From assembly GCA_964385355.1 (NCBI GenBank), contig CAYLOO010000005.1:1850-65849 (forward strand): a DNA stretch of 64,000 nucleotides. The letters run 5' to 3'. Shown here piece by piece: positions 1 to 64,000 of this stretch. Each line of letters starts with the position of its first letter. Position 1 is the stretch's first letter. A program made the translations under genes and the position numbers. Below the pieces are notes generated by a model. It worked only from the letters and a program-made list of their open reading frames with translations, did no database searches and was not told where the DNA came from. The DNA is from an uncultured Anaerolineaceae bacterium. GTDB taxonomy: Bacteria > Chloroflexota > Anaerolineae > Anaerolineales > E44-bin32.

Positions 1-500
1 TCGAGGTTGACCTGAACTGATTCCATATCCAGAGGCGTTCCGATGTAGAAGTGCTCATCGTCCTCCTCCCCAAATACGCGGGCGACATCCTGCGCCGTTG
101 CCTCAAAGATGGCTGAGAAATGAGAGGGGATCGTTTTAATGGGGCGGGGCTGATCGTCCTCCTCATCAAGCATTAACATCGGACTGACGTGAAGCGTCGC
201 GTAGGCCACCCCGCCGGAGTATACATCGAGAAGGAAAGTATCCGACGCATCGGGCGGATGATGCAGTAGATCAGGCGTTGTTGCTCCGAGAGCGATATCG
301 GTGATAATCCCAAAAAAAGTGCTGCCGGTATTTCGGCTTTGGATGACGACATATCGGCCCACGGCGAGTTTCTCGATAGCATATCGCGGGTCTAATTTCA
401 CCTGCAGGCCTGTGGAGAGCGACCCGTCAAGGACAATCCCGAGAGGGCGTTCATCTCGTTTGGGACCGAAATAGGCGTCGAGTTCAGAAGAGTCTGGCAT
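1..500 (-). CDS. herA: HerA-family helicase/ATPase (N-terminal HAS barrel); gene runs off the window edge
   Basis: Not in the ORF track. Manual translation from ATG at 500 gives MPDSSELDAYFGPKRDERPLGIVLDGSLSTGLQVKL...GRYVVIQSRNTGSTFFGIITDI...HFYIGTPLDMESVQVNL, open to position 1. This is a HAS-barrel-like start and the gene is last in a nurA operon. The ATPase motifs lie outside the window. Confidence 0.8.
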   Translation of the reverse strand, partial: MPDSSELDAYFGPKRDERPLGIVLDGSLSTGLQVKLDPRYAIEKLAVGRYVVIQSRNTGSTFFGIITDIALGATTPDLLHHPPDASDTFLLDVYSGGVAYATLHVSPMLMLDEEDDQPRPIKTIPSHFSAIFEATAQDVARVFGEEDDEHFYIGTPLDMESVQVNL

Positions 501-555
501 TTATCGTCCTCATAAGTTCACTGTCGCTGGTTGGGGGGGCGCGGTCATGGATAGT

Positions 556-1161
556 TCATTCCTTTGCATGCAGTCCGCGCAGGATGTTCTCGAGGCGAGT
601 GAGGTCCTGTGCGAGCAAACGGGCGACTTCGCGACCGGCTTGAAGCAGAAATCGCTCGCGTTCTTCTTCAGGTCTCGCTTGCGCAGATAACCGCAAAGCG
701 GTTGTTAGAAGTTCATCAACAGGGAGTTGAGGCGCGTTCAGAATCGTCTGCAGGAAATGAAACTGCGAGGTGAAATCAACCGCGTCTCCAGGCGCCATAC
801 TGTAAATCGAAGCCAGTGTAAGCGGTGGTTGTGGGGGCAGGGATTGATGAAATCCCTCATCATCGTTGAAGCCGACGGCCAAAGCGCTGAATTCAACGGG
901 AACCTGGCGGTTGAGCTGTCCATCCGCTATTTGTTCTTGCGGAACTTCATCGAGCGCAGCCAGCTGCCGGGCAAACTGGTCATCCGTGATGCTGATGTCG
1001 TACACCAGCCCTACAACGTGACTGCGTCCGCCTTGCGCTTCCGACTGACAAAGAGAGCCGAACACAGGGAGCGCGTTCTCGGATATCTGCATGGCGCCCA
1101 CGAAACCACGTGTACCGCAGCGTGTCACCCGTCCGATCATCATTGGCGATTCCGGCATCAA
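556..1161 (-). CDS. Stand-alone HAS-barrel-like protein of the nurA-herA operon
   Basis: N-terminus IGRVTRCGTRGFVGAM...VVGLVYDISI resembles a HAS barrel; lies between nurA and herA on the same strand. Confidence 0.65.
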   Translation of the reverse strand: MMPESPMMIGRVTRCGTRGFVGAMQISENALPVFGSLCQSEAQGGRSHVVGLVYDISITDDQFARQLAALDEVPQEQIADGQLNRQVPVEFSALAVGFNDDEGFHQSLPPQPPLTLASIYSMAPGDAVDFTSQFHFLQTILNAPQLPVDELLTTALRLSAQARPEEERERFLLQAGREVARLLAQDLTRLENILRGLHAKE

Positions 1162-1169
1162 TCCTCCTG

Positions 1170-2354
1170 TTATAACCTGTGTTGTTTCCGCTGTCCGGTG
1201 AGTTGTTTTGTAAGCGCTTTTTGAGATTGTGTAGGGCGCAGACCGTGCCCGAGGAGTGTCCTTTGCAGCATTTCCTCGAACGCAGCTCGCTCTTGGGGAG
1301 GGATAACCGCCAGTTCATGGGCTCGCACCAGCGTATATGGGAACCCTCCCGTCGTCTGGCAATCCTGCAAAATGCCAGCATGAACGCGATTGAGCAGTTC
1401 GGGGTCTTGCGCGACCCAGGTCGGGATTTCGACTCGCACAACCGTGTCATCGGCGTCAGTCTTCAGATAGAAGAAATGGACTTCATGACCGGCTGTGCGG
1501 AAGTCGCGATTTAAGGGTGATGCAGAAATGAAGAGTGCGCTGCGATGACCGGGCGGCAGCAACTTGGTGAAAATCGCGCGGTCCGTTAAGCCGCGGAAGG
1601 GAGTCAGGCGCACAGTATCCTGTGTAATTTGATCGTTTGGCAGCCCGGCAAGGTGGATCAAGGCAAGCACGCTTACACTCCGGGGGCGGTCGATGAAACC
1701 TGCCAGACCAGCCTCCGAGGAGTGCAGACGGTCGAGCAGTTTCAGATACTGCTGGAGGGTTCGATCCGTCTCCCGCGATGTTGATCCGCCGGTTTGCAGC
1801 GCCATCCACAGTAGAAGGCTGTTGTCTAGAATTGCGAGAGTCTGTTCACTAGCCAGGCTTTCAGCCCGTTCTGCGAGAGTTTTCATCTCGGCGACATCAC
1901 GCCGCAGGTTTACATAAGCATTCTGGACAGGATGACCTGCTTCGTCATAAAGGTCTTCAAGTTTATAAAAGAGCTTGGATTCCTGTTGGATCGTGGGGGC
2001 TTCGCCGCTGCCGTGTGAAACGACGATGCTGCCTATATTAATAAGGTAATAAAAAGCGGCTGCGTGGCGATCCGGATAGATCTGTGAGCCATCAGCGCCG
2101 ATGACGTGGAGACTCTGCGGGGTTGCAGGCGATGGGAATGTCAGATTGAGCGTTTCTCCGGTAGGGATTGCACCTGTCCAGCGGTTCCCCGCCTTCTTAA
2201 TCTTGGATTGAAGGTCGGAGTGATCGAGTTCGGCCGTGAGGTGCAGCGCTTTAATGGCTTTTGGGATCGTCGCGGACAACTCCAGACTCCGCTCGTAGAG
2301 GGCTTGGCCGAACTCTTGCATCTGAGGAAGTAAGGAAGGCAGATGGATTCCCAT
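1170..2354 (-). CDS. nurA: NurA-family DNA double-strand-break repair nuclease
   Basis: Motifs VIGADGSQI, LAILDNSL and GFPYTLVRAHE. The track ORF starts at TTG 2384; ATG 2354 is preferred because the -10 box overlaps 2384. Confidence 0.88.
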   Translation of the reverse strand: MGIHLPSLLPQMQEFGQALYERSLELSATIPKAIKALHLTAELDHSDLQSKIKKAGNRWTGAIPTGETLNLTFPSPATPQSLHVIGADGSQIYPDRHAAAFYYLINIGSIVVSHGSGEAPTIQQESKLFYKLEDLYDEAGHPVQNAYVNLRRDVAEMKTLAERAESLASEQTLAILDNSLLLWMALQTGGSTSRETDRTLQQYLKLLDRLHSSEAGLAGFIDRPRSVSVLALIHLAGLPNDQITQDTVRLTPFRGLTDRAIFTKLLPPGHRSALFISASPLNRDFRTAGHEVHFFYLKTDADDTVVRVEIPTWVAQDPELLNRVHAGILQDCQTTGGFPYTLVRAHELAVIPPQERAAFEEMLQRTLLGHGLRPTQSQKALTKQLTGQRKQHRL

Positions 2355-2367
2355 AGTGTTTGTCTTT

Positions 2368-2381
2368 CGAACAACTGTTCG
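2368..2381. promoter_or_regulatory. LexA (Cheo-type) box CGAAC-AACT-GTTCG in the nurA promoter
   Basis: Perfect GAAC-N4-GTTC directly downstream of a minus-strand -10 TATAAT (2384-2389); candidate -35 TTGCCT at 2406-2411 with a 16-nt spacer. Confidence 0.8.
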
Positions 2382-2534
2382 CAATTATAGCCTAAGACCA
2401 AGTGAAGGCAATCTCATTCGCTTGACCCGCACAATACCGCGGTCTACAATCGAGCGGTGTGGTTGCTCTCCCCTATCTGTGTAGTGGGGCATGGTTGTTT
2501 TCGGCGCGCGCTGAATATGCTATACTGCGCGGCG

Positions 2535-2786
2535 ATGAATGGAAGGTTCAAGGTGCAGAGAAGACTTGCTCGAATTCTTCGTCAATCTGGGCTGGGCGGC
2601 TTAGTCGCAGCCTTTCTCGACGCTGGCGGGCCAATTTTGCCATTGGGCGCTCAAGCGGCGTATCTACTCAATCCCTTTATGGGCGGTTCTTCTGGAACAT
2701 GGAATGAATTCGGCAAAATATTGGAAGATCCGGACGCCATCGCGGAACTGATCGTAATGCTCAGAAAGAAGGAAGATACCCGATGA
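2535..2786 (+). CDS. Small hypothetical protein, first gene of the GlmL-like operon (probably leaderless)
   Basis: In frame with track ORF 2457..2786; TGcTATACT lies 8 nt before ATG 2535; stop overlaps the next start (ATGA). Confidence 0.6.
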   Translation: MNGRFKVQRRLARILRQSGLGGLVAAFLDAGGPILPLGAQAAYLLNPFMGGSSGTWNEFGKILEDPDAIAELIVMLRKKEDTR

Positions 2787-3532
2787 GTGGCGTGGATCTC
2801 ACCGGTCTCTCTATCCTGCTGCTGTTCGTCGGTCTTCTGATTATCTTTATGGCCGTCGATAGCCGGCGGCCTGCGACTTTCAGGCCCATCAGAGGCTACG
2901 AAGCACTTAAGGGAGCGATAGAGCGAGCGGTCGAGGCAGGGGAGCGAGTTCACTTGTCGCTCGGAACAGGCTCGGTCATCGGGACCGATTGCGCGCCTGC
3001 GCTGGCTGGGCTGGCGATCCTGACAAGCATCGCTGAGTCGACGACGATGAGTGATAAACCAGTTGTCGCTACAACCGGGGACGGGGCGATGGCAATATTA
3101 GCACAGGATACCTTGCGCAGGGTGTATTCCGAGGCTAGAGCTTTGCCCCGGTATAGTCCCACCTCCGGGCGAATGCTAGGGCCCACCCCATTTTCTTATG
3201 TTGCTAATATACCGATACTGCTGGCTAGTGAAGACATCTCCGTGCACGTACTGGCCGGCTCCTTCGGCGCAGAAGGAGCATTGGCAGCCGATTTTGGTGA
3301 GCGCCAGGGGGCTTTTGTCTTAGCGGGGACGGATGACGCACAGTCACAAGCCTTGCTTTATGCGACCGCTGAGCATCCGTTGATCGGAGAGGAAATCTTT
3401 GCCGGTGGAGCGTACCTGAATGTGGGGCGGGTTCACAGGGCAAGTTTGAGAGTGCAAGATGCTGTGCGGATGCTCATTATTGCAGGGATCATTATCGGCA
3501 CAGTTCTTAGCCTTCTGGGAGTGATCCGTTGA
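2783..3532 (+). CDS. DUF6754-like membrane protein (N-terminal TM, soluble domain, C-terminal TM)
   Basis: FRPIRGYEALKGAIERAVEAG, AGTDDAQSQALLYATAEHPLIGEEIFAGGAYL and LRVQDAVR match my recollection of the DUF6754 pattern. Confidence 0.75.
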   Translation: MSGVDLTGLSILLLFVGLLIIFMAVDSRRPATFRPIRGYEALKGAIERAVEAGERVHLSLGTGSVIGTDCAPALAGLAILTSIAESTTMSDKPVVATTGDGAMAILAQDTLRRVYSEARALPRYSPTSGRMLGPTPFSYVANIPILLASEDISVHVLAGSFGAEGALAADFGERQGAFVLAGTDDAQSQALLYATAEHPLIGEEIFAGGAYLNVGRVHRASLRVQDAVRMLIIAGIIIGTVLSLLGVIR

Positions 3533-4191
3533 AGATCGGAACCTATTTGTTATGGGCGGCTATGGCCGTCGGTACTGGGATCATCGTCCTGTTGGGTTAC
3601 TTCGTTCAGATCGATCAAATTCCCGCGGATAGTCTCATTGGTAATATCTTCGAATTACGCCTGTTGATCATGGGTTGGGCGGTCTTACTGGCGGCAGTCG
3701 CCTTAGGCATCGGCCTTTTTAATTTGTTCTTGGTTCACTGGATGAAGGTCAGTGCCCAGAGACCTGGATGGAAGTATAGTGCGGTATTAATCGTTGCCTT
3801 TGTGCTCACGCTCCTTCTGGGTTTGATAATAGGACCCGATAGTCGAGTGGTCCTGTTCCTCTTCAATTCCATTCAGTTACCAGTTGAGGCAAGCTTGATG
3901 GCCTTGCTGGCAATCACATTATCGCTGGCTGGTTTTCGCTTGGTGGCGCAGAGACGAGATCTCATAAGCCTCGTCTTCGTTGGAACCGCGCTGCTAGTAT
4001 TGATCGGTTCCGGCCCCGGCATATTATCTGCGGAGGGTCTGTTCTTCAGTTTCTTTGCTGGCCTGAGAAATTGGCTGGTGCAGGTAGCTGCCGCTGGAGG
4101 TGCGCGCGGCATCCTCCTCGGAGTAGCCCTGGGATCCATCGTGACGGGTCTCCGTGTTTTGCTGGCCGTTGACCGGCCATACGGGGAATAA
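3529..4191 (+). CDS. Polytopic membrane protein (about 6 TM), GlmL-like operon
   Basis: Multiple hydrophobic segments; C-terminus GGARGILLGVALGSIVTGLRVLLAVDRPY; TTG start overlaps the upstream stop. Confidence 0.8.
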   Translation: MKIGTYLLWAAMAVGTGIIVLLGYFVQIDQIPADSLIGNIFELRLLIMGWAVLLAAVALGIGLFNLFLVHWMKVSAQRPGWKYSAVLIVAFVLTLLLGLIIGPDSRVVLFLFNSIQLPVEASLMALLAITLSLAGFRLVAQRRDLISLVFVGTALLVLIGSGPGILSAEGLFFSFFAGLRNWLVQVAAAGGARGILLGVALGSIVTGLRVLLAVDRPYGE

Positions 4192-4194
4192 TGT

Positions 4195-6306
4195 ATGGCT
4201 GAAAATCGCTGTCCCATGTGTAGCACCATGAATCAGGAAACTGCAGAGGTCTGCAGTAATTGCGGAGCGCGCCTGAAGCCGCTTGTCTTCGAAACGCCGC
4301 CTTCGGATCAACAGGAACCTGCTGCGGAGGGGATTTCACCTCCAGCCACAGAAGCGTCCGGTGATGGGGATGATTGGCTGGCGAACATCCGCTCCGATGC
4401 AATAATGGGTTCGGGTGTGGATGATCATGCAGCGGAAACGGACGCAGCGGATGATGCTGCGCCAGACTGGCTGGGAAGGTTGCGGGAAGCTGATTCGAGT
4501 CTCGAGGAAGGGCCTCCTTCAGAAGAAATACCCGACTGGATGGATGATTTCTTAGCCGCTGGCGAGGAAGTTACTGATGAGGAAGTTCCGGAGTGGCTTT
4601 CACGGGTTCGAGAGCGAAGGGAAGCTCAGACGGAAGGCCAGCCGGAGTCAGACGAGGGAGAAGATTGGATCACGCGTTTACGGGATGACACACCCGATGA
4701 GCGGCGAGCCGGCGTAGAAGGTCTCAAGCCTTCTGCAGATGAAGATGAATCAATCGAACAGCCAGCGCCACGAGCATTGGATCCCAGCCCGCCGCCAGAT
4801 GTACCTGATCCGGTACCTCAAGACGAGATATTGCCGGAAGAAGCGACCCCTTCACACGAAGTCGGCGCCAGCGCACCAGCACTGGACAGGCTTGATGAAG
4901 ATCCCCAACCCGCCGTGGGGGAGCCCATGCCTCCTGAGGGGGAGATGGAATGGTTCCCCGTCCCGGATGAGAGTGAATTGTTGGATGCGAAAGGGCTCCC
5001 GCATGTCCCCGCCTTACTCGACGAAGAGACCGGGGAGAAGCCCCTCAGCGACATCAGTGATTTAAACATGGATTCAATAGAACTCCCGGATTGGCTGGGA
5101 GAATCGAAATCAGAGACTCCATCAGTGGCAGGAGAGGAAGACGAGAAACCTGACCTGGCACCGGCAACGCTTCCATCCTGGCTTGAAGCTATGCGGCCGG
5201 TTGACACTTTCCGTTCAGAGATAGCGATTGAATCAGATGAAGTGCAGCCGGTTGAATCAGCGGGACCGCTTACTGGATTGCGCGGAGTATTAATGGCTGA
5301 GCCGGTAGTCGCCATGCCGCGAACGGCGAGCACTGCAGCTGCTCGATTAGAAGTTACCGAACGTCAATACGCCCAAGCCGAATTACTGCAGCGTCTTGTT
5401 GAAGAAGAGGAGAGGGAGATCCCGCCCGTAAGGGCAGAGAAACGCAGGCTGCCTCTCATGCGTTGGGCGATAGCTCTCATCCTGCTTCTCGCTGTGATTC
5501 TGCCATTCGGTTTCAAACAGCTTGGTGTTGAAGGTTACGCCCTCCCGAGTGTGGTATCAAGGGACCTCGCACCCTTGATCGATCTTATCGGCAATATACC
5601 TACGGACCGCCCAGCTCTGGTTGTATTCGATTACACACCTGGTTACAGTGGTGAACTCGATACGGTCGCCGGCGCGTTGCTTGAACATGCAGTAATGCGC
5701 TCCCTCCCAATCGTAACCGTTTCGACCCGCCCAACGGGACCACCACTGGCGGAGGGATTGCTAAATAAAATCGGAGCCAGTTACGGTGCGGTAAATGGCG
5801 AGAACTATTTGCACCTGGGCTATCTCTCCGGAGGACCGACTGCGGTTCAATTATTTGCGATTGCCCCCCGCAGCGTAGTTTTGTCTGGGTACCATCTTCC
5901 CGAATCACTTTCTGAAGGATCGGTTTGGGAATCACCTTTGCTCCAGGGAGTGCACAGGTTATCGGATTTCAATCTGGTCATCGTCATAACGGCAGGAACA
6001 GATACAGCACGTACATGGGTGGAACAGACCCAATCATGGATTGGGGATACTCCTCTGGTGATGGTGTTGAGCGCTGGAGCGGAACCGCTTGTGCGCCCTT
6101 ACTTTGAAGCCTCCGAGCCGCAGGTGGATGGAATCCTTACCGGATTACCGGCGGCCGTATCGTATCGGCAGTACAGCGGGCTGCCGCTTGATACGGGTGC
6201 GCAATGGGATGCTTTTGGGATAGGGATGTTGGCCATTGAATTAATCTTGATCGCAGGTGGAGCCTATGGAATTGGTTTGTGGCTCATACGTTTGCGAGAG
6301 CGTTGA
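4195..6306 (+). CDS. Zn-ribbon + acidic Trp-motif linker + TM + folded domain + C-terminal TM protein
   Basis: CPMC...CSNC; repeated (P)DW(L/I/M) motifs in a D/E/P-rich linker; TM WAIALILLLAVILPF; domain VFDYTPGYSGEL...YLHLGYLSGG. Confidence 0.85.
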   Translation: MAENRCPMCSTMNQETAEVCSNCGARLKPLVFETPPSDQQEPAAEGISPPATEASGDGDDWLANIRSDAIMGSGVDDHAAETDAADDAAPDWLGRLREADSSLEEGPPSEEIPDWMDDFLAAGEEVTDEEVPEWLSRVRERREAQTEGQPESDEGEDWITRLRDDTPDERRAGVEGLKPSADEDESIEQPAPRALDPSPPPDVPDPVPQDEILPEEATPSHEVGASAPALDRLDEDPQPAVGEPMPPEGEMEWFPVPDESELLDAKGLPHVPALLDEETGEKPLSDISDLNMDSIELPDWLGESKSETPSVAGEEDEKPDLAPATLPSWLEAMRPVDTFRSEIAIESDEVQPVESAGPLTGLRGVLMAEPVVAMPRTASTAAARLEVTERQYAQAELLQRLVEEEEREIPPVRAEKRRLPLMRWAIALILLLAVILPFGFKQLGVEGYALPSVVSRDLAPLIDLIGNIPTDRPALVVFDYTPGYSGELDTVAGALLEHAVMRSLPIVTVSTRPTGPPLAEGLLNKIGASYGAVNGENYLHLGYLSGGPTAVQLFAIAPRSVVLSGYHLPESLSEGSVWESPLLQGVHRLSDFNLVIVITAGTDTARTWVEQTQSWIGDTPLVMVLSAGAEPLVRPYFEASEPQVDGILTGLPAAVSYRQYSGLPLDTGAQWDAFGIGMLAIELILIAGGAYGIGLWLIRLRER

Positions 6307-6323
6307 GGAGAGGCAATAAGTAA

Positions 6324-7049
6324 ATGCCCGAGGTACCGCTCGATTTCATCCAAATGATCGTTGCTGCATTCATCACAGTGATGATCTTGAGCTACGTGAT
6401 AGGCGACAACGTCCTTTTCCGAATTGCGACCTATTTATTCATCGGCATCGCTTCTGGGTTCGCCGGCGCCATCGCCTGGGAAAATATTGTCAAACCTACA
6501 CTTGTTCAGCCGCTCATTAGTGATGGGCTAGCCAAACTGTTTTCGCCCGAGGGGGCACTCACGTTCCTGATTCCGTGGATGCTCGCGCTGTTCATGCTAT
6601 TTAAGCTCTCTCCCCGGCTGTCACGATTTGGGGGTTTCCCGGTTGCGCTTCTTGTTGGCGTAGGGGCAGCGGTCGTAGTGGGCGGAAGTATTACGGGGAC
6701 GTTGGTGCCGCAGAGCTTGGCCACAGCAGGCACGCTGTCACCGGCTAATGCCCTTCCTGCCGCAGGCGAGCCTCTGTCTGTATGGTTGGAACGGCTCATT
6801 AGCGCGTTGTTAATGATCGCGGCGACAATCAGTGTATTGATATATTTCCGCTTCAGCGCCAAGCGGGATTTAACAGGGGGAGCGCGGCGATCACGGATCG
6901 CCGAAGTATTTGCATATCTTGGTCAGGTCTTCATCGCTGTAACATTTGGCGTGATGTATGCTGGTGCGCTGATGGCGACGATCGTCGTATTGGCGCAGCG
7001 ATTTCAATTCCTTCATGATGTGGTCACCCGAATAATGGGTGGGGCATGA
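6324..7049 (+). CDS. Polytopic membrane protein (about 6 TM), GlmL-like operon
   Basis: IVAAFITVMILSYVIGDNVLFRIATYLFIGIASG and further hydrophobic helices; SD-like GAGGAG upstream. Confidence 0.85.
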   Translation: MPEVPLDFIQMIVAAFITVMILSYVIGDNVLFRIATYLFIGIASGFAGAIAWENIVKPTLVQPLISDGLAKLFSPEGALTFLIPWMLALFMLFKLSPRLSRFGGFPVALLVGVGAAVVVGGSITGTLVPQSLATAGTLSPANALPAAGEPLSVWLERLISALLMIAATISVLIYFRFSAKRDLTGGARRSRIAEVFAYLGQVFIAVTFGVMYAGALMATIVVLAQRFQFLHDVVTRIMGGA

Positions 7050-7056
7050 GAAACCG

Positions 7057-8817
7057 ATGAGCACGATACCAGACGCCGATACCATATTGGCTGTCGACGT
7101 GGGCAGCGTGAGCACCCGCGCCAGCCTCTTCGATGTCGTCGATGGCCACTTTCGCTTGATCGCTTCAGGTCGTGCGCCATCAACTGTCAAAGCGCCTTTG
7201 TCCGATATTAGCGAGGGCGTGCGAATGGCTCTCGACCAGGTGAAGGCCATTACGGGAAGGAAACTACTGGACGATACGGATTTGTTGATCATGCCCGTCA
7301 CCAGCAGAGGATCGGGAGTAGATACTTTTGTGGCGACGGCTTCAGCGGGACCGAAGGTTCGAACGGTGCTTGTGGGGCTGATGCCCGGAGTCTCAACAGA
7401 GAGCGCATTGCGGCTCGCCGATTCGACATATTTGGATCTTGTAGGTGTCATTGACCTGCTCGACAGCCGACATGAATCGGAGAAAATTGATCTCATCCTA
7501 TCTGCCCGTCCGGATTTAATCCTTGTTGTCGGCGGGACGGATGGCGGAGCGCAGGATTCCGTTCTGCAATTAATCGAACTCGTCGCTGTCGCCAGTGAGC
7601 TTATCTCCCCGAATCAAAGACCACGGATCGTATACGCGGGCAATCGCAATCTGGGTGCCGCGATCGCTGACCGCATGGGTGAGCGCCTCGATATCGCTCT
7701 TGCACCGAATGTAAGACCCAGTCTTCGAGTGGAGGACCTTGGGCATGCCCGGCTGGCACTCGGCGAAGCGATCGCCGAAGCGCGTAATAAACGTGTGCAC
7801 GGTTTTGATGAATTGGAACAATGGTCCGGCGGTACCATGATGCTCACCGCCGACGCGTATGGACGTGTGATCCGTTATTTAAGCCGCATCTATGATCCAG
7901 CGAAGGGCGTTCTCGGTGTGGATGTAGGCGCAACAAATACGATGATCGCCGCAGCATTCGAGGGAGATCTGCGCTTGAGTGTTGAGACCAATCTGGGATT
8001 AGGGGAACCCTTGCCGACTTTGCTCCGGCATAGCAGTCTCAGCGACATTGCCCGTTGGCTGCCATACGAAATATCGGAACGGGCGATCTTGGATTACATC
8101 TATAACAAATCGATTAACCCGGCAACCGTTCCAACAGAAGAGGCGGATCTTCATCTTGAATTAGCGTTGGCGCGTGAGATCCTTCGGCTTTCATTAAAAC
8201 GCGCTCGCAAACGCTGGCCCAAGGGCAGAGATATCAAATCAACCTGGTTGATGCCTCCCGTAGAACCGGTTATCGCCAGTGGAAGTGTCTTGGCAAGAGC
8301 TCCTCGACCAGGATATGCCGCACTAGCATTGCTGGATGCCTTACAGCCAACGGGGATCACAACGCTTGTGCTCGACCCGCATGGTCTCTCCCCCTCGCTT
8401 GGCGCCGCGTCAGGGTCGGTCCCAATGCTGACTGTCCATGTCTTAGAATCCGGGAGTTTCGTGAGTCTGGGGACGGTCGTGGCGCCGGTAGGGAGTGCAC
8501 GGATGGGACGCAAGGTTCTCAGTCTGCACCTCGAACTTGAGCAAAGTAGCGAGGATGTTGTTGGCGAGATTCGAATGGGCCAGCTTGCAGTTGTCCCGAT
8601 CCGGCAAGGGGAGCATGCTCACCTTACCCTCAGACCTGAACGAGGAATCGATGTCGGCTTCGGAGGACCTGGGAAAGCAGGTGCGCTGCGTATTGCCGGT
8701 GGGGCCGTTGGTTTGATCATCGACGCCCGCGGGCGTCCGCTTGTGCTTGCCAAAGAACCTGATCGCCGCCGCGAGTTGAATAAGAAGTGGTTGTATGATA
8801 TCGGAGCCGTGGTATGA
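7057..8817 (+). CDS. GlmL ('glutamate mutase L')-family ASKHA/actin-fold ATPase with C-terminal extension
   Basis: Phosphate-1 LAVDVGSVSTR, TASAGPK, VVGGTDGG, phosphate-2 GVDVGATNT, VIASGSVL; the track ORF begins at 7039. Confidence 0.85.
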   Translation: MSTIPDADTILAVDVGSVSTRASLFDVVDGHFRLIASGRAPSTVKAPLSDISEGVRMALDQVKAITGRKLLDDTDLLIMPVTSRGSGVDTFVATASAGPKVRTVLVGLMPGVSTESALRLADSTYLDLVGVIDLLDSRHESEKIDLILSARPDLILVVGGTDGGAQDSVLQLIELVAVASELISPNQRPRIVYAGNRNLGAAIADRMGERLDIALAPNVRPSLRVEDLGHARLALGEAIAEARNKRVHGFDELEQWSGGTMMLTADAYGRVIRYLSRIYDPAKGVLGVDVGATNTMIAAAFEGDLRLSVETNLGLGEPLPTLLRHSSLSDIARWLPYEISERAILDYIYNKSINPATVPTEEADLHLELALAREILRLSLKRARKRWPKGRDIKSTWLMPPVEPVIASGSVLARAPRPGYAALALLDALQPTGITTLVLDPHGLSPSLGAASGSVPMLTVHVLESGSFVSLGTVVAPVGSARMGRKVLSLHLELEQSSEDVVGEIRMGQLAVVPIRQGEHAHLTLRPERGIDVGFGGPGKAGALRIAGGAVGLIIDARGRPLVLAKEPDRRRELNKKWLYDIGAVV

Positions 8818-8847
8818 GGTATTGGCATCATTCTTGCACCATCAGGC

Positions 8848-9930
8848 TTGGTGGCTCATAACATGAGCGAATTATTCTTGTCTTCGATGACGCAAGTCAT
8901 CCCTATTACAGTTATCCGCCGCGAGCGCGTTCTTCCGGTACCGGGGGCGGTTTTAGTGCGTGTAAACGAACGTCTTCAGGCTGCCGACATCGTCGCCGAA
9001 GCTGAAATTGACCCAAAACACTATTACCTGGATGTCGCCCGTGGATTGGGTGTCTCGGCGAAGGATGCAGGACGCCATATTACCTGCCAGAAGGGTGACC
9101 GGGTGGAGACGGGCGATGTGCTCGCGGGACCGACAGGAGTACCGCGCAGAACGGTGCGTGCTCCAGCAGCAGGCCGTATCGTGGGGATAAACAGAGGCCG
9201 AATTCTCCTGGAGTCCTTTGGTCAAGTGCTGCAAATAAAGGCTGGCTTCCCGGGAAAGGTTATCTCATCGGATGGGGTACAGGCTGTGACGATTGAAGCG
9301 ATTGGTACCTTGATCCAAGGCGTCTGGGGCAATGGGCTGCAGAACTACGGCGTCATGCGTTTAGTGGGTGATGGCCCATCCTCGCGACTGCAGACAGATC
9401 AATTGGATGTCAATCTGCGCGGGGCAGTCCTGGTCGCGGGGATATGCGATCATCCGGCGCCGTTTCATCAGGCGACTGAACTCTCTGTTCGGGGGGTGAT
9501 CCTGGGTGGGATGTCATCTGAATTGATCCCGGTTGCACGCAGGTTGCCTTATCCGGTTCTGCTCACCGAAGGATTCGGAGAGCATCCCATTAATGCCGCC
9601 GCGTTCAATCTTTTTGTAAGCAATGTGGGGCGCGAAGCCGCAGTTGATGCAGGCTCTGCATGGCCGCAACCTGGGCAACGTCCGGAGGCGATCATCCCGC
9701 AGCCAACCAGTCGTCAAGTGTCTCACCCTGATCGGGTGGTAACGTTGAAGCCGGGGGTGAGAGTGCGGGTTCTGAAGCCGCCTTATCATGGGGAAGTCGC
9801 CGTGGTTAAGGAAATACTTAAACGCGTAGAGACGTACCCTAGCGGAATTCGGGCTAAAAGTGTAACGATCGAAATTGATGGAGTTGGAACCAAAACAGTT
9901 CCACTCGCGAATATCGAGATACTGCAGTGA
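8848..9930 (+). CDS. Uncharacterised soluble protein with barrel-sandwich-hybrid-like motifs and a C-terminal KOW-like domain
   Basis: CQKGDRVETGDVLA...TVRAPAAGRIVGI; IQGVWGNG; LSVRGVILGG; LKPGVRVRVLKPPYHGEVAVV. Confidence 0.8.
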   Translation: MVAHNMSELFLSSMTQVIPITVIRRERVLPVPGAVLVRVNERLQAADIVAEAEIDPKHYYLDVARGLGVSAKDAGRHITCQKGDRVETGDVLAGPTGVPRRTVRAPAAGRIVGINRGRILLESFGQVLQIKAGFPGKVISSDGVQAVTIEAIGTLIQGVWGNGLQNYGVMRLVGDGPSSRLQTDQLDVNLRGAVLVAGICDHPAPFHQATELSVRGVILGGMSSELIPVARRLPYPVLLTEGFGEHPINAAAFNLFVSNVGREAAVDAGSAWPQPGQRPEAIIPQPTSRQVSHPDRVVTLKPGVRVRVLKPPYHGEVAVVKEILKRVETYPSGIRAKSVTIEIDGVGTKTVPLANIEILQ

Positions 9931-10000
9931 TTCGAGCAGGTGGTGGCCGAACCGCAGAAATGACTGCGAGCAGGCCCATAAAAGCTGAGGAGTAGAGACC

Positions 10001-10555
10001 ATGGCAGAAGAGTTTGATGTAGGAGGTCCATTGCCCGAGGAATCATCTAATCGGACATTTGTGATCGCAGCTGTCTCGCTGGGCGGCTTGCTGGTTCTAA
10101 GCATGATCTGCTTGTTGGTTTATGCTTTGGTACTGGCACCGCGGCAGCAAGAGGCTCGCGCCACAGACGTGGTGCTTGTCAACCAGCAGAACACCGAGGA
10201 AGCGTTGACGCAGACTGCTGTCGTCGTTGAACGGACGCCGTCCCGCACACCGATCGTGACTGAGATGCCGGACGCAACAGCGACGGTGACACCCACACTG
10301 GTGGTTGTCCTTCCAACGGACACACCGACCCCATTCTTGACTTTGCCTACCTTAGCGCCGGAAACAGCTACAGCTGCAGCTCAACTGACTCTGGCTGCAG
10401 GACAGGGAGGCGGTGGAGAAACGCCAACACCAACGGCTCTTCCTGCAACCGGATTCGCAGATGAAGTCGGAATTCCAGCATTGGCGCTAGCGGGTGGATT
10501 ACTTCTGGCTTTAATATTCATCGTGCGCAGTCTGCGGACTCGTGTCACTACTTAA
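10001..10555 (+). CDS. Thr/Pro-rich surface protein with N-terminal TM and C-terminal LPxTG sorting signal
   Basis: SD GAGGAG; LPATG followed by a hydrophobic stretch and the basic tail RSLRTR. Confidence 0.8.
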   Translation: MAEEFDVGGPLPEESSNRTFVIAAVSLGGLLVLSMICLLVYALVLAPRQQEARATDVVLVNQQNTEEALTQTAVVVERTPSRTPIVTEMPDATATVTPTLVVVLPTDTPTPFLTLPTLAPETATAAAQLTLAAGQGGGGETPTPTALPATGFADEVGIPALALAGGLLLALIFIVRSLRTRVTT

Positions 10556-10597
10556 TAGCTAGCTTTTAAGCACCTGCTCGACAACTGAATTGCTGGT

Positions 10598-10631
10598 GGC
10601 AGGGTCAGCCTGATGTTGACCCTGCCTTCTT
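10598..10631 (+). terminator. Probable intrinsic terminator
   Basis: GGCAGGGTCA / TGACCCTGCC 10-bp stem followed by TTCTT (weak U-tract). Confidence 0.55.
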
Positions 10632-10641
10632 ATCTGGAGAT

Positions 10642-11967
10642 TTGATGGCGAAGAAAGTCATTCCTTTTTCCTCCCTCACCGAAATTGCGCTAACGGAACT
10701 TGCTGCGGGCCACTGCGTCTCGATTACCGGTCTGAGCAACAGTGGAAAATCTAACTTGATGCGCTCGCTGGCGGATCAGAATGCAAAAAAGTTCTACCAG
10801 ACACAAGCCGGCCGATCCGGTTTTCTTATTTATATCGACTGCAACCGGGCAGTAGCGATTTCAGGCCAGGCATTTTACGAGGTTGTGCTGCGGTCAACGT
10901 TAGAGCGCCTTTCTGATGAGGTTCCAAATTCCTTATCAACAAATCTGCGGGGTTACCATCAGACAATTACAGAGGCAGATACAACTTTCACGGCTTCACT
11001 CTCATTCAATCTGGCGCTTTCGGAACTGGGCAAGGAGCTGGGTCAAAATTTATGCCTGCTTTTTGATGAGTTCGACGAGATATACACCGCTTTAGATAAT
11101 CGGGCGCTTCTGAACTTGCGAGCACTCCGTGACCGCTTCAGCGATCGTCTAGTTTATGCGACGGCCACACGGCGCCGTCTTCCGGAATTGCGTGGTGACG
11201 CGATTGAGGATGAATTTGCTGAACTCTTTTCCCGTTTTACATATAGCATGCCGTTACTTAGTGTTGCCGAATCTGGCGCACTATTAGCCGGTTTAAATCT
11301 CCCCGATCTGAAGAAAGAAGTGAAGGAAAAGGCATTTGAGCTGGCGGGCGGGCACCCGGGATTGCTTGTGGCGGTGGCACAGGCTTTCGCTCATCTCCCA
11401 AAGGACTGGGAAGGGGATCTCGCAGCTTATGTTAGGCTTGAGCCCCAACCGCGAGCTGAGTGCATGAAACTGTGGTATCAGCTCAATGGGGACGAACGAG
11501 CCAGTTTATCCTCACTTGTGCTCGAACCGAACGCTGGTTTGCCCCAGCAGCAGATGCGCCATTTGGACTCCTTGGGCATGCTCGCTGCCAATCAACCGTT
11601 CTCGTCGATCCTCGCTGATTTTATCGCCAGGAAGAGTCGAGGGCATGATGTTGATGTGCGGGGGGTATTTCTCGACACCGATTCCGGCGATGTATGGGTT
11701 GATGGCGTTCGAATCCCAGTTCTCACGGATTTGGAGTATCGATTATTGGATCTCCTATATGAGAGGCGGGATAAGCTGACAGATAAGTTCCAGATCGTGA
11801 CTGCGGTATGGGGGGAGGAATACCTCGGGAGCGTCGATGACGCTCGTGTTGAGAAACTGATCAGCCGTCTGCGTGGGAAGATCGAACCCAATCCCACAAG
11901 CCCTATTTATTTGATCACGCGACGGGGCCGCGGTTATAAGCTGCTTACAACCCCAAGGTCAGATTAA
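10642..11967 (+). CDS. STAND-like P-loop ATPase with C-terminal OmpR-type winged helix
   Basis: Walker A GLSNSGKS, Walker B LLFDEFD, LAGGHPGLL; wHTH LTDLEYRLLDLL...LISRLRGKIE...ITRRGRGYKL. Confidence 0.85.
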   Translation: MMAKKVIPFSSLTEIALTELAAGHCVSITGLSNSGKSNLMRSLADQNAKKFYQTQAGRSGFLIYIDCNRAVAISGQAFYEVVLRSTLERLSDEVPNSLSTNLRGYHQTITEADTTFTASLSFNLALSELGKELGQNLCLLFDEFDEIYTALDNRALLNLRALRDRFSDRLVYATATRRRLPELRGDAIEDEFAELFSRFTYSMPLLSVAESGALLAGLNLPDLKKEVKEKAFELAGGHPGLLVAVAQAFAHLPKDWEGDLAAYVRLEPQPRAECMKLWYQLNGDERASLSSLVLEPNAGLPQQQMRHLDSLGMLAANQPFSSILADFIARKSRGHDVDVRGVFLDTDSGDVWVDGVRIPVLTDLEYRLLDLLYERRDKLTDKFQIVTAVWGEEYLGSVDDARVEKLISRLRGKIEPNPTSPIYLITRRGRGYKLLTTPRSD

Positions 11968-12011
11968 CATTCCGATTGCAGTTGCCGCATAATTAGGGAT
12001 GGAGATCACCG

Positions 12012-14963
12012 ATGAAAGTCCGGCTGCTGGTTTACGACCCAGATCCGGAAGGCCGGCGCCTTTTCCGCAAGGCACTTCAAGAATCTTGCGAAGGGTGTGT
12101 GGCTGTGATAAGGGCGAGCGCCGACAGTTGTGTGCAAGCCCTACACGAACGCTCCTTCGATACATTAATCCTCGGTTTGCCCATTGATATTTCCACACTC
12201 TTACAAGTATTGCTTGTATACCAGGAAATCCCTGAGAGGCCTGAGCTATTCCTGTTCGCGGAGCAGCCTCCCGAAGGTGATAAGCTTTCTTTTCGGCATT
12301 TTAAAAAAACAATGTCGGGCATCGTCCGCTTTCTCGAAGACCTTCCAGACTATCTACGTCCAGGCTTGATCTCTAGTTTAACGGATGAACTTGAGCGGGT
12401 TATTTTTGACCAATACAAAGGAGATACCCGGCGAACGATTACGGAACATGCGATCGAGCTTCTAAGTGGAATCGGCTTGAACTCGATGTATATAAGCATC
12501 GATTCTGTGGATGGACATTGGGTTTTGCACGGTTCAAGCTACTCGAAAGACATCCATCAAGAAATTGATGCACTTGTAGAAAGAACAGGAAGGCTTGCGC
12601 CGGACCCCGCGCATGCCGTGCAGTCCTTGCGCGAGGTACTCCTTGGTCTGTCCTCCCACTATTCCGATCACCCCGGGGAGATCATCCACTCGATTTTTCC
12701 TCGGGCGACAGCATCAGAGATCGATGCTTTAGTCAATAGGCTTGGTATGGATGCGCTGTTTATGCTGCCGATCCTGGATAAAGAGCAGCCGCGGGGGATA
12801 CTGATGGTCGCTGCGACTCTTTCCCTCCAGGCCCAAAACGCGCTTCAGATCTTCGCAAACGGGTTGAGCACGCTCCTCATGCGAGTGGAATCGCTGGATC
12901 GCTTACGACGTGATGCCCATGTTATGAGGGTTCTACAGCAAGTCGTTTATGCACTCAGCTCGACGCTCGATTTTGAAACTATCCAGGCTCAAGTCCTTGA
13001 TCTATTAAAAACGGTCGTTCCCTTCGATTACGCATGTGTAATACTCAGGGAAGAAGGGGATATGATTGTGCGCCAGGTAAGAGGTTTTCTCCCCGTGGAT
13101 GGAGCGCTTCAGGTGGGTGAGTATGTTGTTCCTCCTGATCGCTCGGCTTTGGGGCAGGTGGTTTATGCCGCCCGCCCTATACTCCTGCGCGCGGTTGAAA
13201 ACCCGCTGCGAATCGGCTTTGAACATTTCCCTGTCGACATCAAATCTTGGTTAGGTGTGCCGATCCTGTGGAGGTCCGAAATTATCGGAGGGATGGCTTT
13301 AGGCAGCAGGGTGCAGGGATTCTTTCAGGAGCACCATCTAAGAATTGCGCTTGGTTTTGCCCGGCAACTGGGGGTGGCATTACAGAACGCTCGCCTTTTA
13401 CAAAGTTCCTCTGCTCGTGCCGAGAAGATGCGCTTAGTGTATGAGATCGGTCGCAGTGCGATTGCGATTCTCGATATTAAACAACTGGCTCACGAAGTGG
13501 CAGCGGGTACCCTGAGAGTTTTTAATTACTATGCCGTAGGGATTTTGTTGAACGAAGGGGGCAGATTGGTCCCGTGTGCATACTTGCGCGGCTCCGAAGG
13601 GGTTCCCGTAGATCAGGTTGAGCCGCTGGATATAAACGCGCCGGGATTTGCTCAAGATGTTGTTAAAAAAGATAAGCCGCTTTTGATTTCTGATGTCAGC
13701 AAAGAGCCACATTTTCAACACCACACCGAACTTCCCAATACAGACTGCGAAATGATCTTGCCTCTCTCAATTGCCGGGGAGGTTCTCGGCGTTATGATTG
13801 TTGATAAGGAAGGAGTTGGGCAACTTGGGGAGGATGATTTGGAGATGCTTCAAGTTCTGACCTCCCTGATTGCGATTTCGTTAATCAACGCCCGTCTCTT
13901 CGGCGAGATCCATGACCATGCAGCCGCATTAGAAGAGCGAGTTGCAGGCCGCACCGCCGAGCTGCAATCACAAAAGGAACAAACTGAAGCGATCCTGAGC
14001 TCCGTTGCGGACGCTGTGCTCGTCTTCGATCTTGATGGGCAATTGGTTTTGGCAAACCCACAGGCGCAACTCCTGATGGCGAGTGAATGGAGTGAGGGGG
14101 TGCTAACGCAGATCTCTCGACTGCATGGAGCAGAGAGTAGAGTTCAAGAATCATTCGATAGCGGTGATGCTTCATTTCAAGCTCTCGCCTCACCGGTCGA
14201 GCTGGAGGGCGGCTCAATTGGCACGGTGATTGTCCTGCGGGATATCACGCGTTTGCAGGAATTAGATAGGTTAAAAAGTAAATTTGTGGCAACAGTCTCG
14301 CATGAATTACGAACCCCTCTTGCGAATATCAAGGTATACCTTTCGCTGCTCCAGAGATCCAAAGAAGGCAGCCAAGAGAGGTATCTGGGTGTGCTCAATC
14401 AGGAGACGGATCGTCTCACGAGCATGATCGAGGAGTTGTTGGATCTCTCGCGGTTGGAGTCTCAGAAGAGAATCGAGATAGAGACCGTGGAGATCACAGC
14501 TGTCCTTGACCAAGTTGTCGAGCGGCACCGCCCGATTTGTGAGGAGAAAGGGTTACAACTATCTCTTGAAACTGAGGGCGTAGTGAGGGTTCTGGGGAAT
14601 CGCGATCAGTTGATTCGCCTTTTCACCAATTTGGTAGCGAATGCAGCAATCTACACCAATGCTGGTGGGGAGATCTCCCTGCGTATCAACGGTGAAGAGG
14701 AAAAAGATGGAATTGTTTACACGTGCATAGAAGTCCGCGATAATGGTGTCGGGATCTCTGAGGAAGACCTGCCATTTTTATTCGATCGTTTTTATCGTGG
14801 TACTATGGCACGGGAACACAAGATTCCCGGAAGTGGCCTGGGCCTTGCGATTGTGCGGGAGATCGCGAATCTGCATGGCGGTCTCGTTAGGGTTGAGAGT
14901 GAGGTTGGGCTTGGAAGCGTTTTCACTGTTTGGCTGCCTCTATTAAAAAAGGAACAAGGATAA
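12012..14963 (+). CDS. Multi-GAF/PAS sensor histidine kinase with N-terminal pseudo-receiver
   Basis: H-box VSHELRTPL, N-box LFTNLVANA, DNGVGI, GSGLGLAIV; GAF signatures LALQNARL and ISLINARL. Confidence 0.92.
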   Translation: MKVRLLVYDPDPEGRRLFRKALQESCEGCVAVIRASADSCVQALHERSFDTLILGLPIDISTLLQVLLVYQEIPERPELFLFAEQPPEGDKLSFRHFKKTMSGIVRFLEDLPDYLRPGLISSLTDELERVIFDQYKGDTRRTITEHAIELLSGIGLNSMYISIDSVDGHWVLHGSSYSKDIHQEIDALVERTGRLAPDPAHAVQSLREVLLGLSSHYSDHPGEIIHSIFPRATASEIDALVNRLGMDALFMLPILDKEQPRGILMVAATLSLQAQNALQIFANGLSTLLMRVESLDRLRRDAHVMRVLQQVVYALSSTLDFETIQAQVLDLLKTVVPFDYACVILREEGDMIVRQVRGFLPVDGALQVGEYVVPPDRSALGQVVYAARPILLRAVENPLRIGFEHFPVDIKSWLGVPILWRSEIIGGMALGSRVQGFFQEHHLRIALGFARQLGVALQNARLLQSSSARAEKMRLVYEIGRSAIAILDIKQLAHEVAAGTLRVFNYYAVGILLNEGGRLVPCAYLRGSEGVPVDQVEPLDINAPGFAQDVVKKDKPLLISDVSKEPHFQHHTELPNTDCEMILPLSIAGEVLGVMIVDKEGVGQLGEDDLEMLQVLTSLIAISLINARLFGEIHDHAAALEERVAGRTAELQSQKEQTEAILSSVADAVLVFDLDGQLVLANPQAQLLMASEWSEGVLTQISRLHGAESRVQESFDSGDASFQALASPVELEGGSIGTVIVLRDITRLQELDRLKSKFVATVSHELRTPLANIKVYLSLLQRSKEGSQERYLGVLNQETDRLTSMIEELLDLSRLESQKRIEIETVEITAVLDQVVERHRPICEEKGLQLSLETEGVVRVLGNRDQLIRLFTNLVANAAIYTNAGGEISLRINGEEEKDGIVYTCIEVRDNGVGISEEDLPFLFDRFYRGTMAREHKIPGSGLGLAIVREIANLHGGLVRVESEVGLGSVFTVWLPLLKKEQG

Positions 14964-14965
14964 CC

Positions 14966-16108
14966 ATGACCAAACCATTAATCTTGGTCGTCGAAGATGA
15001 TCTGGCACTGCTTGAAGGGATTCGAGAACTTCTAGAACTAACCGAGTACAAAGTGCTTACCGCCATGAACGGAAGGGAGGCGCTTGGGATTCTGGAAAAA
15101 CAACGCCCAGACCTGATCGTTTCAGACATCATGATGCCGGAGATGGACGGGTTTCAATTTCATGAAAAGGTGAGCGAACAGCCCGAGCTTAGCGCAATTC
15201 CATTTATCTTTCTCACCGCGCGGGGAGAAAAAGCAGACATTCGGCGCGGCAAAGAAATTGGCGCCGATGATTACATCACCAAACCGTTTGATGATGAGGA
15301 TTTATTGATCACGGTTAGGGCGAAACTTAGCCGGTGGGAGAGCCTCCGTCAACAACGAGATGAAGAAGTTGCCGACTTAAAGAGTAAGATTCTGCTTACA
15401 CTGAGCCATGAGTTTCGAACGCCTCTGACGTACATTATCAATTATTCCGATTTGCTCGAGCTCGAAGGTCAGAAAATCGAAGGAGAAGATTTCCAGGACT
15501 TTATGCAAGGCATCCGCCGAGGAGCCCTGCGGTTGAACAGCCTTGTTGATGATTTCCTCATCTTAGTGGAGGTCGAAACTGGCGAGGCGGAGGAAGCTTA
15601 TCGTTACCGGAGGCGTCGAATTGAAGAGACAGGTCTTTGGTTGCGTGTGATCGTAAAACCCTTCCAGTCAACAGCAGAAGAACGAGGTTTGACTCTGGTT
15701 ACGGATGTCCCGGAGGATCTCCCACCGCTTGTAGCAGATGAGGCATATCTCTCGGATGCGATTGGGCGTTTGCTCGATAATGCAATTAAGTTCTCAACAG
15801 ATGAAAGCGAATGGGTCCGGTTTTCAGCGGAAGCTGACGGAGACCGGTTGATCCTACGCTTTCAGGATCAAGGGCAAGGGATAAAGGAACAAGACCTGGG
15901 CGGCTTGTTCGATGTGTTCTACCAGATAGACCGTGCGAAACGTGAGCAACAGGGATCTGGATCTGGTCTGGCAATCTGTAAGGGAATCATCGGAGTTCAC
16001 GGTGGCGAAGTTGGTGTTGAAAGTGAATTCGGGAAAGGGAGCACTTTCTGGGTCTCGTTGCCTTTCGAGCCCCAGGATTCTCAAGGCGAAATTGCAGAGA
16101 ACGCGTAA
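14966..16108 (+). CDS. Hybrid receiver-histidine kinase (REC-HisKA-HATPase)
   Basis: VVEDD, IVSDIMMPEMDG, FLTAR, ITKPF; SHEFRTPL, LLDNAIKFS, DQGQGI, GSGSGLAI. Confidence 0.92.
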   Translation: MTKPLILVVEDDLALLEGIRELLELTEYKVLTAMNGREALGILEKQRPDLIVSDIMMPEMDGFQFHEKVSEQPELSAIPFIFLTARGEKADIRRGKEIGADDYITKPFDDEDLLITVRAKLSRWESLRQQRDEEVADLKSKILLTLSHEFRTPLTYIINYSDLLELEGQKIEGEDFQDFMQGIRRGALRLNSLVDDFLILVEVETGEAEEAYRYRRRRIEETGLWLRVIVKPFQSTAEERGLTLVTDVPEDLPPLVADEAYLSDAIGRLLDNAIKFSTDESEWVRFSAEADGDRLILRFQDQGQGIKEQDLGGLFDVFYQIDRAKREQQGSGSGLAICKGIIGVHGGEVGVESEFGKGSTFWVSLPFEPQDSQGEIAENA

Positions 16109-16164
16109 GGATTAGGACGACCTCTGGTGTCGTTGCCAGGGGTTTGAACCCCTAACTTTTTCTT

Positions 16165-17622
16165 TTAGGCCCGTTCAGCCACAGATTGACCAAACTCGAG
16201 AAGCCGACTGACTTGTTCGAGATCGCGAGCTTCAGCGTACACACGCAAGACCGGCTCGGTCCCGGACGGTCGGATCAGGAGCCATGAATCGTCGGCCAAG
16301 AGGTACTTCATGCCATCCATCGTGTTTATCGTGGAAATTTCAACACCGCCGATGGATGACGGCGCGTCTTCGGCGAGTTGCTTAACCATTTGGTCCTTCA
16401 CAATCGGCCGGGCTAGACGCAAATCAACTCGTTTATAGTGGACTGGTCCAACCTCGGCGAGTAAATCGGCGACCATCTCATCCAGTGGGACGCCGCTTTC
16501 CGCGACCAATTCCGTGAGCAAAAGTCCCATGAGGATACCGTCCCCCTCTGGAATGTGCCCTTTGAAGGAAATCCCACCTGACTCTTCGCCGCCAATGAGA
16601 ACATCATCTTGCAGCATCCACTCAGCTATGTAATTAAATCCGACCGGTGTCTCGATAACCTCAAGCCCATATTTCTCGGCCAACCGGTTTATCATTTGAG
16701 TGGTTGACACTGTTTTTACGACTTTCCCGCGAAAGCCACGTTTCTCGAAAAGGTATTTGAGTGCGAGAGCCATGATACGGTGTGGATCCACGAACTGACC
16801 GCGACCATCCATGGCGCCGATACGGTCGGCATCGCCGTCCGTAGCCAGACCGAGTTGGCCATGGCCGGCGGCGATCGCGCCGGCAAGCGCCCCGAGGTAG
16901 TGCCCAATAGGTTCAGGATGAATGCCGCCGAAACCGGGGTTCATCTCTCCGCGAACCTCGAACACCTCACAACCTGTGCCTTGCAGTATGCCGCGTATTT
17001 GCCCTCTGCCGGATCCGAACATCGAATCAACGACGATGTGCTGTGGATTATCTGCGATTTTGTCGAAGTCGATGAGTTGTCTCAGGTGATCATAATAGGC
17101 TGGGGTGGGGTTTATCCGTTCGATCAGACCTTCGGTCCGAGCTTGCTCGAAATCCATTAAATTCGGTCCCCGACCTCGAGACTCGTTGTCGCTAAGATAA
17201 ACCTCCACTCTCCGGCATTGCTCTCTGGCGGCTGAGTAGCCCTGTGCAGCCTTGAGCTTTACCCCATTGTAGCGAGGGGCGTTATGCGAGGCGGTGATCA
17301 TTATTCCCGCGATTGCCCCCAGGTGTTTTACGGTGTATGAGACCGACGGAGTGGGCACGTCAGCTGTCGTGAGATATACCTTGTATCCATTGGCTGCGAG
17401 CACCCGCGCCGCTTCAGCCGCGTAGCGGTCGGAGAGGAAACGAGTGTCGAAGCCGACCACCATGCGTTTCGAATCTGGTTTCGGTCCGCTCGTTACTCCA
17501 TTGAGCCATTCCTCCGAAGCAACGGCATCAGCGATTGCTTGAGTTATTCGGCGCAAGTTGTGAAAGGTAAATGTGTCGGAGATCACTCCCCGCCATCCGT
17601 CTGTTCCAAAGTGGATGGGCAT
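16165..17622 (-). CDS. Phosphoglucomutase/phosphomannomutase family protein
   Basis: FGTDGWRG, ITASHN, TDGDADR, GGEESGG, RPSGTEP. Confidence 0.95.
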   Translation of the reverse strand: MPIHFGTDGWRGVISDTFTFHNLRRITQAIADAVASEEWLNGVTSGPKPDSKRMVVGFDTRFLSDRYAAEAARVLAANGYKVYLTTADVPTPSVSYTVKHLGAIAGIMITASHNAPRYNGVKLKAAQGYSAAREQCRRVEVYLSDNESRGRGPNLMDFEQARTEGLIERINPTPAYYDHLRQLIDFDKIADNPQHIVVDSMFGSGRGQIRGILQGTGCEVFEVRGEMNPGFGGIHPEPIGHYLGALAGAIAAGHGQLGLATDGDADRIGAMDGRGQFVDPHRIMALALKYLFEKRGFRGKVVKTVSTTQMINRLAEKYGLEVIETPVGFNYIAEWMLQDDVLIGGEESGGISFKGHIPEGDGILMGLLLTELVAESGVPLDEMVADLLAEVGPVHYKRVDLRLARPIVKDQMVKQLAEDAPSSIGGVEISTINTMDGMKYLLADDSWLLIRPSGTEPVLRVYAEARDLEQVSRLLEFGQSVAERA

Positions 17623-17716
17623 GAATCCTCCTGGGGTAGATGTAAGTCGCGGCGGGATTGTATCAGGCGCTTATTGAGGGGTCAAATGAGGTGAATTTCG
17701 GAGATGAGGGGTTGGC

Positions 17717-19027
17717 TCAATAGATGAGACCGACAACTAGGTCGTTGACATTCGTGCCCGTCGGACCGGTGCGAAGGAGAGCATCCGCAGCTTTTAGGAG
17801 AGGGTAAGAGTCATTCTCTTGGAGCGCTTCCTGTGGCACGAACCCAAGCGATCTTGCTCTAGCCGCTGTATCACCGTTGACGATTGCGCCCGCTGCATCT
17901 GTGGGGCCGTCAATGCCATCTGTAGCGAAGCTCATAACGGCGACATGTTGTGTGTTTGCAAGGGCGATGGCCGCGGCGAGCGCCAATTCTTGATTGCGTC
18001 CACCAAGGCCTTGACCCCGTACCGTAACTGTGGTTTCACCGCCCATTAATAGACAGGCGGGTTTTTCGATAGGCCCGCGCTTACGAAGGCTTTTTATCTG
18101 CAGACCGAAACGTCCGCCGACTTCGCGCGCCTCGCCCTGCATTTTTGTTGTGATGGTCTGGACAGAAAAGCCGAGGGCATGAGCCTGTTTTCCAGCAGCG
18201 TGAACGACGCGTGAGTTGTCTCCGATTAATATATTCATTGGGCGTCGCGCCTTTTCCAACGGAGGATCGGGGCAATCAAGTGCGAAACGGATCGAGGCAC
18301 AGGTTTCTGTCCATAGCCCGCTCACCTGAAGTATGTGGCGTGCCTCTGCTCGCGAGGCACGTTTCAGGACCGTGGGACCTGACGCTATGGCCGAAAGACG
18401 ATCGCCGACGACATCTGAGAGGATAAGGGATAATACGCGCGCAGGAGCGGCTAGCCGCGCTAGCCCGCCATTTTTTATTCGAGAAAGCGCTCTGCGTATA
18501 ATGTTAATCTTGTGAATTGGAAGCCCGGATTGGATGAGAAGCTTGTTTAGGAGACGGAGGTCCTCGAGTTCGATGCCCGGAAGCGGCAGCTCGAGCATTG
18601 CCGATCCACCACCGGAGATGAGCGCAAGCAGAAGATCATCAGCCGTGGCACTTTCAAGGAGCAGCTCGGCAGCGCGTCCCGCGGCGAGGCTGCCAGCATC
18701 CGGCAGGGGATGACCGGCCTGGAATAATTTAAGCGACGGCGGCAGATCATCGATATGACGCCGCGCAGCGATGACGCCGGCCTCGATTTGATAATGAAGG
18801 ATCTCAACGGCGGCTTTGGTCATTCCCGGTGCCGCTTTGCCAAACGCGACCAGGTATATCCGTGCCCCGGGTTTTAACCCTATAGTGTGTGTCCCTGCCT
18901 CGATACCTTCACTGGAAAGACGAAGATGTTCTCGAACAGCTTGATGAGCATCGGCAGCCTCGAGTGCTTGCATAGAGATCTGTTGTAGATGTTTCTTGTG
19001 ATCGTCAAATCGAGGGGGATCTATCAT
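17717..19027 (-). CDS. Glycerate 2-kinase (DUF4147/MOFRL, TtuD/GckA type)
   Basis: AFGKAA, GHPLPD, LISGGGSA, ILSDVVGD, GGETTV, GGRNQE, TDGIDG, TGTNVND; ATG 19027 preferred to the track start at 19147, which overlaps the upstream gene. Confidence 0.92.
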   Translation of the reverse strand: MIDPPRFDDHKKHLQQISMQALEAADAHQAVREHLRLSSEGIEAGTHTIGLKPGARIYLVAFGKAAPGMTKAAVEILHYQIEAGVIAARRHIDDLPPSLKLFQAGHPLPDAGSLAAGRAAELLLESATADDLLLALISGGGSAMLELPLPGIELEDLRLLNKLLIQSGLPIHKINIIRRALSRIKNGGLARLAAPARVLSLILSDVVGDRLSAIASGPTVLKRASRAEARHILQVSGLWTETCASIRFALDCPDPPLEKARRPMNILIGDNSRVVHAAGKQAHALGFSVQTITTKMQGEAREVGGRFGLQIKSLRKRGPIEKPACLLMGGETTVTVRGQGLGGRNQELALAAAIALANTQHVAVMSFATDGIDGPTDAAGAIVNGDTAARARSLGFVPQEALQENDSYPLLKAADALLRTGPTGTNVNDLVVGLIY

Positions 19028-19061
19028 GGCCTGAACGAGATCTCCATCACCGGTTGTGAAC

Positions 19062-20345
19062 TTAGGGGTTGGCGAGTGCTTCCGCCGCGGTTTGGGCTGC
19101 GGTCGTTGGCGCTTCTCCTCCGCCGATGACGGCTTCGACGGCATCATAAAGAACAGGTTCTATCGCGAGGTGAAGCGATGAATGAGGCATCGGTTGCGTT
19201 GCGGTGACGAGGCTGCTGGCTAAGGCGGCATCGCTCCCTTCTGGCCAAGCTGCTAAAGATGCGCTTGTGGGGGGGAGCATCCCTAGTGAGTGAGTCCACA
19301 GCCCGAGGAAATCTGGCGCGCTGAGCCAGGTAAGCAGCTCGGCAACGACCGGGATCCGCTCGGCATCCTGAGTGACGATTGCCCAGGACCATGTTGAGGC
19401 GAGACCTACGCCTGTGCCGTCCTGGGTTGGAAGAGGCACGGCGGAGAACTTCTCCGGATCATGATCTAATATATAGGAGCTTAGAGGGGCTACTGCGCTG
19501 GCGGCACTATTATCTTGCAGCATAGACCAGGATTGTTCCGCATTGGAGATTTGCCTTACGGAATAAGGGAGAATTTGAGCGGCAAGGGCTGCGTTATAGA
19601 AGGTCAATGCTTCGGATAACACAGCGGGGTTTAGGGCTAGGTCTCCGTCAGAATTGTGGAGATAACCTTCCAGGGAGAGATATTGTGCCAATGTGAAGGT
19701 TGCCAGCGGGTCACCCGCAGGAAAGAGGAAACTGCGCGGTTCACCGAGTAGATCATCCCAACCTCTTGGAGGTGATGTGTAGAGATCGCTGCGGTATGCG
19801 AGGATATCTACCTCACTAGCGATTGGAAGTCCAAAAAAATTCCCGGATACGCGTGCGGCGGGCAGGCTAAACTCATACCAATCCGGGGTTTCAGGAACCG
19901 GGAGAACATCGTCTAACCCGACAATCAGGTTCTTGGAAACAGCATCCTCCAGGTTCGAAGTGCTGAATGTTATCGCATCCGGAAGGAGTGCAGGCGCAGC
20001 GGCGTTCGCTGCGACGAGCGTCTCTAATAACCCCGAGGGGCCATCAATGCTTTTGACACGCACCTGGATGCTCAACCCGGGATGAATCTGCTCAAAAGCT
20101 CGCAAACGCTCAGTGAGCAATGCGCGGGCGGGACTTTCTGAATTCGGAGCGAACGACGGAGCGACCCAGAGCGTCAGGCTGCGCGGTGCTGGTTGTGGCG
20201 CCTCTGTTGCCGGTACTGTAGGCATCGGGGAACTTGGAACCGTCGTCGCTGGACCGGGAGTCACCGTGGGGTTAGCCGTTAAGCACCCAGAAAGTGCGAC
20301 TGTTAGAATCAGGTAGACCGGCAGGCGGTGTATGATTTTTAGCAT
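19062..20345 (-). CDS. Carbohydrate-type (family 1) ABC solute-binding lipoprotein
   Basis: Lipobox VALSGC, Pro/Thr linker, FGLPIASEVDILAYRSDLY, WSWAIV. Confidence 0.8.
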   Translation of the reverse strand: MLKIIHRLPVYLILTVALSGCLTANPTVTPGPATTVPSSPMPTVPATEAPQPAPRSLTLWVAPSFAPNSESPARALLTERLRAFEQIHPGLSIQVRVKSIDGPSGLLETLVAANAAAPALLPDAITFSTSNLEDAVSKNLIVGLDDVLPVPETPDWYEFSLPAARVSGNFFGLPIASEVDILAYRSDLYTSPPRGWDDLLGEPRSFLFPAGDPLATFTLAQYLSLEGYLHNSDGDLALNPAVLSEALTFYNAALAAQILPYSVRQISNAEQSWSMLQDNSAASAVAPLSSYILDHDPEKFSAVPLPTQDGTGVGLASTWSWAIVTQDAERIPVVAELLTWLSAPDFLGLWTHSLGMLPPTSASLAAWPEGSDAALASSLVTATQPMPHSSLHLAIEPVLYDAVEAVIGGGEAPTTAAQTAAEALANP

Positions 20346-20488
20346 AGTCCCGCGATTATACTGTCTCCCAGGACGCAATGGGAATATTCAAAGCGTATGG
20401 TTTGGAAAGCCTATTTCCTGTAAATCCCTTTAAAGTGAAGGCTTTCCGTAAGTTGTTAGTGATTCAGATATGCTAGAATCGGCTCAGC

Positions 20489-22354
20489 ATGGCTGCATCT
20501 GATCGTCTCAAACCAATCTTACAGGGAATTCCCAACAAACCCGGTTGCTACCTGATGAAGGACAAGGAGAGCCGGGTTATTTATGTTGGGAAAGCAATCA
20601 ACCTGCGCAGCCGGGTTCGATCCTATTTTCATGAAGCCGCCAACCACAGCCGCAAAACTGCCGAGATGGTCTTGAAAATCGAGGATATCGAATGGATCGT
20701 TGTCAGCTCAGAGCTCGAGGCGCTAATCCTGGAGATGAACCTCATTAAGCGTTATCGACCAAAGTACAACATCCGCCTAAAGGATGACAAACGATATCCG
20801 TATATCAAAATATATTGGAAAGATCCATTTCCGAAAGTCACAGTTACACGTCGGGTATTAAGCGATGGGGCACGCTATTATGGTCCATATACAAGCGTCT
20901 GGGCTGTCCATCAGACTCTTGATGTGTTACGTAAGATTTTCCCATATCTCACCTGTGATCGCGTGATCACAGGCGAAGACCAACGCGCTTGTCTTTATGC
21001 CGATATTAAACTCTGCTTGGCACCTTGCATTGGGAAAATTGACACTAGGGGCTATCGAGCGATGATCGATGATCTCGGGCGATTCCTTCAAGGGCGCACG
21101 GATCCGATAGTGAGCCGGCTTGAGCAGGAGATGGAAAGAGCGTCGGCGGCGCTGGAATATGAAAGAGCTGGAACCATACGCGATCAGTTGATCGCCATCG
21201 AAAAAGTCGTCGAGGGACAGAAAGTTGTTACGCAGGACAAGCTTGATACGGATGTCATTGCCTTCGCTCGAGATGAGCGTGATGCATGCATCCAGATATT
21301 TTTTGTTCGCAGGGGTAAACTCATCGGGACAGAGTATTTTGTGCTAGATGGTACGCGTGAGGCTCAAGACCAAGAATTAGTGGAGGCTTTTGTAAAACAG
21401 TTCTATACTGAGGCGACTCATATCCCCCCGCGAATTCTCCTACCGATTGAGATAGAGGAAGCACGCATCATCGAAACCTGGCTCAACGATCGGCGCGGTG
21501 GGGCAAAGGTCTACCTGAAGGTGCCGCGTCGAGGCGCGAAGCGAGATTTGGTGGCATTGGTGGCGGAAAACGCGGCGGAGACCCTAGCCTCCCTGAAGGC
21601 GAAGTGGGAGGCGGATCGAAGCAAGCACGTATTGGCGCTGAGCGAGCTACAGGAGGCGTTGTCTCTCCAAGCCCCACCAAATCGCATTGAGTGCTACGAT
21701 ATATCCAACCTGCAAGGAACCGCCGCAGCGGGTTCGATGGTTGTATTCGAGCAAGGAGCGCCAAGCAAGAAGCTCTACCGGAAGTTCACGATTAAGAATG
21801 TCCAGGGTCAGGATGATTTCGCCAGTATGGAGGAAATCTTAGGGCGGCGCTTCCGACGTTGGCAGATTGCGAACGAGGAGGCCGGGAAACCGGGCGGTAA
21901 ACTGGACAAGAGTTTTGGTTTGCTGCCGGACCTTCTGATCGTCGATGGCGGAAAGGGGCAGCTTGGCAGGGCTTGCATGATCCTGGAGGAATACAATCTA
22001 AAAAAGCATGTGCCGGTTGTGGGACTGGCAAAAGGGCACGAGGAACTCCACCTTCCCAATCGAACCGACCCCGTCATCCTGCCGCGACGATCGCAAGGCT
22101 TGTACCTTGTTCAGCGGATAAGAGATGAAGCCCATCGTTTCGCCCTCCGCCAACATCGGACTCAACGTAGGCGGGGAGGGCTGGCTTCCAAGCTCGATAG
22201 TATCAATGGTGTCGGTCCGGCACGCCGGAAGGCATTAATAAAGACCTTTGGTGACCTCGAAGGGATTCGGCAAGCAAGCCTTGAAGAGCTGGCCGGCATC
22301 TCCGGAATTACTTTAACGACCGCGGAGCAGATTCAAGAAGCGCTCATGGGCTAA
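20489..22354 (+). CDS. uvrC: Excinuclease ABC subunit C
   Basis: GIY-YIG N-terminus PGCYLM...YVGKAINLRSRVRSYF, RIECYDISN, PDLLIVDGGKGQL, RIRDEAHRFA, C-terminal HhH. Confidence 0.98.
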   Translation: MAASDRLKPILQGIPNKPGCYLMKDKESRVIYVGKAINLRSRVRSYFHEAANHSRKTAEMVLKIEDIEWIVVSSELEALILEMNLIKRYRPKYNIRLKDDKRYPYIKIYWKDPFPKVTVTRRVLSDGARYYGPYTSVWAVHQTLDVLRKIFPYLTCDRVITGEDQRACLYADIKLCLAPCIGKIDTRGYRAMIDDLGRFLQGRTDPIVSRLEQEMERASAALEYERAGTIRDQLIAIEKVVEGQKVVTQDKLDTDVIAFARDERDACIQIFFVRRGKLIGTEYFVLDGTREAQDQELVEAFVKQFYTEATHIPPRILLPIEIEEARIIETWLNDRRGGAKVYLKVPRRGAKRDLVALVAENAAETLASLKAKWEADRSKHVLALSELQEALSLQAPPNRIECYDISNLQGTAAAGSMVVFEQGAPSKKLYRKFTIKNVQGQDDFASMEEILGRRFRRWQIANEEAGKPGGKLDKSFGLLPDLLIVDGGKGQLGRACMILEEYNLKKHVPVVGLAKGHEELHLPNRTDPVILPRRSQGLYLVQRIRDEAHRFALRQHRTQRRRGGLASKLDSINGVGPARRKALIKTFGDLEGIRQASLEELAGISGITLTTAEQIQEALMG

Positions 22355-22737
22355 TGGAGGAAAGGATGCGTGCAGTCTGGATTGTGGACGACGACGATGA
22401 GATGAGCCATGCCGTTAAGTTGATGTTGCAGCTTCTCGATTCTACGGTTGAGATTTTCCGCAATGCACGCAGTGCAGCCAAGCGGCTTCTTGCGGGTGAA
22501 CGGCCCGATCTAATTGTGTTGGACATCAACATGCCGGAGGTCAGCGGTATCGATTTTTTGGAGTTCCTACGTATGCGCGATGGTTTAAAAGAGATTCCGG
22601 TGGTGATGCTCTCTTCGGAGACAACCGACATCCAGGTTGATGAAGCCATGCGGATTGGAGCGAACGCCTTTGTTTTTAAACCGGTGACGATTGAAGAACT
22701 GGAAGAAGCGATACTGATAGCGCTCCCAAATACTTAG
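22354..22737 (+). CDS. Single-domain (CheY-like) response regulator
   Basis: IVDDDD, VLDINMPEVSG, MLSS, VFKP; start overlaps the uvrC stop (TAATG). Confidence 0.9.
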   Translation: MEERMRAVWIVDDDDEMSHAVKLMLQLLDSTVEIFRNARSAAKRLLAGERPDLIVLDINMPEVSGIDFLEFLRMRDGLKEIPVVMLSSETTDIQVDEAMRIGANAFVFKPVTIEELEEAILIALPNT

Positions 22738-22965
22738 TTTGTATTCCTCGTAAGTAAAGAACCCTCGCAAGTTCGTAAAACCGGTTCACCTCCGACACTT
22801 GTGAAAAGATGACATAACCATGGATGTCTCTGTCGGGTCAGTCATCACTCGAATCACGGAGCTGTCTCCTGCCGCCGCATGAATTTTAGGTGAGCAAGAT
22901 TACAAATAGTAGGAACCCGATCGGGTAATGCTTGCCCTCAGCCGACCGGGCATATGCCCCATCCC

Positions 22966-22991
22966 TAGAGACGCGGCATGCTGCGTCTCTA
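22966..22991. repeat. REP-like palindrome TAGAGACGCGGCATGCTGCGTCTCTA
   Basis: 26-nt near-perfect inverted repeat (one G/T mismatch) in intergenic DNA. Confidence 0.6.
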
Positions 22992-23409
22992 CTTTGCTTC
23001 CTGGCGCAAGCTTTGCCCGCGGTTTGAGGTCTGCGCGTATGAACGCATAGACATGCCATTGCAGATTTGATGAATCTCATTTCTTCCCCCCCCCTCCTAT
23101 TGTTCCCCAATGGGGGGACTGTGGGGGACGTATCATCCCGAGCTTGCCTGCACTGAGCATCGCCGAAGTGTCGATGGACCACTCCCCTCGCGAAGCACTC
23201 GGAGTGCAGCGTGGAGCACACCCCCTGGATTAAACATCAAGCTCTCAACTCAAGCCAACCATGCAAATCAGAATATGTGGAAACTTCCTTATCTCGGACT
23301 CTTTTTCCCGTTGAAATACAATCCGGAGCAGATTGGACAGAGCCCTTCTGTGGCAGTTCGACCCAATTAGAAGTGTATAGATGGCTATTCGGAAGGGAGC
23401 TTGGGTACA

Positions 23410-25089
23410 CTACAAAGCAACATCGTTCGAAGTTGGTGGATCGATTAGAAGCCCGAGACGCGCCGCTGCCGCCTGCAGTTTTGGCCAATCTGGGGATTGT
23501 ACAATTGCTGTGGTAGGGCTGAGGATCTCTTTTAAATATCGGTTTGTCGATTTCTTGCTCCGCAGCATCTCGAGTACATCTGGGGAGTGAACGCGTAAGA
23601 CCCAGTATTGCTTGATATGCGCTTCTGTGCCTCTCTCAGCCCAGCGAGATAACGCCATATCAACTGGCCGCGGCAACAGGGAATCGCAGGTTGTCTCCAG
23701 GACCGTCCGGATATGTTGATGCGACAAACCTTGCTCTCTGGCACGCTGCAGCGTGCTAGGGGTGAGGCGGTACTCATAGTTCTCATTTTCAACTGATACC
23801 CAATGAGAGAAGCGCGCAATCTGATAGCGAACAGCTCCATTAACCCCACGAGGAACAATAATGCGACCATCGGAGTGAATAACGATCGCCTTATCCGGTT
23901 CTTCAACGTGGACAGGTGCTTTCGGATCAAACAGCAGCGCCGATACTGACGTGAGGCGAAAGGAGGGTTTCGAAGCCGGTGGAGCATCTTGTCCGAGATC
24001 GACGGCTCCAAGCCAGTGAAGAGGACCGGTGATAATGTAGCGGATAAGGGCGCCATCGACCATATTCCAGTTCTCGATGCCATGGAGGAAAATCCCACTT
24101 TGATTTTGAAGATACCAGGAATCAAAATCACCACCGGGCCGTTGAAAGGCCGGGTAGGTTTGTCGAATCTGCTCCACGAAATCATTAAGATCCCACCAAC
24201 CCCCCGGTTTTAAAGGCTGAAGGAGATCTAGAACCCCTTGACGTGAGAGCCTGGCGTCATTAGGCCAGACATCAGTGTTACATACGATGTGAGGGAGCAC
24301 AGCCAGGTCATTCCAGATAACAGAATCTTTCCAGGTCAGAAGCAGGTCGCGTATTGCTCGCGAGCGGGAGGCGCCTATGAAAGCGCGGGTTGTCTCAGGA
24401 TTTGGCGTCCATGGCGGGCCCTCGATTATTAAACTCTCCTGCAGGATTGTGAGCAGAAGATTATGCAACCGTGGAATTAGAAGAAATCGCTCTAGGGAAA
24501 GGCCTTGCTTCCGTGAGAGATCGAAGGAGGGGAAGGGAGTGCGGCGCATGGCAGCCAGAAGAGTTGTGGCATCGTCAACTGCAGCCGAGGTTGTCAAATA
24601 GACACGTCTTGGGTCTTCTGTCAGAGGCGAAAGAGAAGGGGTGTTGTAATCAGGAAGTGATTCTCTCAGCATCTGCAGCAGATCTGTTGGGATATAGGCG
24701 AATTCCTGTGGACCTTTGGGTGTGTCAGCAAATGCTCGTCCTATCAGGCCGCGATACCAAAGCACCTCAACCGGAGAAGCCGGGTTGCGCCAGGGCTGTT
24801 CGCGATCGCGTTTTCCACTTCCCATTTCCCGTAATTCTCCACGGTCCCGGATCAGGTCAGGGAATGCCATCCTACCGCCAGCCTGGGCTATCCCTTCAAG
24901 TGTTTGTTTGGCTGCATCGGGTAAGCTGTCGAGCAGTTCGTCTAGCGTGTTGCGGTTGAGTATGGAGAGCGTTATATCTTCGACGACGGATCGATGTGAA
25001 CCCTGGGGTAAGTCGAATCCCCACAGTTCACAGAGAATCCGGACGTAGCCTGTGTCCTGGTCTTCGAGTGTATGGAGTAAGGATCTCAT
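23410..25089 (-). CDS. Helicase-associated-domain protein (XPB/Ssl2 N-terminal-type Helicase_C_3 domain), no ATPase motifs
   Basis: C-terminus IVIHSDGRIIVP...YEYRLTPSTLQRAREQGLSHQHIRTVL...LSRWAE; winged-helix-like N-terminus. Confidence 0.75.
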   Translation of the reverse strand: MRSLLHTLEDQDTGYVRILCELWGFDLPQGSHRSVVEDITLSILNRNTLDELLDSLPDAAKQTLEGIAQAGGRMAFPDLIRDRGELREMGSGKRDREQPWRNPASPVEVLWYRGLIGRAFADTPKGPQEFAYIPTDLLQMLRESLPDYNTPSLSPLTEDPRRVYLTTSAAVDDATTLLAAMRRTPFPSFDLSRKQGLSLERFLLIPRLHNLLLTILQESLIIEGPPWTPNPETTRAFIGASRSRAIRDLLLTWKDSVIWNDLAVLPHIVCNTDVWPNDARLSRQGVLDLLQPLKPGGWWDLNDFVEQIRQTYPAFQRPGGDFDSWYLQNQSGIFLHGIENWNMVDGALIRYIITGPLHWLGAVDLGQDAPPASKPSFRLTSVSALLFDPKAPVHVEEPDKAIVIHSDGRIIVPRGVNGAVRYQIARFSHWVSVENENYEYRLTPSTLQRAREQGLSHQHIRTVLETTCDSLLPRPVDMALSRWAERGTEAHIKQYWVLRVHSPDVLEMLRSKKSTNRYLKEILSPTTAIVQSPDWPKLQAAAARLGLLIDPPTSNDVAL

Positions 25090-25138
25090 GTGGGGTGGAA
25101 TCGACGATTCTTTTGTTTATTAGAGATGGTTATCCACT

Positions 25139-26053
25139 CTAGATGATAACGCGTAACGCGTTCGGAAGGACCTTGATCTGAATTTCAGTTACAGTGGAAT
25201 CGAACCCGGCGAAGACCTCGCCATCCAGGTGAATTGTTACAGGAGCCGTAGATGTTAATTGCAGTTCGCTGAAGTGACCCATTCGAACCTGCTTGAACCG
25301 ACCGTGGGTGCCATTCATCACTTCCGGGATTAAGCGGAACATCATCGGGCGGGACACATTCTCAATCATCGCGTAGTGAAAAAGACCATCGTCGAAGACA
25401 GCATCCGGGGCGACATAGAAGCCGCCCCCTTCCCTGGGTCCATTGCCGGCGACGAACATGAGGACATTCTCATCGATCTCTTCCTGGTCCGTTATGATCT
25501 TCATTCTGGGCGCGTGGTGGTGGAGAAAGATCGTTTTAATCACCGCCCAGAGATACATCGCGAATCCCTGCAACCGGGTGATTTGATAGGAATACACCGT
25601 AACAGCGGCGTCAAAGCCGATACCGATTGTATTGTTCCAGTACTCTGATCGACCAGAACCATCTGTGACCAAGCCTATGTCGATGGTCTTTATCTCCCCG
25701 TTGAAGACCCGCTCGAGTGCGGTCTCAATTTCCTCCGCGACTCCGACATTTGAGGAGAAATCATTCCCTGAGCCGGTTGGCACTGAACCGAGTAGAGGTC
25801 TCTGATCTTCAGAGACTCGCATCAAACCGTTGACCACTTCATGGACGGTGCCATCGCCGCCAATTGCGACGATAATATCGAAGCCATCTTTCGCAGCCTG
25901 CTCAGCGAGTTCGATTGCGTGGGTGTGGTATTCGGTTGTGGACCATTCTGCACCATCGTATTTATCGATGATGTGCTGCACAGATTTTTCGAGGTCCGAG
26001 GACCGGCTCCGGTCAGCACGGGGATTGAAGATTAGTTTCACACGACGGCTCAT
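25139..26053 (-). CDS. Diacylglycerol kinase-family (YegS/BmrU) lipid kinase
   Basis: LIFNP, AIGGDGTVHEVVNG, PTGSGNDF, GIGFDA, GNGPREGGGF, HLDGE. Confidence 0.93.
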   Translation of the reverse strand: MSRRVKLIFNPRADRSRSSDLEKSVQHIIDKYDGAEWSTTEYHTHAIELAEQAAKDGFDIIVAIGGDGTVHEVVNGLMRVSEDQRPLLGSVPTGSGNDFSSNVGVAEEIETALERVFNGEIKTIDIGLVTDGSGRSEYWNNTIGIGFDAAVTVYSYQITRLQGFAMYLWAVIKTIFLHHHAPRMKIITDQEEIDENVLMFVAGNGPREGGGFYVAPDAVFDDGLFHYAMIENVSRPMMFRLIPEVMNGTHGRFKQVRMGHFSELQLTSTAPVTIHLDGEVFAGFDSTVTEIQIKVLPNALRVII

Positions 26054-26817
26054 GGATGTTTTCTCTTGGTTGTTCGCTAATGCAAGCGCGAATCGTAGTT
26101 TCTCGGGTTCAACGTACTCTCAATTTAATGCATGTCGCTAGCGGAGAGTCTAACGATCGAGTGGTGCTCAGCCGAAATTAAAAACCATCGCCTTATGATT
26201 AACAACCCCAAGTGGTCATTTTCGATACTGATGCACGTGGATCACCCATAGTTGTGACGACCTTCCTGTAAGACTGTAAGCTGTGGTTGTGCCCTCATGG
26301 CAACTTCCAGATCCGCGCCGCGCCATCCGTTCTTCACAAGTGCGATCACGAAATGATCGAGATTATAGCCCAAACTAGCCGTGATGTTTTATGAGGCAGG
26401 TGAGCGTCGGAATTTTTAAGCGTATCGCTGATTGACTCTCAGGCGCGAGGTGGCTAAAGTGGAGGTGTAATGAGCCCCAGGCCACCAATGGGCTGCACGT
26501 CCCAGTAAGCCGTAGCACCCTCCGGCCAATCTGACTGATCCCCAGCTTGTTGCGGTGATCATGATGAATGCGCCGACCGACTGGAGGAACGCCCTTTCGC
26601 TGCGGCGAAGAAGTTGGGACCAACCGGCGAACGCGGCAATGTCGGCCGCCCGCTGAATGGCAGGGGGCTCACCCCTTTAATCATGCTTTCAAGGAACAAG
26701 CAAAGACATTGTGAATGAGATGCTCCCATGCGGGAGCTACATTAATTCGCGGCTATCAAAACCTCAAGATCTTTGGGATTTCATTCGTCAGGCTGGAGAT
26801 CTGGAAATCAAGAATTT

Positions 26818-28053
26818 CTACAATGTGGGTTCCGCTGGGGTAATACCTTCATCGGAGGGCACACGTAACTTGAACCAGGCCGGGATGAGAGCAAGGGAAC
26901 CGAGGAGTGCAGTGGCGAGGAACGGTATCTTGGGGTTGGTGGCTTCCCAGATTTGGCCACCAATCCAGGGTGCAGGAAGTGCAACCAGGCCAATGAGTGC
27001 GGGTACCAAAGCATAGGCAATGCCGCGAAGATGTGCGGGTGCTCCACGAGCAATGAGCGCATTAACGGCCGGGTCTAGAAGTGCGCCGCCGATCCCCATG
27101 ATGATCCATGAGAGAGCAAAGACTTCGAAGCCTTCGGCGAGGATGAAAACTAGGAACGAGGAGAGGAAGATCGCCGCACCAAGCATGAAACTGTTTCGCT
27201 CGCTCGATTTATCGGAGAGCCACCCACCGACTGGGGCAGCTAGAACCCAAGCGATGCCATGCAGACCATCAATTAAGCCAATTCCCTGCTTGTTAATTAG
27301 GCCAATATCGTTCAGGTAAACCGGCAGGAGGTTGAAAGATAGATACGACGCGAAGACACGAATGCCCTCCGAAATTATGATCCAGGTTAACAACCCCCCA
27401 ATCAAGACAATCGGGAAGATATGCATGAAGGATTCCCTGAGCGACTTAAGGCTGGGTTTTTCCGCAGGTGCTGTGGTCTTCGATTCCTTTGACCGTAAAA
27501 GGAACATAAAAATTACGGCGGCGATGCCATAGAGGATAACCGCGGTGAGAAACATTGTGCGAGTCCCGTAGTTCATTGCCAGGAAGCCGCCCAGGGGTGG
27601 GGTGATGATCCAGGCCGCGGTGATAAATGATTTACTGAGTCCGAAAACTCGGCCGCGCGTCTCCGTGGAGCAAGTGTCGGCGATATAGGCCCGGAAGGAT
27701 GGTTGGATCAATGCGGTTGCCACCGCCAGGATGAGGGGACCGATGAGAGTCACTTCCCAGCGCTGTGCGAAAGCAAACGGGAGGTATCCGAGGATCCCCG
27801 CAAAACTTCCGAATAAGATCGCCCGTAATCGACCGATTGAATCAGATAACCAACCTCCGAAAACCCCGAGCACTAGAGGCACAATCATCGTCAGGGTGAA
27901 AAAAAGCCCGACCTGACTGACGCTTGCTCCGATTTCGCGCAAGAAGACCGGAATCTGTACTGCGGTCATCGCCCGCGTCGCCTCAGCGAAAGTGAGTCCA
28001 ATGAGAAAGAGGATCATTTTGCGAGAGATCAGCGGTTGCATTGATTTATTCAT
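26818..28053 (-). CDS. MFS transporter
   Basis: About 12 TM; motif A GWLSDSIGRLR and its repeat GWLSDKSSER; TRGRVFG. Confidence 0.92.
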   Translation of the reverse strand: MNKSMQPLISRKMILFLIGLTFAEATRAMTAVQIPVFLREIGASVSQVGLFFTLTMIVPLVLGVFGGWLSDSIGRLRAILFGSFAGILGYLPFAFAQRWEVTLIGPLILAVATALIQPSFRAYIADTCSTETRGRVFGLSKSFITAAWIITPPLGGFLAMNYGTRTMFLTAVILYGIAAVIFMFLLRSKESKTTAPAEKPSLKSLRESFMHIFPIVLIGGLLTWIIISEGIRVFASYLSFNLLPVYLNDIGLINKQGIGLIDGLHGIAWVLAAPVGGWLSDKSSERNSFMLGAAIFLSSFLVFILAEGFEVFALSWIIMGIGGALLDPAVNALIARGAPAHLRGIAYALVPALIGLVALPAPWIGGQIWEATNPKIPFLATALLGSLALIPAWFKLRVPSDEGITPAEPTL

Positions 28054-28285
28054 ATGGAAGCTTCGTGTCCCCCTTTGAAACAGGTTGCGGAGGTTTTATT
28101 GTGTGAGACCTTACTCAACACACACATGTTTCAAATAATACTTATAAGACTTCCCAATTCTGCCACGAAGTGGAAAGGATAGCAAATTGAGGTTCTCAGA
28201 GATTTTGAACATTAATAATCGATAACGGTGATTTACAGGTTCTGCCAGGTAATCCAAGATGTGGCCTCTCAAGTCGATGGAGAGC

Positions 28286-28909
28286 TTAGGCTGTGATGTT
28301 GAGAAGATTTTTCAGTTCTCCCAAGATGGTCTTAGGGTCTTGAAAGTGGATTCCATGGATCCCCAGTTCACGAGCTCCCTGGATATTTACAATAAAGTCG
28401 TCGATGAAGATCGTTTGTTCCGCTTCGACATCCAACCGATCGAGGGCTAATTGATAGATTCGCCGGTCGGGTTTTGCTAACCCAACTTCGGCTGAAACGA
28501 TTATTTCGTCGAAGATATCCGCGATATGCCAGCGTTCTTCAAGGAAGCGTCGAGTGGAAGACCATCCATTCGATAATAGACCCATTTTGGTTCCGTTTGC
28601 GCGGGCGCGGATAAAACGGATCAATTCCATGTCAATCTGATCGCCTGACCAGAACTCATCCCTCACGAGTGTTAATTCATCACTCGAAAGTTTGAGTTGC
28701 GCACCCACCCACATCCAGAGATCGTCATTAGTGGCTTCGCCTACGGTGGCTTTGCGACTCATCTCGCTCTCGAAGACGAGTTCGTATATTTTCCCATTGG
28801 GCAGATCCAGCATCCGGTCCAGACGATGCCGCGGCTCCCAGTCTTCAGTACGAAGAATGACGCCTCCAATATCCCAGAGGATGGCCTTGAAGGGGTCGGG
28901 TTTGTCCAT
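28286..28909 (-). CDS. HAD-superfamily hydrolase (YihX-like)
   Basis: WDIGGVI, LLSNG, KPDRRIY, FIDD. Confidence 0.9.
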   Translation of the reverse strand: MDKPDPFKAILWDIGGVILRTEDWEPRHRLDRMLDLPNGKIYELVFESEMSRKATVGEATNDDLWMWVGAQLKLSSDELTLVRDEFWSGDQIDMELIRFIRARANGTKMGLLSNGWSSTRRFLEERWHIADIFDEIIVSAEVGLAKPDRRIYQLALDRLDVEAEQTIFIDDFIVNIQGARELGIHGIHFQDPKTILGELKNLLNITA

Positions 28910-29045
28910 GCTATTCCTGCTCCCATTCAGCAAGGGCAAGAAGCTTGCCCTATCTATACCCCAAGATAGTTGCCGTACATTATAGTAGATATGCGACGAG
29001 GGATAGCACTTGCCAGGTCATGTTGGATTGCATGCTGATGGATCC

Positions 29046-30074
29046 TCACTCCTTCTGGAGTTCCTCTCCAGTACGCAGTTCAATCTCGTAGGTGACATAC
29101 TCTCGCTGTACATGCATGCCCGCTTTCTCATACAGTTTCGTCGCGCCGGCGAGATTGTTTGAGTCGACGCCTAAACCAACGCGGGGTTTCCCGCGGCGAT
29201 AAAATTCGCCGAAAACTTGCCTTAACAGGGCTAACCCCAAGCCTCGGCGTCGCCATGGACGCCGGACACCAAGGACACTCACCCAACCCTTGTCCGGGTC
29301 GTCATCTGACTCCGCTCGACACGCAACCATGCCGGCAATTTCATCCCCGTCCATGGCCAGGAACCATAAAGTAGGGTCGGGCTTCCGGATTTCAAAAACG
29401 TAGTGTTTCCATTGTTTGAATCCCTCTTCAAAGGGGGTTTCCACATATCCCCAATGGTCCTCGAAGGCCTCGTCTTCGGCCCGGTAGGCGGCTTCGGTAT
29501 CCTCCGGGTGCTGTATATTCCGGATTGAGATACCCTCCGGCCATACAGGTGCTGGGGGCGCTGCGTCAAATTCGAGCAACATGTTCCATCCATAGCGGAT
29601 GCCTTTCATGCCCATACTCTGCAGTAGTTCCTTCGCCGGAGTGTACGTGTTTACGGTTCCAGAGCGCGCCGAGACGCGAGCGCCCTTGGGAACGCGGGGT
29701 ATTGCCTCGCGGGCGCGTTCCAATGCCCATTCCATCATCGCTGTGCTAATGCCCTTGCCTTCCCACTGTGGATGGACGCGACCCCAAATCCAGGGGTGGA
29801 TGGGCGGTTTCTCTACATCCCACACCTCGATGCAGCCGACGATTTGTCCTGCCGAGGTAATCACAAGTCTGGTGTCGTGTTGAAGATCGAATCCCGGCAT
29901 CTGCCATTCCTTCGTGTAGCGTTCCTCTGTAAACTCGGGAGCACCGATCATCGCCTTTGAGCACAGGTTAAACATCTCCACTGAACCCTCGATGTCATCC
30001 AAACTTGCCGGGCGGATCGTGTAACCAGCGTTAGCAAGTTTGTTGAAAGTCTGTTCAGTCATCATCTTCTCCAT
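29046..30074 (-). CDS. Tandem-domain GNAT acetyltransferase (paralog 2)
   Basis: WGRVHPQWEGKGI; VLGVRRPWRRRGLG; LGVDSNNLAGATKLYEKAG; start approximate. Confidence 0.9.
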   Translation of the reverse strand: MEKMMTEQTFNKLANAGYTIRPASLDDIEGSVEMFNLCSKAMIGAPEFTEERYTKEWQMPGFDLQHDTRLVITSAGQIVGCIEVWDVEKPPIHPWIWGRVHPQWEGKGISTAMMEWALERAREAIPRVPKGARVSARSGTVNTYTPAKELLQSMGMKGIRYGWNMLLEFDAAPPAPVWPEGISIRNIQHPEDTEAAYRAEDEAFEDHWGYVETPFEEGFKQWKHYVFEIRKPDPTLWFLAMDGDEIAGMVACRAESDDDPDKGWVSVLGVRRPWRRRGLGLALLRQVFGEFYRRGKPRVGLGVDSNNLAGATKLYEKAGMHVQREYVTYEIELRTGEELQKE

Positions 30075-30117
30075 AGAAAATATCTCGATTGCGTGCCTCT
30101 CGATATTCACACTTCGT

Positions 30118-31134
30118 TTATACCATCGGCTTACGATAGGCCATCCATAGCTTGATATTTTGAAATCCAAGATTTTCATATAAGCCCAGTGCGCCACTTG
30201 GATTATCGGTATCTACTCCTAAAGAAGCTTCCTCCATGCCCTCATCTTTTAGCATCTGCATACTTTGAGCCAATAGCGACCGGGCCAGACCGCGTCTGCG
30301 CCAAGGCCGACGAACGCTGATATCTTCCGTATGACCTCGTTTGCGGCTGAAGCGTTCATTTTCCTCGTCATTGATGAAGTTCAAGACCATGCCGGCGACC
30401 TGCCCGTTGTCCCAGGCGACTTTCCAGCGCGCGGGTTGAAAGTAGGGGCTTTTAACCCACCCTTGGTATTCAGAGTCCGTCGCTGGGACATGCCCCCAAT
30501 GGTCTTGAAAAGCTTCTTCGGAAGCATCGAAGATAGTCCGGTATAGATCCGGAGTAGCAGGACGAATTTCGAGACCCTCAGGCAATGCTATTTCAGGGAT
30601 ATCAGCATCAAGCGGACGTACCATCTCAAAGAAAAAGCGGACAGGTTGGTATCCTGCACTTTTCAGCAGAGCCTGCTTCTCACTCTCAGTATCCGCCAGA
30701 TTAACTTGGAAAAAACGTAAGCCGTCTTTCGGGGCGTGTATGGCCAGACCTTTCAAATGGTCCTTAGTGAAACGCAGCAAGGTTGACCCAATCCCCTTTC
30801 GCCTCCACTCGGGGAGGACGCAGCCATCGTGCCGAAAGATGACATCGCCGTTTGACTCATGGAGCCAGTTCATTCGGACGTAGCCTACCAAATCCCCGCA
30901 AATCTCCGCGAGTAGAACATCCTGAGTTGGATCGAAGTTCTGCATGTGATTGAATCTGCGCGCAATGTCGTCGGAAGTGATGACTTCATCCACGCCATCC
31001 GCCTCCCAGCAGCGCTGGATGATGGTGGCGATCCGTTCATTCTCCCGCGGATCTGAATAGCCCCGGAAAGTTAACCCTGGTATTTTGGGTGCATAGGCCA
31101 GGTTCTTCAGATCAGGATTTAATTTCTCTTTCAT
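30118..31134 (-). CDS. Tandem-domain GNAT acetyltransferase (paralog 1)
   Basis: VLPEWRRKGIG; ISVRRPWRRRGLAR; LGVDTDNPSGALGLYENLG; ATG 31134 follows GAGGTG. Confidence 0.9.
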   Translation of the reverse strand: MKEKLNPDLKNLAYAPKIPGLTFRGYSDPRENERIATIIQRCWEADGVDEVITSDDIARRFNHMQNFDPTQDVLLAEICGDLVGYVRMNWLHESNGDVIFRHDGCVLPEWRRKGIGSTLLRFTKDHLKGLAIHAPKDGLRFFQVNLADTESEKQALLKSAGYQPVRFFFEMVRPLDADIPEIALPEGLEIRPATPDLYRTIFDASEEAFQDHWGHVPATDSEYQGWVKSPYFQPARWKVAWDNGQVAGMVLNFINDEENERFSRKRGHTEDISVRRPWRRRGLARSLLAQSMQMLKDEGMEEASLGVDTDNPSGALGLYENLGFQNIKLWMAYRKPMV

Positions 31135-31301
31135 CTCACACCTCAAACCGATCCGCAGCTTCTTACTGCGGTGAAGCCCAATTAATGGCAATTGGAGTTC
31201 CGTATTATTGATCACAGCCGCATCAACTATTCGATTGACGAATTCTTCATCATTTGCACACCCGGATTGACTGCTCTCTATGCGGCTGAGACGTCTTGGT
31301 G

Positions 31302-31340
31302 AAACAAAAAAACCGCGGGCGCTGTAGTGCGCCCGCGGCT
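31302..31340 (-). terminator. Intrinsic terminator of the leader-peptide transcript
   Basis: On the minus strand CCGCGGGCGC-ACTACA-GCGCCCGCGG followed by T7-GTTT. Confidence 0.9.
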
Positions 31341-31365
31341 GTCATTAGGACAGAATCGTCAGGAT

Positions 31366-31467
31366 CTATCTCTCGATAGGCGCACTCCGCGTAGGTAAGA
31401 CGAAACCAGAACCGATAACTGTGTGGCTTCGAACCGCCGCTACAATTTTCACCATAAGCATCATCAT
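31366..31467 (-). CDS. Putative 33-aa leader peptide MMMLMVKIVAAVRSHTVIGSGFVLPTRSAPIER
   Basis: Below the track length cutoff. SD AAAGGAGG at 31480-31487, 12 nt from the first ATG; upstream sigma70-type promoter; terminator follows. Confidence 0.65.
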   Translation of the reverse strand: MMMLMVKIVAAVRSHTVIGSGFVLPTRSAPIER

Positions 31468-31501
31468 AATAGGGTGCGCCCTCCTTTCATAAGATGGGGC
31501 C

Positions 31502-31530
31502 ATCTTAAACCTGAATTAAGTGTACGTCAA
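31502..31530 (-). promoter_or_regulatory. sigma70-type promoter TTGACG-N17-TAAGAT
   Basis: -35 at 31525-31530 and -10 at 31502-31507 with an exact 17-nt spacer. Confidence 0.7.
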
Positions 31531-31563
31531 GGCAGGAATATTAATTTCGTAGTTGGGAAGATC

Positions 31564-33429
31564 TCAACGTCTCAACATCGCTGCAGCTCGTTCTACTGAT
31601 CTGGAGCTGCCGATGAGACCAACGCGATCACCCAACTTGAAGGTTAAGTCCCCTTGGGGAACCATCACGGTGCCATCGCGCGACATGCTTACGATGAGTG
31701 CATCGCCGGGCAGCCGAATTTTCCGGAGTGGCACGTCAGTGATGGATGGATTGCCAATCCGCACTTCTACAACCTCGATCTCGCTATCTCCACGGTCCAT
31801 CAGAAGGTCGAAAATCATCGGGTAGTGAAGAGCACCTTCTATGGCCATTACAGTGGCGAGCGTGGGTTGAACGACTTTCACACCCAAGCGCTGAAGCCGA
31901 GGTATCAGCTCTACATCGCTGATCCTGGAGATGACGAGAGGGATATGGTACATCTGCCGTGCTATGGTGCAGACATTTAACGTCTCCTCCGAGCTCATCG
32001 TCAGATCGATGAGAACGCGGGCATCGGCGGCGCCAGCTTTCGCGAGAGTTGCGGGCAGGTCTGCACAACCCTCGAAAAAATCAACATCCAATCGTTGGAA
32101 CGCAGCTTTGCGGCTATCGTCCGGGCAGATAATGGCAACGGTCTCGTTGAGGGCGAGCAGCCGTTCAACGAGGAACTCAGTCAGTTGATCTTGGCCTATG
32201 AGGATGATACCGCGGCGGCGCTTTTCCTCACCGGCGGGAAGAATGCGGTTGAAGAGTATTGGTGATAGCGTGCAGGAAACAATAGCGAGAAGAATGATCG
32301 CAGCATCAAGAGCTTCTGTGATCAAACCTAGACGTAAAGCAATAGACGCGGCGGCGATGATGAGAGAGAGACGAGCGGACAGCAGAAAACCACTTGCGAA
32401 GGTTTCTCGCCAGTTAAATTGTAAGCGCAGCAGAAGCGCCGGGATGACCTTAACTAAATATGCTATGGCAACAAACAATGGGATCAGCAGGAGAGCTTGA
32501 GGGGATTCTATGATGGCTCGAAGGTTCAACTCAACGCCGACCATTATGAAGAAAATTGGGATGAAGAATCCATAGCCGATAGCATCGAGCTTTGCACGCG
32601 CGTTCTCGCCTTCCTGATCATCGAGTAAACCAGCAATGACACCAGCCAGAAAAGCACCCAGGATGAGCTCCACGCCCAACGCTTCAGCCAGCACAACCCA
32701 GGCAACCATGAGCGCGAATGCGCCGCGCACTCGGATTTGCGCTGTGGCGCTCGAAAGCTCATCGAGGAAGGTTTGCAGAAAGCCCAGCTCAGAGATTCGC
32801 CGCATTCCGCGAACAGCAACGGCAAAGATGGTTAATAGGGCAGGTATCAGCAGGAGATCCAGCGTCAATCCTTGACTGCGAATGGCGATGACGATTGTCA
32901 GCAAAAGCAGAGTGACGAAATCTGCAACGGATGCAGCGACAAGGATGTATTGGCCATATTTTAGATCGAGAAGATCCCGCTCCTTAAGGACGGGCACTAC
33001 AATGCCCAGGGAAGTCGTACTCAGGATCAAACCGATGAGGATCGGACTTTCAATGAGACCTGACAAAGACAGCAGCCATGAGAAAAAGAAAGCCAAGATG
33101 AGGGTGCCCAGCAAGAGTAGTACGGCGAGCGTCAGGGGACGCTTCCAGAAAGATTTGCCGCTTGAGTATGGACCACCAGATAGGAGAAGTTCGAAATCCA
33201 CTTCCAATCCGGAGAGGAACATCAGATATGCGAAACCAAACTCCGCCAGAAATCTGAGCGTCTGTGAAGGTTCAACAAGATTTAGACCACTTTGACCAAT
33301 GATGATGCCCGCGACGATCTCGCCGACAACGATGGGGATGTAAAAACGGCGCAGGCGAGCTGAGAGAATTGGGACAACCAGGGCGAGCACCGTAATAAGA
33401 AGGAGGGCTAGAAAGGGGCTGTGATCCAT
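31564..33429 (-). CDS. CPA2 cation:proton antiporter fused to RCK (TrkA-N/TrkA-C) domains
   Basis: About 12-13 TM, FLSGLE, LSTTSLG, ASVADF, FFIMVG; C-terminal IIGQDQL and LRKIRLPGDALIVSMSR. Confidence 0.92.
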   Translation of the reverse strand: MDHSPFLALLLITVLALVVPILSARLRRFYIPIVVGEIVAGIIIGQSGLNLVEPSQTLRFLAEFGFAYLMFLSGLEVDFELLLSGGPYSSGKSFWKRPLTLAVLLLLGTLILAFFFSWLLSLSGLIESPILIGLILSTTSLGIVVPVLKERDLLDLKYGQYILVAASVADFVTLLLLTIVIAIRSQGLTLDLLLIPALLTIFAVAVRGMRRISELGFLQTFLDELSSATAQIRVRGAFALMVAWVVLAEALGVELILGAFLAGVIAGLLDDQEGENARAKLDAIGYGFFIPIFFIMVGVELNLRAIIESPQALLLIPLFVAIAYLVKVIPALLLRLQFNWRETFASGFLLSARLSLIIAAASIALRLGLITEALDAAIILLAIVSCTLSPILFNRILPAGEEKRRRGIILIGQDQLTEFLVERLLALNETVAIICPDDSRKAAFQRLDVDFFEGCADLPATLAKAGAADARVLIDLTMSSEETLNVCTIARQMYHIPLVISRISDVELIPRLQRLGVKVVQPTLATVMAIEGALHYPMIFDLLMDRGDSEIEVVEVRIGNPSITDVPLRKIRLPGDALIVSMSRDGTVMVPQGDLTFKLGDRVGLIGSSRSVERAAAMLRR

Positions 33430-33534
33430 GTGTCATTCTTGGGAGCAAAGGTGTGTAATCTAGATTCAAGTGTATCAGATATCAACCTGCTACCGGAAGA
33501 ATCAAACTGGGATTGCGTTGGTTTTGCGGGCACG

Positions 33535-34575
33535 TTAATCGTGGGTTAGTCTCACACTATTAATAAAGTCAGCGAGAAGACCATAGGCTGTTGTGTGCGG
33601 TCCTGGATCGGACTCGGTGATCGTAAGCGGACCGAGGGTGTCGCTGTGAAAGGTTACGGCGGATGAGGTCCCCATCACATTGTAGAGCGGATCGCTGGGA
33701 TCGAGCAGTTCGGGGTGTACAGATGTCGCTATCCCTTTGTCTGTTCTTTCGGCCTTGCAGATGAGTTTCCAGCGTTTCCCCTCTGCTGAAGCAGATTGTA
33801 TGTCTTCGCTGCAGAGTGACTCAATCCCTTTACGCACAACGCCAGACGGTTTCAGATTTGTGCCCATGAGCACGGTGACGAGGGCCGAAACCTTAATTGC
33901 CGCGTCCCAGCCCTCGATATCGCCGGAGGGATCGGTCTCGGCGATCCCGATTGACTGGGTGTAAGCGACGGCGTCTTCGAAGGTCTTTCCCTGCTCCATT
34001 AAGGTTAGGATGAGATTGGTTGTTGAGTTCAGGATCCCACGGAAGGATTGGAGATCTGCTGCAGGAAGCGTTTCGCGCCAGAGTGAAAACACTGGCGCTC
34101 CATCCATAACCGCAGATTCGAAGAAGAATTTCCGCTTATGTGCCTGCGCTAATTTTGTAAGTTCGCGGTAGGCGTGGACGACCGGACCTTTATTCGCCGT
34201 TATGGCGTGCATGCCGGCAGAAAGCGCAGTGGAGATGTGTTCAATCGCCGGTTGACCGTCGTCGTAGCTGACGGGGGTGTTCTCAAAGAGAACGTCCGCA
34301 TTGCATGCCCGAATGAATTCGGAGCCATTTTGTGGTGTCGGCCCAGCGGTTAGTGGGTCGAGTGATCCACCCGCTTCGATCATCGCCAGCGCACGCTCAA
34401 GGTCTATCCCCGTTGAGTTAATCGCTGCTCCGTGGCGACCGGTCATGATTCCAACAACTTGCCAGTTTAAATCCTGCTGGGTTAGAAGTTCTTCGCCTTT
34501 CACCAGCAGCAGCCGCGCGAATGCCTGGCCAACGTTTCCGAAACCTAGGAGAGTGAATTTGTAGGTATCCTTCAA
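33535..34575 (-). CDS. hom: Homoserine dehydrogenase (no ACT domain)
   Basis: LGFGNVG, ITANKGP, FESAVMDGAP, GILNSTTN, AETDPSGDIEGWDAAIK. Confidence 0.92.
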   Translation of the reverse strand: MKDTYKFTLLGFGNVGQAFARLLLVKGEELLTQQDLNWQVVGIMTGRHGAAINSTGIDLERALAMIEAGGSLDPLTAGPTPQNGSEFIRACNADVLFENTPVSYDDGQPAIEHISTALSAGMHAITANKGPVVHAYRELTKLAQAHKRKFFFESAVMDGAPVFSLWRETLPAADLQSFRGILNSTTNLILTLMEQGKTFEDAVAYTQSIGIAETDPSGDIEGWDAAIKVSALVTVLMGTNLKPSGVVRKGIESLCSEDIQSASAEGKRWKLICKAERTDKGIATSVHPELLDPSDPLYNVMGTSSAVTFHSDTLGPLTITESDPGPHTTAYGLLADFINSVRLTHD

Positions 34576-34605
34576 GAGAATTACTCCAGAATTACCAGGG
34601 TTGGA

Positions 34606-35340
34606 TTATACCAACGGCCAAGGGTAGGGGCGGCCTACACCGGGCGAAGGGAAGACGGGCGATCGTAAGATTCGGTCAATGCGTTCTCGAAAGTTGATAA
34701 ACTCAGACCTGGAAAGCAAGAGCGAAAGATCATCGTGAACATCGTTTTCTGAGTCCAGTTGATCCCTCAACAGATCCACGTGCTCGAGCAGCTTATCTGG
34801 AATGGACTCTCCGGCGAAATCCCAGATCACCGTACGGAGTTTCTCTTCATCATGGAAGCATAAACCGTGGTCGATCAACCAGAGGTGATCATCCTCGCCA
34901 AGGAGAATATGACCAGATTTGCGATCGGCGTTGTTGATGATGATGTCGAAAAGCACCGTGGAGTGCAATCGCCCCTTCTCCTCCTGGCTGAATGTGAAGT
35001 AATGACGATTGGGATCGACATCGATGTAGAGTTGGAGTGAACCTGGGCCAGCGGGTGCGTCCTCGCGCAGCACAGTCGGCGGGACGAGTTCCCAGCCCAA
35101 AACCTGGCTCACGAGGTAGGCTGCCACTTCTCTGTCGGCTAGAGAACCATGGGGGAAATCCCAGAGCGGCTGTTCGCCGCGTGCTGGTTTATATATCGCC
35201 GGGATTTTGCCATGATCTCCTTCGATCTGGACGAGAAAAGTGAAATTTGATCCCCAGGCCACCTGAGCCACAACTCCAATTTCACCGGTATTGAGGAGGT
35301 GGGTAATCGCTTCAAGGTTGTCAATCTCGAAAATGTTCAT
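34606..35340 (-). CDS. SCO1664-family (PI3/4-kinase-like) protein
   Basis: GSNFTF, IYKPARGEQPLWDFP, REVAAY, INNADRKSGH, IDHGLCF. Confidence 0.9.
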   Translation of the reverse strand: MNIFEIDNLEAITHLLNTGEIGVVAQVAWGSNFTFLVQIEGDHGKIPAIYKPARGEQPLWDFPHGSLADREVAAYLVSQVLGWELVPPTVLREDAPAGPGSLQLYIDVDPNRHYFTFSQEEKGRLHSTVLFDIIINNADRKSGHILLGEDDHLWLIDHGLCFHDEEKLRTVIWDFAGESIPDKLLEHVDLLRDQLDSENDVHDDLSLLLSRSEFINFRERIDRILRSPVFPSPGVGRPYPWPLV

Positions 35341-35418
35341 CTGTGTGTTTAGATATAGATGCGCAATCTATAAAGGAGGTTTTGGGAAGCGACAGCGAGC
35401 CCGGATGGCGTTTGAACG

Positions 35419-35946
35419 TCAGCGTTTATGGCCGTTTTTCTTGGGGCAGAAATGACCTTGCGGGTCGATAGGCTCACCACAGTTGCCGCATAAAGGTCTG
35501 CCGCGAGCGGACAAATCCAAGCCCCAGCTGCACATCCGGCGAAATTGTGAGCGGCTGCACCAGAAACGAGCGGCAGAAGCCAGCTCAGGGTCTTCATTGA
35601 GAGGTTGGATCTCACGAGCAACAAGGATGAGCATGTCGCTTTCCTCGTCATAGCCCAGCGCGATGTGACCCACGCGGAAGGCGGGATCGATAGGCTCCTC
35701 GAGCGCCATCTCACCTTCGATGTAATCTCGTGAAGATTCAGGTAGATCTGGGAGACGCTCGTGCAGCTCACTCAGGAATTCATCAAGGCCAATAGCGAGC
35801 GATTGAATCTGCTGTTTTTCGATAAGCAGTGTGACCAGTTGATCCCCGGCGCGTCCTTGTAGATAGAAAACGCGTTTCCCGGGGCCGCCAATAGCCCCGG
35901 TTGTGATCCGATCAACGGGTTTGAGTTCGTACTGCATGCCTGCCAT
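35419..35946 (-). CDS. DUF3090-family protein
   Basis: RITTGAIGGPGKRVFYLQ, IEKQQ, PAFRVG; C-terminal GRPLCGNCGEPIDPQGHFCPKKNG. Confidence 0.9.
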   Translation of the reverse strand: MAGMQYELKPVDRITTGAIGGPGKRVFYLQGRAGDQLVTLLIEKQQIQSLAIGLDEFLSELHERLPDLPESSRDYIEGEMALEEPIDPAFRVGHIALGYDEESDMLILVAREIQPLNEDPELASAARFWCSRSQFRRMCSWGLDLSARGRPLCGNCGEPIDPQGHFCPKKNGHKR

Positions 35947-36009
35947 CTAAGGTCCCACACTAAGTTGATGAACGGTTAGGCTTATCCTCTCTCTACCGAC
36001 TTGAGTATA

Positions 36010-36633
36010 TCAAACCTCCAGCGTGCTGTACGTCGCGCGCGTATCGTTAAGACCCATAATGTGGATATTGATGTCGCTTACCGCCAATACGCTTATTGAA
36101 GCAGGGGAGATCGTGATGCGCTGGAAGAGGTCCAACGGCATACCGAGATAATGAGCGATGGCGAGTTTGATTGGATCTGAGTGGAACACACAGGCGATGT
36201 TCGCCTTCTCGCTGCGATGTAAATCGCGAAGCGCTTCGAGCTCAGCTACGACGCGCGCTTGAGCTTCCGGGAAAGACTCGCCCTCCGGGAACCTGGCTAA
36301 CGAGGGCGTATTCTGGATGATCGGCCAGAGTTTTCGACGCCGTAAAGCTTTGAGAGATTGCCCTTGCCAGGAGCCGTATCCGATTTCGAGGAGGCCCTCG
36401 CGGATGAGAATATCAAGACCCTGGTCGCGAGCCAATGGTTCAGCGGTTTCGGTAGCTCGTTCCAGCGGGCTGGAATAGATCGCTTCGAACTTGACTGAAG
36501 AGAGAATCCGACCGAGAGCCTCAGCCTGACGGTTGCCCTCTGAACTCAAATGGACGTTCGGCATCCGCCCAGCAAGTTTACGTTTCCCCAGGTAATCATT
36601 GTGTCCGTGACGGATGAGATAGAAGGAGGTCAT
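36010..36633 (-). CDS. Histidine phosphatase (MSMEG_4193-like putative phosphomutase)
   Basis: LIRHG, SSPLERATETA, FPEGES, VFHSDPIK; ATG 36633 follows GGAG. Confidence 0.9.
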   Translation of the reverse strand: MTSFYLIRHGHNDYLGKRKLAGRMPNVHLSSEGNRQAEALGRILSSVKFEAIYSSPLERATETAEPLARDQGLDILIREGLLEIGYGSWQGQSLKALRRRKLWPIIQNTPSLARFPEGESFPEAQARVVAELEALRDLHRSEKANIACVFHSDPIKLAIAHYLGMPLDLFQRITISPASISVLAVSDINIHIMGLNDTRATYSTLEV

Positions 36634-36643
36634 TAATTCTCCG

Positions 36644-38068
36644 CTAGGATGGTTTGCTTCTGCGCAGCGCATGTTTTTTCTTGATTGCATCGATCTCTTG
36701 ATCGGCGAGATCGGATGGCTCGAGCGTGTCATCAATATCTAATGCCTTTCGCTGAGCCGCGCGCCATCGATCCAGTCGTTCTGAGACCTGCGTCTCGTAA
36801 CCTTGTTCGGAGGGCTGGTAAAAATAGGTCCCGAGGAGTGAGTCAGGCAGATAACCCTGCCCGATGTGGTGCCCGGAATGAGTGTGTGGATACCGATATC
36901 CCTTCCCGTGCCCGAGAGCTTTCCTGTCGCGGCTGGCATCTTTCAGGTGCTGTGGGACTTCGACTACCCCTTTTTCCTCCAGATATTTGTAGGCTTTGAA
37001 ATAGGCGCTAGTGGTATTCGATTTTGCGGCAGTTGACAGGTAAAGCGTTGCCTCCACAAGAGCGTATACACCCTCTGGCAACCCAACGAATTCAAAGGCC
37101 TGGACTGCGGCGGAGGTGACGACAAGGCCCATTGGGTCAGCCAGGCCGATATCCTCAGAAGCCAGGATCAACAGACGGCGCAGGATGAAACGCGGGTCCT
37201 CGCCGGCGTAGAGCATTTTCGCCAACCAATAGAGCGCAGCGTCTGGATCGGAACCGCGCACAGATTTTATGAAAGCCGAGACGGTGTCGTAATGCGCATC
37301 GCCGTCCTTGTCGTATAAGACAGCACGGCGCTGGATGGATTCTTGGGCAACTTCTAGCGTGACGTGTATCACGTCGCTCTTATCAGGGGGTGAGGATTCC
37401 ACGGCTAATTCGAGTGCGTTGAGCGCATTACGTGCGTCCCCACCAGACACGCGGATCAAGTGATCCAGAGCATCCTGGTCGAGCAGGATCTGTTTGCTGC
37501 CGAACCCACGCTCGAGGTCGGTGAGGGCACGTTGGATAACCCGGTTCACGTCCTCCTCAGCAAGCGGGCGCAGTTGGAAAATCCGTGAGCGCGAAACCAG
37601 AGCCCCGATCACTGTGAAGTATGGGTTTTCAGTCGTCGCACCGATGAGGGTGATGGTCCCGTTCTCGACGTGAGGTAGAAGCGCATCCTGCTGAGCTTTA
37701 TTCCAGCGATGGACTTCATCCACGAAGAGGATCGTTCGCTTGCCGTATAATTTGCGCCGCTCCTCTGTCGCCTTGATGATGCGTCGGAGATCTGCTTTCC
37801 CGGCCAGAACCGCCGAGATCGTGACAAAATGGGATTCTGTGGTGTTGGCGATGATCATCGCCAGAGTGGTTTTTCCGGTACCGGGAGGTCCCCAGAGGAG
37901 GATGGAAGAGAACAGACGATCTGCCTGGATAGCACGTCGAAGAAGGCAGTCTTCTCCGACTATCTCTTCCTGACCCTCGAATTCATCCAATGTGCGCGGC
38001 CGCATACGTGCGGCGAGCGGGGCTTCGCGGGCTATGCGATCCTTCATTGCGTGGTCAAACAAGTCCAT
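36644..38068 (-). CDS. rarA: Replication-associated recombination protein A (RarA/MgsA)
   Basis: PLAARMRPRTL, WGPPGTGKTT, FVDEVHRWNK, GATTENP, FIKSVRGSDPDAA, SEDIG. Confidence 0.96.
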   Translation of the reverse strand: MDLFDHAMKDRIAREAPLAARMRPRTLDEFEGQEEIVGEDCLLRRAIQADRLFSSILLWGPPGTGKTTLAMIIANTTESHFVTISAVLAGKADLRRIIKATEERRKLYGKRTILFVDEVHRWNKAQQDALLPHVENGTITLIGATTENPYFTVIGALVSRSRIFQLRPLAEEDVNRVIQRALTDLERGFGSKQILLDQDALDHLIRVSGGDARNALNALELAVESSPPDKSDVIHVTLEVAQESIQRRAVLYDKDGDAHYDTVSAFIKSVRGSDPDAALYWLAKMLYAGEDPRFILRRLLILASEDIGLADPMGLVVTSAAVQAFEFVGLPEGVYALVEATLYLSTAAKSNTTSAYFKAYKYLEEKGVVEVPQHLKDASRDRKALGHGKGYRYPHTHSGHHIGQGYLPDSLLGTYFYQPSEQGYETQVSERLDRWRAAQRKALDIDDTLEPSDLADQEIDAIKKKHALRRSKPS

Positions 38069-38290
38069 TGGGTCATTGTACCATCGGCTTGTGCAGGGCT
38101 GAGAACATCGATGTGTCGATGTGGTTTATTCGCCTTCGCCGGGTATGTTAGAATTCGCGGAATGCCGGACTTGCCTTGCTTGTACTGGTTGCGCACATGT
38201 GTTGAAATGAATAAGGTTGGAACTATCACCTCTAGTCAGGATGGCCAAAGAAGTGATCAAGGATTGCAAAAGGTAGTGGATCCGAAAAAT

Positions 38291-38956
38291 ATGACTTGTA
38301 TGCTGCTCTTGGCCTCAGCTTCACCTCGCCGCCGTGAGCTAATTGAATTGACCGACTGGGATGTGGAGATTTGCCCGGTTTCGGTCGACGAGATAGTTCA
38401 GATCGATGAGCGGGCGGAGGCGCTGGCGATCCGTCTTGCGCGAGCGAAAGCTCGGGCAGCCGCGGACGAGTGTCCCGCCTGCGAGCTAGTCCTCGCAGCC
38501 GACACGGTCGTGGTAGACGGCGGCACAATTTTAGGCAAACCGCTGGATGCAATTGATGCTGAACGGATGCTTCTAATACTTCGGGGTCGAGAGCATGAGG
38601 TCATCACCGCACTGGTGTTTCTCAAACCAGCCAGCGGGGAGGAAATGGTTGAGACGTGCAAAACTGTCGTTCCCATGCGGGCATATGACAAGGGTGCGCT
38701 TCAGGCCTATATCGCCGGCGGTTCTCCGCTTGATAAAGCCGGTGCATATGGGATACAGGATCGCGAATTCAATCCAGTGGAACTAAGCCAGATGCAGGGA
38801 TGCTTCGCCAATGTGATGGGGCTCCCTTTGTGCCACCTGCAGCGCGCTTTGGGGCGTCTGGGGCACGATCTGACGGCTGATCTCCCCACTCGCTGTAAGG
38901 CATATACAGGGTATGATTGTAGCGTCTACCAGGAGATCCTGAGAGGTAAATTGTGA
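38291..38956 (+). CDS. maf: Maf-family nucleoside triphosphate pyrophosphatase
   Basis: LASASPRRRE, AADTVV, LGKP, HEVIT, DKAGAYGIQ, NVMGLP; the track ORF's N-terminal extension over rarA is disregarded. Confidence 0.93.
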   Translation: MTCMLLLASASPRRRELIELTDWDVEICPVSVDEIVQIDERAEALAIRLARAKARAAADECPACELVLAADTVVVDGGTILGKPLDAIDAERMLLILRGREHEVITALVFLKPASGEEMVETCKTVVPMRAYDKGALQAYIAGGSPLDKAGAYGIQDREFNPVELSQMQGCFANVMGLPLCHLQRALGRLGHDLTADLPTRCKAYTGYDCSVYQEILRGKL

Positions 38957-41223
38957 GACGAATCCCGATCCTGCTTCTTATTTTAGCGATGCTCATCAGC
39001 AGCTGTGGGCTCTTTCGCCCCACCGACCCGGAGTCGAACGGGACACCTGCGCTTCCAGATCCTATACAGACCACTGAGTCCGCGCCGGATCCAGATGCAG
39101 CCGCGCAGCACTTCCTGGATACTTGGAAAGCGGGCGATTATTCGGGGATGTACGCCCTCCTCAGCCCCCTTACCCAGGATGGATTGAGCGAGGAGGATTT
39201 TACGAAACGCGTTCAAGAGATCATGCGGGGCGGGGCGTTTGTGGATGTTGATTTTCAAATCGTATCCGCCCTTGTAAACAGCCCACAGCGTGCTGAAGTG
39301 CGTTATCGCATCGTTCTAACAAGCGCGGCTGTAGGTGAGATCAGCCATGAGACGCGCATGGACTTGACGCGCTCCGCCGGCGAGGACTGGCAGGTAGCCT
39401 GGACCGACGCCATGATTTTGCCCGAACTCGAGGGGGGCAACGGTTTGAGTCTCAGCGCTATCACGCCTACGCGCGCGAATATCTATGATAAGAACAACCA
39501 GGCATTCGCTACAGAGGCGGGCGCGGGTCAGGACAACGGCGCCGCATTGTGGATCGTCCCGAATGAGATCGGCGATGAAGATGCCGAGGAGACCATGCTC
39601 TCAACTTTAAGGCGGCTTTTTGTGTTGGCTACCGCAGATCCGATCCTCGAGCGCTACGACGCCAACCGCGACACAGATTGGTTTACCCCGCTAGGCGTTG
39701 CACCTTATGAGGATTACAACACCGTCGGCGGGCTGCTCGAATCGGTGGGCGGCGTTCGCGCACGCACGTACAGCACTCGCTACTATTACGGTGGTGGTCT
39801 TACGCCATTTGCAGGGGGAGCTGCGCCACATGCCGTGGGTTTTGTGAGCCAGATTCAGGAGGCCGAATACGAAGACCGCCTGGCGCTAGGTTATCAGGGT
39901 GATGAGTTCGTCGGCCGTATCGGGATCGAGGCGGCGTTCGAAAATGAGCTGCGCGGCGTTTCGGGGGGGACGCTTTACCTGATTGATCCCAATGGTCAGG
40001 TGATGCAAGTGATGGCTTCCCGCGATCCCGGATTGCCCTATGCTGTGTATACGACGCTAGACCGTGATCTGCAAGAAATTGCGCAGCTATCGATTGAAGG
40101 TTTCGAGGGCGCTGTGGTCGTTTTGGAACGCGACACGGGTGCGGTGCTTGCCATGGCCTCCTCACCCGCATTCGACCCAAACCTTTTCGATTCCAAGAAC
40201 CCTAATGGAGCGAATGGCGGTTATCAGATGTTGAACACTGCCAATCAGCCCTATATCAACCGCGCTACACAGGGACTCTACGCTCCAGGATCGGTATTCA
40301 AAGTCGTTACGATGGCCGCCGCGCTGGAGACGGAGTATTACGAACCCGGCACGGTCTACAACTGCGGTCTGGAATTTCATGAGTTGCCGGGGTGGGTTGG
40401 CTATGATTGGCGCGTCGAGAAAGAACTGCCTGCTGCGGGTGAGTTGACACTCCAGGGGGGTCTGGAGAAGTCTTGTAACCCCTGGTTCTATCACATCGGT
40501 CTGGATCTCTATGTCAAGGGTCTCCCCAGCGCAATTTCGGATATGGCTGCAGCATTTGGATTGGGAGGGCTGACCGGTATCGAGATTGGGGAGGATGCGG
40601 GGCAAGTTCCGAGCCCGGAGAACAGCACCGAAACGCTCGGCGAGGAGTGGGAGGCGCGGCATCCAGTGCAGCTGGCGATCGGTCAGAGTGCTCTTCTGGT
40701 GACGCCTCTCCAGGTCGCCCGTTATGCTGCTGCGATAGGGAATGGGGGAACACTTTATCGTCCGCAGCTGGTGTTGGCGATAGAGAATGCCGAGGGTGAT
40801 GTGCTGCACGAGTTCGTTCCGGATCCAATGGCGCAGCTTCCGGTGAGCCCGGAAAACATTGCTGCGATCCAGGAGGCGATGGTAAACGTTGTCGAGAAGT
40901 CTGGAGCAACCGCTTACCGTAAGTTCCTTGGCCTCAACCTCAATATCGCCGGGAAGACGGGCACAGCCTCTACGGATGGCGATCCGCATGCCTGGTTCAC
41001 AGGTTATTCATACGAGGGAAGAGAGGACAAACCCGATATCGCCATCGCGGTTATCTTGGAGAATCAGGGTGAGGGGTCGGATTGGGCTGCACCGGTCTTT
41101 CGGCGAATCGTTGAGACGTATTTCAAGGGTCGACCACTCACGCTCTATCCCTGGGAGTCTCGTATCTGGGTTGAAAGGACTCCGGAGCCGGACGAAGAAG
41201 CAGAGGAAACTCCGGCGCCATGA
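38953..41223 (+). CDS. Class B penicillin-binding protein (lipoprotein; NTF2/MecA_N + dimerisation + transpeptidase)
   Basis: Lipobox LISSC; GSVFK (SxxK), KSCN (SxN), GKTGT. Confidence 0.92.
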   Translation: MRRIPILLLILAMLISSCGLFRPTDPESNGTPALPDPIQTTESAPDPDAAAQHFLDTWKAGDYSGMYALLSPLTQDGLSEEDFTKRVQEIMRGGAFVDVDFQIVSALVNSPQRAEVRYRIVLTSAAVGEISHETRMDLTRSAGEDWQVAWTDAMILPELEGGNGLSLSAITPTRANIYDKNNQAFATEAGAGQDNGAALWIVPNEIGDEDAEETMLSTLRRLFVLATADPILERYDANRDTDWFTPLGVAPYEDYNTVGGLLESVGGVRARTYSTRYYYGGGLTPFAGGAAPHAVGFVSQIQEAEYEDRLALGYQGDEFVGRIGIEAAFENELRGVSGGTLYLIDPNGQVMQVMASRDPGLPYAVYTTLDRDLQEIAQLSIEGFEGAVVVLERDTGAVLAMASSPAFDPNLFDSKNPNGANGGYQMLNTANQPYINRATQGLYAPGSVFKVVTMAAALETEYYEPGTVYNCGLEFHELPGWVGYDWRVEKELPAAGELTLQGGLEKSCNPWFYHIGLDLYVKGLPSAISDMAAAFGLGGLTGIEIGEDAGQVPSPENSTETLGEEWEARHPVQLAIGQSALLVTPLQVARYAAAIGNGGTLYRPQLVLAIENAEGDVLHEFVPDPMAQLPVSPENIAAIQEAMVNVVEKSGATAYRKFLGLNLNIAGKTGTASTDGDPHAWFTGYSYEGREDKPDIAIAVILENQGEGSDWAAPVFRRIVETYFKGRPLTLYPWESRIWVERTPEPDEEAEETPAP

Positions 41224-41226
41224 TAA

Positions 41227-42141
41227 ATGCCTGAAGCCGATCTTCTCCCCGGGCTGATTGTTAAAGCCCAATCTGGTATTTTCGGCGTTGAAACCGAGCA
41301 GGGGATCATCCCCTCGAAATTACGCGGCCGGCTCATGAAGGAGCGGATGGAGAGCGATGCCGCAGCGCTCGGCGACCGTGTTCAGATACGCGTACAACCG
41401 GATGGCTTGGCGTCGATCGAAGTCGTGGAGGAGCGACTCCGTGTGCTCTCCCGCAAAGCGCCCGGTCGATCAGAGATCGAACAAGTTCTGGTTGCAAATC
41501 CAGATCAAGCCGTCTTCGTCTTCTCATGCGCCGACCCCGACCCTAACTTCCGAATGCTGGATCGCTTGCTTGTCGTTGCCGAGCGAGAAGAGATCCCGGC
41601 GCTGATCTGTGCCAATAAAACCGACCTGGTTGTCCCCCGCACCGCCAAGCATGCCTTCGGTATTTATCCGAAACTCGGTTACCCGGTCCTTTACACCTCC
41701 GCCAAGACCGGCAAGGGCATTCGCTCCGTTCGCAAGGCGCTAGAAGGAAAGATCTCGGTTCTGGCGGGTCCTTCGGGCGTAGGAAAGACAAGCCTGCTTA
41801 ATGAAATCCAACCCGGATTAGGATTGCACACGAGCGAGATAAGTCAAGCCACCGGGAGAGGCCGGCATACAACGGTCGTCCCCGAGCTCTTGAAGCTTCA
41901 GGGGGGAGGCTATGTGGCAGACACTCCCGGACTGAAAGCTTTTGCCCTCTGGGACATCGAGCCCGAAGAGCTCGACGCCTATTTTCCGGAGATCAGAGCA
42001 CTGGTAGCTGGGTGTGAATTCAGCGATTGCACCCACACCCATGAACCAGGCTGCGCCGTGACCGTTGCTCTTGAAAATGGAGCGATCGACCCGGAACGCT
42101 ACGATTCCTACTTACGTATGCGCTCCGGTGTCCTGGAGTAG
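41227..42141 (+). CDS. rsgA: Ribosome small subunit-dependent GTPase A
   Basis: ANKTDL, TSAKTG, GPSGVGKTS, GRHTT, DTPG, CEFSDCTHTHEPGC. Confidence 0.97.
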   Translation: MPEADLLPGLIVKAQSGIFGVETEQGIIPSKLRGRLMKERMESDAAALGDRVQIRVQPDGLASIEVVEERLRVLSRKAPGRSEIEQVLVANPDQAVFVFSCADPDPNFRMLDRLLVVAEREEIPALICANKTDLVVPRTAKHAFGIYPKLGYPVLYTSAKTGKGIRSVRKALEGKISVLAGPSGVGKTSLLNEIQPGLGLHTSEISQATGRGRHTTVVPELLKLQGGGYVADTPGLKAFALWDIEPEELDAYFPEIRALVAGCEFSDCTHTHEPGCAVTVALENGAIDPERYDSYLRMRSGVLE

Positions 42142-42224
42142 ATAGTACCCTGGTCCTGTTGCGCTAAAAGAGAGAAGTATCTAAGCTTGTAGGTGGTTCG
42201 TATAGTCAAGAAAGGGGCTCCTCC

Positions 42225-43187
42225 ATCAGGATTCGCCGCGTCCTGCCCTATTGGATTGTTTTAATACTACTGCTTGGCATTGGGCTCCCAGTGATGGCCC
42301 AAAGCTTGTCTGGTCGCTATTACTCTGAGACCGGGCATACACTCGATGCCGAGTTCGTCGAGTATTTCGACAATCATGGCGGTCTGGGCATTCTCGGCTT
42401 CCCCATCACGGATGCTTTTGTGGATTACTGGACTGGGTTGGTGATCCAATACACACAGAACGGCCGGATGGAGCTTTTCCCAGATCCAGCCTCTGATGAG
42501 ATGCAGGTGCGCCTGAAGGAATTGGGAATTTTGTTCGTCGGTGACCGTGCATTGGATGTCGCTGATCCACTCTCTATCAAGTCCAGCGCCGACTGCGAGT
42601 TCTACTCGCTTACAGGCCATAGTATCTGCTTCATGTTCCTGGATTTTTACCATGAGCATGGCGGACCGGAACTTTTTGGCTACCCTGTATCAGAATTCAC
42701 CATAGAAAACGATCGCCTTGTTCAATACTTCCAGGGATTCCGGCTGGATTGGTATCCGGAAAATCCACCAGCGCAGCAAGTCTTGGTGGCGCCTCTCGGG
42801 CGGGTCCACTTTGAGGTGATGGATTACAACGACGACCTCCTGCGGCCAAAAGCCCCCAGTAATGCCTTGATGTACGAGGTAGTGGAACTCCAACCTCATG
42901 CTTCTGTGGCAAAGCCCATCACTGGAAGTTCAGATACGCAGCGAGTGTATGTTGTTGTCCGTGACCAGAATCTCCTGCCGGTCTCATCTGCGGCGGTGAC
43001 CCTTGTTGCGAATTTCCCTGATGAAGCGCGCACGCTCGTTTTCCCACCTACCGACGAGGCCGGTGTTACCCAACTTGAAATTGAATTTGAGGGGCAGACG
43101 CCCGGTGCGCAGGTCAATTTGGAGATTTACATTTCATCGGGAACAGTTCTCACCAGGACGAGCGACTCCTTCCGCATCTGGTGGTGA
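42225..43187 (+). CDS. Secreted protein with Chloroflexota-type 'YxxETGH...GG...FGYP' repeats; start codon apparently non-canonical
   Basis: Two repeats, YYSETGHTL...GGLGILGFPIT and FYSLTGHSI...GGPELFGYPVS. A signal peptide is encoded in frame upstream of the track start (42291). Confidence 0.7.
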   Translation: MRIRRVLPYWIVLILLLGIGLPVMAQSLSGRYYSETGHTLDAEFVEYFDNHGGLGILGFPITDAFVDYWTGLVIQYTQNGRMELFPDPASDEMQVRLKELGILFVGDRALDVADPLSIKSSADCEFYSLTGHSICFMFLDFYHEHGGPELFGYPVSEFTIENDRLVQYFQGFRLDWYPENPPAQQVLVAPLGRVHFEVMDYNDDLLRPKAPSNALMYEVVELQPHASVAKPITGSSDTQRVYVVVRDQNLLPVSSAAVTLVANFPDEARTLVFPPTDEAGVTQLEIEFEGQTPGAQVNLEIYISSGTVLTRTSDSFRIWW

Positions 43188-43203
43188 TTCCCAAACGAAA
43201 AGT

Positions 43204-43236
43204 ACAGGCGCCCACAACCGTGGGCGTTTTTTTATT
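43204..43236 (+). terminator. Intrinsic terminator
   Basis: GCGCCCAC-AACC-GTGGGCGT followed by a T run. Confidence 0.85.
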
Positions 43237-43286
43237 ACCTGGGGAGGTCGGGGTTTGTGAGATGTGGTGGACCGACATACGGGGAG

Positions 43287-43463
43287 CCCCCAATCGCGTT
43301 AAGGGTGTTGTAGGGTTGAACCCAAGTGTGCACCCGAATTTGAGATCACCTTGAGATGCCTGAGTTAAACCTCCTGCAAGTTCGAGACCTGCGAGAGGTT
43401 AGATAAGTGCTGATCCCGGAGGTTCAGCTCTGGGCGGAGAAAGAAACGCAAATCCAATTGGTC
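43287..43463. ncRNA. Candidate 6S-like rod-shaped non-coding RNA
   Basis: About 177 nt of nested complementary segments with a central internal loop; strand uncertain; no covariance-model test run. Confidence 0.35.
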
Positions 43464-43531
43464 GCCGGGTAGTTTTGAGAAGGGTTATAAAACAAGATAT
43501 TCAATGGACTGCAACGAGGAGGGCGCAGAGA

Positions 43532-44665
43532 TTAGAGAGGCCTGAGGACGCGATCCACGCGAAGCTGTTTGAACCACAACGAGGCGCCGCGCGGCATCGA
43601 CTCGAGCGCTGCTTCCTGCCAGGCGCGGATGCCAAGGCCCTGAACTGTTTGCGGTCGATAACCGACAGCCCGCCAGGCGCCGACGTGTTGGGCGAGGTAG
43701 GGAGGAAGGAAGAGCAGCGAGGCCTCACTCTGAAGTTCTATAGAGGCGGTTTCAACCTCATCCATTAATGCGGGGATGGCTTCATCAATGGCCAGGCCGG
43801 ATACGAAGTAAAGCTCATCGATGCGCGTGATCAGGTTCTCGACCTGCCAGCCGGCGATACCGGCAATGTCGTCTTTACGAATAATTAATAGGAATGCTTT
43901 CTCACCGAAAGCGGCCATGACATCCTGGCGCGTCATGCGTTTCTTACCGTGGGTGACATGAGTGATGAAGCGAGCAATGTCATCCGCATCTTGTGGTCGA
44001 CCGCGGCGGACGATAAGGTCGCCGGGTTTTACAACGGGGGGCTCGGGCAGCAAGGGTTCTTCGGGTTTGGGTAGTTTTCCCCATGCATCCTGGACCTGAT
44101 CCCAGGTATTTTCGAAAGAGCCATTATTGCGGATCATTGTCTTGGCGGCGCGAAGCTTGAGCGCCTGAGGCGATTGTGCCGCGATCCTCTGCCTTGCAGC
44201 CGCCTCCGGCATCTTGCGTTTATGCATCAAGCGTGCGATTTGCAGTTCCGCCGGCGCATCAACAACCCAGATCGTATCGCAGCCAGCTGCTAGATCGGAT
44301 TCGAGAAGCTTGATCGCTTCTATAACGACGATGCTTTGCTTGGCCCGGCGGATAAGAAGGTCGATCGCGTGTGCTACGAGGGGATGAACAATCACTTCCA
44401 ATCTTTCCAGGGCCATCGGATCGGAGAATGCAATCTTTGCTAATTTCTGGCGGTCGATCTGTCCCTCTTCGTCGAGAGCCCATTCCCCGAAAGCTCTAAG
44501 AACAAGGGGGTAGCCGGGAGCGCCCTTTGCGATGGCGCGGTGCGCGAGAGCGTCGGCGTCGATACCATAGCCGCCAAGGTGCTCGAGCATCTTGCGTACG
44601 ACGCTCTTGCCTGTTGCGATATTTCCGGTTAAACCGATGACATACTTACCAGGCCAACGACTCAC
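43532..44665 (-). CDS. coaE: Dephospho-CoA kinase fused to a C-terminal GNAT-like domain
   Basis: IGLTGNIATGKS, IDADALAH, LEVIVHP, RIAAQ; C-terminal IVRRGRPQDADDIA...RIDELYF...WRAVGY. Confidence 0.9.
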   Translation of the reverse strand: MSRWPGKYVIGLTGNIATGKSVVRKMLEHLGGYGIDADALAHRAIAKGAPGYPLVLRAFGEWALDEEGQIDRQKLAKIAFSDPMALERLEVIVHPLVAHAIDLLIRRAKQSIVVIEAIKLLESDLAAGCDTIWVVDAPAELQIARLMHKRKMPEAAARQRIAAQSPQALKLRAAKTMIRNNGSFENTWDQVQDAWGKLPKPEEPLLPEPPVVKPGDLIVRRGRPQDADDIARFITHVTHGKKRMTRQDVMAAFGEKAFLLIIRKDDIAGIAGWQVENLITRIDELYFVSGLAIDEAIPALMDEVETASIELQSEASLLFLPPYLAQHVGAWRAVGYRPQTVQGLGIRAWQEAALESMPRGASLWFKQLRVDRVLRPL

Positions 44666-44736
44666 TAAACCGCCTCCAATGCGTTTCCGTGAATTTGATT
44701 TTAGTCTCTGGCGTTGGGCTTGTCAAAGAAGTCGAC

Positions 44737-46857
44737 CTAATGAAGTCGTGTCTGATATACCTGAGAGCCGACCGCTAGATATAGGTCGTTGGGAGGTCCG
44801 AGGGACATGGCAGAGATCTCCTCTTCAAAAGGCTCCTTGGGTATGAATTGTCCCTGATAAACAAGACGCAAACTGTAATGGAATACACTGTTGCTGAGCA
44901 GGTCGAGGAAGTATAGGGAAGGTTCTGGCGGAGGGGAATAGTCCATCTCAACGGGAACTGCACCTGGAATCTGCGCAGTCGGCTCCTTTCCCGGCCGTTC
45001 GTCTTGGAAGTAGGGTTGTGGATCACATTCGACACGTATCCTGCCGCCTTCATCTGCTGATCCGGAAAGGGAACGACGGCAGCGGTCCAGCCGACCATCC
45101 GCATAGAGGATAACAAGTTCGTCATGTGCCATGGCCAGATCTATGGCCCCTTTAAGCTCGCGCACATCTTCAACGAAAAACAATTCAGGAACGCCGCTGA
45201 AGAAACCGCCTGCGGCCTCATAGATCCACACTGCATTCATCGCCGGATCGAGAACATAAAGGCTGTCCCCGTAAACGTCTATCGCCTGTATCCGGCCCCA
45301 ACCGATGTCTGGCGCGGTGAGCTGTGCGACAGCGGGCTGACGGTCGGGGGCGCAATAGAGCAATGTTCCGTTCTCATCTATCGTCACCACGCCTTCCATA
45401 CCAAGGGCGCCGGGTGCGGGCTGCAGAACGAAGTCAATAGGGGCCGCCAGTTCCTGCGAGACAGTCGCAGTACCCAGGCATTCAAAAGTCGTATCGATCT
45501 CATAGCCTCGCTCGGGGGTGCCCCAGGCATGTCGAATGATTTCATTTTTGCCATCGAGCACGTAGAGATCATTAGCGGAGGCGGCTATCCCGGTGATCTT
45601 GGCATCGGAGCCGAAGCCACCGCTCACGAGTGGCCGGAAATCGAGCCTGGACACCAGATTGATGGTGTCAAGCGCCAATTGGACCTGCTCACTAAGTGTC
45701 TCTGATTCCGAGTTTGTGCCATAGTTCTCTGCCATGCCGAGCATCTTGGCCGCGTTCTCCCACTCGCCGCGTGAAGCCTCGTCAAGCGGGAGGGTTTGGG
45801 CTGTCATTACGGATGTATGCGCTTGATTTATATATGACTGGAATTCTTCCTTACGGCCCTTTCCAACATAGACTAGCGAGGCGATGGTCACAATAATCAA
45901 CGGAATGGCGATGGCGGTGCCGACAAGCATTTGGCGGGATAACGCGTCGGGATGGAGAGGCTCAGAAAAACCTGGGGCCAGACGGTTTAGAGTCTGCGTT
46001 AAGAATGTCATAATTCGAGTAGTGATGGATTTCAAACCAAGCGTAAAAGGGGCAATATAGCTGCTCAGCTGGACTCGGCGTGTGCCTCGTTTGACCGTCC
46101 CGAATCGTTCCTGTGCCGATCTTTCCGCCTGCAGTGACATCTCCCCGGAAGGCGTTGCTGGCTGGAAGGATGGATGGAGACCGGCTCTGCCGGGCGGAAC
46201 GATGCGCGCCAAGAGACCGGTTAAGTCGTAGTTGCTGGCAGCGACGAGACGGTCTATCGCTTGCTCGAGATCGAGTGTTGCCAGGCCCGATAGGGTTGCA
46301 TCGGACCACAGATCGCTTGGGGTAGTCGTCAGAATGAGGAGATCGTTGGGCTGTGATTCGAAGTGATAGAAGCGGATGTGAGGTGCTAGGCTGATTCCGA
46401 GAGGCCGTTCTGATGCTTCCCCCGAACTTCGACGATTGACTGCGCCAGGGCGTACAAGGACTACCTGCCCTACCCCGCACTGACCAATATAGAGATCTTT
46501 GCCGCGCAGGACTGCGCTCATCAGGTTGCCTTGATAATTAGTAGGTTCAGACTCATCCTGATTAGTATCTACCAATTGATCGTTTACCAACGCAGCTGCC
46601 TCGCGCAGTGCAGAGGTTACAGAGCCTGGCGTGCCGTAATACGCGTCAGCAGCCATGCGTACAAGATGGTCAAGGTAACCAGGCGAGACAGGCAGGGAGG
46701 CCTGCAATGAGAGATTTAATAGGAGGAAATCATCTCCGCGCCCGCGAGCAGTTCGTCGCGGTGCAGTTAACGCGAGCGTTCCTGGGGGGGAAGTCAGACG
46801 AGCTGCGCCGCCGGCGATATGAATTAGAGCGATATCTGCTTCGAACGTTTGAGCCAT
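44737..46857 (-). CDS. Membrane protein: degenerate PP2C-like N-domain, one TM, extracytoplasmic beta-propeller-like domain
   Basis: LMSAVLRGKDLYIGQCGVGQVVLVR and PNDLLILTT; TM MLVGTAIAIPLIIVTIASLVYV; repeated LYVLD blades. Confidence 0.65.
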   Translation of the reverse strand: MAQTFEADIALIHIAGGAARLTSPPGTLALTAPRRTARGRGDDFLLLNLSLQASLPVSPGYLDHLVRMAADAYYGTPGSVTSALREAAALVNDQLVDTNQDESEPTNYQGNLMSAVLRGKDLYIGQCGVGQVVLVRPGAVNRRSSGEASERPLGISLAPHIRFYHFESQPNDLLILTTTPSDLWSDATLSGLATLDLEQAIDRLVAASNYDLTGLLARIVPPGRAGLHPSFQPATPSGEMSLQAERSAQERFGTVKRGTRRVQLSSYIAPFTLGLKSITTRIMTFLTQTLNRLAPGFSEPLHPDALSRQMLVGTAIAIPLIIVTIASLVYVGKGRKEEFQSYINQAHTSVMTAQTLPLDEASRGEWENAAKMLGMAENYGTNSESETLSEQVQLALDTINLVSRLDFRPLVSGGFGSDAKITGIAASANDLYVLDGKNEIIRHAWGTPERGYEIDTTFECLGTATVSQELAAPIDFVLQPAPGALGMEGVVTIDENGTLLYCAPDRQPAVAQLTAPDIGWGRIQAIDVYGDSLYVLDPAMNAVWIYEAAGGFFSGVPELFFVEDVRELKGAIDLAMAHDELVILYADGRLDRCRRSLSGSADEGGRIRVECDPQPYFQDERPGKEPTAQIPGAVPVEMDYSPPPEPSLYFLDLLSNSVFHYSLRLVYQGQFIPKEPFEEEISAMSLGPPNDLYLAVGSQVYQTRLH

Positions 46858-46955
46858 GGCAATTATTGTACCGAAACGGGTTAAACGATGCAATCATAGA
46901 TGCAAGAACATTGCCGCGGCTGGTACAATCCTAGCTGTCCTGCAAAGATATTCCC

Positions 46956-47981
46956 ATGATGAATATAGAGTTCCTTCACACAGACCAATCCTTCTCTGAG
47001 CTATCTGATATTTGGGAAGCGCTGCTTCGTCGCTCGGGCTCGAATACGCCATTCCAGCAGCCATGTTATTTGGATGCCTGGTGGTCGACGATGGGAGGCG
47101 GCGAGTGGGATGATGGAGAGCTGTGGCTCGGTGTGGGGAAGGTGGATAGCGGAGAGATTGCAGGGATAGCCCCGTTATTTTTTACAAAAGATCGAAAGGG
47201 TCGCCCTTCGATCCTTATCGTAGGAAGCGCAGAAGTTTCTGATTATTTGGATTTCATCGTTTCAGAATCAGCCACAGAGGAATTCGTTGACGCGCTACTG
47301 GGGTCATTAGATGTTGAAGGCCCAGAAGGGTGGGAGGTTCTCGACTTTTATAATCTGCCCGAAGAATCAGCAACAGTGCAAGCGCTGCAGCGCTTGGCGG
47401 AGAAACGCGGGTGGCGAGTTGGAAAGGAGCGAATCTCGCCGGTGCCTTTCGTGGCACTGGCGGGTAGCTGGGAGGCATATCTCCAAGCGCTGAACAGCAA
47501 ACAACGCAAAGAAGTCAAACGCAAACTCAGGCGGGCGGAAGAATACCCGGCACGCGTCAGTTGGCGGATTATCGACAGAGATTCACCGATTGAGCCCGAG
47601 ATCGATCTTTTTCTCGAGCTTATGCAGAATGACTCAGAGAAACGAGTGTTCCTAACGGATAAGATGCTTGAATTCTTCCGGCGTCTTGCCCTGACCGTTC
47701 ATGAGCGAGGTTGGCTTCAACTAGCTTTTCTCGAGGTCGGAGGAGAACCTGCATTTGGCTACCTGAATTTCGATTACGAGGATAAGCTCTGGGTTTACAA
47801 CTCCGGCTTTAACCCCTCGCATTATGAACTCTCCCCGGGCTGGGTTTTGATGGCCCATCTAATTCGTTGGGCGATTGACTATGGCCGAACGGAAGTCGAT
47901 TTCCTGCGCGGCGATGAAGGTTATAAGTACCGCCTCGGAGGCGTCGACCGCCATATCGTCCGTCTGATAATCGAACGATAA
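46956..47981 (+). CDS. GNAT-family protein (CelD/BcsL-like)
   Basis: PFQQPCYLDAWW, GIAPLF, VSDYLDF, SPGWVL, DFLRGDEGYKYRLG. Confidence 0.88.
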   Translation: MMNIEFLHTDQSFSELSDIWEALLRRSGSNTPFQQPCYLDAWWSTMGGGEWDDGELWLGVGKVDSGEIAGIAPLFFTKDRKGRPSILIVGSAEVSDYLDFIVSESATEEFVDALLGSLDVEGPEGWEVLDFYNLPEESATVQALQRLAEKRGWRVGKERISPVPFVALAGSWEAYLQALNSKQRKEVKRKLRRAEEYPARVSWRIIDRDSPIEPEIDLFLELMQNDSEKRVFLTDKMLEFFRRLALTVHERGWLQLAFLEVGGEPAFGYLNFDYEDKLWVYNSGFNPSHYELSPGWVLMAHLIRWAIDYGRTEVDFLRGDEGYKYRLGGVDRHIVRLIIER

Positions 47982-48006
47982 GCCTGCGTGAGAGAACGGG
48001 ACACAA

Positions 48007-48893
48007 ATGCAGAGACGAACCCTCGCGATCCTGGCAGGTCTGTTAGCGGTGATCTTCTGGGGGGCATCCTTCGTTGCCATTAAAATCGCCCTTACACAAT
48101 CTCAACCGATCACGCTCATTGTTATTCGCCTGGGAATCGGGCTCTCTGTGTCTTGGTTCCGATCGCCTGGATGCGTGGTGCCCTCGGAGGACTGTCTCAG
48201 AGGGATCACGTCGTTATGATTCTGCTTGGGGTGATCGGTGTCGCCGGACATCAGTGGCTGCAGGCGGAGGGAATGCTCAGCACCGATGCCACCACCGCAT
48301 CATGGCTGTCCGCTCTCGCCCCGGCATTTATGGTGATCTTGGCAGGTTTCTTTCTACGAGAGCGAATTACTCCTGGACAGGTAGCGGGGTTTGGTCTTGT
48401 GCTATTGGGAGCGCTGCTTGTCGCAATGAAGACTGAGGGGTTGGAGATTGGTAAAGGGGATTGGGGCGGTCCTGCGTTGCTCTTGGCTTCGGCGTTCGCA
48501 TGGGCTGCGTATTCCATCGCCGGAAAAGCTGTCGCAGAAAGATGCTCACCCCTTCAGGTTACAGTGTACTCAATGACCTGGGGTTGGCTTTTCAGCCTCA
48601 GCTTACTGTTGATCAATGGAGACTGGACGGAAGTGATCATGTTCCAACCTGAAGTATGGTGGGCGTTGATCTTCCTGGGTTTGGCAAGCACAGGTTTTGC
48701 TTATGCGCTGTATTTCCTTGCGCTTTCAGGAACTCAGGCGACGATAATTGCGGTGCTGAAATACCTCGAGCCGCTGATCACATTGGTTATCGCTATTATC
48801 CTTCTTGGTGAGATTGTTACAATTATGAGTCTACTCGGGGGCGGACTCATACTTTCTGGGGTCGCCTGGGTTGAACGCTCGGGAAGGGTTTAG
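48007..48893 (+). pseudogene. DMT/EamA transporter split by a frameshift near 48140-48150
   Basis: Frame 1 IFWGASFVAIK...IRLGIGLS switches to frame 2 VLVPIAWMR...; the join lies at CTCTCTGTGTCTTGG. Confidence 0.75.
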
Positions 48894-48932
48894 ATCGCTC
48901 GATGTGAGTAAATAAGCTGCGGCGAAGGTTTT

Positions 48933-49922
48933 CTATGGAGACCACGGCCAGAATCCAAACCACCAGACCGCGACGAGCGCCAGAGCGGTGATGAGGATCA
49001 GAATCAAACTGCTGACTGCGGCAGCAAGCAGGCACCCGAATTTTGAGCGAGGCCTTTCTTGATGCCTGCCCTTTGGTGCCGCGAGGATGATCAGTGTGAT
49101 GTTGTCGTGGCCGCCGTGGTCCAGAGCAAGATCCAGAAGGGATTCGGCTGCTTCTTCCACGGGCTTCTCTTTAAGAGCTTGATAGATCTCCAGATCGGTC
49201 ACCATATCGGTGAGACCGTCGGTGCAGAGTAATAAGCGGTCCCCTCGCTTCAGATGCATCCCTTGGTTCGAGATCGCACGGCTGTCATTTTCGCCATCCT
49301 CCAACGGCATGCGAATATCCGGCTCGGGAAGCTGTTTGCCTCCGATGTGCCGTCTGATGACGTGGGCTTGCGGATGATCCTTTGCTTCTTCAGGCGAGAT
49401 AATGTCGTAGTCGATCGCCTCTTGTACCCAGGTGTGGTCGATCGATACCTGGCGTAATCGGCCCTGCCGCAGCAGATAAATTCGGCTGTCCCCAACCGTA
49501 ACAGTATAAAGGCGCGGTCCAACGATGAGAGCAACTGCCACCGTGGATCCCATCCCGGCGAGTCTCTCAGACTCGGCCGCATTTGTCGAGACCACGCGTC
49601 CAGCCTCGATAATCGCCGATTGGAGGCATGGGAGCGGATCACCGCCCTGGAAAGTCGCCACCCCCTGGGTGATCGTTTCCACGGTCAACTGTGCGGCGAT
49701 ATCACCTGCCTGGTGACCGCCGATTCCGTCGGCGACGATCGCCAATAGTGCCGGTGTTCGGTTCTCTTCAACACGGTAAGCCCTCACGATGTAGCGATCT
49801 TCGTTGACGCGCCTTTTCTTCCCCATGTCGGTGCGGGCGGCATAGGTTATGTGGGATTGTTGGTCAGCGATCACGAGTGTTCTTTTCCTCTGGTTCCAAT
49901 GGGGCTTCACCCTTGGATTCAA
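48933..49922 (-). CDS. PP2C (Stp1/PrpC-like) Ser/Thr phosphatase with C-terminal TM
   Basis: TDMGKKRRVNED, VADGIGG, VGDSR, LCTDGL, GGHDNIT; true start probably slightly downstream of 49922. Confidence 0.92.
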   Translation of the reverse strand: MNPRVKPHWNQRKRTLVIADQQSHITYAARTDMGKKRRVNEDRYIVRAYRVEENRTPALLAIVADGIGGHQAGDIAAQLTVETITQGVATFQGGDPLPCLQSAIIEAGRVVSTNAAESERLAGMGSTVAVALIVGPRLYTVTVGDSRIYLLRQGRLRQVSIDHTWVQEAIDYDIISPEEAKDHPQAHVIRRHIGGKQLPEPDIRMPLEDGENDSRAISNQGMHLKRGDRLLLCTDGLTDMVTDLEIYQALKEKPVEEAAESLLDLALDHGGHDNITLIILAAPKGRHQERPRSKFGCLLAAAVSSLILILITALALVAVWWFGFWPWSP

Positions 49923-51753
49923 GTTTACAAACGTGGATTATACGACGGTGAGGGGTATTTGGCCGGACGAATTGGAAAAAAGCGCGCCCAAAGTGTATAC
50001 GATCACCATCCGATAAGAGCAGCCCCTCTTTAGGTAATTCTTCGTAGTTCACCCAGGTGCCGGCGACGGAACCTTGATCTCTGAGTAAATAGCCGCCATC
50101 AACTTGACGGATGAGGCGGGCGTGCATTCTGTCGACAGAGGGATCTTCCAACGGCACGGCAGTGAGCGAGGGATCGCTTCCGATGAAAATGTCCATCCCA
50201 ATCAATGGGATGCTCTCGCCGGTTGTGGTATAGGGTCCCAGTGGGTGGAGGAAAGCCTCCGCGGGCTCATCAGGGAGATCGCGCCGCAATGAAGCTCTCC
50301 GATACGCGGTTACCGAAGCCCCCTGGGACTCGGCTTCAACCGTCTTTTGAGGTCGTCGGCCGTACGTAAGCAGGACAGCTGCCGTGATGGTGCCGATGAG
50401 CAAGACTCCGACGGCCAGGAGAAGTGAGCCCAATGCAGGCCGAATCGCCACGAGACCGCGCGGGGGCAATTCAACTTCCAGTCGGACTCTGTGGATATCT
50501 GACGCGCTATCCTGCCCGAAGGAATCTACGACGAAAACCTGAATTGTGTGCTCCTCGGATTGGAGCAAGGGTCGAAGATCCCAGACCAGATGCTCGTAAG
50601 GAGGCGCTTCGCTTTGATATACAACGACGCCGTCGACGAGCAGCTGGCTTAGTGTGAGTTCGCGCGGAAAACCATCAGGGAAGGTCTTTGCGAATTCCAA
50701 TTCGATGGATGTAGGTTGAATTTCGTCAAGCGGGGTGGATGGATCATCGGAGCTACGAAAGATCTCTTGAGGTGGTTGGAGCAATGTGATTTCTGGAGGT
50801 TGAATCTCTATGACGAAATTCCTGACGGCGGAGGCTGCCTCGGTATCGTCGAGAATAAGCTGAACCTTGATTTCATGAGGTCCGGAGTCAATGATTTGAG
50901 ATGTATAGTTGAGAGAGTATTGAGTCTGCTGGCTGATGACCAGGTCGATCAAACGATCGAGTCCTTCATCATCGGTAAACAGTATAACTTGGCCTCCCGT
51001 CTCCTCGGCGATCTGTTTAAGAATAGCAGCTTCGGGCTGATCTAGAACATCTTCTTCCCCCAATATTACTGGGAAGATCGCCGTCTGATTACTGTGAGCG
51101 CGGGTGATGATATTCATCACGGTGATTTCTTTGGGCGGCTTCGGCAATGCAGTGAAAAAAACCAGGTAACTCGGCATTCCGATATTCGGCGGCCTGTCCG
51201 CGGTGAAATCCAGCGCTTGGAAGATAAACTCGTAGCCGGTCTCATCGTCGGGGAAGGTTGGCTGATGATGATCCAGCGCGGTTGCAAGATCGACCGCTGC
51301 TCTACTGTGGCTTTGAAGCGTGCCATCAATCGCGATCAGGCTCAGGTCATCAACACCTACCCGATTGAATTCGGGGCGCCTCCACCAATCCAACAATGCT
51401 TGTCGGGTGAGGTCGAAGCGTGAATATCCCAGGGTGTCTCGGATGCGAAGCCCGAAGTTTGTGTTCAATGCGAAGACGATTCTGCTTCCTACCATAGTTT
51501 CTTCGACCTTGATATCGCTCGCCTCTGCATTCTCTTCGAGGATACGGAAATTGTCGGACGTTAAGCCGAGGAGTCGATATCCCCTATCATCTGTCAGTTG
51601 GGCGTAGAGCGAGATATCCGGGAAGGACTCGATGTTGAGTTCAGAGAGGCGCAGGCTGATATCCGTTTGCGCCAAAGCGGAAGGGATAAGACCTGCGCTG
51701 AGGAGTGTTAGCAGCAAGAGGATTAATAGGCGTCTGGATGTGGGGATGAGCAT
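49864..51753 (-). CDS. Secreted VWA-like/Ig-like domains, TM and cytoplasmic FHA domain
   Basis: Signal peptide ...PSALAQ; SFPDISLYAQLTD; TM; FHA-like HARL...RDQGSVAGTWVN...GDRIHFG. Confidence 0.8.
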   Translation of the reverse strand: MLIPTSRRLLILLLLTLLSAGLIPSALAQTDISLRLSELNIESFPDISLYAQLTDDRGYRLLGLTSDNFRILEENAEASDIKVEETMVGSRIVFALNTNFGLRIRDTLGYSRFDLTRQALLDWWRRPEFNRVGVDDLSLIAIDGTLQSHSRAAVDLATALDHHQPTFPDDETGYEFIFQALDFTADRPPNIGMPSYLVFFTALPKPPKEITVMNIITRAHSNQTAIFPVILGEEDVLDQPEAAILKQIAEETGGQVILFTDDEGLDRLIDLVISQQTQYSLNYTSQIIDSGPHEIKVQLILDDTEAASAVRNFVIEIQPPEITLLQPPQEIFRSSDDPSTPLDEIQPTSIELEFAKTFPDGFPRELTLSQLLVDGVVVYQSEAPPYEHLVWDLRPLLQSEEHTIQVFVVDSFGQDSASDIHRVRLEVELPPRGLVAIRPALGSLLLAVGVLLIGTITAAVLLTYGRRPQKTVEAESQGASVTAYRRASLRRDLPDEPAEAFLHPLGPYTTTGESIPLIGMDIFIGSDPSLTAVPLEDPSVDRMHARLIRQVDGGYLLRDQGSVAGTWVNYEELPKEGLLLSDGDRIHFGRAFFQFVRPNTPHRRIIHVCKLESKGEAPLEPEEKNTRDR

Positions 51754-51880
51754 GGGGTCATTGTAGCACGCCGGTGGTTATTCGATATTTTGGGACTTTT
51801 CAATTAGTTTGCAGATGACCCACAACCGCTGCTTCCGATTGTATGATGATTGTAGATCGGACTGGAAAGAGTGTGCGGAC

Positions 51881-52060
51881 ATGTCATATCCCAAGATGCG
51901 TGACTTGCGGTTTCCAGATCTTGGTAACCTTCGAGAAACCACGCAGTGGAAGGCGAATCTGCCTGAGCGATTGGTCCGTGTAATTCTCTGCGCTGGATTT
52001 ATCGCAGTCGTGGTAGTTGAGGTTTCGCTGCTAATCCAAGCCTTGAAACTCTTTGCCTGA
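51881..52060 (+). CDS. Small hypothetical membrane protein
   Basis: MSYPKMRDLRFPDL...; one C-terminal hydrophobic helix; start uncertain. Confidence 0.45.
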   Translation: MSYPKMRDLRFPDLGNLRETTQWKANLPERLVRVILCAGFIAVVVVEVSLLIQALKLFA

Positions 52061-52230
52061 CATACATAGCTCTAACAAGTCACATCCTACTCGTGCAAGG
52101 TCCAGAGTCGCGACTTATGTGGAGTGCGGAAGCTCTGTTTCCGGTCGCAGGCGCAGCCTGTGCATTAAGACACGAGGGGAAGAGAACGGGCTGACATGTG
52201 AGCCAACCTCTGCGATTATATTATCTCGGT

Positions 52231-53802
52231 TTATTCCCACTCGATCGTCGCCGGCGGCTTGCTGCTGATGTCGTAGACCACCCGGTTGACCCCATCAACT
52301 TCGTTGACGATACGTGTGCTGATCTGGGCGAGAACAGGAGCCGGTATTCGGGCCCAGTCAGCGGTCATGAAATCATCCGTTGTCACGGCACGAACCGCGA
52401 TGGTCTCGGCATAGGTGCGCTGATCTCCCATGACACCAACAGAGCGGATGGGCAACAGCACAGCGAAAGCCTGTGAAATACGCTCGGTTCCGGCAGGCGA
52501 TTTTTTAGTTTCTGTGTAGGGGCCCACCATTAAGTTCGCCGCATTCAATTCTTCGATGACGATGCGGTCGGACTGGCGAATCCGGTCTAAGCGTTCCATA
52601 GTGACTTGCCCGAGGCAGCGTACGGCGAGGCCTGGGCCCGGGAAAGGCTGGCGATAGATGGCATTCTCGGGGAGTCCGATCTCCAAGCCGACGGCGCGCA
52701 CTTCATCTTTAAATAGGTAGCGAAGCGGTTCGACCAGCTCAAGCGCGAGGTCCTCGGGCAACCCACCCACATTATGATGCGTTTTAATTCGCTCAGCTGC
52801 CCGACGGTCAGGTCCGCTTGATTCAACCACGTCGGGGTAGATTGTCCCCTGGACCAAGAAATCCGCATCACCGAATTCTCGAGCTTCCTCCTCGAAGACG
52901 CGGATGAACTTCTCGCCAATTCTCCGGCGCTTTTCTTCTGGGTCGGTCACTGAATCGAGCGCATCGAGGAAGGTTTCGGTGGCGTCGATGGATTTCAGTT
53001 TGGCGCCGAGGACGTCGACAAATGTCTCAGCTACCTGTTCGGGTTCACCGTGACGCATAAGGCCGTTATTGACGAATATACACTGCAGGCGGTCGCCAAT
53101 CGCCCGGTGAACCAGGGCGGCGGCGACGTAGGAATCCACGCCTCCACTGACACCAGCGATGGCTTTTCCATCCCCGATTTGCTGACGGATCTGACGAATC
53201 GCATCCTTGGCGATGGATGCCGGCATCCACCCGGGTTTTGCCTTGCAAATGTCCACAACGAAGGTGCGCAGGATCTCGTGACCTTCAGGGGTGTGCTGAA
53301 CTTCAGGGTGGAATTGGATACCGTAACGATGGTTGGTGCTGTCGCCCATTGCTGCAATTGGCGAATTCTCTGAACGGGCGAAGATATCGAAGCCGGGCGG
53401 TGGGACTTCGATCCGGTCTCCGTGAGACATCCACACCTGCTGGCGGTTTGTTTGGAGAAGCGGATTCTCCTGGGTGATATCGATCTCGGCCGGACCGTAT
53501 TCTCTCTGGACTGCAGGAGCGACCTTTCCTCCTAAGATATGTGTCAGCGCCTGCATCCCATAACAGATTCCAAGGATGGGGAGACCACTCTCGAGGACAT
53601 ATGCAGGGATCTGAGGGGCATCAGGTTCGTATATTGAGGATGGTCCTCCTGAGATGATGAAGCCGAGAGGATTGTGAGTGAGAACTTCCTGTTCCGGTGT
53701 ATCGTACGGGTAGAGTTCGCAATATACATGGGATTCGCGAACCCGCCTTGCGATCAATTGAGCGTACTGTGATCCGAAATCCAGAACCGCGATCGTGTCC
53801 AT
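52231..53802 (-). CDS. guaA: GMP synthase (glutamine-hydrolysing)
   Basis: LDFGSQY, GICYGMQ, QFHPEV, SGGVDS, IKTHHNVGG, KPPATIEWE. Confidence 0.98.
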   Translation of the reverse strand: MDTIAVLDFGSQYAQLIARRVRESHVYCELYPYDTPEQEVLTHNPLGFIISGGPSSIYEPDAPQIPAYVLESGLPILGICYGMQALTHILGGKVAPAVQREYGPAEIDITQENPLLQTNRQQVWMSHGDRIEVPPPGFDIFARSENSPIAAMGDSTNHRYGIQFHPEVQHTPEGHEILRTFVVDICKAKPGWMPASIAKDAIRQIRQQIGDGKAIAGVSGGVDSYVAAALVHRAIGDRLQCIFVNNGLMRHGEPEQVAETFVDVLGAKLKSIDATETFLDALDSVTDPEEKRRRIGEKFIRVFEEEAREFGDADFLVQGTIYPDVVESSGPDRRAAERIKTHHNVGGLPEDLALELVEPLRYLFKDEVRAVGLEIGLPENAIYRQPFPGPGLAVRCLGQVTMERLDRIRQSDRIVIEELNAANLMVGPYTETKKSPAGTERISQAFAVLLPIRSVGVMGDQRTYAETIAVRAVTTDDFMTADWARIPAPVLAQISTRIVNEVDGVNRVVYDISSKPPATIEWE

Positions 53803-53809
53803 TTGGTTG

Positions 53810-54382
53810 TTAGTCTTCGAACACGATCTTGCCATCACTCATATCAACTACAACAGCAAGAGCTTCAATCGGGACATTCAAGTGGGCAAGGACATCGCGT
53901 CCACCCTCAAAGCGTTTCTCGATCAGCGCCCCGATCCCTACGATTTCAGCGCCGGCAGTTTGCGCGAGTCGCACCAAGCCCATGATTGTCTGGCCTGTGG
54001 CGAGGAAGTCGTCGATGATCAGGACTTGCTCCCCGCCGCCGAGATATTCAGGTGAGACGATCAACTCAACCGTCCGACCTTTGGTATGCGATGGCGTGAG
54101 GGTCAGGAAGACCTGGTCTGGCATCGTGATCGGTTTGCTCTTGCGAGCGTAAACGACGGGTAGATCCAAATGAAGTGCAGTGGTTAGCGCAGGGGCAATA
54201 CCGGATATCTCTGCGGTGAGAACTTTCGTTGCCCCTACATTCTTGAAGCGTTTTGCCAGCTCCTGCCCGCACACCTCCATGAGTACAGGGTCCACCTGAT
54301 GGTTGATAAAACCATCGACTTTCAGAATACCTCCACCGAGATTCTGTCCTTCTGAGAGGATCCTTTGTACTAATATATCCAT
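53810..54382 (-). CDS. xpt: Xanthine phosphoribosyltransferase
   Basis: LKVDGFINHQVDP, TAEISGI, IIDDFLATG, GALIEK. Confidence 0.95.
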   Translation of the reverse strand: MDILVQRILSEGQNLGGGILKVDGFINHQVDPVLMEVCGQELAKRFKNVGATKVLTAEISGIAPALTTALHLDLPVVYARKSKPITMPDQVFLTLTPSHTKGRTVELIVSPEYLGGGEQVLIIDDFLATGQTIMGLVRLAQTAGAEIVGIGALIEKRFEGGRDVLAHLNVPIEALAVVVDMSDGKIVFED

Positions 54383-54496
54383 TTAGATTCACCCCGTTAA
54401 CATGTGGTTCGGAGCATTGTACAACCAGACGACGGGGATGCAAATGTGTTGATCGATAGGATGATTTCTAATGAGGGAAAGTGGAAGTTTCTACGC

Positions 54497-54539
54497 TTGA
54501 CATAGAACGTATGTTCCGTTATTATAAGAACAAGTGTGC
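54497..54539 (+). promoter_or_regulatory. lexA promoter TTGACA-N17-TATTAT with LexA boxes
   Basis: GAAC-GTAT-GTTC (54505-54516) between -35 and -10; degenerate GAAC-AAGT-GTGC at 54528-54539. Confidence 0.85.
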
Positions 54540-54602
54540 GATGTTTTCGATGGGGGTTGATTGAATTCCTGGTGCGGCAACAAGCCACACAGAGGAGGAA
54601 TT

Positions 54603-55262
54603 ATGGCGAAGGGAAAATTAACGGACCGCCAACAGCGGATTCTGGATTTTATCCAAGACTTCAACACGGATAATGGTTATCCCCCATCCATCCGACAAAT
54701 TGGGGCGTCTGTGGGAATCTCATCAACATCCGTTGTTAATTACAATCTTAATCGATTGGTTGAAGAGGGATACCTGGATCGCGATCAGAACGTTTCCCGA
54801 GGAATCCGCCTCACCGACAAGCTGCTAAAGGCGACGGGCAAACTGGGCGATGTCATCCGTATCCCGATGGTAGGCCGTATCTTCGCCAGCGAACCCGTGC
54901 ATCTACCCAGCACGGATTCGCCCATGTTTGGTGCGGACGAGGCGATCGAGATCACGCGTGACATGCTCAGCACCACAGATGAAGTCTTCGCACTTGAAGT
55001 CAAGGGTGACTCCATGATCGATGCCATGGTCAGTGATGGTGATATTGTGGTGATGAAACGCGATTACCATTGGCGCAATGGCGATATGGTGGCGGTGTGG
55101 CTGAGGGATCTCGAAGAGACGACGCTAAAATACATTTATCATGAGGGGAATACGATCCGGCTGCAGCCTGCGAATCCCACGATGGACTCGATCATCATTC
55201 AGGATCCTAAGCATCTCGAGGTCCAGGGGAAAGTGATGCTCGTCTTACGCCAACTCGCGTAA
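54603..55262 (+). CDS. lexA: SOS repressor LexA
   Basis: LTDRQQRIL, GYPPSIRQI, STSVV; catalytic VKGDSM (Ser) and ETTLK (Lys); SD GAGGAGG. Confidence 0.96.
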   Translation: MAKGKLTDRQQRILDFIQDFNTDNGYPPSIRQIGASVGISSTSVVNYNLNRLVEEGYLDRDQNVSRGIRLTDKLLKATGKLGDVIRIPMVGRIFASEPVHLPSTDSPMFGADEAIEITRDMLSTTDEVFALEVKGDSMIDAMVSDGDIVVMKRDYHWRNGDMVAVWLRDLEETTLKYIYHEGNTIRLQPANPTMDSIIIQDPKHLEVQGKVMLVLRQLA

Positions 55263-55316
55263 TCAGTCGATATTGTGACCTGAATTAGTCGCTTCAATTG
55301 CAGTAAGTCTATGGTA

Positions 55317-55353
55317 AGTTCCCCCGAGGCAGATGAATCGGGGGAGCTTTTTC
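55317..55353 (+). terminator. Intrinsic terminator after lexA
   Basis: AGTTCCCCCG / CGGGGGAGCT stem followed by a T run. Confidence 0.75.
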
Positions 55354-56108
55354 TATGGCTGGTTCGCTCTGGCAACGATGATCATCGTCTCGGAGTCTTC
55401 ATCGAGGGGAGAACGATCATAGTCACCGTAGGCCTCGACGACCGTGCAGTTCGCACGATCCAAGTACTCTTGGACCTTATCTTTTGAACGCAAGAAATAT
55501 TTTTGGCGAAGTGTGTAGCGTTGGGTGGATCCATCCGCTAAAAGCTCGTCGTAATGCCAGAGGATCTCCACCTGGTCTTGAGCGGGTCCTTCTATTCGCT
55601 GGGCGTAAACCTGGCACGGTTTTCCGCTTTCAGGTTCAATAAAGCTGGTCAGAGGTTCTCCGGGGTCGACCCCTTTGAAGGGATCGACCGCTGGATTCGG
55701 AATCTCGAAGGCAAGAAGTCCGTCCGGTGCTAATTGTCGGGTGGTGTTGCCAAAGGCAGCAATCAACCCGGGGTCGTCGAATGTAGATAGCGTGTTCATA
55801 GAGGCGATCGCAAGATTGAAACTCACGTCGAATGTGAAAGTCTGGATATCGGCTTGCACGAGGCAGGGTTTCTGTTGGAAGAAGGGGGTGAGGTTCTTCT
55901 GTGCCCGAGCCAACATGTGGCGATCGATGTCGATCCCAATCACGTGATGCCCCTCCTGGATGAGCGCCCGAACGACTCGACCTGTCCCACAGCCAAGTTC
56001 AACAATGGGGCCGCCGTGTTTGGCCGCAAGATGAAGCCATAAGGTGAGATCTTCCCCGAAGGCGCGGTATTGGGCATCGAAATAGCGAGCAAAGGTTACG
56101 TCACCCAT
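55353..56108 (-). CDS. Class I SAM-dependent methyltransferase
   Basis: IVELGCGTGRV, GIDID, QADI. Confidence 0.9.
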   Translation of the reverse strand: MGDVTFARYFDAQYRAFGEDLTLWLHLAAKHGGPIVELGCGTGRVVRALIQEGHHVIGIDIDRHMLARAQKNLTPFFQQKPCLVQADIQTFTFDVSFNLAIASMNTLSTFDDPGLIAAFGNTTRQLAPDGLLAFEIPNPAVDPFKGVDPGEPLTSFIEPESGKPCQVYAQRIEGPAQDQVEILWHYDELLADGSTQRYTLRQKYFLRSKDKVQEYLDRANCTVVEAYGDYDRSPLDEDSETMIIVARANQP

Positions 56109-56173
56109 AATAAGAAGTGTTCTCCGTTCTCTCCTTGACCCCTACAGACGTGAGACTTATACTCTTGCCGTGC

Positions 56174-56246
56174 CGGGGTGTAGCGCAGATGGAAGCGCGC
56201 CGCGTTTGGGACGCGGAGGTCGGCGGTTCAAGTCCGCCCACCCCGA
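56174..56246 (+). tRNA. tRNA-Pro(TGG)
   Basis: CGGGGTG/CACCCCG acceptor stem; anticodon arm CCGCG-TTTGGGA-CGCGG; GGTTCAAGTCC; CCA not encoded. Confidence 0.95.
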
Positions 56247-56298
56247 CTGTTTGTTATCCCGACTGTATTTTACAACCCCTTAGCGATGGGAGGGAACG

Positions 56299-56628
56299 AT
56301 GCGAGGAATTCGCGTCACGAAGGAATCGCGCAAGATAGATGTTGTTCTCGTTGCCGCGAGGTACGCATCTAAGGGAGATCGGGTCAGGGTTGCGAGAGGT
56401 TATATTCGTCGCGGGGCGGTCTGGGGTGACCTGAAACTGCTGCCTCGCAAGGATCTCGTCGAGCGATTAAAGTCAGGCGAGCGAATTGTTGTCGGGGAAT
56501 TTGCGGAGATCCCTGGGAGCTTCCACACAGTCGCGAAGGTGCGATTGACGGAAGGGAGCGGGGGTGAAAGACTCGTCGCAGATGGCGTGGATGGGAAGGG
56601 GGACGAGCTTGGATTGCCATTATTTTAA
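56299..56628 (+). CDS. Hypothetical protein (loosely DUF3892-like)
   Basis: SD GGGAGG; IDVVLVAARY...RKDLVERLKSGERIVVG. Confidence 0.7.
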   Translation: MRGIRVTKESRKIDVVLVAARYASKGDRVRVARGYIRRGAVWGDLKLLPRKDLVERLKSGERIVVGEFAEIPGSFHTVAKVRLTEGSGGERLVADGVDGKGDELGLPLF

Positions 56629-56728
56629 ACGGATCAGTGTCACTGATTAGATAATCGTCGGGCGAACTTAGGGGCTGAAATTGGTTAGCTTGACCGGCTC
56701 AGGGGCGAACGGTAGAATCAAATCATGC

Positions 56729-56803
56729 GCGGGCGTCGCCAAGTGGTAAGGCATCAGCCTTCCAAGCTGACATTCACGGGTTCGAATCCCGTCGCCCGCT
56801 CCA
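56729..56803 (+). tRNA. tRNA-Gly(TCC)
   Basis: GCGGGCG/CGCCCGC acceptor stem; TCAGC-CTTCCAA-GCTGA; GGTTCGAATCC; encoded CCA. Confidence 0.97.
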
Positions 56804-56804
56804 T

Positions 56805-56828
56805 ACCGCCTTCGGGCGGTTGTTTTTT
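56805..56828 (+). terminator. Intrinsic terminator after tRNA-Gly
   Basis: ACCGCC-TTCG-GGCGGT followed by TGTTTTTT. Confidence 0.85.
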
Positions 56829-56983
56829 CGTGGAGTGGAAAGTAATGGGTTTTTACCAAATTGATTTTCGTGGCTAAAGTTTTACCGGCAGTGCAGACCG
56901 ACTAAAAAGACCGGAAAGAGTGCATCCTTCAAGTTGTGAATGCATTGAGACCGCGCTATCCTATCTTGGAGGAAGGACACTCC

Positions 56984-57886
56984 ATGAAGAAAGTGCTGAG
57001 CGTCAGCCTGGGCTCTACGACCCGAGATCACTCCACGGAAGCTGAGTTTATGGGGGAGCACTTTTGGCTCAGCCGCCAGGGCACGGACGGCGACTACGAT
57101 CTCTGTGTCCAAATGTACCGCGACAACGACGGCAAGGTGGATGCCTTTGGAGTAGGAGGGACGGAATTCTATCTGTGGGTGAACGGTCGACGCTACTATT
57201 TCCGCGAAGCCAAGCGCATCCGCAAAGCGATCAAGATCTCTAAGGTGGGGGATGGCAACGGCATCAAGCATCTCCTCGCACCGCTAGCGATACAGGCGCT
57301 CCAGGAGCATGGGTATGACCTGCGCGGCAAGAAGGCTCTCAAGACGACAGCCGTCGATCGCTACGGTCTGGCGAAGGCGCTCGTCGATGCAGGCTGTGAT
57401 GTGACCTTCGGCGACTTTATGTTCGCGCTCGATCTGCCGATCCCCATCCGTAGCATCCGCACCGTGCACATCGTGGCGGTCCTGCTCCTACCCATCATGA
57501 CGCAGCTTCCCTTCCGCTGGCTCTATCCCGTGGGCGCGGACCAGGAGAAAGAGCCCTCCAAGAAGTACAGCCGTTTCTACGAGGAGGCGGATATCATCGC
57601 TGGTGACTTCCTGCAGATCTGGTCCAATCTGCCCGACGACTTGAGCGGAAAGATCATCATCACAAACACCACCACGGCTAAGAATGTCGAGGCGCTGCAA
57701 GAGCGTAATCTGCATGTCCTGGTGACGAATACCCCCCGCCTGGAGGGGCGTTCTTTCGGCACGAACGTCATCGAGGCCATGTGCCGCTGTCTGATCGACA
57801 AACCCGATGACCAGATCACCGAGGCGGACTTCAAAGACATCATCGCACGCGTGCCCCTCAAGCCGCAGGTGCACATTCTGAATTAA
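56984..57886 (+). CDS. Uncharacterised protein of the family often labelled 'quinate 5-dehydrogenase'
   Basis: MKKVLSVSLGSTTRDH, DGKVDAFGVGG, GDGNGIK, GRSFGTNVIEA; SD GGAGGAAGG. Confidence 0.75.
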   Translation: MKKVLSVSLGSTTRDHSTEAEFMGEHFWLSRQGTDGDYDLCVQMYRDNDGKVDAFGVGGTEFYLWVNGRRYYFREAKRIRKAIKISKVGDGNGIKHLLAPLAIQALQEHGYDLRGKKALKTTAVDRYGLAKALVDAGCDVTFGDFMFALDLPIPIRSIRTVHIVAVLLLPIMTQLPFRWLYPVGADQEKEPSKKYSRFYEEADIIAGDFLQIWSNLPDDLSGKIIITNTTTAKNVEALQERNLHVLVTNTPRLEGRSFGTNVIEAMCRCLIDKPDDQITEADFKDIIARVPLKPQVHILN

Positions 57887-58030
57887 GTGACACCGTCACT
57901 TGCATGCAAAATGGGCAGGAGCGGCCAGGCCGGTTCTTACCTCATACTTAAAAACTTGATTACCCTGTCGCTAAATAAAATTGATGAAAGACTTCCGACT
58001 TCGGCGGGGGTCTGCTAAAATCATAAACGA

Positions 58031-58103
58031 GGGCCCGTAGCTCAGTGGTAAGAGCGGCCGGCTCATAACCGGTTGGTCGTAGGTTCGATTCCTACCGGGC
58101 CCA
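58031..58103 (+). tRNA. tRNA with CAT anticodon, most likely tRNA-Ile2 (lysidine)
   Basis: GGGCCCG/CGGGCCC acceptor stem; GCCGG-CTCATAA-CCGGT; GGTCGTAGGTTCGA resembles Ile2 more than Met tRNAs. Confidence 0.88.
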
Positions 58104-58585
58104 TATATGCCCCTAACAAGCCGTCCTCCTGTTGGGGGCGATTGCTATCCTCTTGAATACCCTTCTCGAATGCCGTAATCTGTAATAGACATTATCAGCC
58201 TCGGCCTGGATGGTTTTTGCTAGGGCACTCTCATTCCAAATGCATCGTAAATGATCGGGACCAACTACGTTGGTTGCATCAGTGAAACCTATCGCACCCA
58301 TAAAACGAAAATGGGCGTTTTGGAACAACGCCCATGTATTACCTATTGTTGTCTGTCGAACTTATCTAAACCCTCTAACGCTCTCCATGGTAAATGGTGC
58401 GTGAGATACCCCCGTCGTTTGAAGAACAGGATTAAGTAATACGCATGCCACTACCTTACCATGTTAATTTCCAGTATATTTACCCAACGTTGGTTGCGAC
58501 AAGCACCCAAGGCCATTGATAAATATTGTGGGATATAGGTCCGCTTGGGCCGCACTCGACGGCAACTGGACCCGTCACCGGGTGA

Positions 58586-58670
58586 ACAATTGGACTGATA
58601 TTTAGAACTGATGATGCTCGCTCTAAGCTCAAGGCGCTCTACCCATCGATATTCAAACGACGCCGGTACA
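58586..58670 (+). mobile_element. Degenerate 3' remnant of an IS630-family transposase
   Basis: 58586-58651 translates TIGLIFRTDDARSKLKALYPSI, resembling the 'W.F.T.DARIKLKRLYPSI' C-terminus of IS630-type transposases; no intact ORF. Confidence 0.5.
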
Positions 58671-58741
58671 GGATAAACTTGGTAGTGTGAATTATCCATC
58701 GATAATGTAATATATTAGTATCTCAAACCTCGAGGACAACT

Positions 58742-59953
58742 ATGGACACCATAATTACTCAGCAAATTGCCGACAATCTGTACCTGATTCGCACCATCGA
58801 CCGAAAAATAAAATATTTTGAAGCTTTGTGGGAAGTTCCTGAGGGCATGGTTTACAACGCTTATTTGCTCAAAACTTCCGAGGGCGCGGTGTTATTCGAT
58901 ACCACCAAAGCCAACTACACTGAACCGTTTCTGGAAGCTTTGCGCAGCCTGATCGATCCGAAAGAAATCAAGCATCTAATTATTCACCATATGGAACCTG
59001 ATCACAGCGGCGCGATGTCTGCAGTCCTGGAGGCTATCGGAGAGCACGTCCAGGTATGGGGCCATCCTTTCTCCAAGCGGTTGATTAAAAGCCTGTATGG
59101 ACTCGACCCCAATTTCCAGACAGTTAAGGATGATACGGTGCTGGAGTTTGGCGGCAGAAAGCTGACCTTCCAACAAATGCCTTGGCTTCACTGGCCTGAA
59201 ACCATGATTACCTATATGCCTGAAGAGGGATTCTTATTCGGCGGCGATATATTTGGCAGCTACGGTATCCCCGAAGGCATTTTTGACGACGACGGCGATG
59301 ACCTGCACGAATTCATACATCTGGCGCGTGAATATTTCGCCTCTGTTATTGGACACTATAAATCCTATGTCAGCAAAAACTTTCTCAAACTCGAAGGCGA
59401 TGCTGCCGCTCCTAAGATGATTCTTCCAGCGCATGGCTTGCTCTGGCGCAAGAATCCGTCCCAAATTATGGATGCCTACACCAATTGGGCTATTGGAACT
59501 CCTGAAAAAGGAAAGGTCGTCATCGTTTACTCGTCTATGTATGGCTTTGTAGAAAAATCAGTACAAGTCGTCATTGGCGATTTAAAAAAGCGTGGTTTCG
59601 ATCCTGAAGTATTGCGGTTCACTGACGAATATCGCGACGATTTGGTCGACGTTCTGGGCCAAATTCCCGATAGCGAAGCTATCGTTCTGGCCACCGCGAC
59701 TTATGAGGCAGGTGTTTTTCCACTGATGGCGTACATCATTGACGAAATACTGCATAAAGTCGCCTATGAAAAACCCATGCTCCTGCTCTCCGCTTTCGGT
59801 TGGGGTGGTATGGTTAGCAAACAATTGGTACCCAAGCTGGAAGAAAGCTCCTTCCAACTGGTTGACGCTATCGAAATTAATAGCCTACTGGATGATGAAG
59901 GCCGGGAAAATCTCCTGGCTGGGGTTAGCAAATTAGTGGACGCCATTCATTAG
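58742..59953 (+). CDS. fprA: FprA-family flavodiiron protein (MBL + flavodoxin domains)
   Basis: YNAYL, HHMEPDHSG, LHWPET, GGDIFG, PAHG, YSSMYG, FGWGG. Confidence 0.93.
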   Translation: MDTIITQQIADNLYLIRTIDRKIKYFEALWEVPEGMVYNAYLLKTSEGAVLFDTTKANYTEPFLEALRSLIDPKEIKHLIIHHMEPDHSGAMSAVLEAIGEHVQVWGHPFSKRLIKSLYGLDPNFQTVKDDTVLEFGGRKLTFQQMPWLHWPETMITYMPEEGFLFGGDIFGSYGIPEGIFDDDGDDLHEFIHLAREYFASVIGHYKSYVSKNFLKLEGDAAAPKMILPAHGLLWRKNPSQIMDAYTNWAIGTPEKGKVVIVYSSMYGFVEKSVQVVIGDLKKRGFDPEVLRFTDEYRDDLVDVLGQIPDSEAIVLATATYEAGVFPLMAYIIDEILHKVAYEKPMLLLSAFGWGGMVSKQLVPKLEESSFQLVDAIEINSLLDDEGRENLLAGVSKLVDAIH

Positions 59954-60311
59954 ATCTAAGCTTTCCAGCCTGTACTATCTTCCCACGCGCGGCGTAACCT
60001 TCCGGTCCATGTGCGGGGTTTTGCATTCGCCTCTAGCGAGAAAAGCAAGAACCTTCAAGCTAATGCCACACTAACCAATGCGGCAGCTAAGCTCAAGGGA
60101 ATAGTCCACCATAGGAAAACTCAAGACCATATCCAGCTTGAAGAAAAAGCTTCAATCTGCCGGATGCTTACAAGTCAGACGATTACCCAAATAGTGCCAG
60201 CCCGAGTAATTGATATCTGAGTTGAGAGTGGGTAGTACTGGTCTAATGCTTGCCGATGGCCCCTCACCCATGTAGAATTGGGCACTCCTTTATCAAGGAA
60301 AGACATATTTT

Positions 60312-61211
60312 ATGGATTTCATCCAGCGACTGTTCAGAAAGAAAACAGCTCCACCGCCAGATCAAGCTTCCACCGCCCCGTTAGATCCAAGCCAGGTCCC
60401 ATTCCCTTACTTTGAGGAGCTGCGTCGGCATATCACAACGGGGACGGCGCAATCGATCGGTGTCGCGAGAAAGAAAAATGATGACTCTCTGCTTGTGATC
60501 GTCGGCAGTGCGGATGGCGACGACGAACCTCCGGATTTCGGACTACTTTGTGTTGCCGATGGACTCGGGGGGCAGGAGCATGGCGCAACCGCCAGCGCGA
60601 TTTCGGTACGCACATTAGGAAGCAGCCTGACCCGCGGGGCGATCCTCGATCTTCTCGCATTGGAACCCGAGAGTCAACCTGGCTCCATGGATGATCTCGT
60701 CCGCCTAGCCATTCAACAGGCGAACCGAGAGGTTAGATCACGCGCTGAGGGCGGCGCTTCAACACTAACAATCGCGCTTGTAGTGGGGGACCAAGTGAAG
60801 ATCGGGCACGTTGGCGATACGCGCGCGTACTTCATAACCGAGGATAGCATCCAGCAGCTTACCCGCGATCATTCCCTGGTTCAGGAATTGGTTGACACCG
60901 GAACAATCACAGAAGAGGAAGCCCTTACGCACCCGCAGCGAAACGTTCTCTGGAACGCGATGGGGAAGGCGATTGACGTGAAGGTAGATGTAGTAACCCA
61001 AACTACACCTGCCGATGGGTACCTGCTCCTTTGCTCGGATGGGCTATGGGGCGTTATCCCCGATGAGGAGATACAAAAAACCACAATCCAAGCCGGTAAT
61101 CCTCAGCAGGCATGTGAAGACTTGGTTGCGGCTGCAAATACTGCCGGCGGTCCCGATAACGTCACCTGCGTCATGGCATATTTCCCGCCTCGACCTTCAA
61201 CTGCATATTGA
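60312..61211 (+). CDS. Soluble PP2C-family Ser/Thr phosphatase
   Basis: KNDDS, VADGLGG, VGDTRAY, DHSLVQE, LCSDGL, GGPDNVT. Confidence 0.93.
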   Translation: MDFIQRLFRKKTAPPPDQASTAPLDPSQVPFPYFEELRRHITTGTAQSIGVARKKNDDSLLVIVGSADGDDEPPDFGLLCVADGLGGQEHGATASAISVRTLGSSLTRGAILDLLALEPESQPGSMDDLVRLAIQQANREVRSRAEGGASTLTIALVVGDQVKIGHVGDTRAYFITEDSIQQLTRDHSLVQELVDTGTITEEEALTHPQRNVLWNAMGKAIDVKVDVVTQTTPADGYLLLCSDGLWGVIPDEEIQKTTIQAGNPQQACEDLVAAANTAGGPDNVTCVMAYFPPRPSTAY

Positions 61212-61355
61212 TTGCAAGCGCGGGCATTCGCATAGGACCGCAAATCAACCAGGCTCTCCTCTAAATTGAGCGCGTGACCAAACGGATTTGCGCCGCCCAA
61301 TTCCACGATATCAATATATCGTAGAGCCCGACCCATGTGCCGACTCGTCCCTTAA

Positions 61356-61439
61356 TGTCATTGCGAGCGAAGCGAAGCAATCTCCTCCTTTCTTGCGCGA
61401 AGATTGCCACGTCGCCCTGACGAGCTCCTCGCAATGATA
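61356..61439. repeat. Palindromic MITE/REP-like element (GTCATTGCGAG...CTCGCAATGA type)
   Basis: Terminal IR TGTCATTGCGAG / CTCGCAATGATA (11 of 12 match); internal IR GCAATCT / AGATTGC. Confidence 0.75.
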
Positions 61440-61822
61440 AATTCAGGAATGGTTCTGCACTACTCAATGTCATCTCGTGTGAGCCGCGTAGCGGTGACCC
61501 AGAAATCCCTGGGCTGTGACTTGGGAGAGCTCTGCAACTCAGGCGAACAGCTTCACTTCCTGATTAAGGTCGGAAGCAGACCTTCCGGACTCCACAATAA
61601 TAGGAAGAGAACCATTAATAAAAAGGAACGCCGGATGTGGGGGACCATCCGGACGCTCCAGAAAATTCGGGGTCCCATCTGGTTGTGCGCGGGGGCACAC
61701 ATTTCCAGTTGGGGGAATCCCCTAAGACAAACCCTTCAACCAACGCAAAACCAGCATAGGAGTGTGTCCTGCTTAAATATTACCCTAATCAGGTCATAAT
61801 TACATTAATAATAGGTGAGTTC

Positions 61823-62302
61823 TTAGGATGACGCCTGGTCTCGATCATTAAATAGCTTCTCCCATTCAGCGAGATCTTCATCACTCATTGCACCCATGGG
61901 CTTCTCGCTTTGGACAGAAGTGTTTGTGCTCGTGGAGATCATCTGACCGAACGCGTCGCTATGGAGCACCACTGCGCCCGCTCTACCTGCCGCAGAGATG
62001 ACTTCACGATCGGAGGAAACGATCGTCCAGTTCGGCGCTTCTTTATCAAGTTTGAGCAAGTGATCGCGGATGGCGTCGTCCGCCGTTCGCGGGAGACGGA
62101 TGAATCTAACCTTAACCCTCCCGCTATTAATCGTCGGCTCTCCACCAGGGACGCCGCGGTCGAAATACACTGTCGCCCGGCGATTGGAGCGAGAGCAGAA
62201 ACCCTGCAGCATCTCGACAAGTTTTCGCTCATCATCAGGATCGGAAAGATCGAGGTCGGGAAGCGCGGCGATTAAGTTATGGCCGTCGATTATGAAGGGC
62301 AT
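61823..62302 (-). CDS. NYN-domain (YacP-like PIN-fold) protein
   Basis: IIDGHNLI, VYFDRG, TADDAI, IVSSDREV. Confidence 0.9.
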   Translation of the reverse strand: MPFIIDGHNLIAALPDLDLSDPDDERKLVEMLQGFCSRSNRRATVYFDRGVPGGEPTINSGRVKVRFIRLPRTADDAIRDHLLKLDKEAPNWTIVSSDREVISAAGRAGAVVLHSDAFGQMISTSTNTSVQSEKPMGAMSDEDLAEWEKLFNDRDQASS

Positions 62303-62494
62303 TGGGGCTCCTCAGCCGGGATATTTCGTAGGGTTTATATCCCTTCGTACAACAGTGGGTGGGCGGATATCAGTCCACCCGAATTCGAGGTAGTGTCGAG
62401 CTTAAAATCGATCGTTGCGGTCGGTTTATTCTACTGCCTTGGCTCTAAGTGTGGCAATTCCCTTTCACAGCAAGCTGTGCTATCATGCGCGGCC

Positions 62495-63244
62495 ATGGGA
62501 AACGCACGACGAGCTACATGGCGACAGTATCTCCTTTATTTGGGCATTAATGTCCTCGTCTCTGCGATCACTGTCCTCATTGTGCTCAATCTATGGGATC
62601 GAAGATCCCCACTTGAACTTGTGACGCCGACGGCGACAATCGATGTAATCGCTCAGGTAGACAACGCTATTCCTACGCTGACCCCGACAACACCCCCATC
62701 TCCAACACCCAAGACCTATACCGTCCGCGCAGGCGACACAATTTCTAATATCGCCGGTGAGTTTGGCATCTCGATGGAAGAACTTATGGCGGCCAATCGC
62801 TTGCAGGACCCTAACGAGCTATCGGTGGGGCAGGTGCTGATCATCCCTGAAGTTGAGGGGGCTGTAACGGCGCCAAGCGCCAGCGAGACCCGATCTCCTG
62901 AAGCAACGTCCACCCCCGACCCGGCTAAAGCCCAGCAAGTTGGGATCAACGGCATTGTCGGCGCGGGGGACTTGGAGTCGGAGTCTATTCGTCTGCTAAA
63001 TACAGGGAATGAAGTCTCTATGGCTGGCTGGACGCTGGATGATGGCGATGGTCATTTTTTCAACTTCCCTGATTTCGCTTTTTACAGCACCGGGGCAGTT
63101 GACGTCCATTCAAGAGCGGGTACAAACACCACGATTGATCTGTACTGGGGGCTTGACCAGGCTATATGGACGCCGGGCAAGGTGATCTATCTTCGCAGCG
63201 TAAGCGGCGATCTAGTGTCCTCCTTAAAAGTCCCCGCGAATTAA
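62495..63244 (+). CDS. Membrane-anchored LysM + lamin-tail (LTD)-like domain protein
   Basis: N-terminal TM; LysM YTVRAGDTISNIA...ANRL..PNELSVGQVLIIP; C-terminal ESIRLLN...GWTLDD. Confidence 0.85.
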   Translation: MGNARRATWRQYLLYLGINVLVSAITVLIVLNLWDRRSPLELVTPTATIDVIAQVDNAIPTLTPTTPPSPTPKTYTVRAGDTISNIAGEFGISMEELMAANRLQDPNELSVGQVLIIPEVEGAVTAPSASETRSPEATSTPDPAKAQQVGINGIVGAGDLESESIRLLNTGNEVSMAGWTLDDGDGHFFNFPDFAFYSTGAVDVHSRAGTNTTIDLYWGLDQAIWTPGKVIYLRSVSGDLVSSLKVPAN

Positions 63245-63427
63245 CGAATTCATCCAACAGCGTTCAATTCCAACATGATGTCACCTAGGATCTCTAGCGC
63301 GGGTATCACAACCTCGATCCATCCTGAGGTTAACACGTGCCGCGATTCGTGAAGTATACAAAATCAGTCTCCTCGGTGGATTGACCCTGCTGGTAGAATT
63401 GATGAAACGTATGAACTTAATTAGGTG

Positions 63428-63456
63428 AAAGAAAAACCGGCCATTCGGCCGGCTTT
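63428..63456 (-). terminator. Intrinsic terminator after tatA
   Basis: On the minus strand GCCGGCC-GAAT-GGCCGGT followed by TTTTCTTT. Confidence 0.8.
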
Positions 63457-63480
63457 GGTCATGCGCTGATGTTGGAGATG

Positions 63481-63669
63481 TCAGTCTCCGTCTTCTGGTT
63501 CTTCTTCCTTGGATGGCTCCTCCCCACTCTCGCTATCCTGAATACCCGTCCGGAATTCTTTGATCCCTTGGCCAATTTCGCCGGCGATCTTGCTCAAGCG
63601 ACCGGGGCCAAAAATCAGGACGATGATGATCAAGATGACAATTAGTTCCCAGCCACGCGGCAGCGTCAT
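63481..63669 (-). CDS. tatA: Twin-arginine translocase TatA/TatE subunit
   Basis: GWELIVILIIIVLIFGPGRL...GQGIKEFR. Confidence 0.95.
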   Translation of the reverse strand: MTLPRGWELIVILIIIVLIFGPGRLSKIAGEIGQGIKEFRTGIQDSESGEEPSKEEEPEDGD

Positions 63670-63873
63670 AGCTCCCTCCAGATTGTGTCTGTCTTATAAA
63701 ATTATAACATCCTTCCCTTTCTATGGGACTTACTATCGGCGAGTTTCTTGCGCCGTGGAATTGCGTCTGCTAAACTCGCATCCGGTTTGAGTTCGTGGGC
63801 GGAGTATTTTGTCGAGCGTAGAGTTGCCATGGGCAAGTAATTAAAGCAATATATAAATCAGCGAGGAATGGAA

Positions 63874-64000
63874 ATGACACAAGCTCTCTACCGTAAGTGG
63901 CGACCACAGCGTTGGGATGAAGTCTGCGGACAGGATCACATTATTCATACGCTTCGGAACGCAGTACGGGGAGATCGTGTCGCCCACGCGTACTTGTTCG
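63874..64000 (+). CDS. dnaX: DNA polymerase III subunit gamma/tau (5' end; runs off the window edge)
   Basis: Manual translation [42 protein letters not shown]. Confidence 0.95.

Follow-up and report, generated by a model that had tools for sequence, protein, structure and literature searches.

A candidate family of leader-peptide attenuators preceding acetyltransferase gene arrays in Anaerolineae

The window analysed here is the whole stretch of 64,000 nucleotides from an uncultured Anaerolineaceae bacterium. Its minus strand carries two genes for tandem-GNAT acetyltransferases followed by a gene for a HAD-family hydrolase. GNAT1 (30118..31134), the putative first regulated gene, encodes a tandem-GNAT protein of the MshD-like fold that matches Pfam Acetyltransf_1 in two stretches. 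GNAT2 (29046..30074, start approximate) is a tandem-GNAT paralogue, and the hydrolase gene (28286..28939) is the last gene of the conserved operon. The GNAT1-GNAT2 pair was also found in L099 (L numbers denote loci other than the window), and in L076, L088, L091 and L099, too, the GNATs are followed by a HAD gene. Upstream of the leader described below lie the gene of a CPA2-type cation/proton antiporter with TrkA domains (31564-33429) and, beyond it, that of a homoserine dehydrogenase (33535-34575).

The leader is located on the minus strand between the antiporter gene and GNAT1. A sigma-70-type promoter (31502..31530) consists of TTGACG at 31530-31525, a 17-nt spacer and TAAGAT at 31507-31502; it was also found in a promoter scan, and transcription is predicted to start at about 31495. 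The leader ribosome-binding region (31472..31487) contains the SD sequence AAAGGAGG (31487-31480) and overlaps segment 1 (GGAGGGCGCACCC, 31484-31472), the putative anti-antiterminator strand. The leader ORF (31366..31467) has 33 codons, encodes the peptide MMMLMVKIVAAVRSHTVIGSGFVLPTRSAPIER and ends with the stop codon TAG at 31368-31366. Its ATG at 31467 is 12 nt away from the SD; this long spacing is accounted for by segment 1 of the switch, which takes up the interval. The conserved core of the ORF begins at the fifth-codon Met (31455), and the preceding MMML extension (31467-31456) is specific to a subclade. Segment 2 (GGAGUGCGCCU, 31378..31388) holds the Ser-Ala-Pro codons and can pair either with segment 1 or with segment 3 (GGGCGCACU, 31334-31326), which comprises part of the 5′ arm and the loop of an intrinsic terminator. 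This terminator (31306..31338) has the stem CCGCGGGCGC (31338-31329) / GCGCCCGCGG (31322-31313), the loop ACUACA and a U7 tract at 31312-31306; its 3′ arm (31322-31313) is segment 4. Its energy is −23.4 kcal/mol, with 10 stem pairs, or 12 according to the terminator scan, and the stem is GC-rich. Between segment 2 and the terminator, constraint folds added two small hairpins, CUAUC-GAGA-GAUAG (31379-31366), which includes the stop codon, and CUGUC-CUAAU-GACAG (31353-31339). Both (31339..31379) are predicted arms of an antiterminator three-way junction and are kept in clade A. The promoter, SD, 33-codon ORF, terminator and a 9-bp antiterminator pairing had been proposed in a first-pass annotation, and all of them were recovered at these positions.

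The U tract and the ATG of GNAT1 at 31134 are separated by a spacer of 171 nt (31135..31305), which is conserved in part within clade A and whose fold is unremarkable (z = −1.9); approximately 55-60 nt of it are missing in the relatives L004, L005 and L024. A downstream promoter of the GNATs' own had been named as an observation that would contradict gating by the leader. By consensus scan, no promoter-like site was detected downstream of the terminator as far as the first GNAT in the window, L002 or L076. Such a scan could miss a promoter within the conserved spacer of 171 nt, which is a point against an attenuator. Two other readings of the layout were discarded. The ATG at 31503, from which a 45-aa ORF could be read as the true frame, is situated inside the −10 box and upstream of the predicted transcription start. 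The terminator does not mark the end of the upstream antiporter gene, as the element stays with the GNATs where the upstream gene differs.

To find relatives, GNAT1 was used to scan one genome per species. The close relatives, with 83-92% identity, came nearly all from Anaerolineales MAGs. Where the upstream DNA of these relatives was long enough, the region from behind the −10 box to the U tract was far more conserved than its flanks. A metagenome scan with three repeated motifs contributed eight further close copies as well as the GC-rich L072, which is very different; the pattern matches L071 (within a Cas4-like coding sequence), L073 and L075 were rejected as chance matches in GC-rich coding DNA. 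Comparison of a peptide profile with six-frame translations revealed the distant copies L015 and L032, which are located upstream of GNATs with 31% identity. Finally, a large protein collection was searched by a profile built with the 45-aa upstream-extended frame. This yielded 31 clusters of hypothetical proteins of 29-49 aa, all of which end with ...G-x-G-F-V-(L)-P-x-R-S-A-P-x-x-R; in public assemblies, gene callers have predicted a protein of 29-34 aa from the leader ORF. Altogether, the element family comprises at least 38 peptide variants and about 30 distinct loci on Anaerolineae-type contigs with the same layout, and the element persists across these loci while the flanks diverge.

The layout almost always precedes arrays of GNAT acetyltransferase genes, up to five in number, together with the HAD hydrolase gene. 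On the contigs of the protein clusters, the order from 5′ to 3′ is an extended −10 promoter, an SD, the small ORF and one or two terminators, followed by three GNATs of approximately 190 aa (Acetyltransf_3, RimJ/L-like), a tandem GNAT of approximately 330 aa, a small unknown protein and the HAD hydrolase. Exceptions are L083, where the leader is followed by a DrrA-like ABC ATPase, and L072 and L084-L087, where it is followed by RsgA (TIGR00157, 166 bits versus a cutoff of 100). The upstream genes vary: the window has the antiporter, L004, L024 and L099 have homoserine dehydrogenase, and clade B has a divergent response regulator. Five sequence clades share the position of the promoter, the SD, the ORF, the terminator and the antiterminator pairing. 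The positions of −35 TTGAC and −10 TAnnnT are fixed in the relatives, and the promoter spacer differs, as does the upstream gene; the clade B promoter reads TTGACG-N-TGTTACACT. All homologues possess the terminator, often doubled in clade B, where usually only 120-160 nt, mostly hairpins, separate the ORF stop from the first GNAT. A leader was absent in the more distant GNAT homologues L006-L014 and L016-L063 (approximately 26-45% identity), with the exception of L024 and L032; the leader-less homologues come from other Chloroflexota and from Actinomycetota. Compared with a functional regulatory element, a chance origin of the element is much less likely.

Judged from its substitution pattern, the leader frame is coding, and the peptide appears to be under moderate selection. 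None of the 38 peptide variants has an interrupted ORF. Its stop codon lies 2-4 codons past Ser-Ala-Pro, the position being kept and the identity being TAG, TAA or TGA. Indels in the ORF are multiples of three except for a 14-nt deletion in the L024 subclade, which takes out the start region before the fifth-codon Met, so that the ORF begins there; in L005 and L068, an insertion of 1 nt right before the stop places it one codon earlier. Synonymous switches between clades affect Ser (TCT/TCC versus AGT), Arg (AGA versus CGT/CGC), Leu (TTA/TTG/CTG) and Ala (GCT/GCC/GCA), and pN/pS of the leader ORF is put at about 0.5-0.75, the values by clade being 0.5-0.55 (clade B) and 0.6-0.95 (clade A). Conservation of the peptide concentrates at its C-terminus, G-x-G-F-V-(L)-P-x-R-S-A-P-x-x-R-stop, covering the last 12-15 residues. 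Within clades A and B, the codons AGT GCG CCT (Ser-Ala-Pro) show zero changes, whereas adjacent codons have a pS of 0.17-0.6. This freezing of the Ser-Ala-Pro codons relative to their neighbours points to a constraint at the nucleotide level, as expected of a shared switch strand. The sole variant of segment 2 is AGC for AGU in L083, where the altered segments 1 and 3 still pair with it.

Some purifying selection on the peptide and its nearly constant position next to GNAT genes might also indicate a stand-alone small-protein gene, for example for a precursor or partner of the acetyltransferases, driven by a promoter of its own and followed by a leaky terminator that sets the peptide-to-enzyme ratio. 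Gene clusters for peptide natural products include cases in which a partial terminator comes after the precursor gene. Such a gene would leave unexplained the frozen Ser-Ala-Pro nucleotides, which in every clade are complementary to the ribosome-binding site and the terminator loop. Furthermore, the same peptide precedes RsgA and the ABC ATPase without a GNAT, and four representative peptides gave no match to a Pfam or NCBIfam family at E ≤ 10. We regard a small-protein gene as improbable. The occurrence of one leader before GNAT arrays, a DrrA-like ABC ATPase and RsgA fits a shared regulatory signal better than a dedicated peptide product.

The pairing potentials of segment 2 were characterized in detail. 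Helix 2:3, formed by AGUGCGCCU (31386-31378) with GGGCGCACU (31334-31326), contains eight Watson-Crick pairs and one G.U pair and has an energy of −17.8 kcal/mol. The same 9-mer pairs with GGAGGGCGCAC at the SD of the leader (31484-31474) with −19.5 kcal/mol; this helix 1:2 had been overlooked in the first-pass annotation. It is present in the MFE fold of the leader, which as a whole has a z-score of −3.7. According to these predicted pairings, the element has the full 1:2 / 2:3 / 3:4 set of segments of a classical attenuator. Among composition-preserving shuffles of segment 2 (14 nt, n = 2000), the energy of 2:3 was reached by 0.9%, that of 1:2 by 0.2%, and both were reached by none. The joint p value was ≤0.012 in nine of nine representatives; taken alone, 2:3 exceeded its shuffles only marginally in clade B and in L083 (p = 0.04-0.14). 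Within the ORF, the 14-nt stretch at Ser-Ala-Pro was the top partner of the ribosome-binding region in 21 of 22 cases and of the terminator 5′ arm and loop in 20 of 22.

The pairing strands differ between clades, and in each of them segment 1 resembles segment 3. Segments 1 and 3 read GGGCGCAC and GGGCGCACUCC in clade A, AGGCGCAC and GG[U/C]GCACU in clade B, ACAGGCGCA and CGGGCGCA in clade C, GUGCGCUU and GGAGUGCUCU in clade D (L083), and GGGCGCACU and GGGCGCAC in clade E, respectively. Helix 2:3 comprises 9 pairs in the window and 11 in most clade A relatives. GCAC is kept in the terminator loop, a part that is normally free to vary, and a second, tandem terminator in L076 again bears GGGCGCAC. 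In L076 and L093, GGAGACGCAC introduces an A.C mismatch that makes helix 1:2 weak. The first-pass annotation had held that lack of conservation of ORF and pairing would speak against an attenuator; both are conserved across the clades. It had also suggested looking for covariation in orthologous leaders, with a divided outcome. RNAalifold recovered helix 1:2 and the terminator in the consensus of 17 sequences, and one terminator stem pair shows a compensatory exchange between GC and AU in 4 of these 17; in the nearly invariant helix 1:2, no true covariation was seen in this set.

The 1:2 / 2:3 / 3:4 geometry is also the classic design of an OFF-riboswitch, in which 1:2 would be the P1 stem of a ligand-binding domain of approximately 110 nt, the terminator the expression platform and the ORF incidental. 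The high nucleotide conservation in clade A and the low z-score of the leader fold are in line with a non-coding element of this kind. On the other hand, RNAalifold revealed no supported conserved internal helices between segments 1 and 2, and the interior is wholly different between clades, with frame, start, stop position and amino-acid motif kept. Searches of Rfam 15 returned nothing at the gathering score and at E ≤ 10 only terminator look-alikes, the best being sX11 with 28 bits versus a cutoff of 70. A riboswitch is therefore extremely improbable. The coding ORF, the recurrence in five clades and the lack of promoter-like sites by consensus scan between leader and GNATs in the window, L002 and L076 support the proposal of the first-pass annotation that a leader-peptide transcription attenuator gates the GNAT genes.

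Folding was examined under constraints that mimic different ribosome positions. Without a ribosome, 1:2 and the terminator were obtained. When positions −15 to +15 around codon 1 were blocked and the RNA stopped before segment 4, 2:3 closed the three-way junction. With a ribosome on the last codon, segment 2 was covered and the terminator formed. The three predicted states were thus seen under constraints; at full length, however, the terminator of the window outcompeted the antiterminator. In L002 (loop ACUCCA, 11-pair antiterminator, −24.4 kcal/mol), 2:3 is the full-length optimum once segment 1 is masked, whereas in the window (loop ACUACA, 9-pair antiterminator) the terminator wins the full-length thermodynamic folds. 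Read-through in the window would hence need kinetics and may be lower.

The analysis was computational throughout. It shows which parts are present and conserved, that the ORF is coding, how the segments can pair and how the operon is arranged, and from this we infer the logic of ribosome positions and the signal. The architecture is very likely that of an attenuator, and a ribosome-mediated transcription attenuator that reports slowed translation of its leader is probably the best explanation of the element. The promoter at 31530-31502 would start a leader RNA that encodes a peptide of 29-33 residues and then runs into the strong intrinsic terminator, and the tandem-GNAT / HAD operon would be transcribed by read-through only. 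On a leader without a ribosome, 1:2 and 3:4 would form and transcription would stop. A ribosome at the end of the ORF would cover segment 2, so that 3:4 forms and transcription stops as well. If a ribosome were held at the ribosome-binding site or the first few codons, with segment 2 free, segment 1 would be masked, and 2:3 could form before segment 4 is made, resulting in read-through. Since both absent and completed translation would end in termination and only an early-held ribosome would allow read-through, the leader appears to sense delayed or impaired translation of itself. Conservation of the C-terminal peptide is left unexplained by a simple attenuator of this type.

The first-pass annotation had designated MMMLM as the control region and a shortage of charged Met-tRNA as the signal: the ribosome would stall on these codons and thereby free the antiterminator. 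In the window, a ribosome stalled at codons 1-3 would indeed mask segment 1. Moreover, several clades have an extra Met within the first 5-10 codons (MMMLM, MMILK, MAMN, MVMTIM, MHSKM), and the N-terminal part contains 8% non-initiator Met compared with a typical 2-3%. However, Met ranks only sixth there, after Ile, Ala, Lys, Val and Thr, and the extra Met codons are not clustered at a fixed place. The Met run itself belongs to an insertion of 12-14 nt in a single subclade of clade A and is not conserved. Even close relatives with 83-92% identical GNATs already vary at this site: some read MMILK, L024, L069 and L074 are devoid of the run and start at the fifth-codon Met (MEKF.., MVNF..) with an SD spacing of 10 nt, and L005 and L068 read GTG GTG ATT CTT AAA ((M)VILK). 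Database members read MMILK, MMILI or MMNLK, and other clades start with MAMN, MVMN, MAKN, MVLN, MASK, MHSK or MVGV. The regulated genes, encoding tandem and RimJ/L-like GNATs, HAD, the DrrA-like ABC ATPase and RsgA, include none for Met biosynthesis or transport. A Met-specific attenuator is very improbable, and on the basis of these sequence comparisons we reject Met-tRNA as the signal of the family. With small probability, early Met codons may, in some lineages, contribute to slowing of the ribosome close to segment 1.

For the attenuator reporting slowed leader translation, the signal would rather be translation stress, for instance by an inhibitor or by starvation, with no specificity for Met-tRNA. 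By analogy, general translation stress is a tentative assignment, with a little less than even confidence. General stalling or a ribosome-stalling drug, the latter an alternative offered in the first-pass annotation, may likewise be the trigger. The putatively controlled genes, namely acetyltransferases with weak similarity to AAC(6′), RimJ and SpeG, the 30S-biogenesis GTPase RsgA and the DrrA-like ATPase, would fit a response to such stress.

The main rival uses the same hardware with a nascent-peptide sensor: the conserved C-terminus would be a ribosome arrest peptide that stalls at R-S-A|P or at the stop codon, upon segment 2, and an exit-tunnel small molecule, a drug or the state of the ribosome would tune the stall and thereby the choice between terminator and antiterminator. 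With a ribosome at or near the stop, the conserved last 12-15 residues would sit in the tunnel. The synonymous codon switches across clades indicate selection on amino acids, and the distance of 2-4 codons from Ser-Ala-Pro to the stop is fixed. An Arg is found three residues before the Pro, comparable to SecM RAGP with its variants RGSP and RASP, and to RAPP, and the last residue of the peptide is usually Arg. In SpeFL, the last residue is likewise Arg. Against an arrest peptide, pN/pS is only approximately 0.5, and the conservation is partly at the nucleotide level. Furthermore, a stall on segment 2 predicts termination and not read-through, so that an extra step is required, and there is no known candidate ligand. 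Ribosome arrest peptides such as SecM (RAGP), ApdA/ApdP (RAPP), TnaC and SpeFL are similar to the leader peptide in being encoded by a short ORF upstream of the regulated gene and in having a C-terminal motif, here with the Arg-x-x-Pro spacing, and a stop a few codons later; RSAP, however, is absent from the motifs shown to arrest (PMC12992588, PMC10987492). In addition, the output differs, as it would be an intrinsic terminator here instead of SD unmasking or blocking of Rho, and none of the loci examined has a Sec or YidC gene (secA, secDF, yidC) downstream. It is unlikely, though worth considering, that G-F-V-(L)-P-x-R-S-A-P-x-x-R-stop is a new arrest peptide whose Ser-Ala-Pro codons double as the switch strand of an intrinsic terminator. 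If this were true, production of acetyltransferase arrays, RsgA or an ABC ATPase in Anaerolineae would be set by a ribosome that its nascent chain parks there when a small molecule is bound in the tunnel or the ribosome is defective.

The preferred reading, an attenuator that responds to slowed leader translation, can be compared with several known systems. The amino-acid leader-peptide attenuators of the trp, his, leu, thr and ilv operons of E. coli are the classical examples (PMC1183508). The element shares with them the promoter, the short translated leader, the intrinsic terminator and the mutually exclusive pairings 1:2, 2:3 and 3:4; here, too, the fold would be chosen by the position of the ribosome, and a ribosome at the stop codon would mask segment 2. 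In contrast to the E. coli attenuators, segment 1 is located in the ribosome-binding region of the leader and not in its coding part, a conserved C-terminal peptide takes the place of a conserved run of regulatory codons, and the genes encode acetyltransferases and no biosynthetic pathway. Drug-inducible attenuating leader peptides have been described for bmrB-bmrCD (PMC4191407), yxjB (PMC6851288), mef/mel (PMC4335068) and msrD (PMC10314930). Likenesses to these are the short leader ORF, the choice between terminator and antiterminator, which a stalled ribosome would make here as well, and the downstream genes, which in those systems handle ribosome-targeting compounds. The peptide motif of the element is unrelated to theirs, and a link to drugs is unsupported here, as all AAC-like matches of the GNATs are far under the cutoffs.

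In Actinobacteria, whiB7 / wblC is preceded by a uORF and a rho-independent terminator/antiterminator that allows read-through when translation of the uORF is impaired, and the WhiB7 regulon includes GNAT acetyltransferases, HflX and ABC ATPases (PMC10274678, PMC10727445). By analogy, the element resembles whiB7 in the arrangement of uORF, terminator and antiterminator and in the association with GNATs, ABC ATPases and a ribosome GTPase, which is HflX in the WhiB7 regulon and RsgA here. The two differ in that the whiB7 attenuator controls a transcription factor which activates the regulon, whereas the element stands directly before the putative effector genes. In addition, the uORF of whiB7 is variable and Ala-rich, while a fixed C-terminal motif is present here, and the systems belong to different phyla and have no sequence similarity. 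The gene sets suggest a translation-stress response that would be wired straight to effector genes, in parallel to WhiB7 of Actinobacteria.

The class of mechanism is textbook, and the family is new to Rfam, Pfam, NCBIfam and the literature found; our search returned no publication on the element or on leader-peptide attenuation in Chloroflexi/Chloroflexota. Unusual traits are the use of the leader's ribosome-binding site as anti-antiterminator, three codons frozen by their double role in code and switch, and a conserved arrest-like C-terminus. As Chloroflexota are abundant and poorly studied, the family offers a compact and testable cis-regulator from this phylum.

The identity of the inducer would also hint at the substrates of the acetyltransferases. 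The tandem GNATs have a mycothiol synthase-like architecture, yet score far under the cutoff of that family, and the match of GNAT1 to TIGR03448 is below cutoff. GNATs of the whiB7 regulon include the tandem-GNAT protein MAB_4324c. The best PDB relatives of GNAT1 are 7q3a, which comes first, and 3tt2; 7q3a is presumably MAB_4324c, with which the name of the depositor agrees. The C-terminal domain of the tandem GNATs resembles N-alpha-acetyltransferases of the RimI/Naa type.

In the window copy of the leader, the terminator loop (31323-31328, minus strand) reads ACUACA, while nearly all of its clade A relatives carry ACUCCA or, as variants, ACUCUA or ACUUCA. With C replaced by A at this one position, the antiterminator has 9 pairs instead of 11, and its energy drops from -24.4 to only -17.8 kcal/mol. 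Read-through of the window copy may be lower than that of its relatives.

The region of the leader SD and of segment 1, the RBS region which can pair with the Ser-Ala-Pro codons (segment 2), is also crossed by a mini-ORF, AUG AAA GGA GGG CGC ACC CUA UUA UGA (31464-31490), whose AUG lies approximately 5 nt downstream of the predicted transcription start. Within the subclade of L024, L069 and L074 this AUG shares its frame with the leader ORF (MKGGRILME...). Clade B lacks this mini-ORF.

Many of the clade B and clade C leaders contain a second terminator hairpin directly 3′ of the first (L076:4120-4200; also L079, L093, L094, L097, L098 and L032). In L076 the loop of this second terminator again presents GGGCGCAC, which complements segment 2. 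Additionally, a small hairpin, UUUAC...GUAAA, directly follows the stop codon in clade B (L015:3034-3058) and occupies the equivalent place in L076, L079, L088, L091 and L094. Its stem varies by member (UUACG/CGUAG, UACAC/GUGUA, AUUACA/UGUAAU). It may act as a pause hairpin, or it may be a structure that is melted by the ribosome at the stop codon.

The 171 nt spacer between the terminator and the first GNAT gene (31135-31305) is partially conserved in clade A, L001 and L003 included, and approximately 55-60 nt of it are missing from L004, L005 and L024. It contains a hairpin, CCGCAG-N7-CUGCGG, immediately 5′ of the GNAT SD; the fold z-score of the spacer as a whole is only -1.9. A weak internal promoter may lie within this spacer.

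Upstream of the leader, the window carries an antiporter gene (31564-33429) between the leader and the homoserine dehydrogenase gene, and no terminator is found between the antiporter stop codon and the leader promoter. Because the homoserine dehydrogenase gene directly adjoins the leader in L004, L024 and L099, the antiporter looks, from this comparison of gene order, like an insertion in the window or else like a gene lost from the other loci. In clade B, a gene for a receiver-only response regulator (147-171 aa) is always divergent from the leader promoter and lies on the opposite strand approximately 50-110 nt 5′ of the leader ORF (L076-L098), preceded by an HSP20 gene and a conserved unknown gene of approximately 330 aa. 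The window leader has no such divergent neighbour.

The relative L003 (positions 1-176) keeps the terminator and downstream spacer, with a GNAT 85% identical, and has unrelated sequence without a leader ORF 5′ of the terminator; its contig begins 143 nt upstream, and the divergence may therefore reflect a rearrangement or an assembly break. L004 (JAIWHF010000040.1) is an Anaerolineales-like locus with the same leader and a GNAT 83% identical under the record title Methanosarcinales archaeon, and this contig is probably mis-binned. Elsewhere in the window, three tRNA genes are located on the plus strand at 56174-58103 (Rfam tRNA, 67-77 bits).
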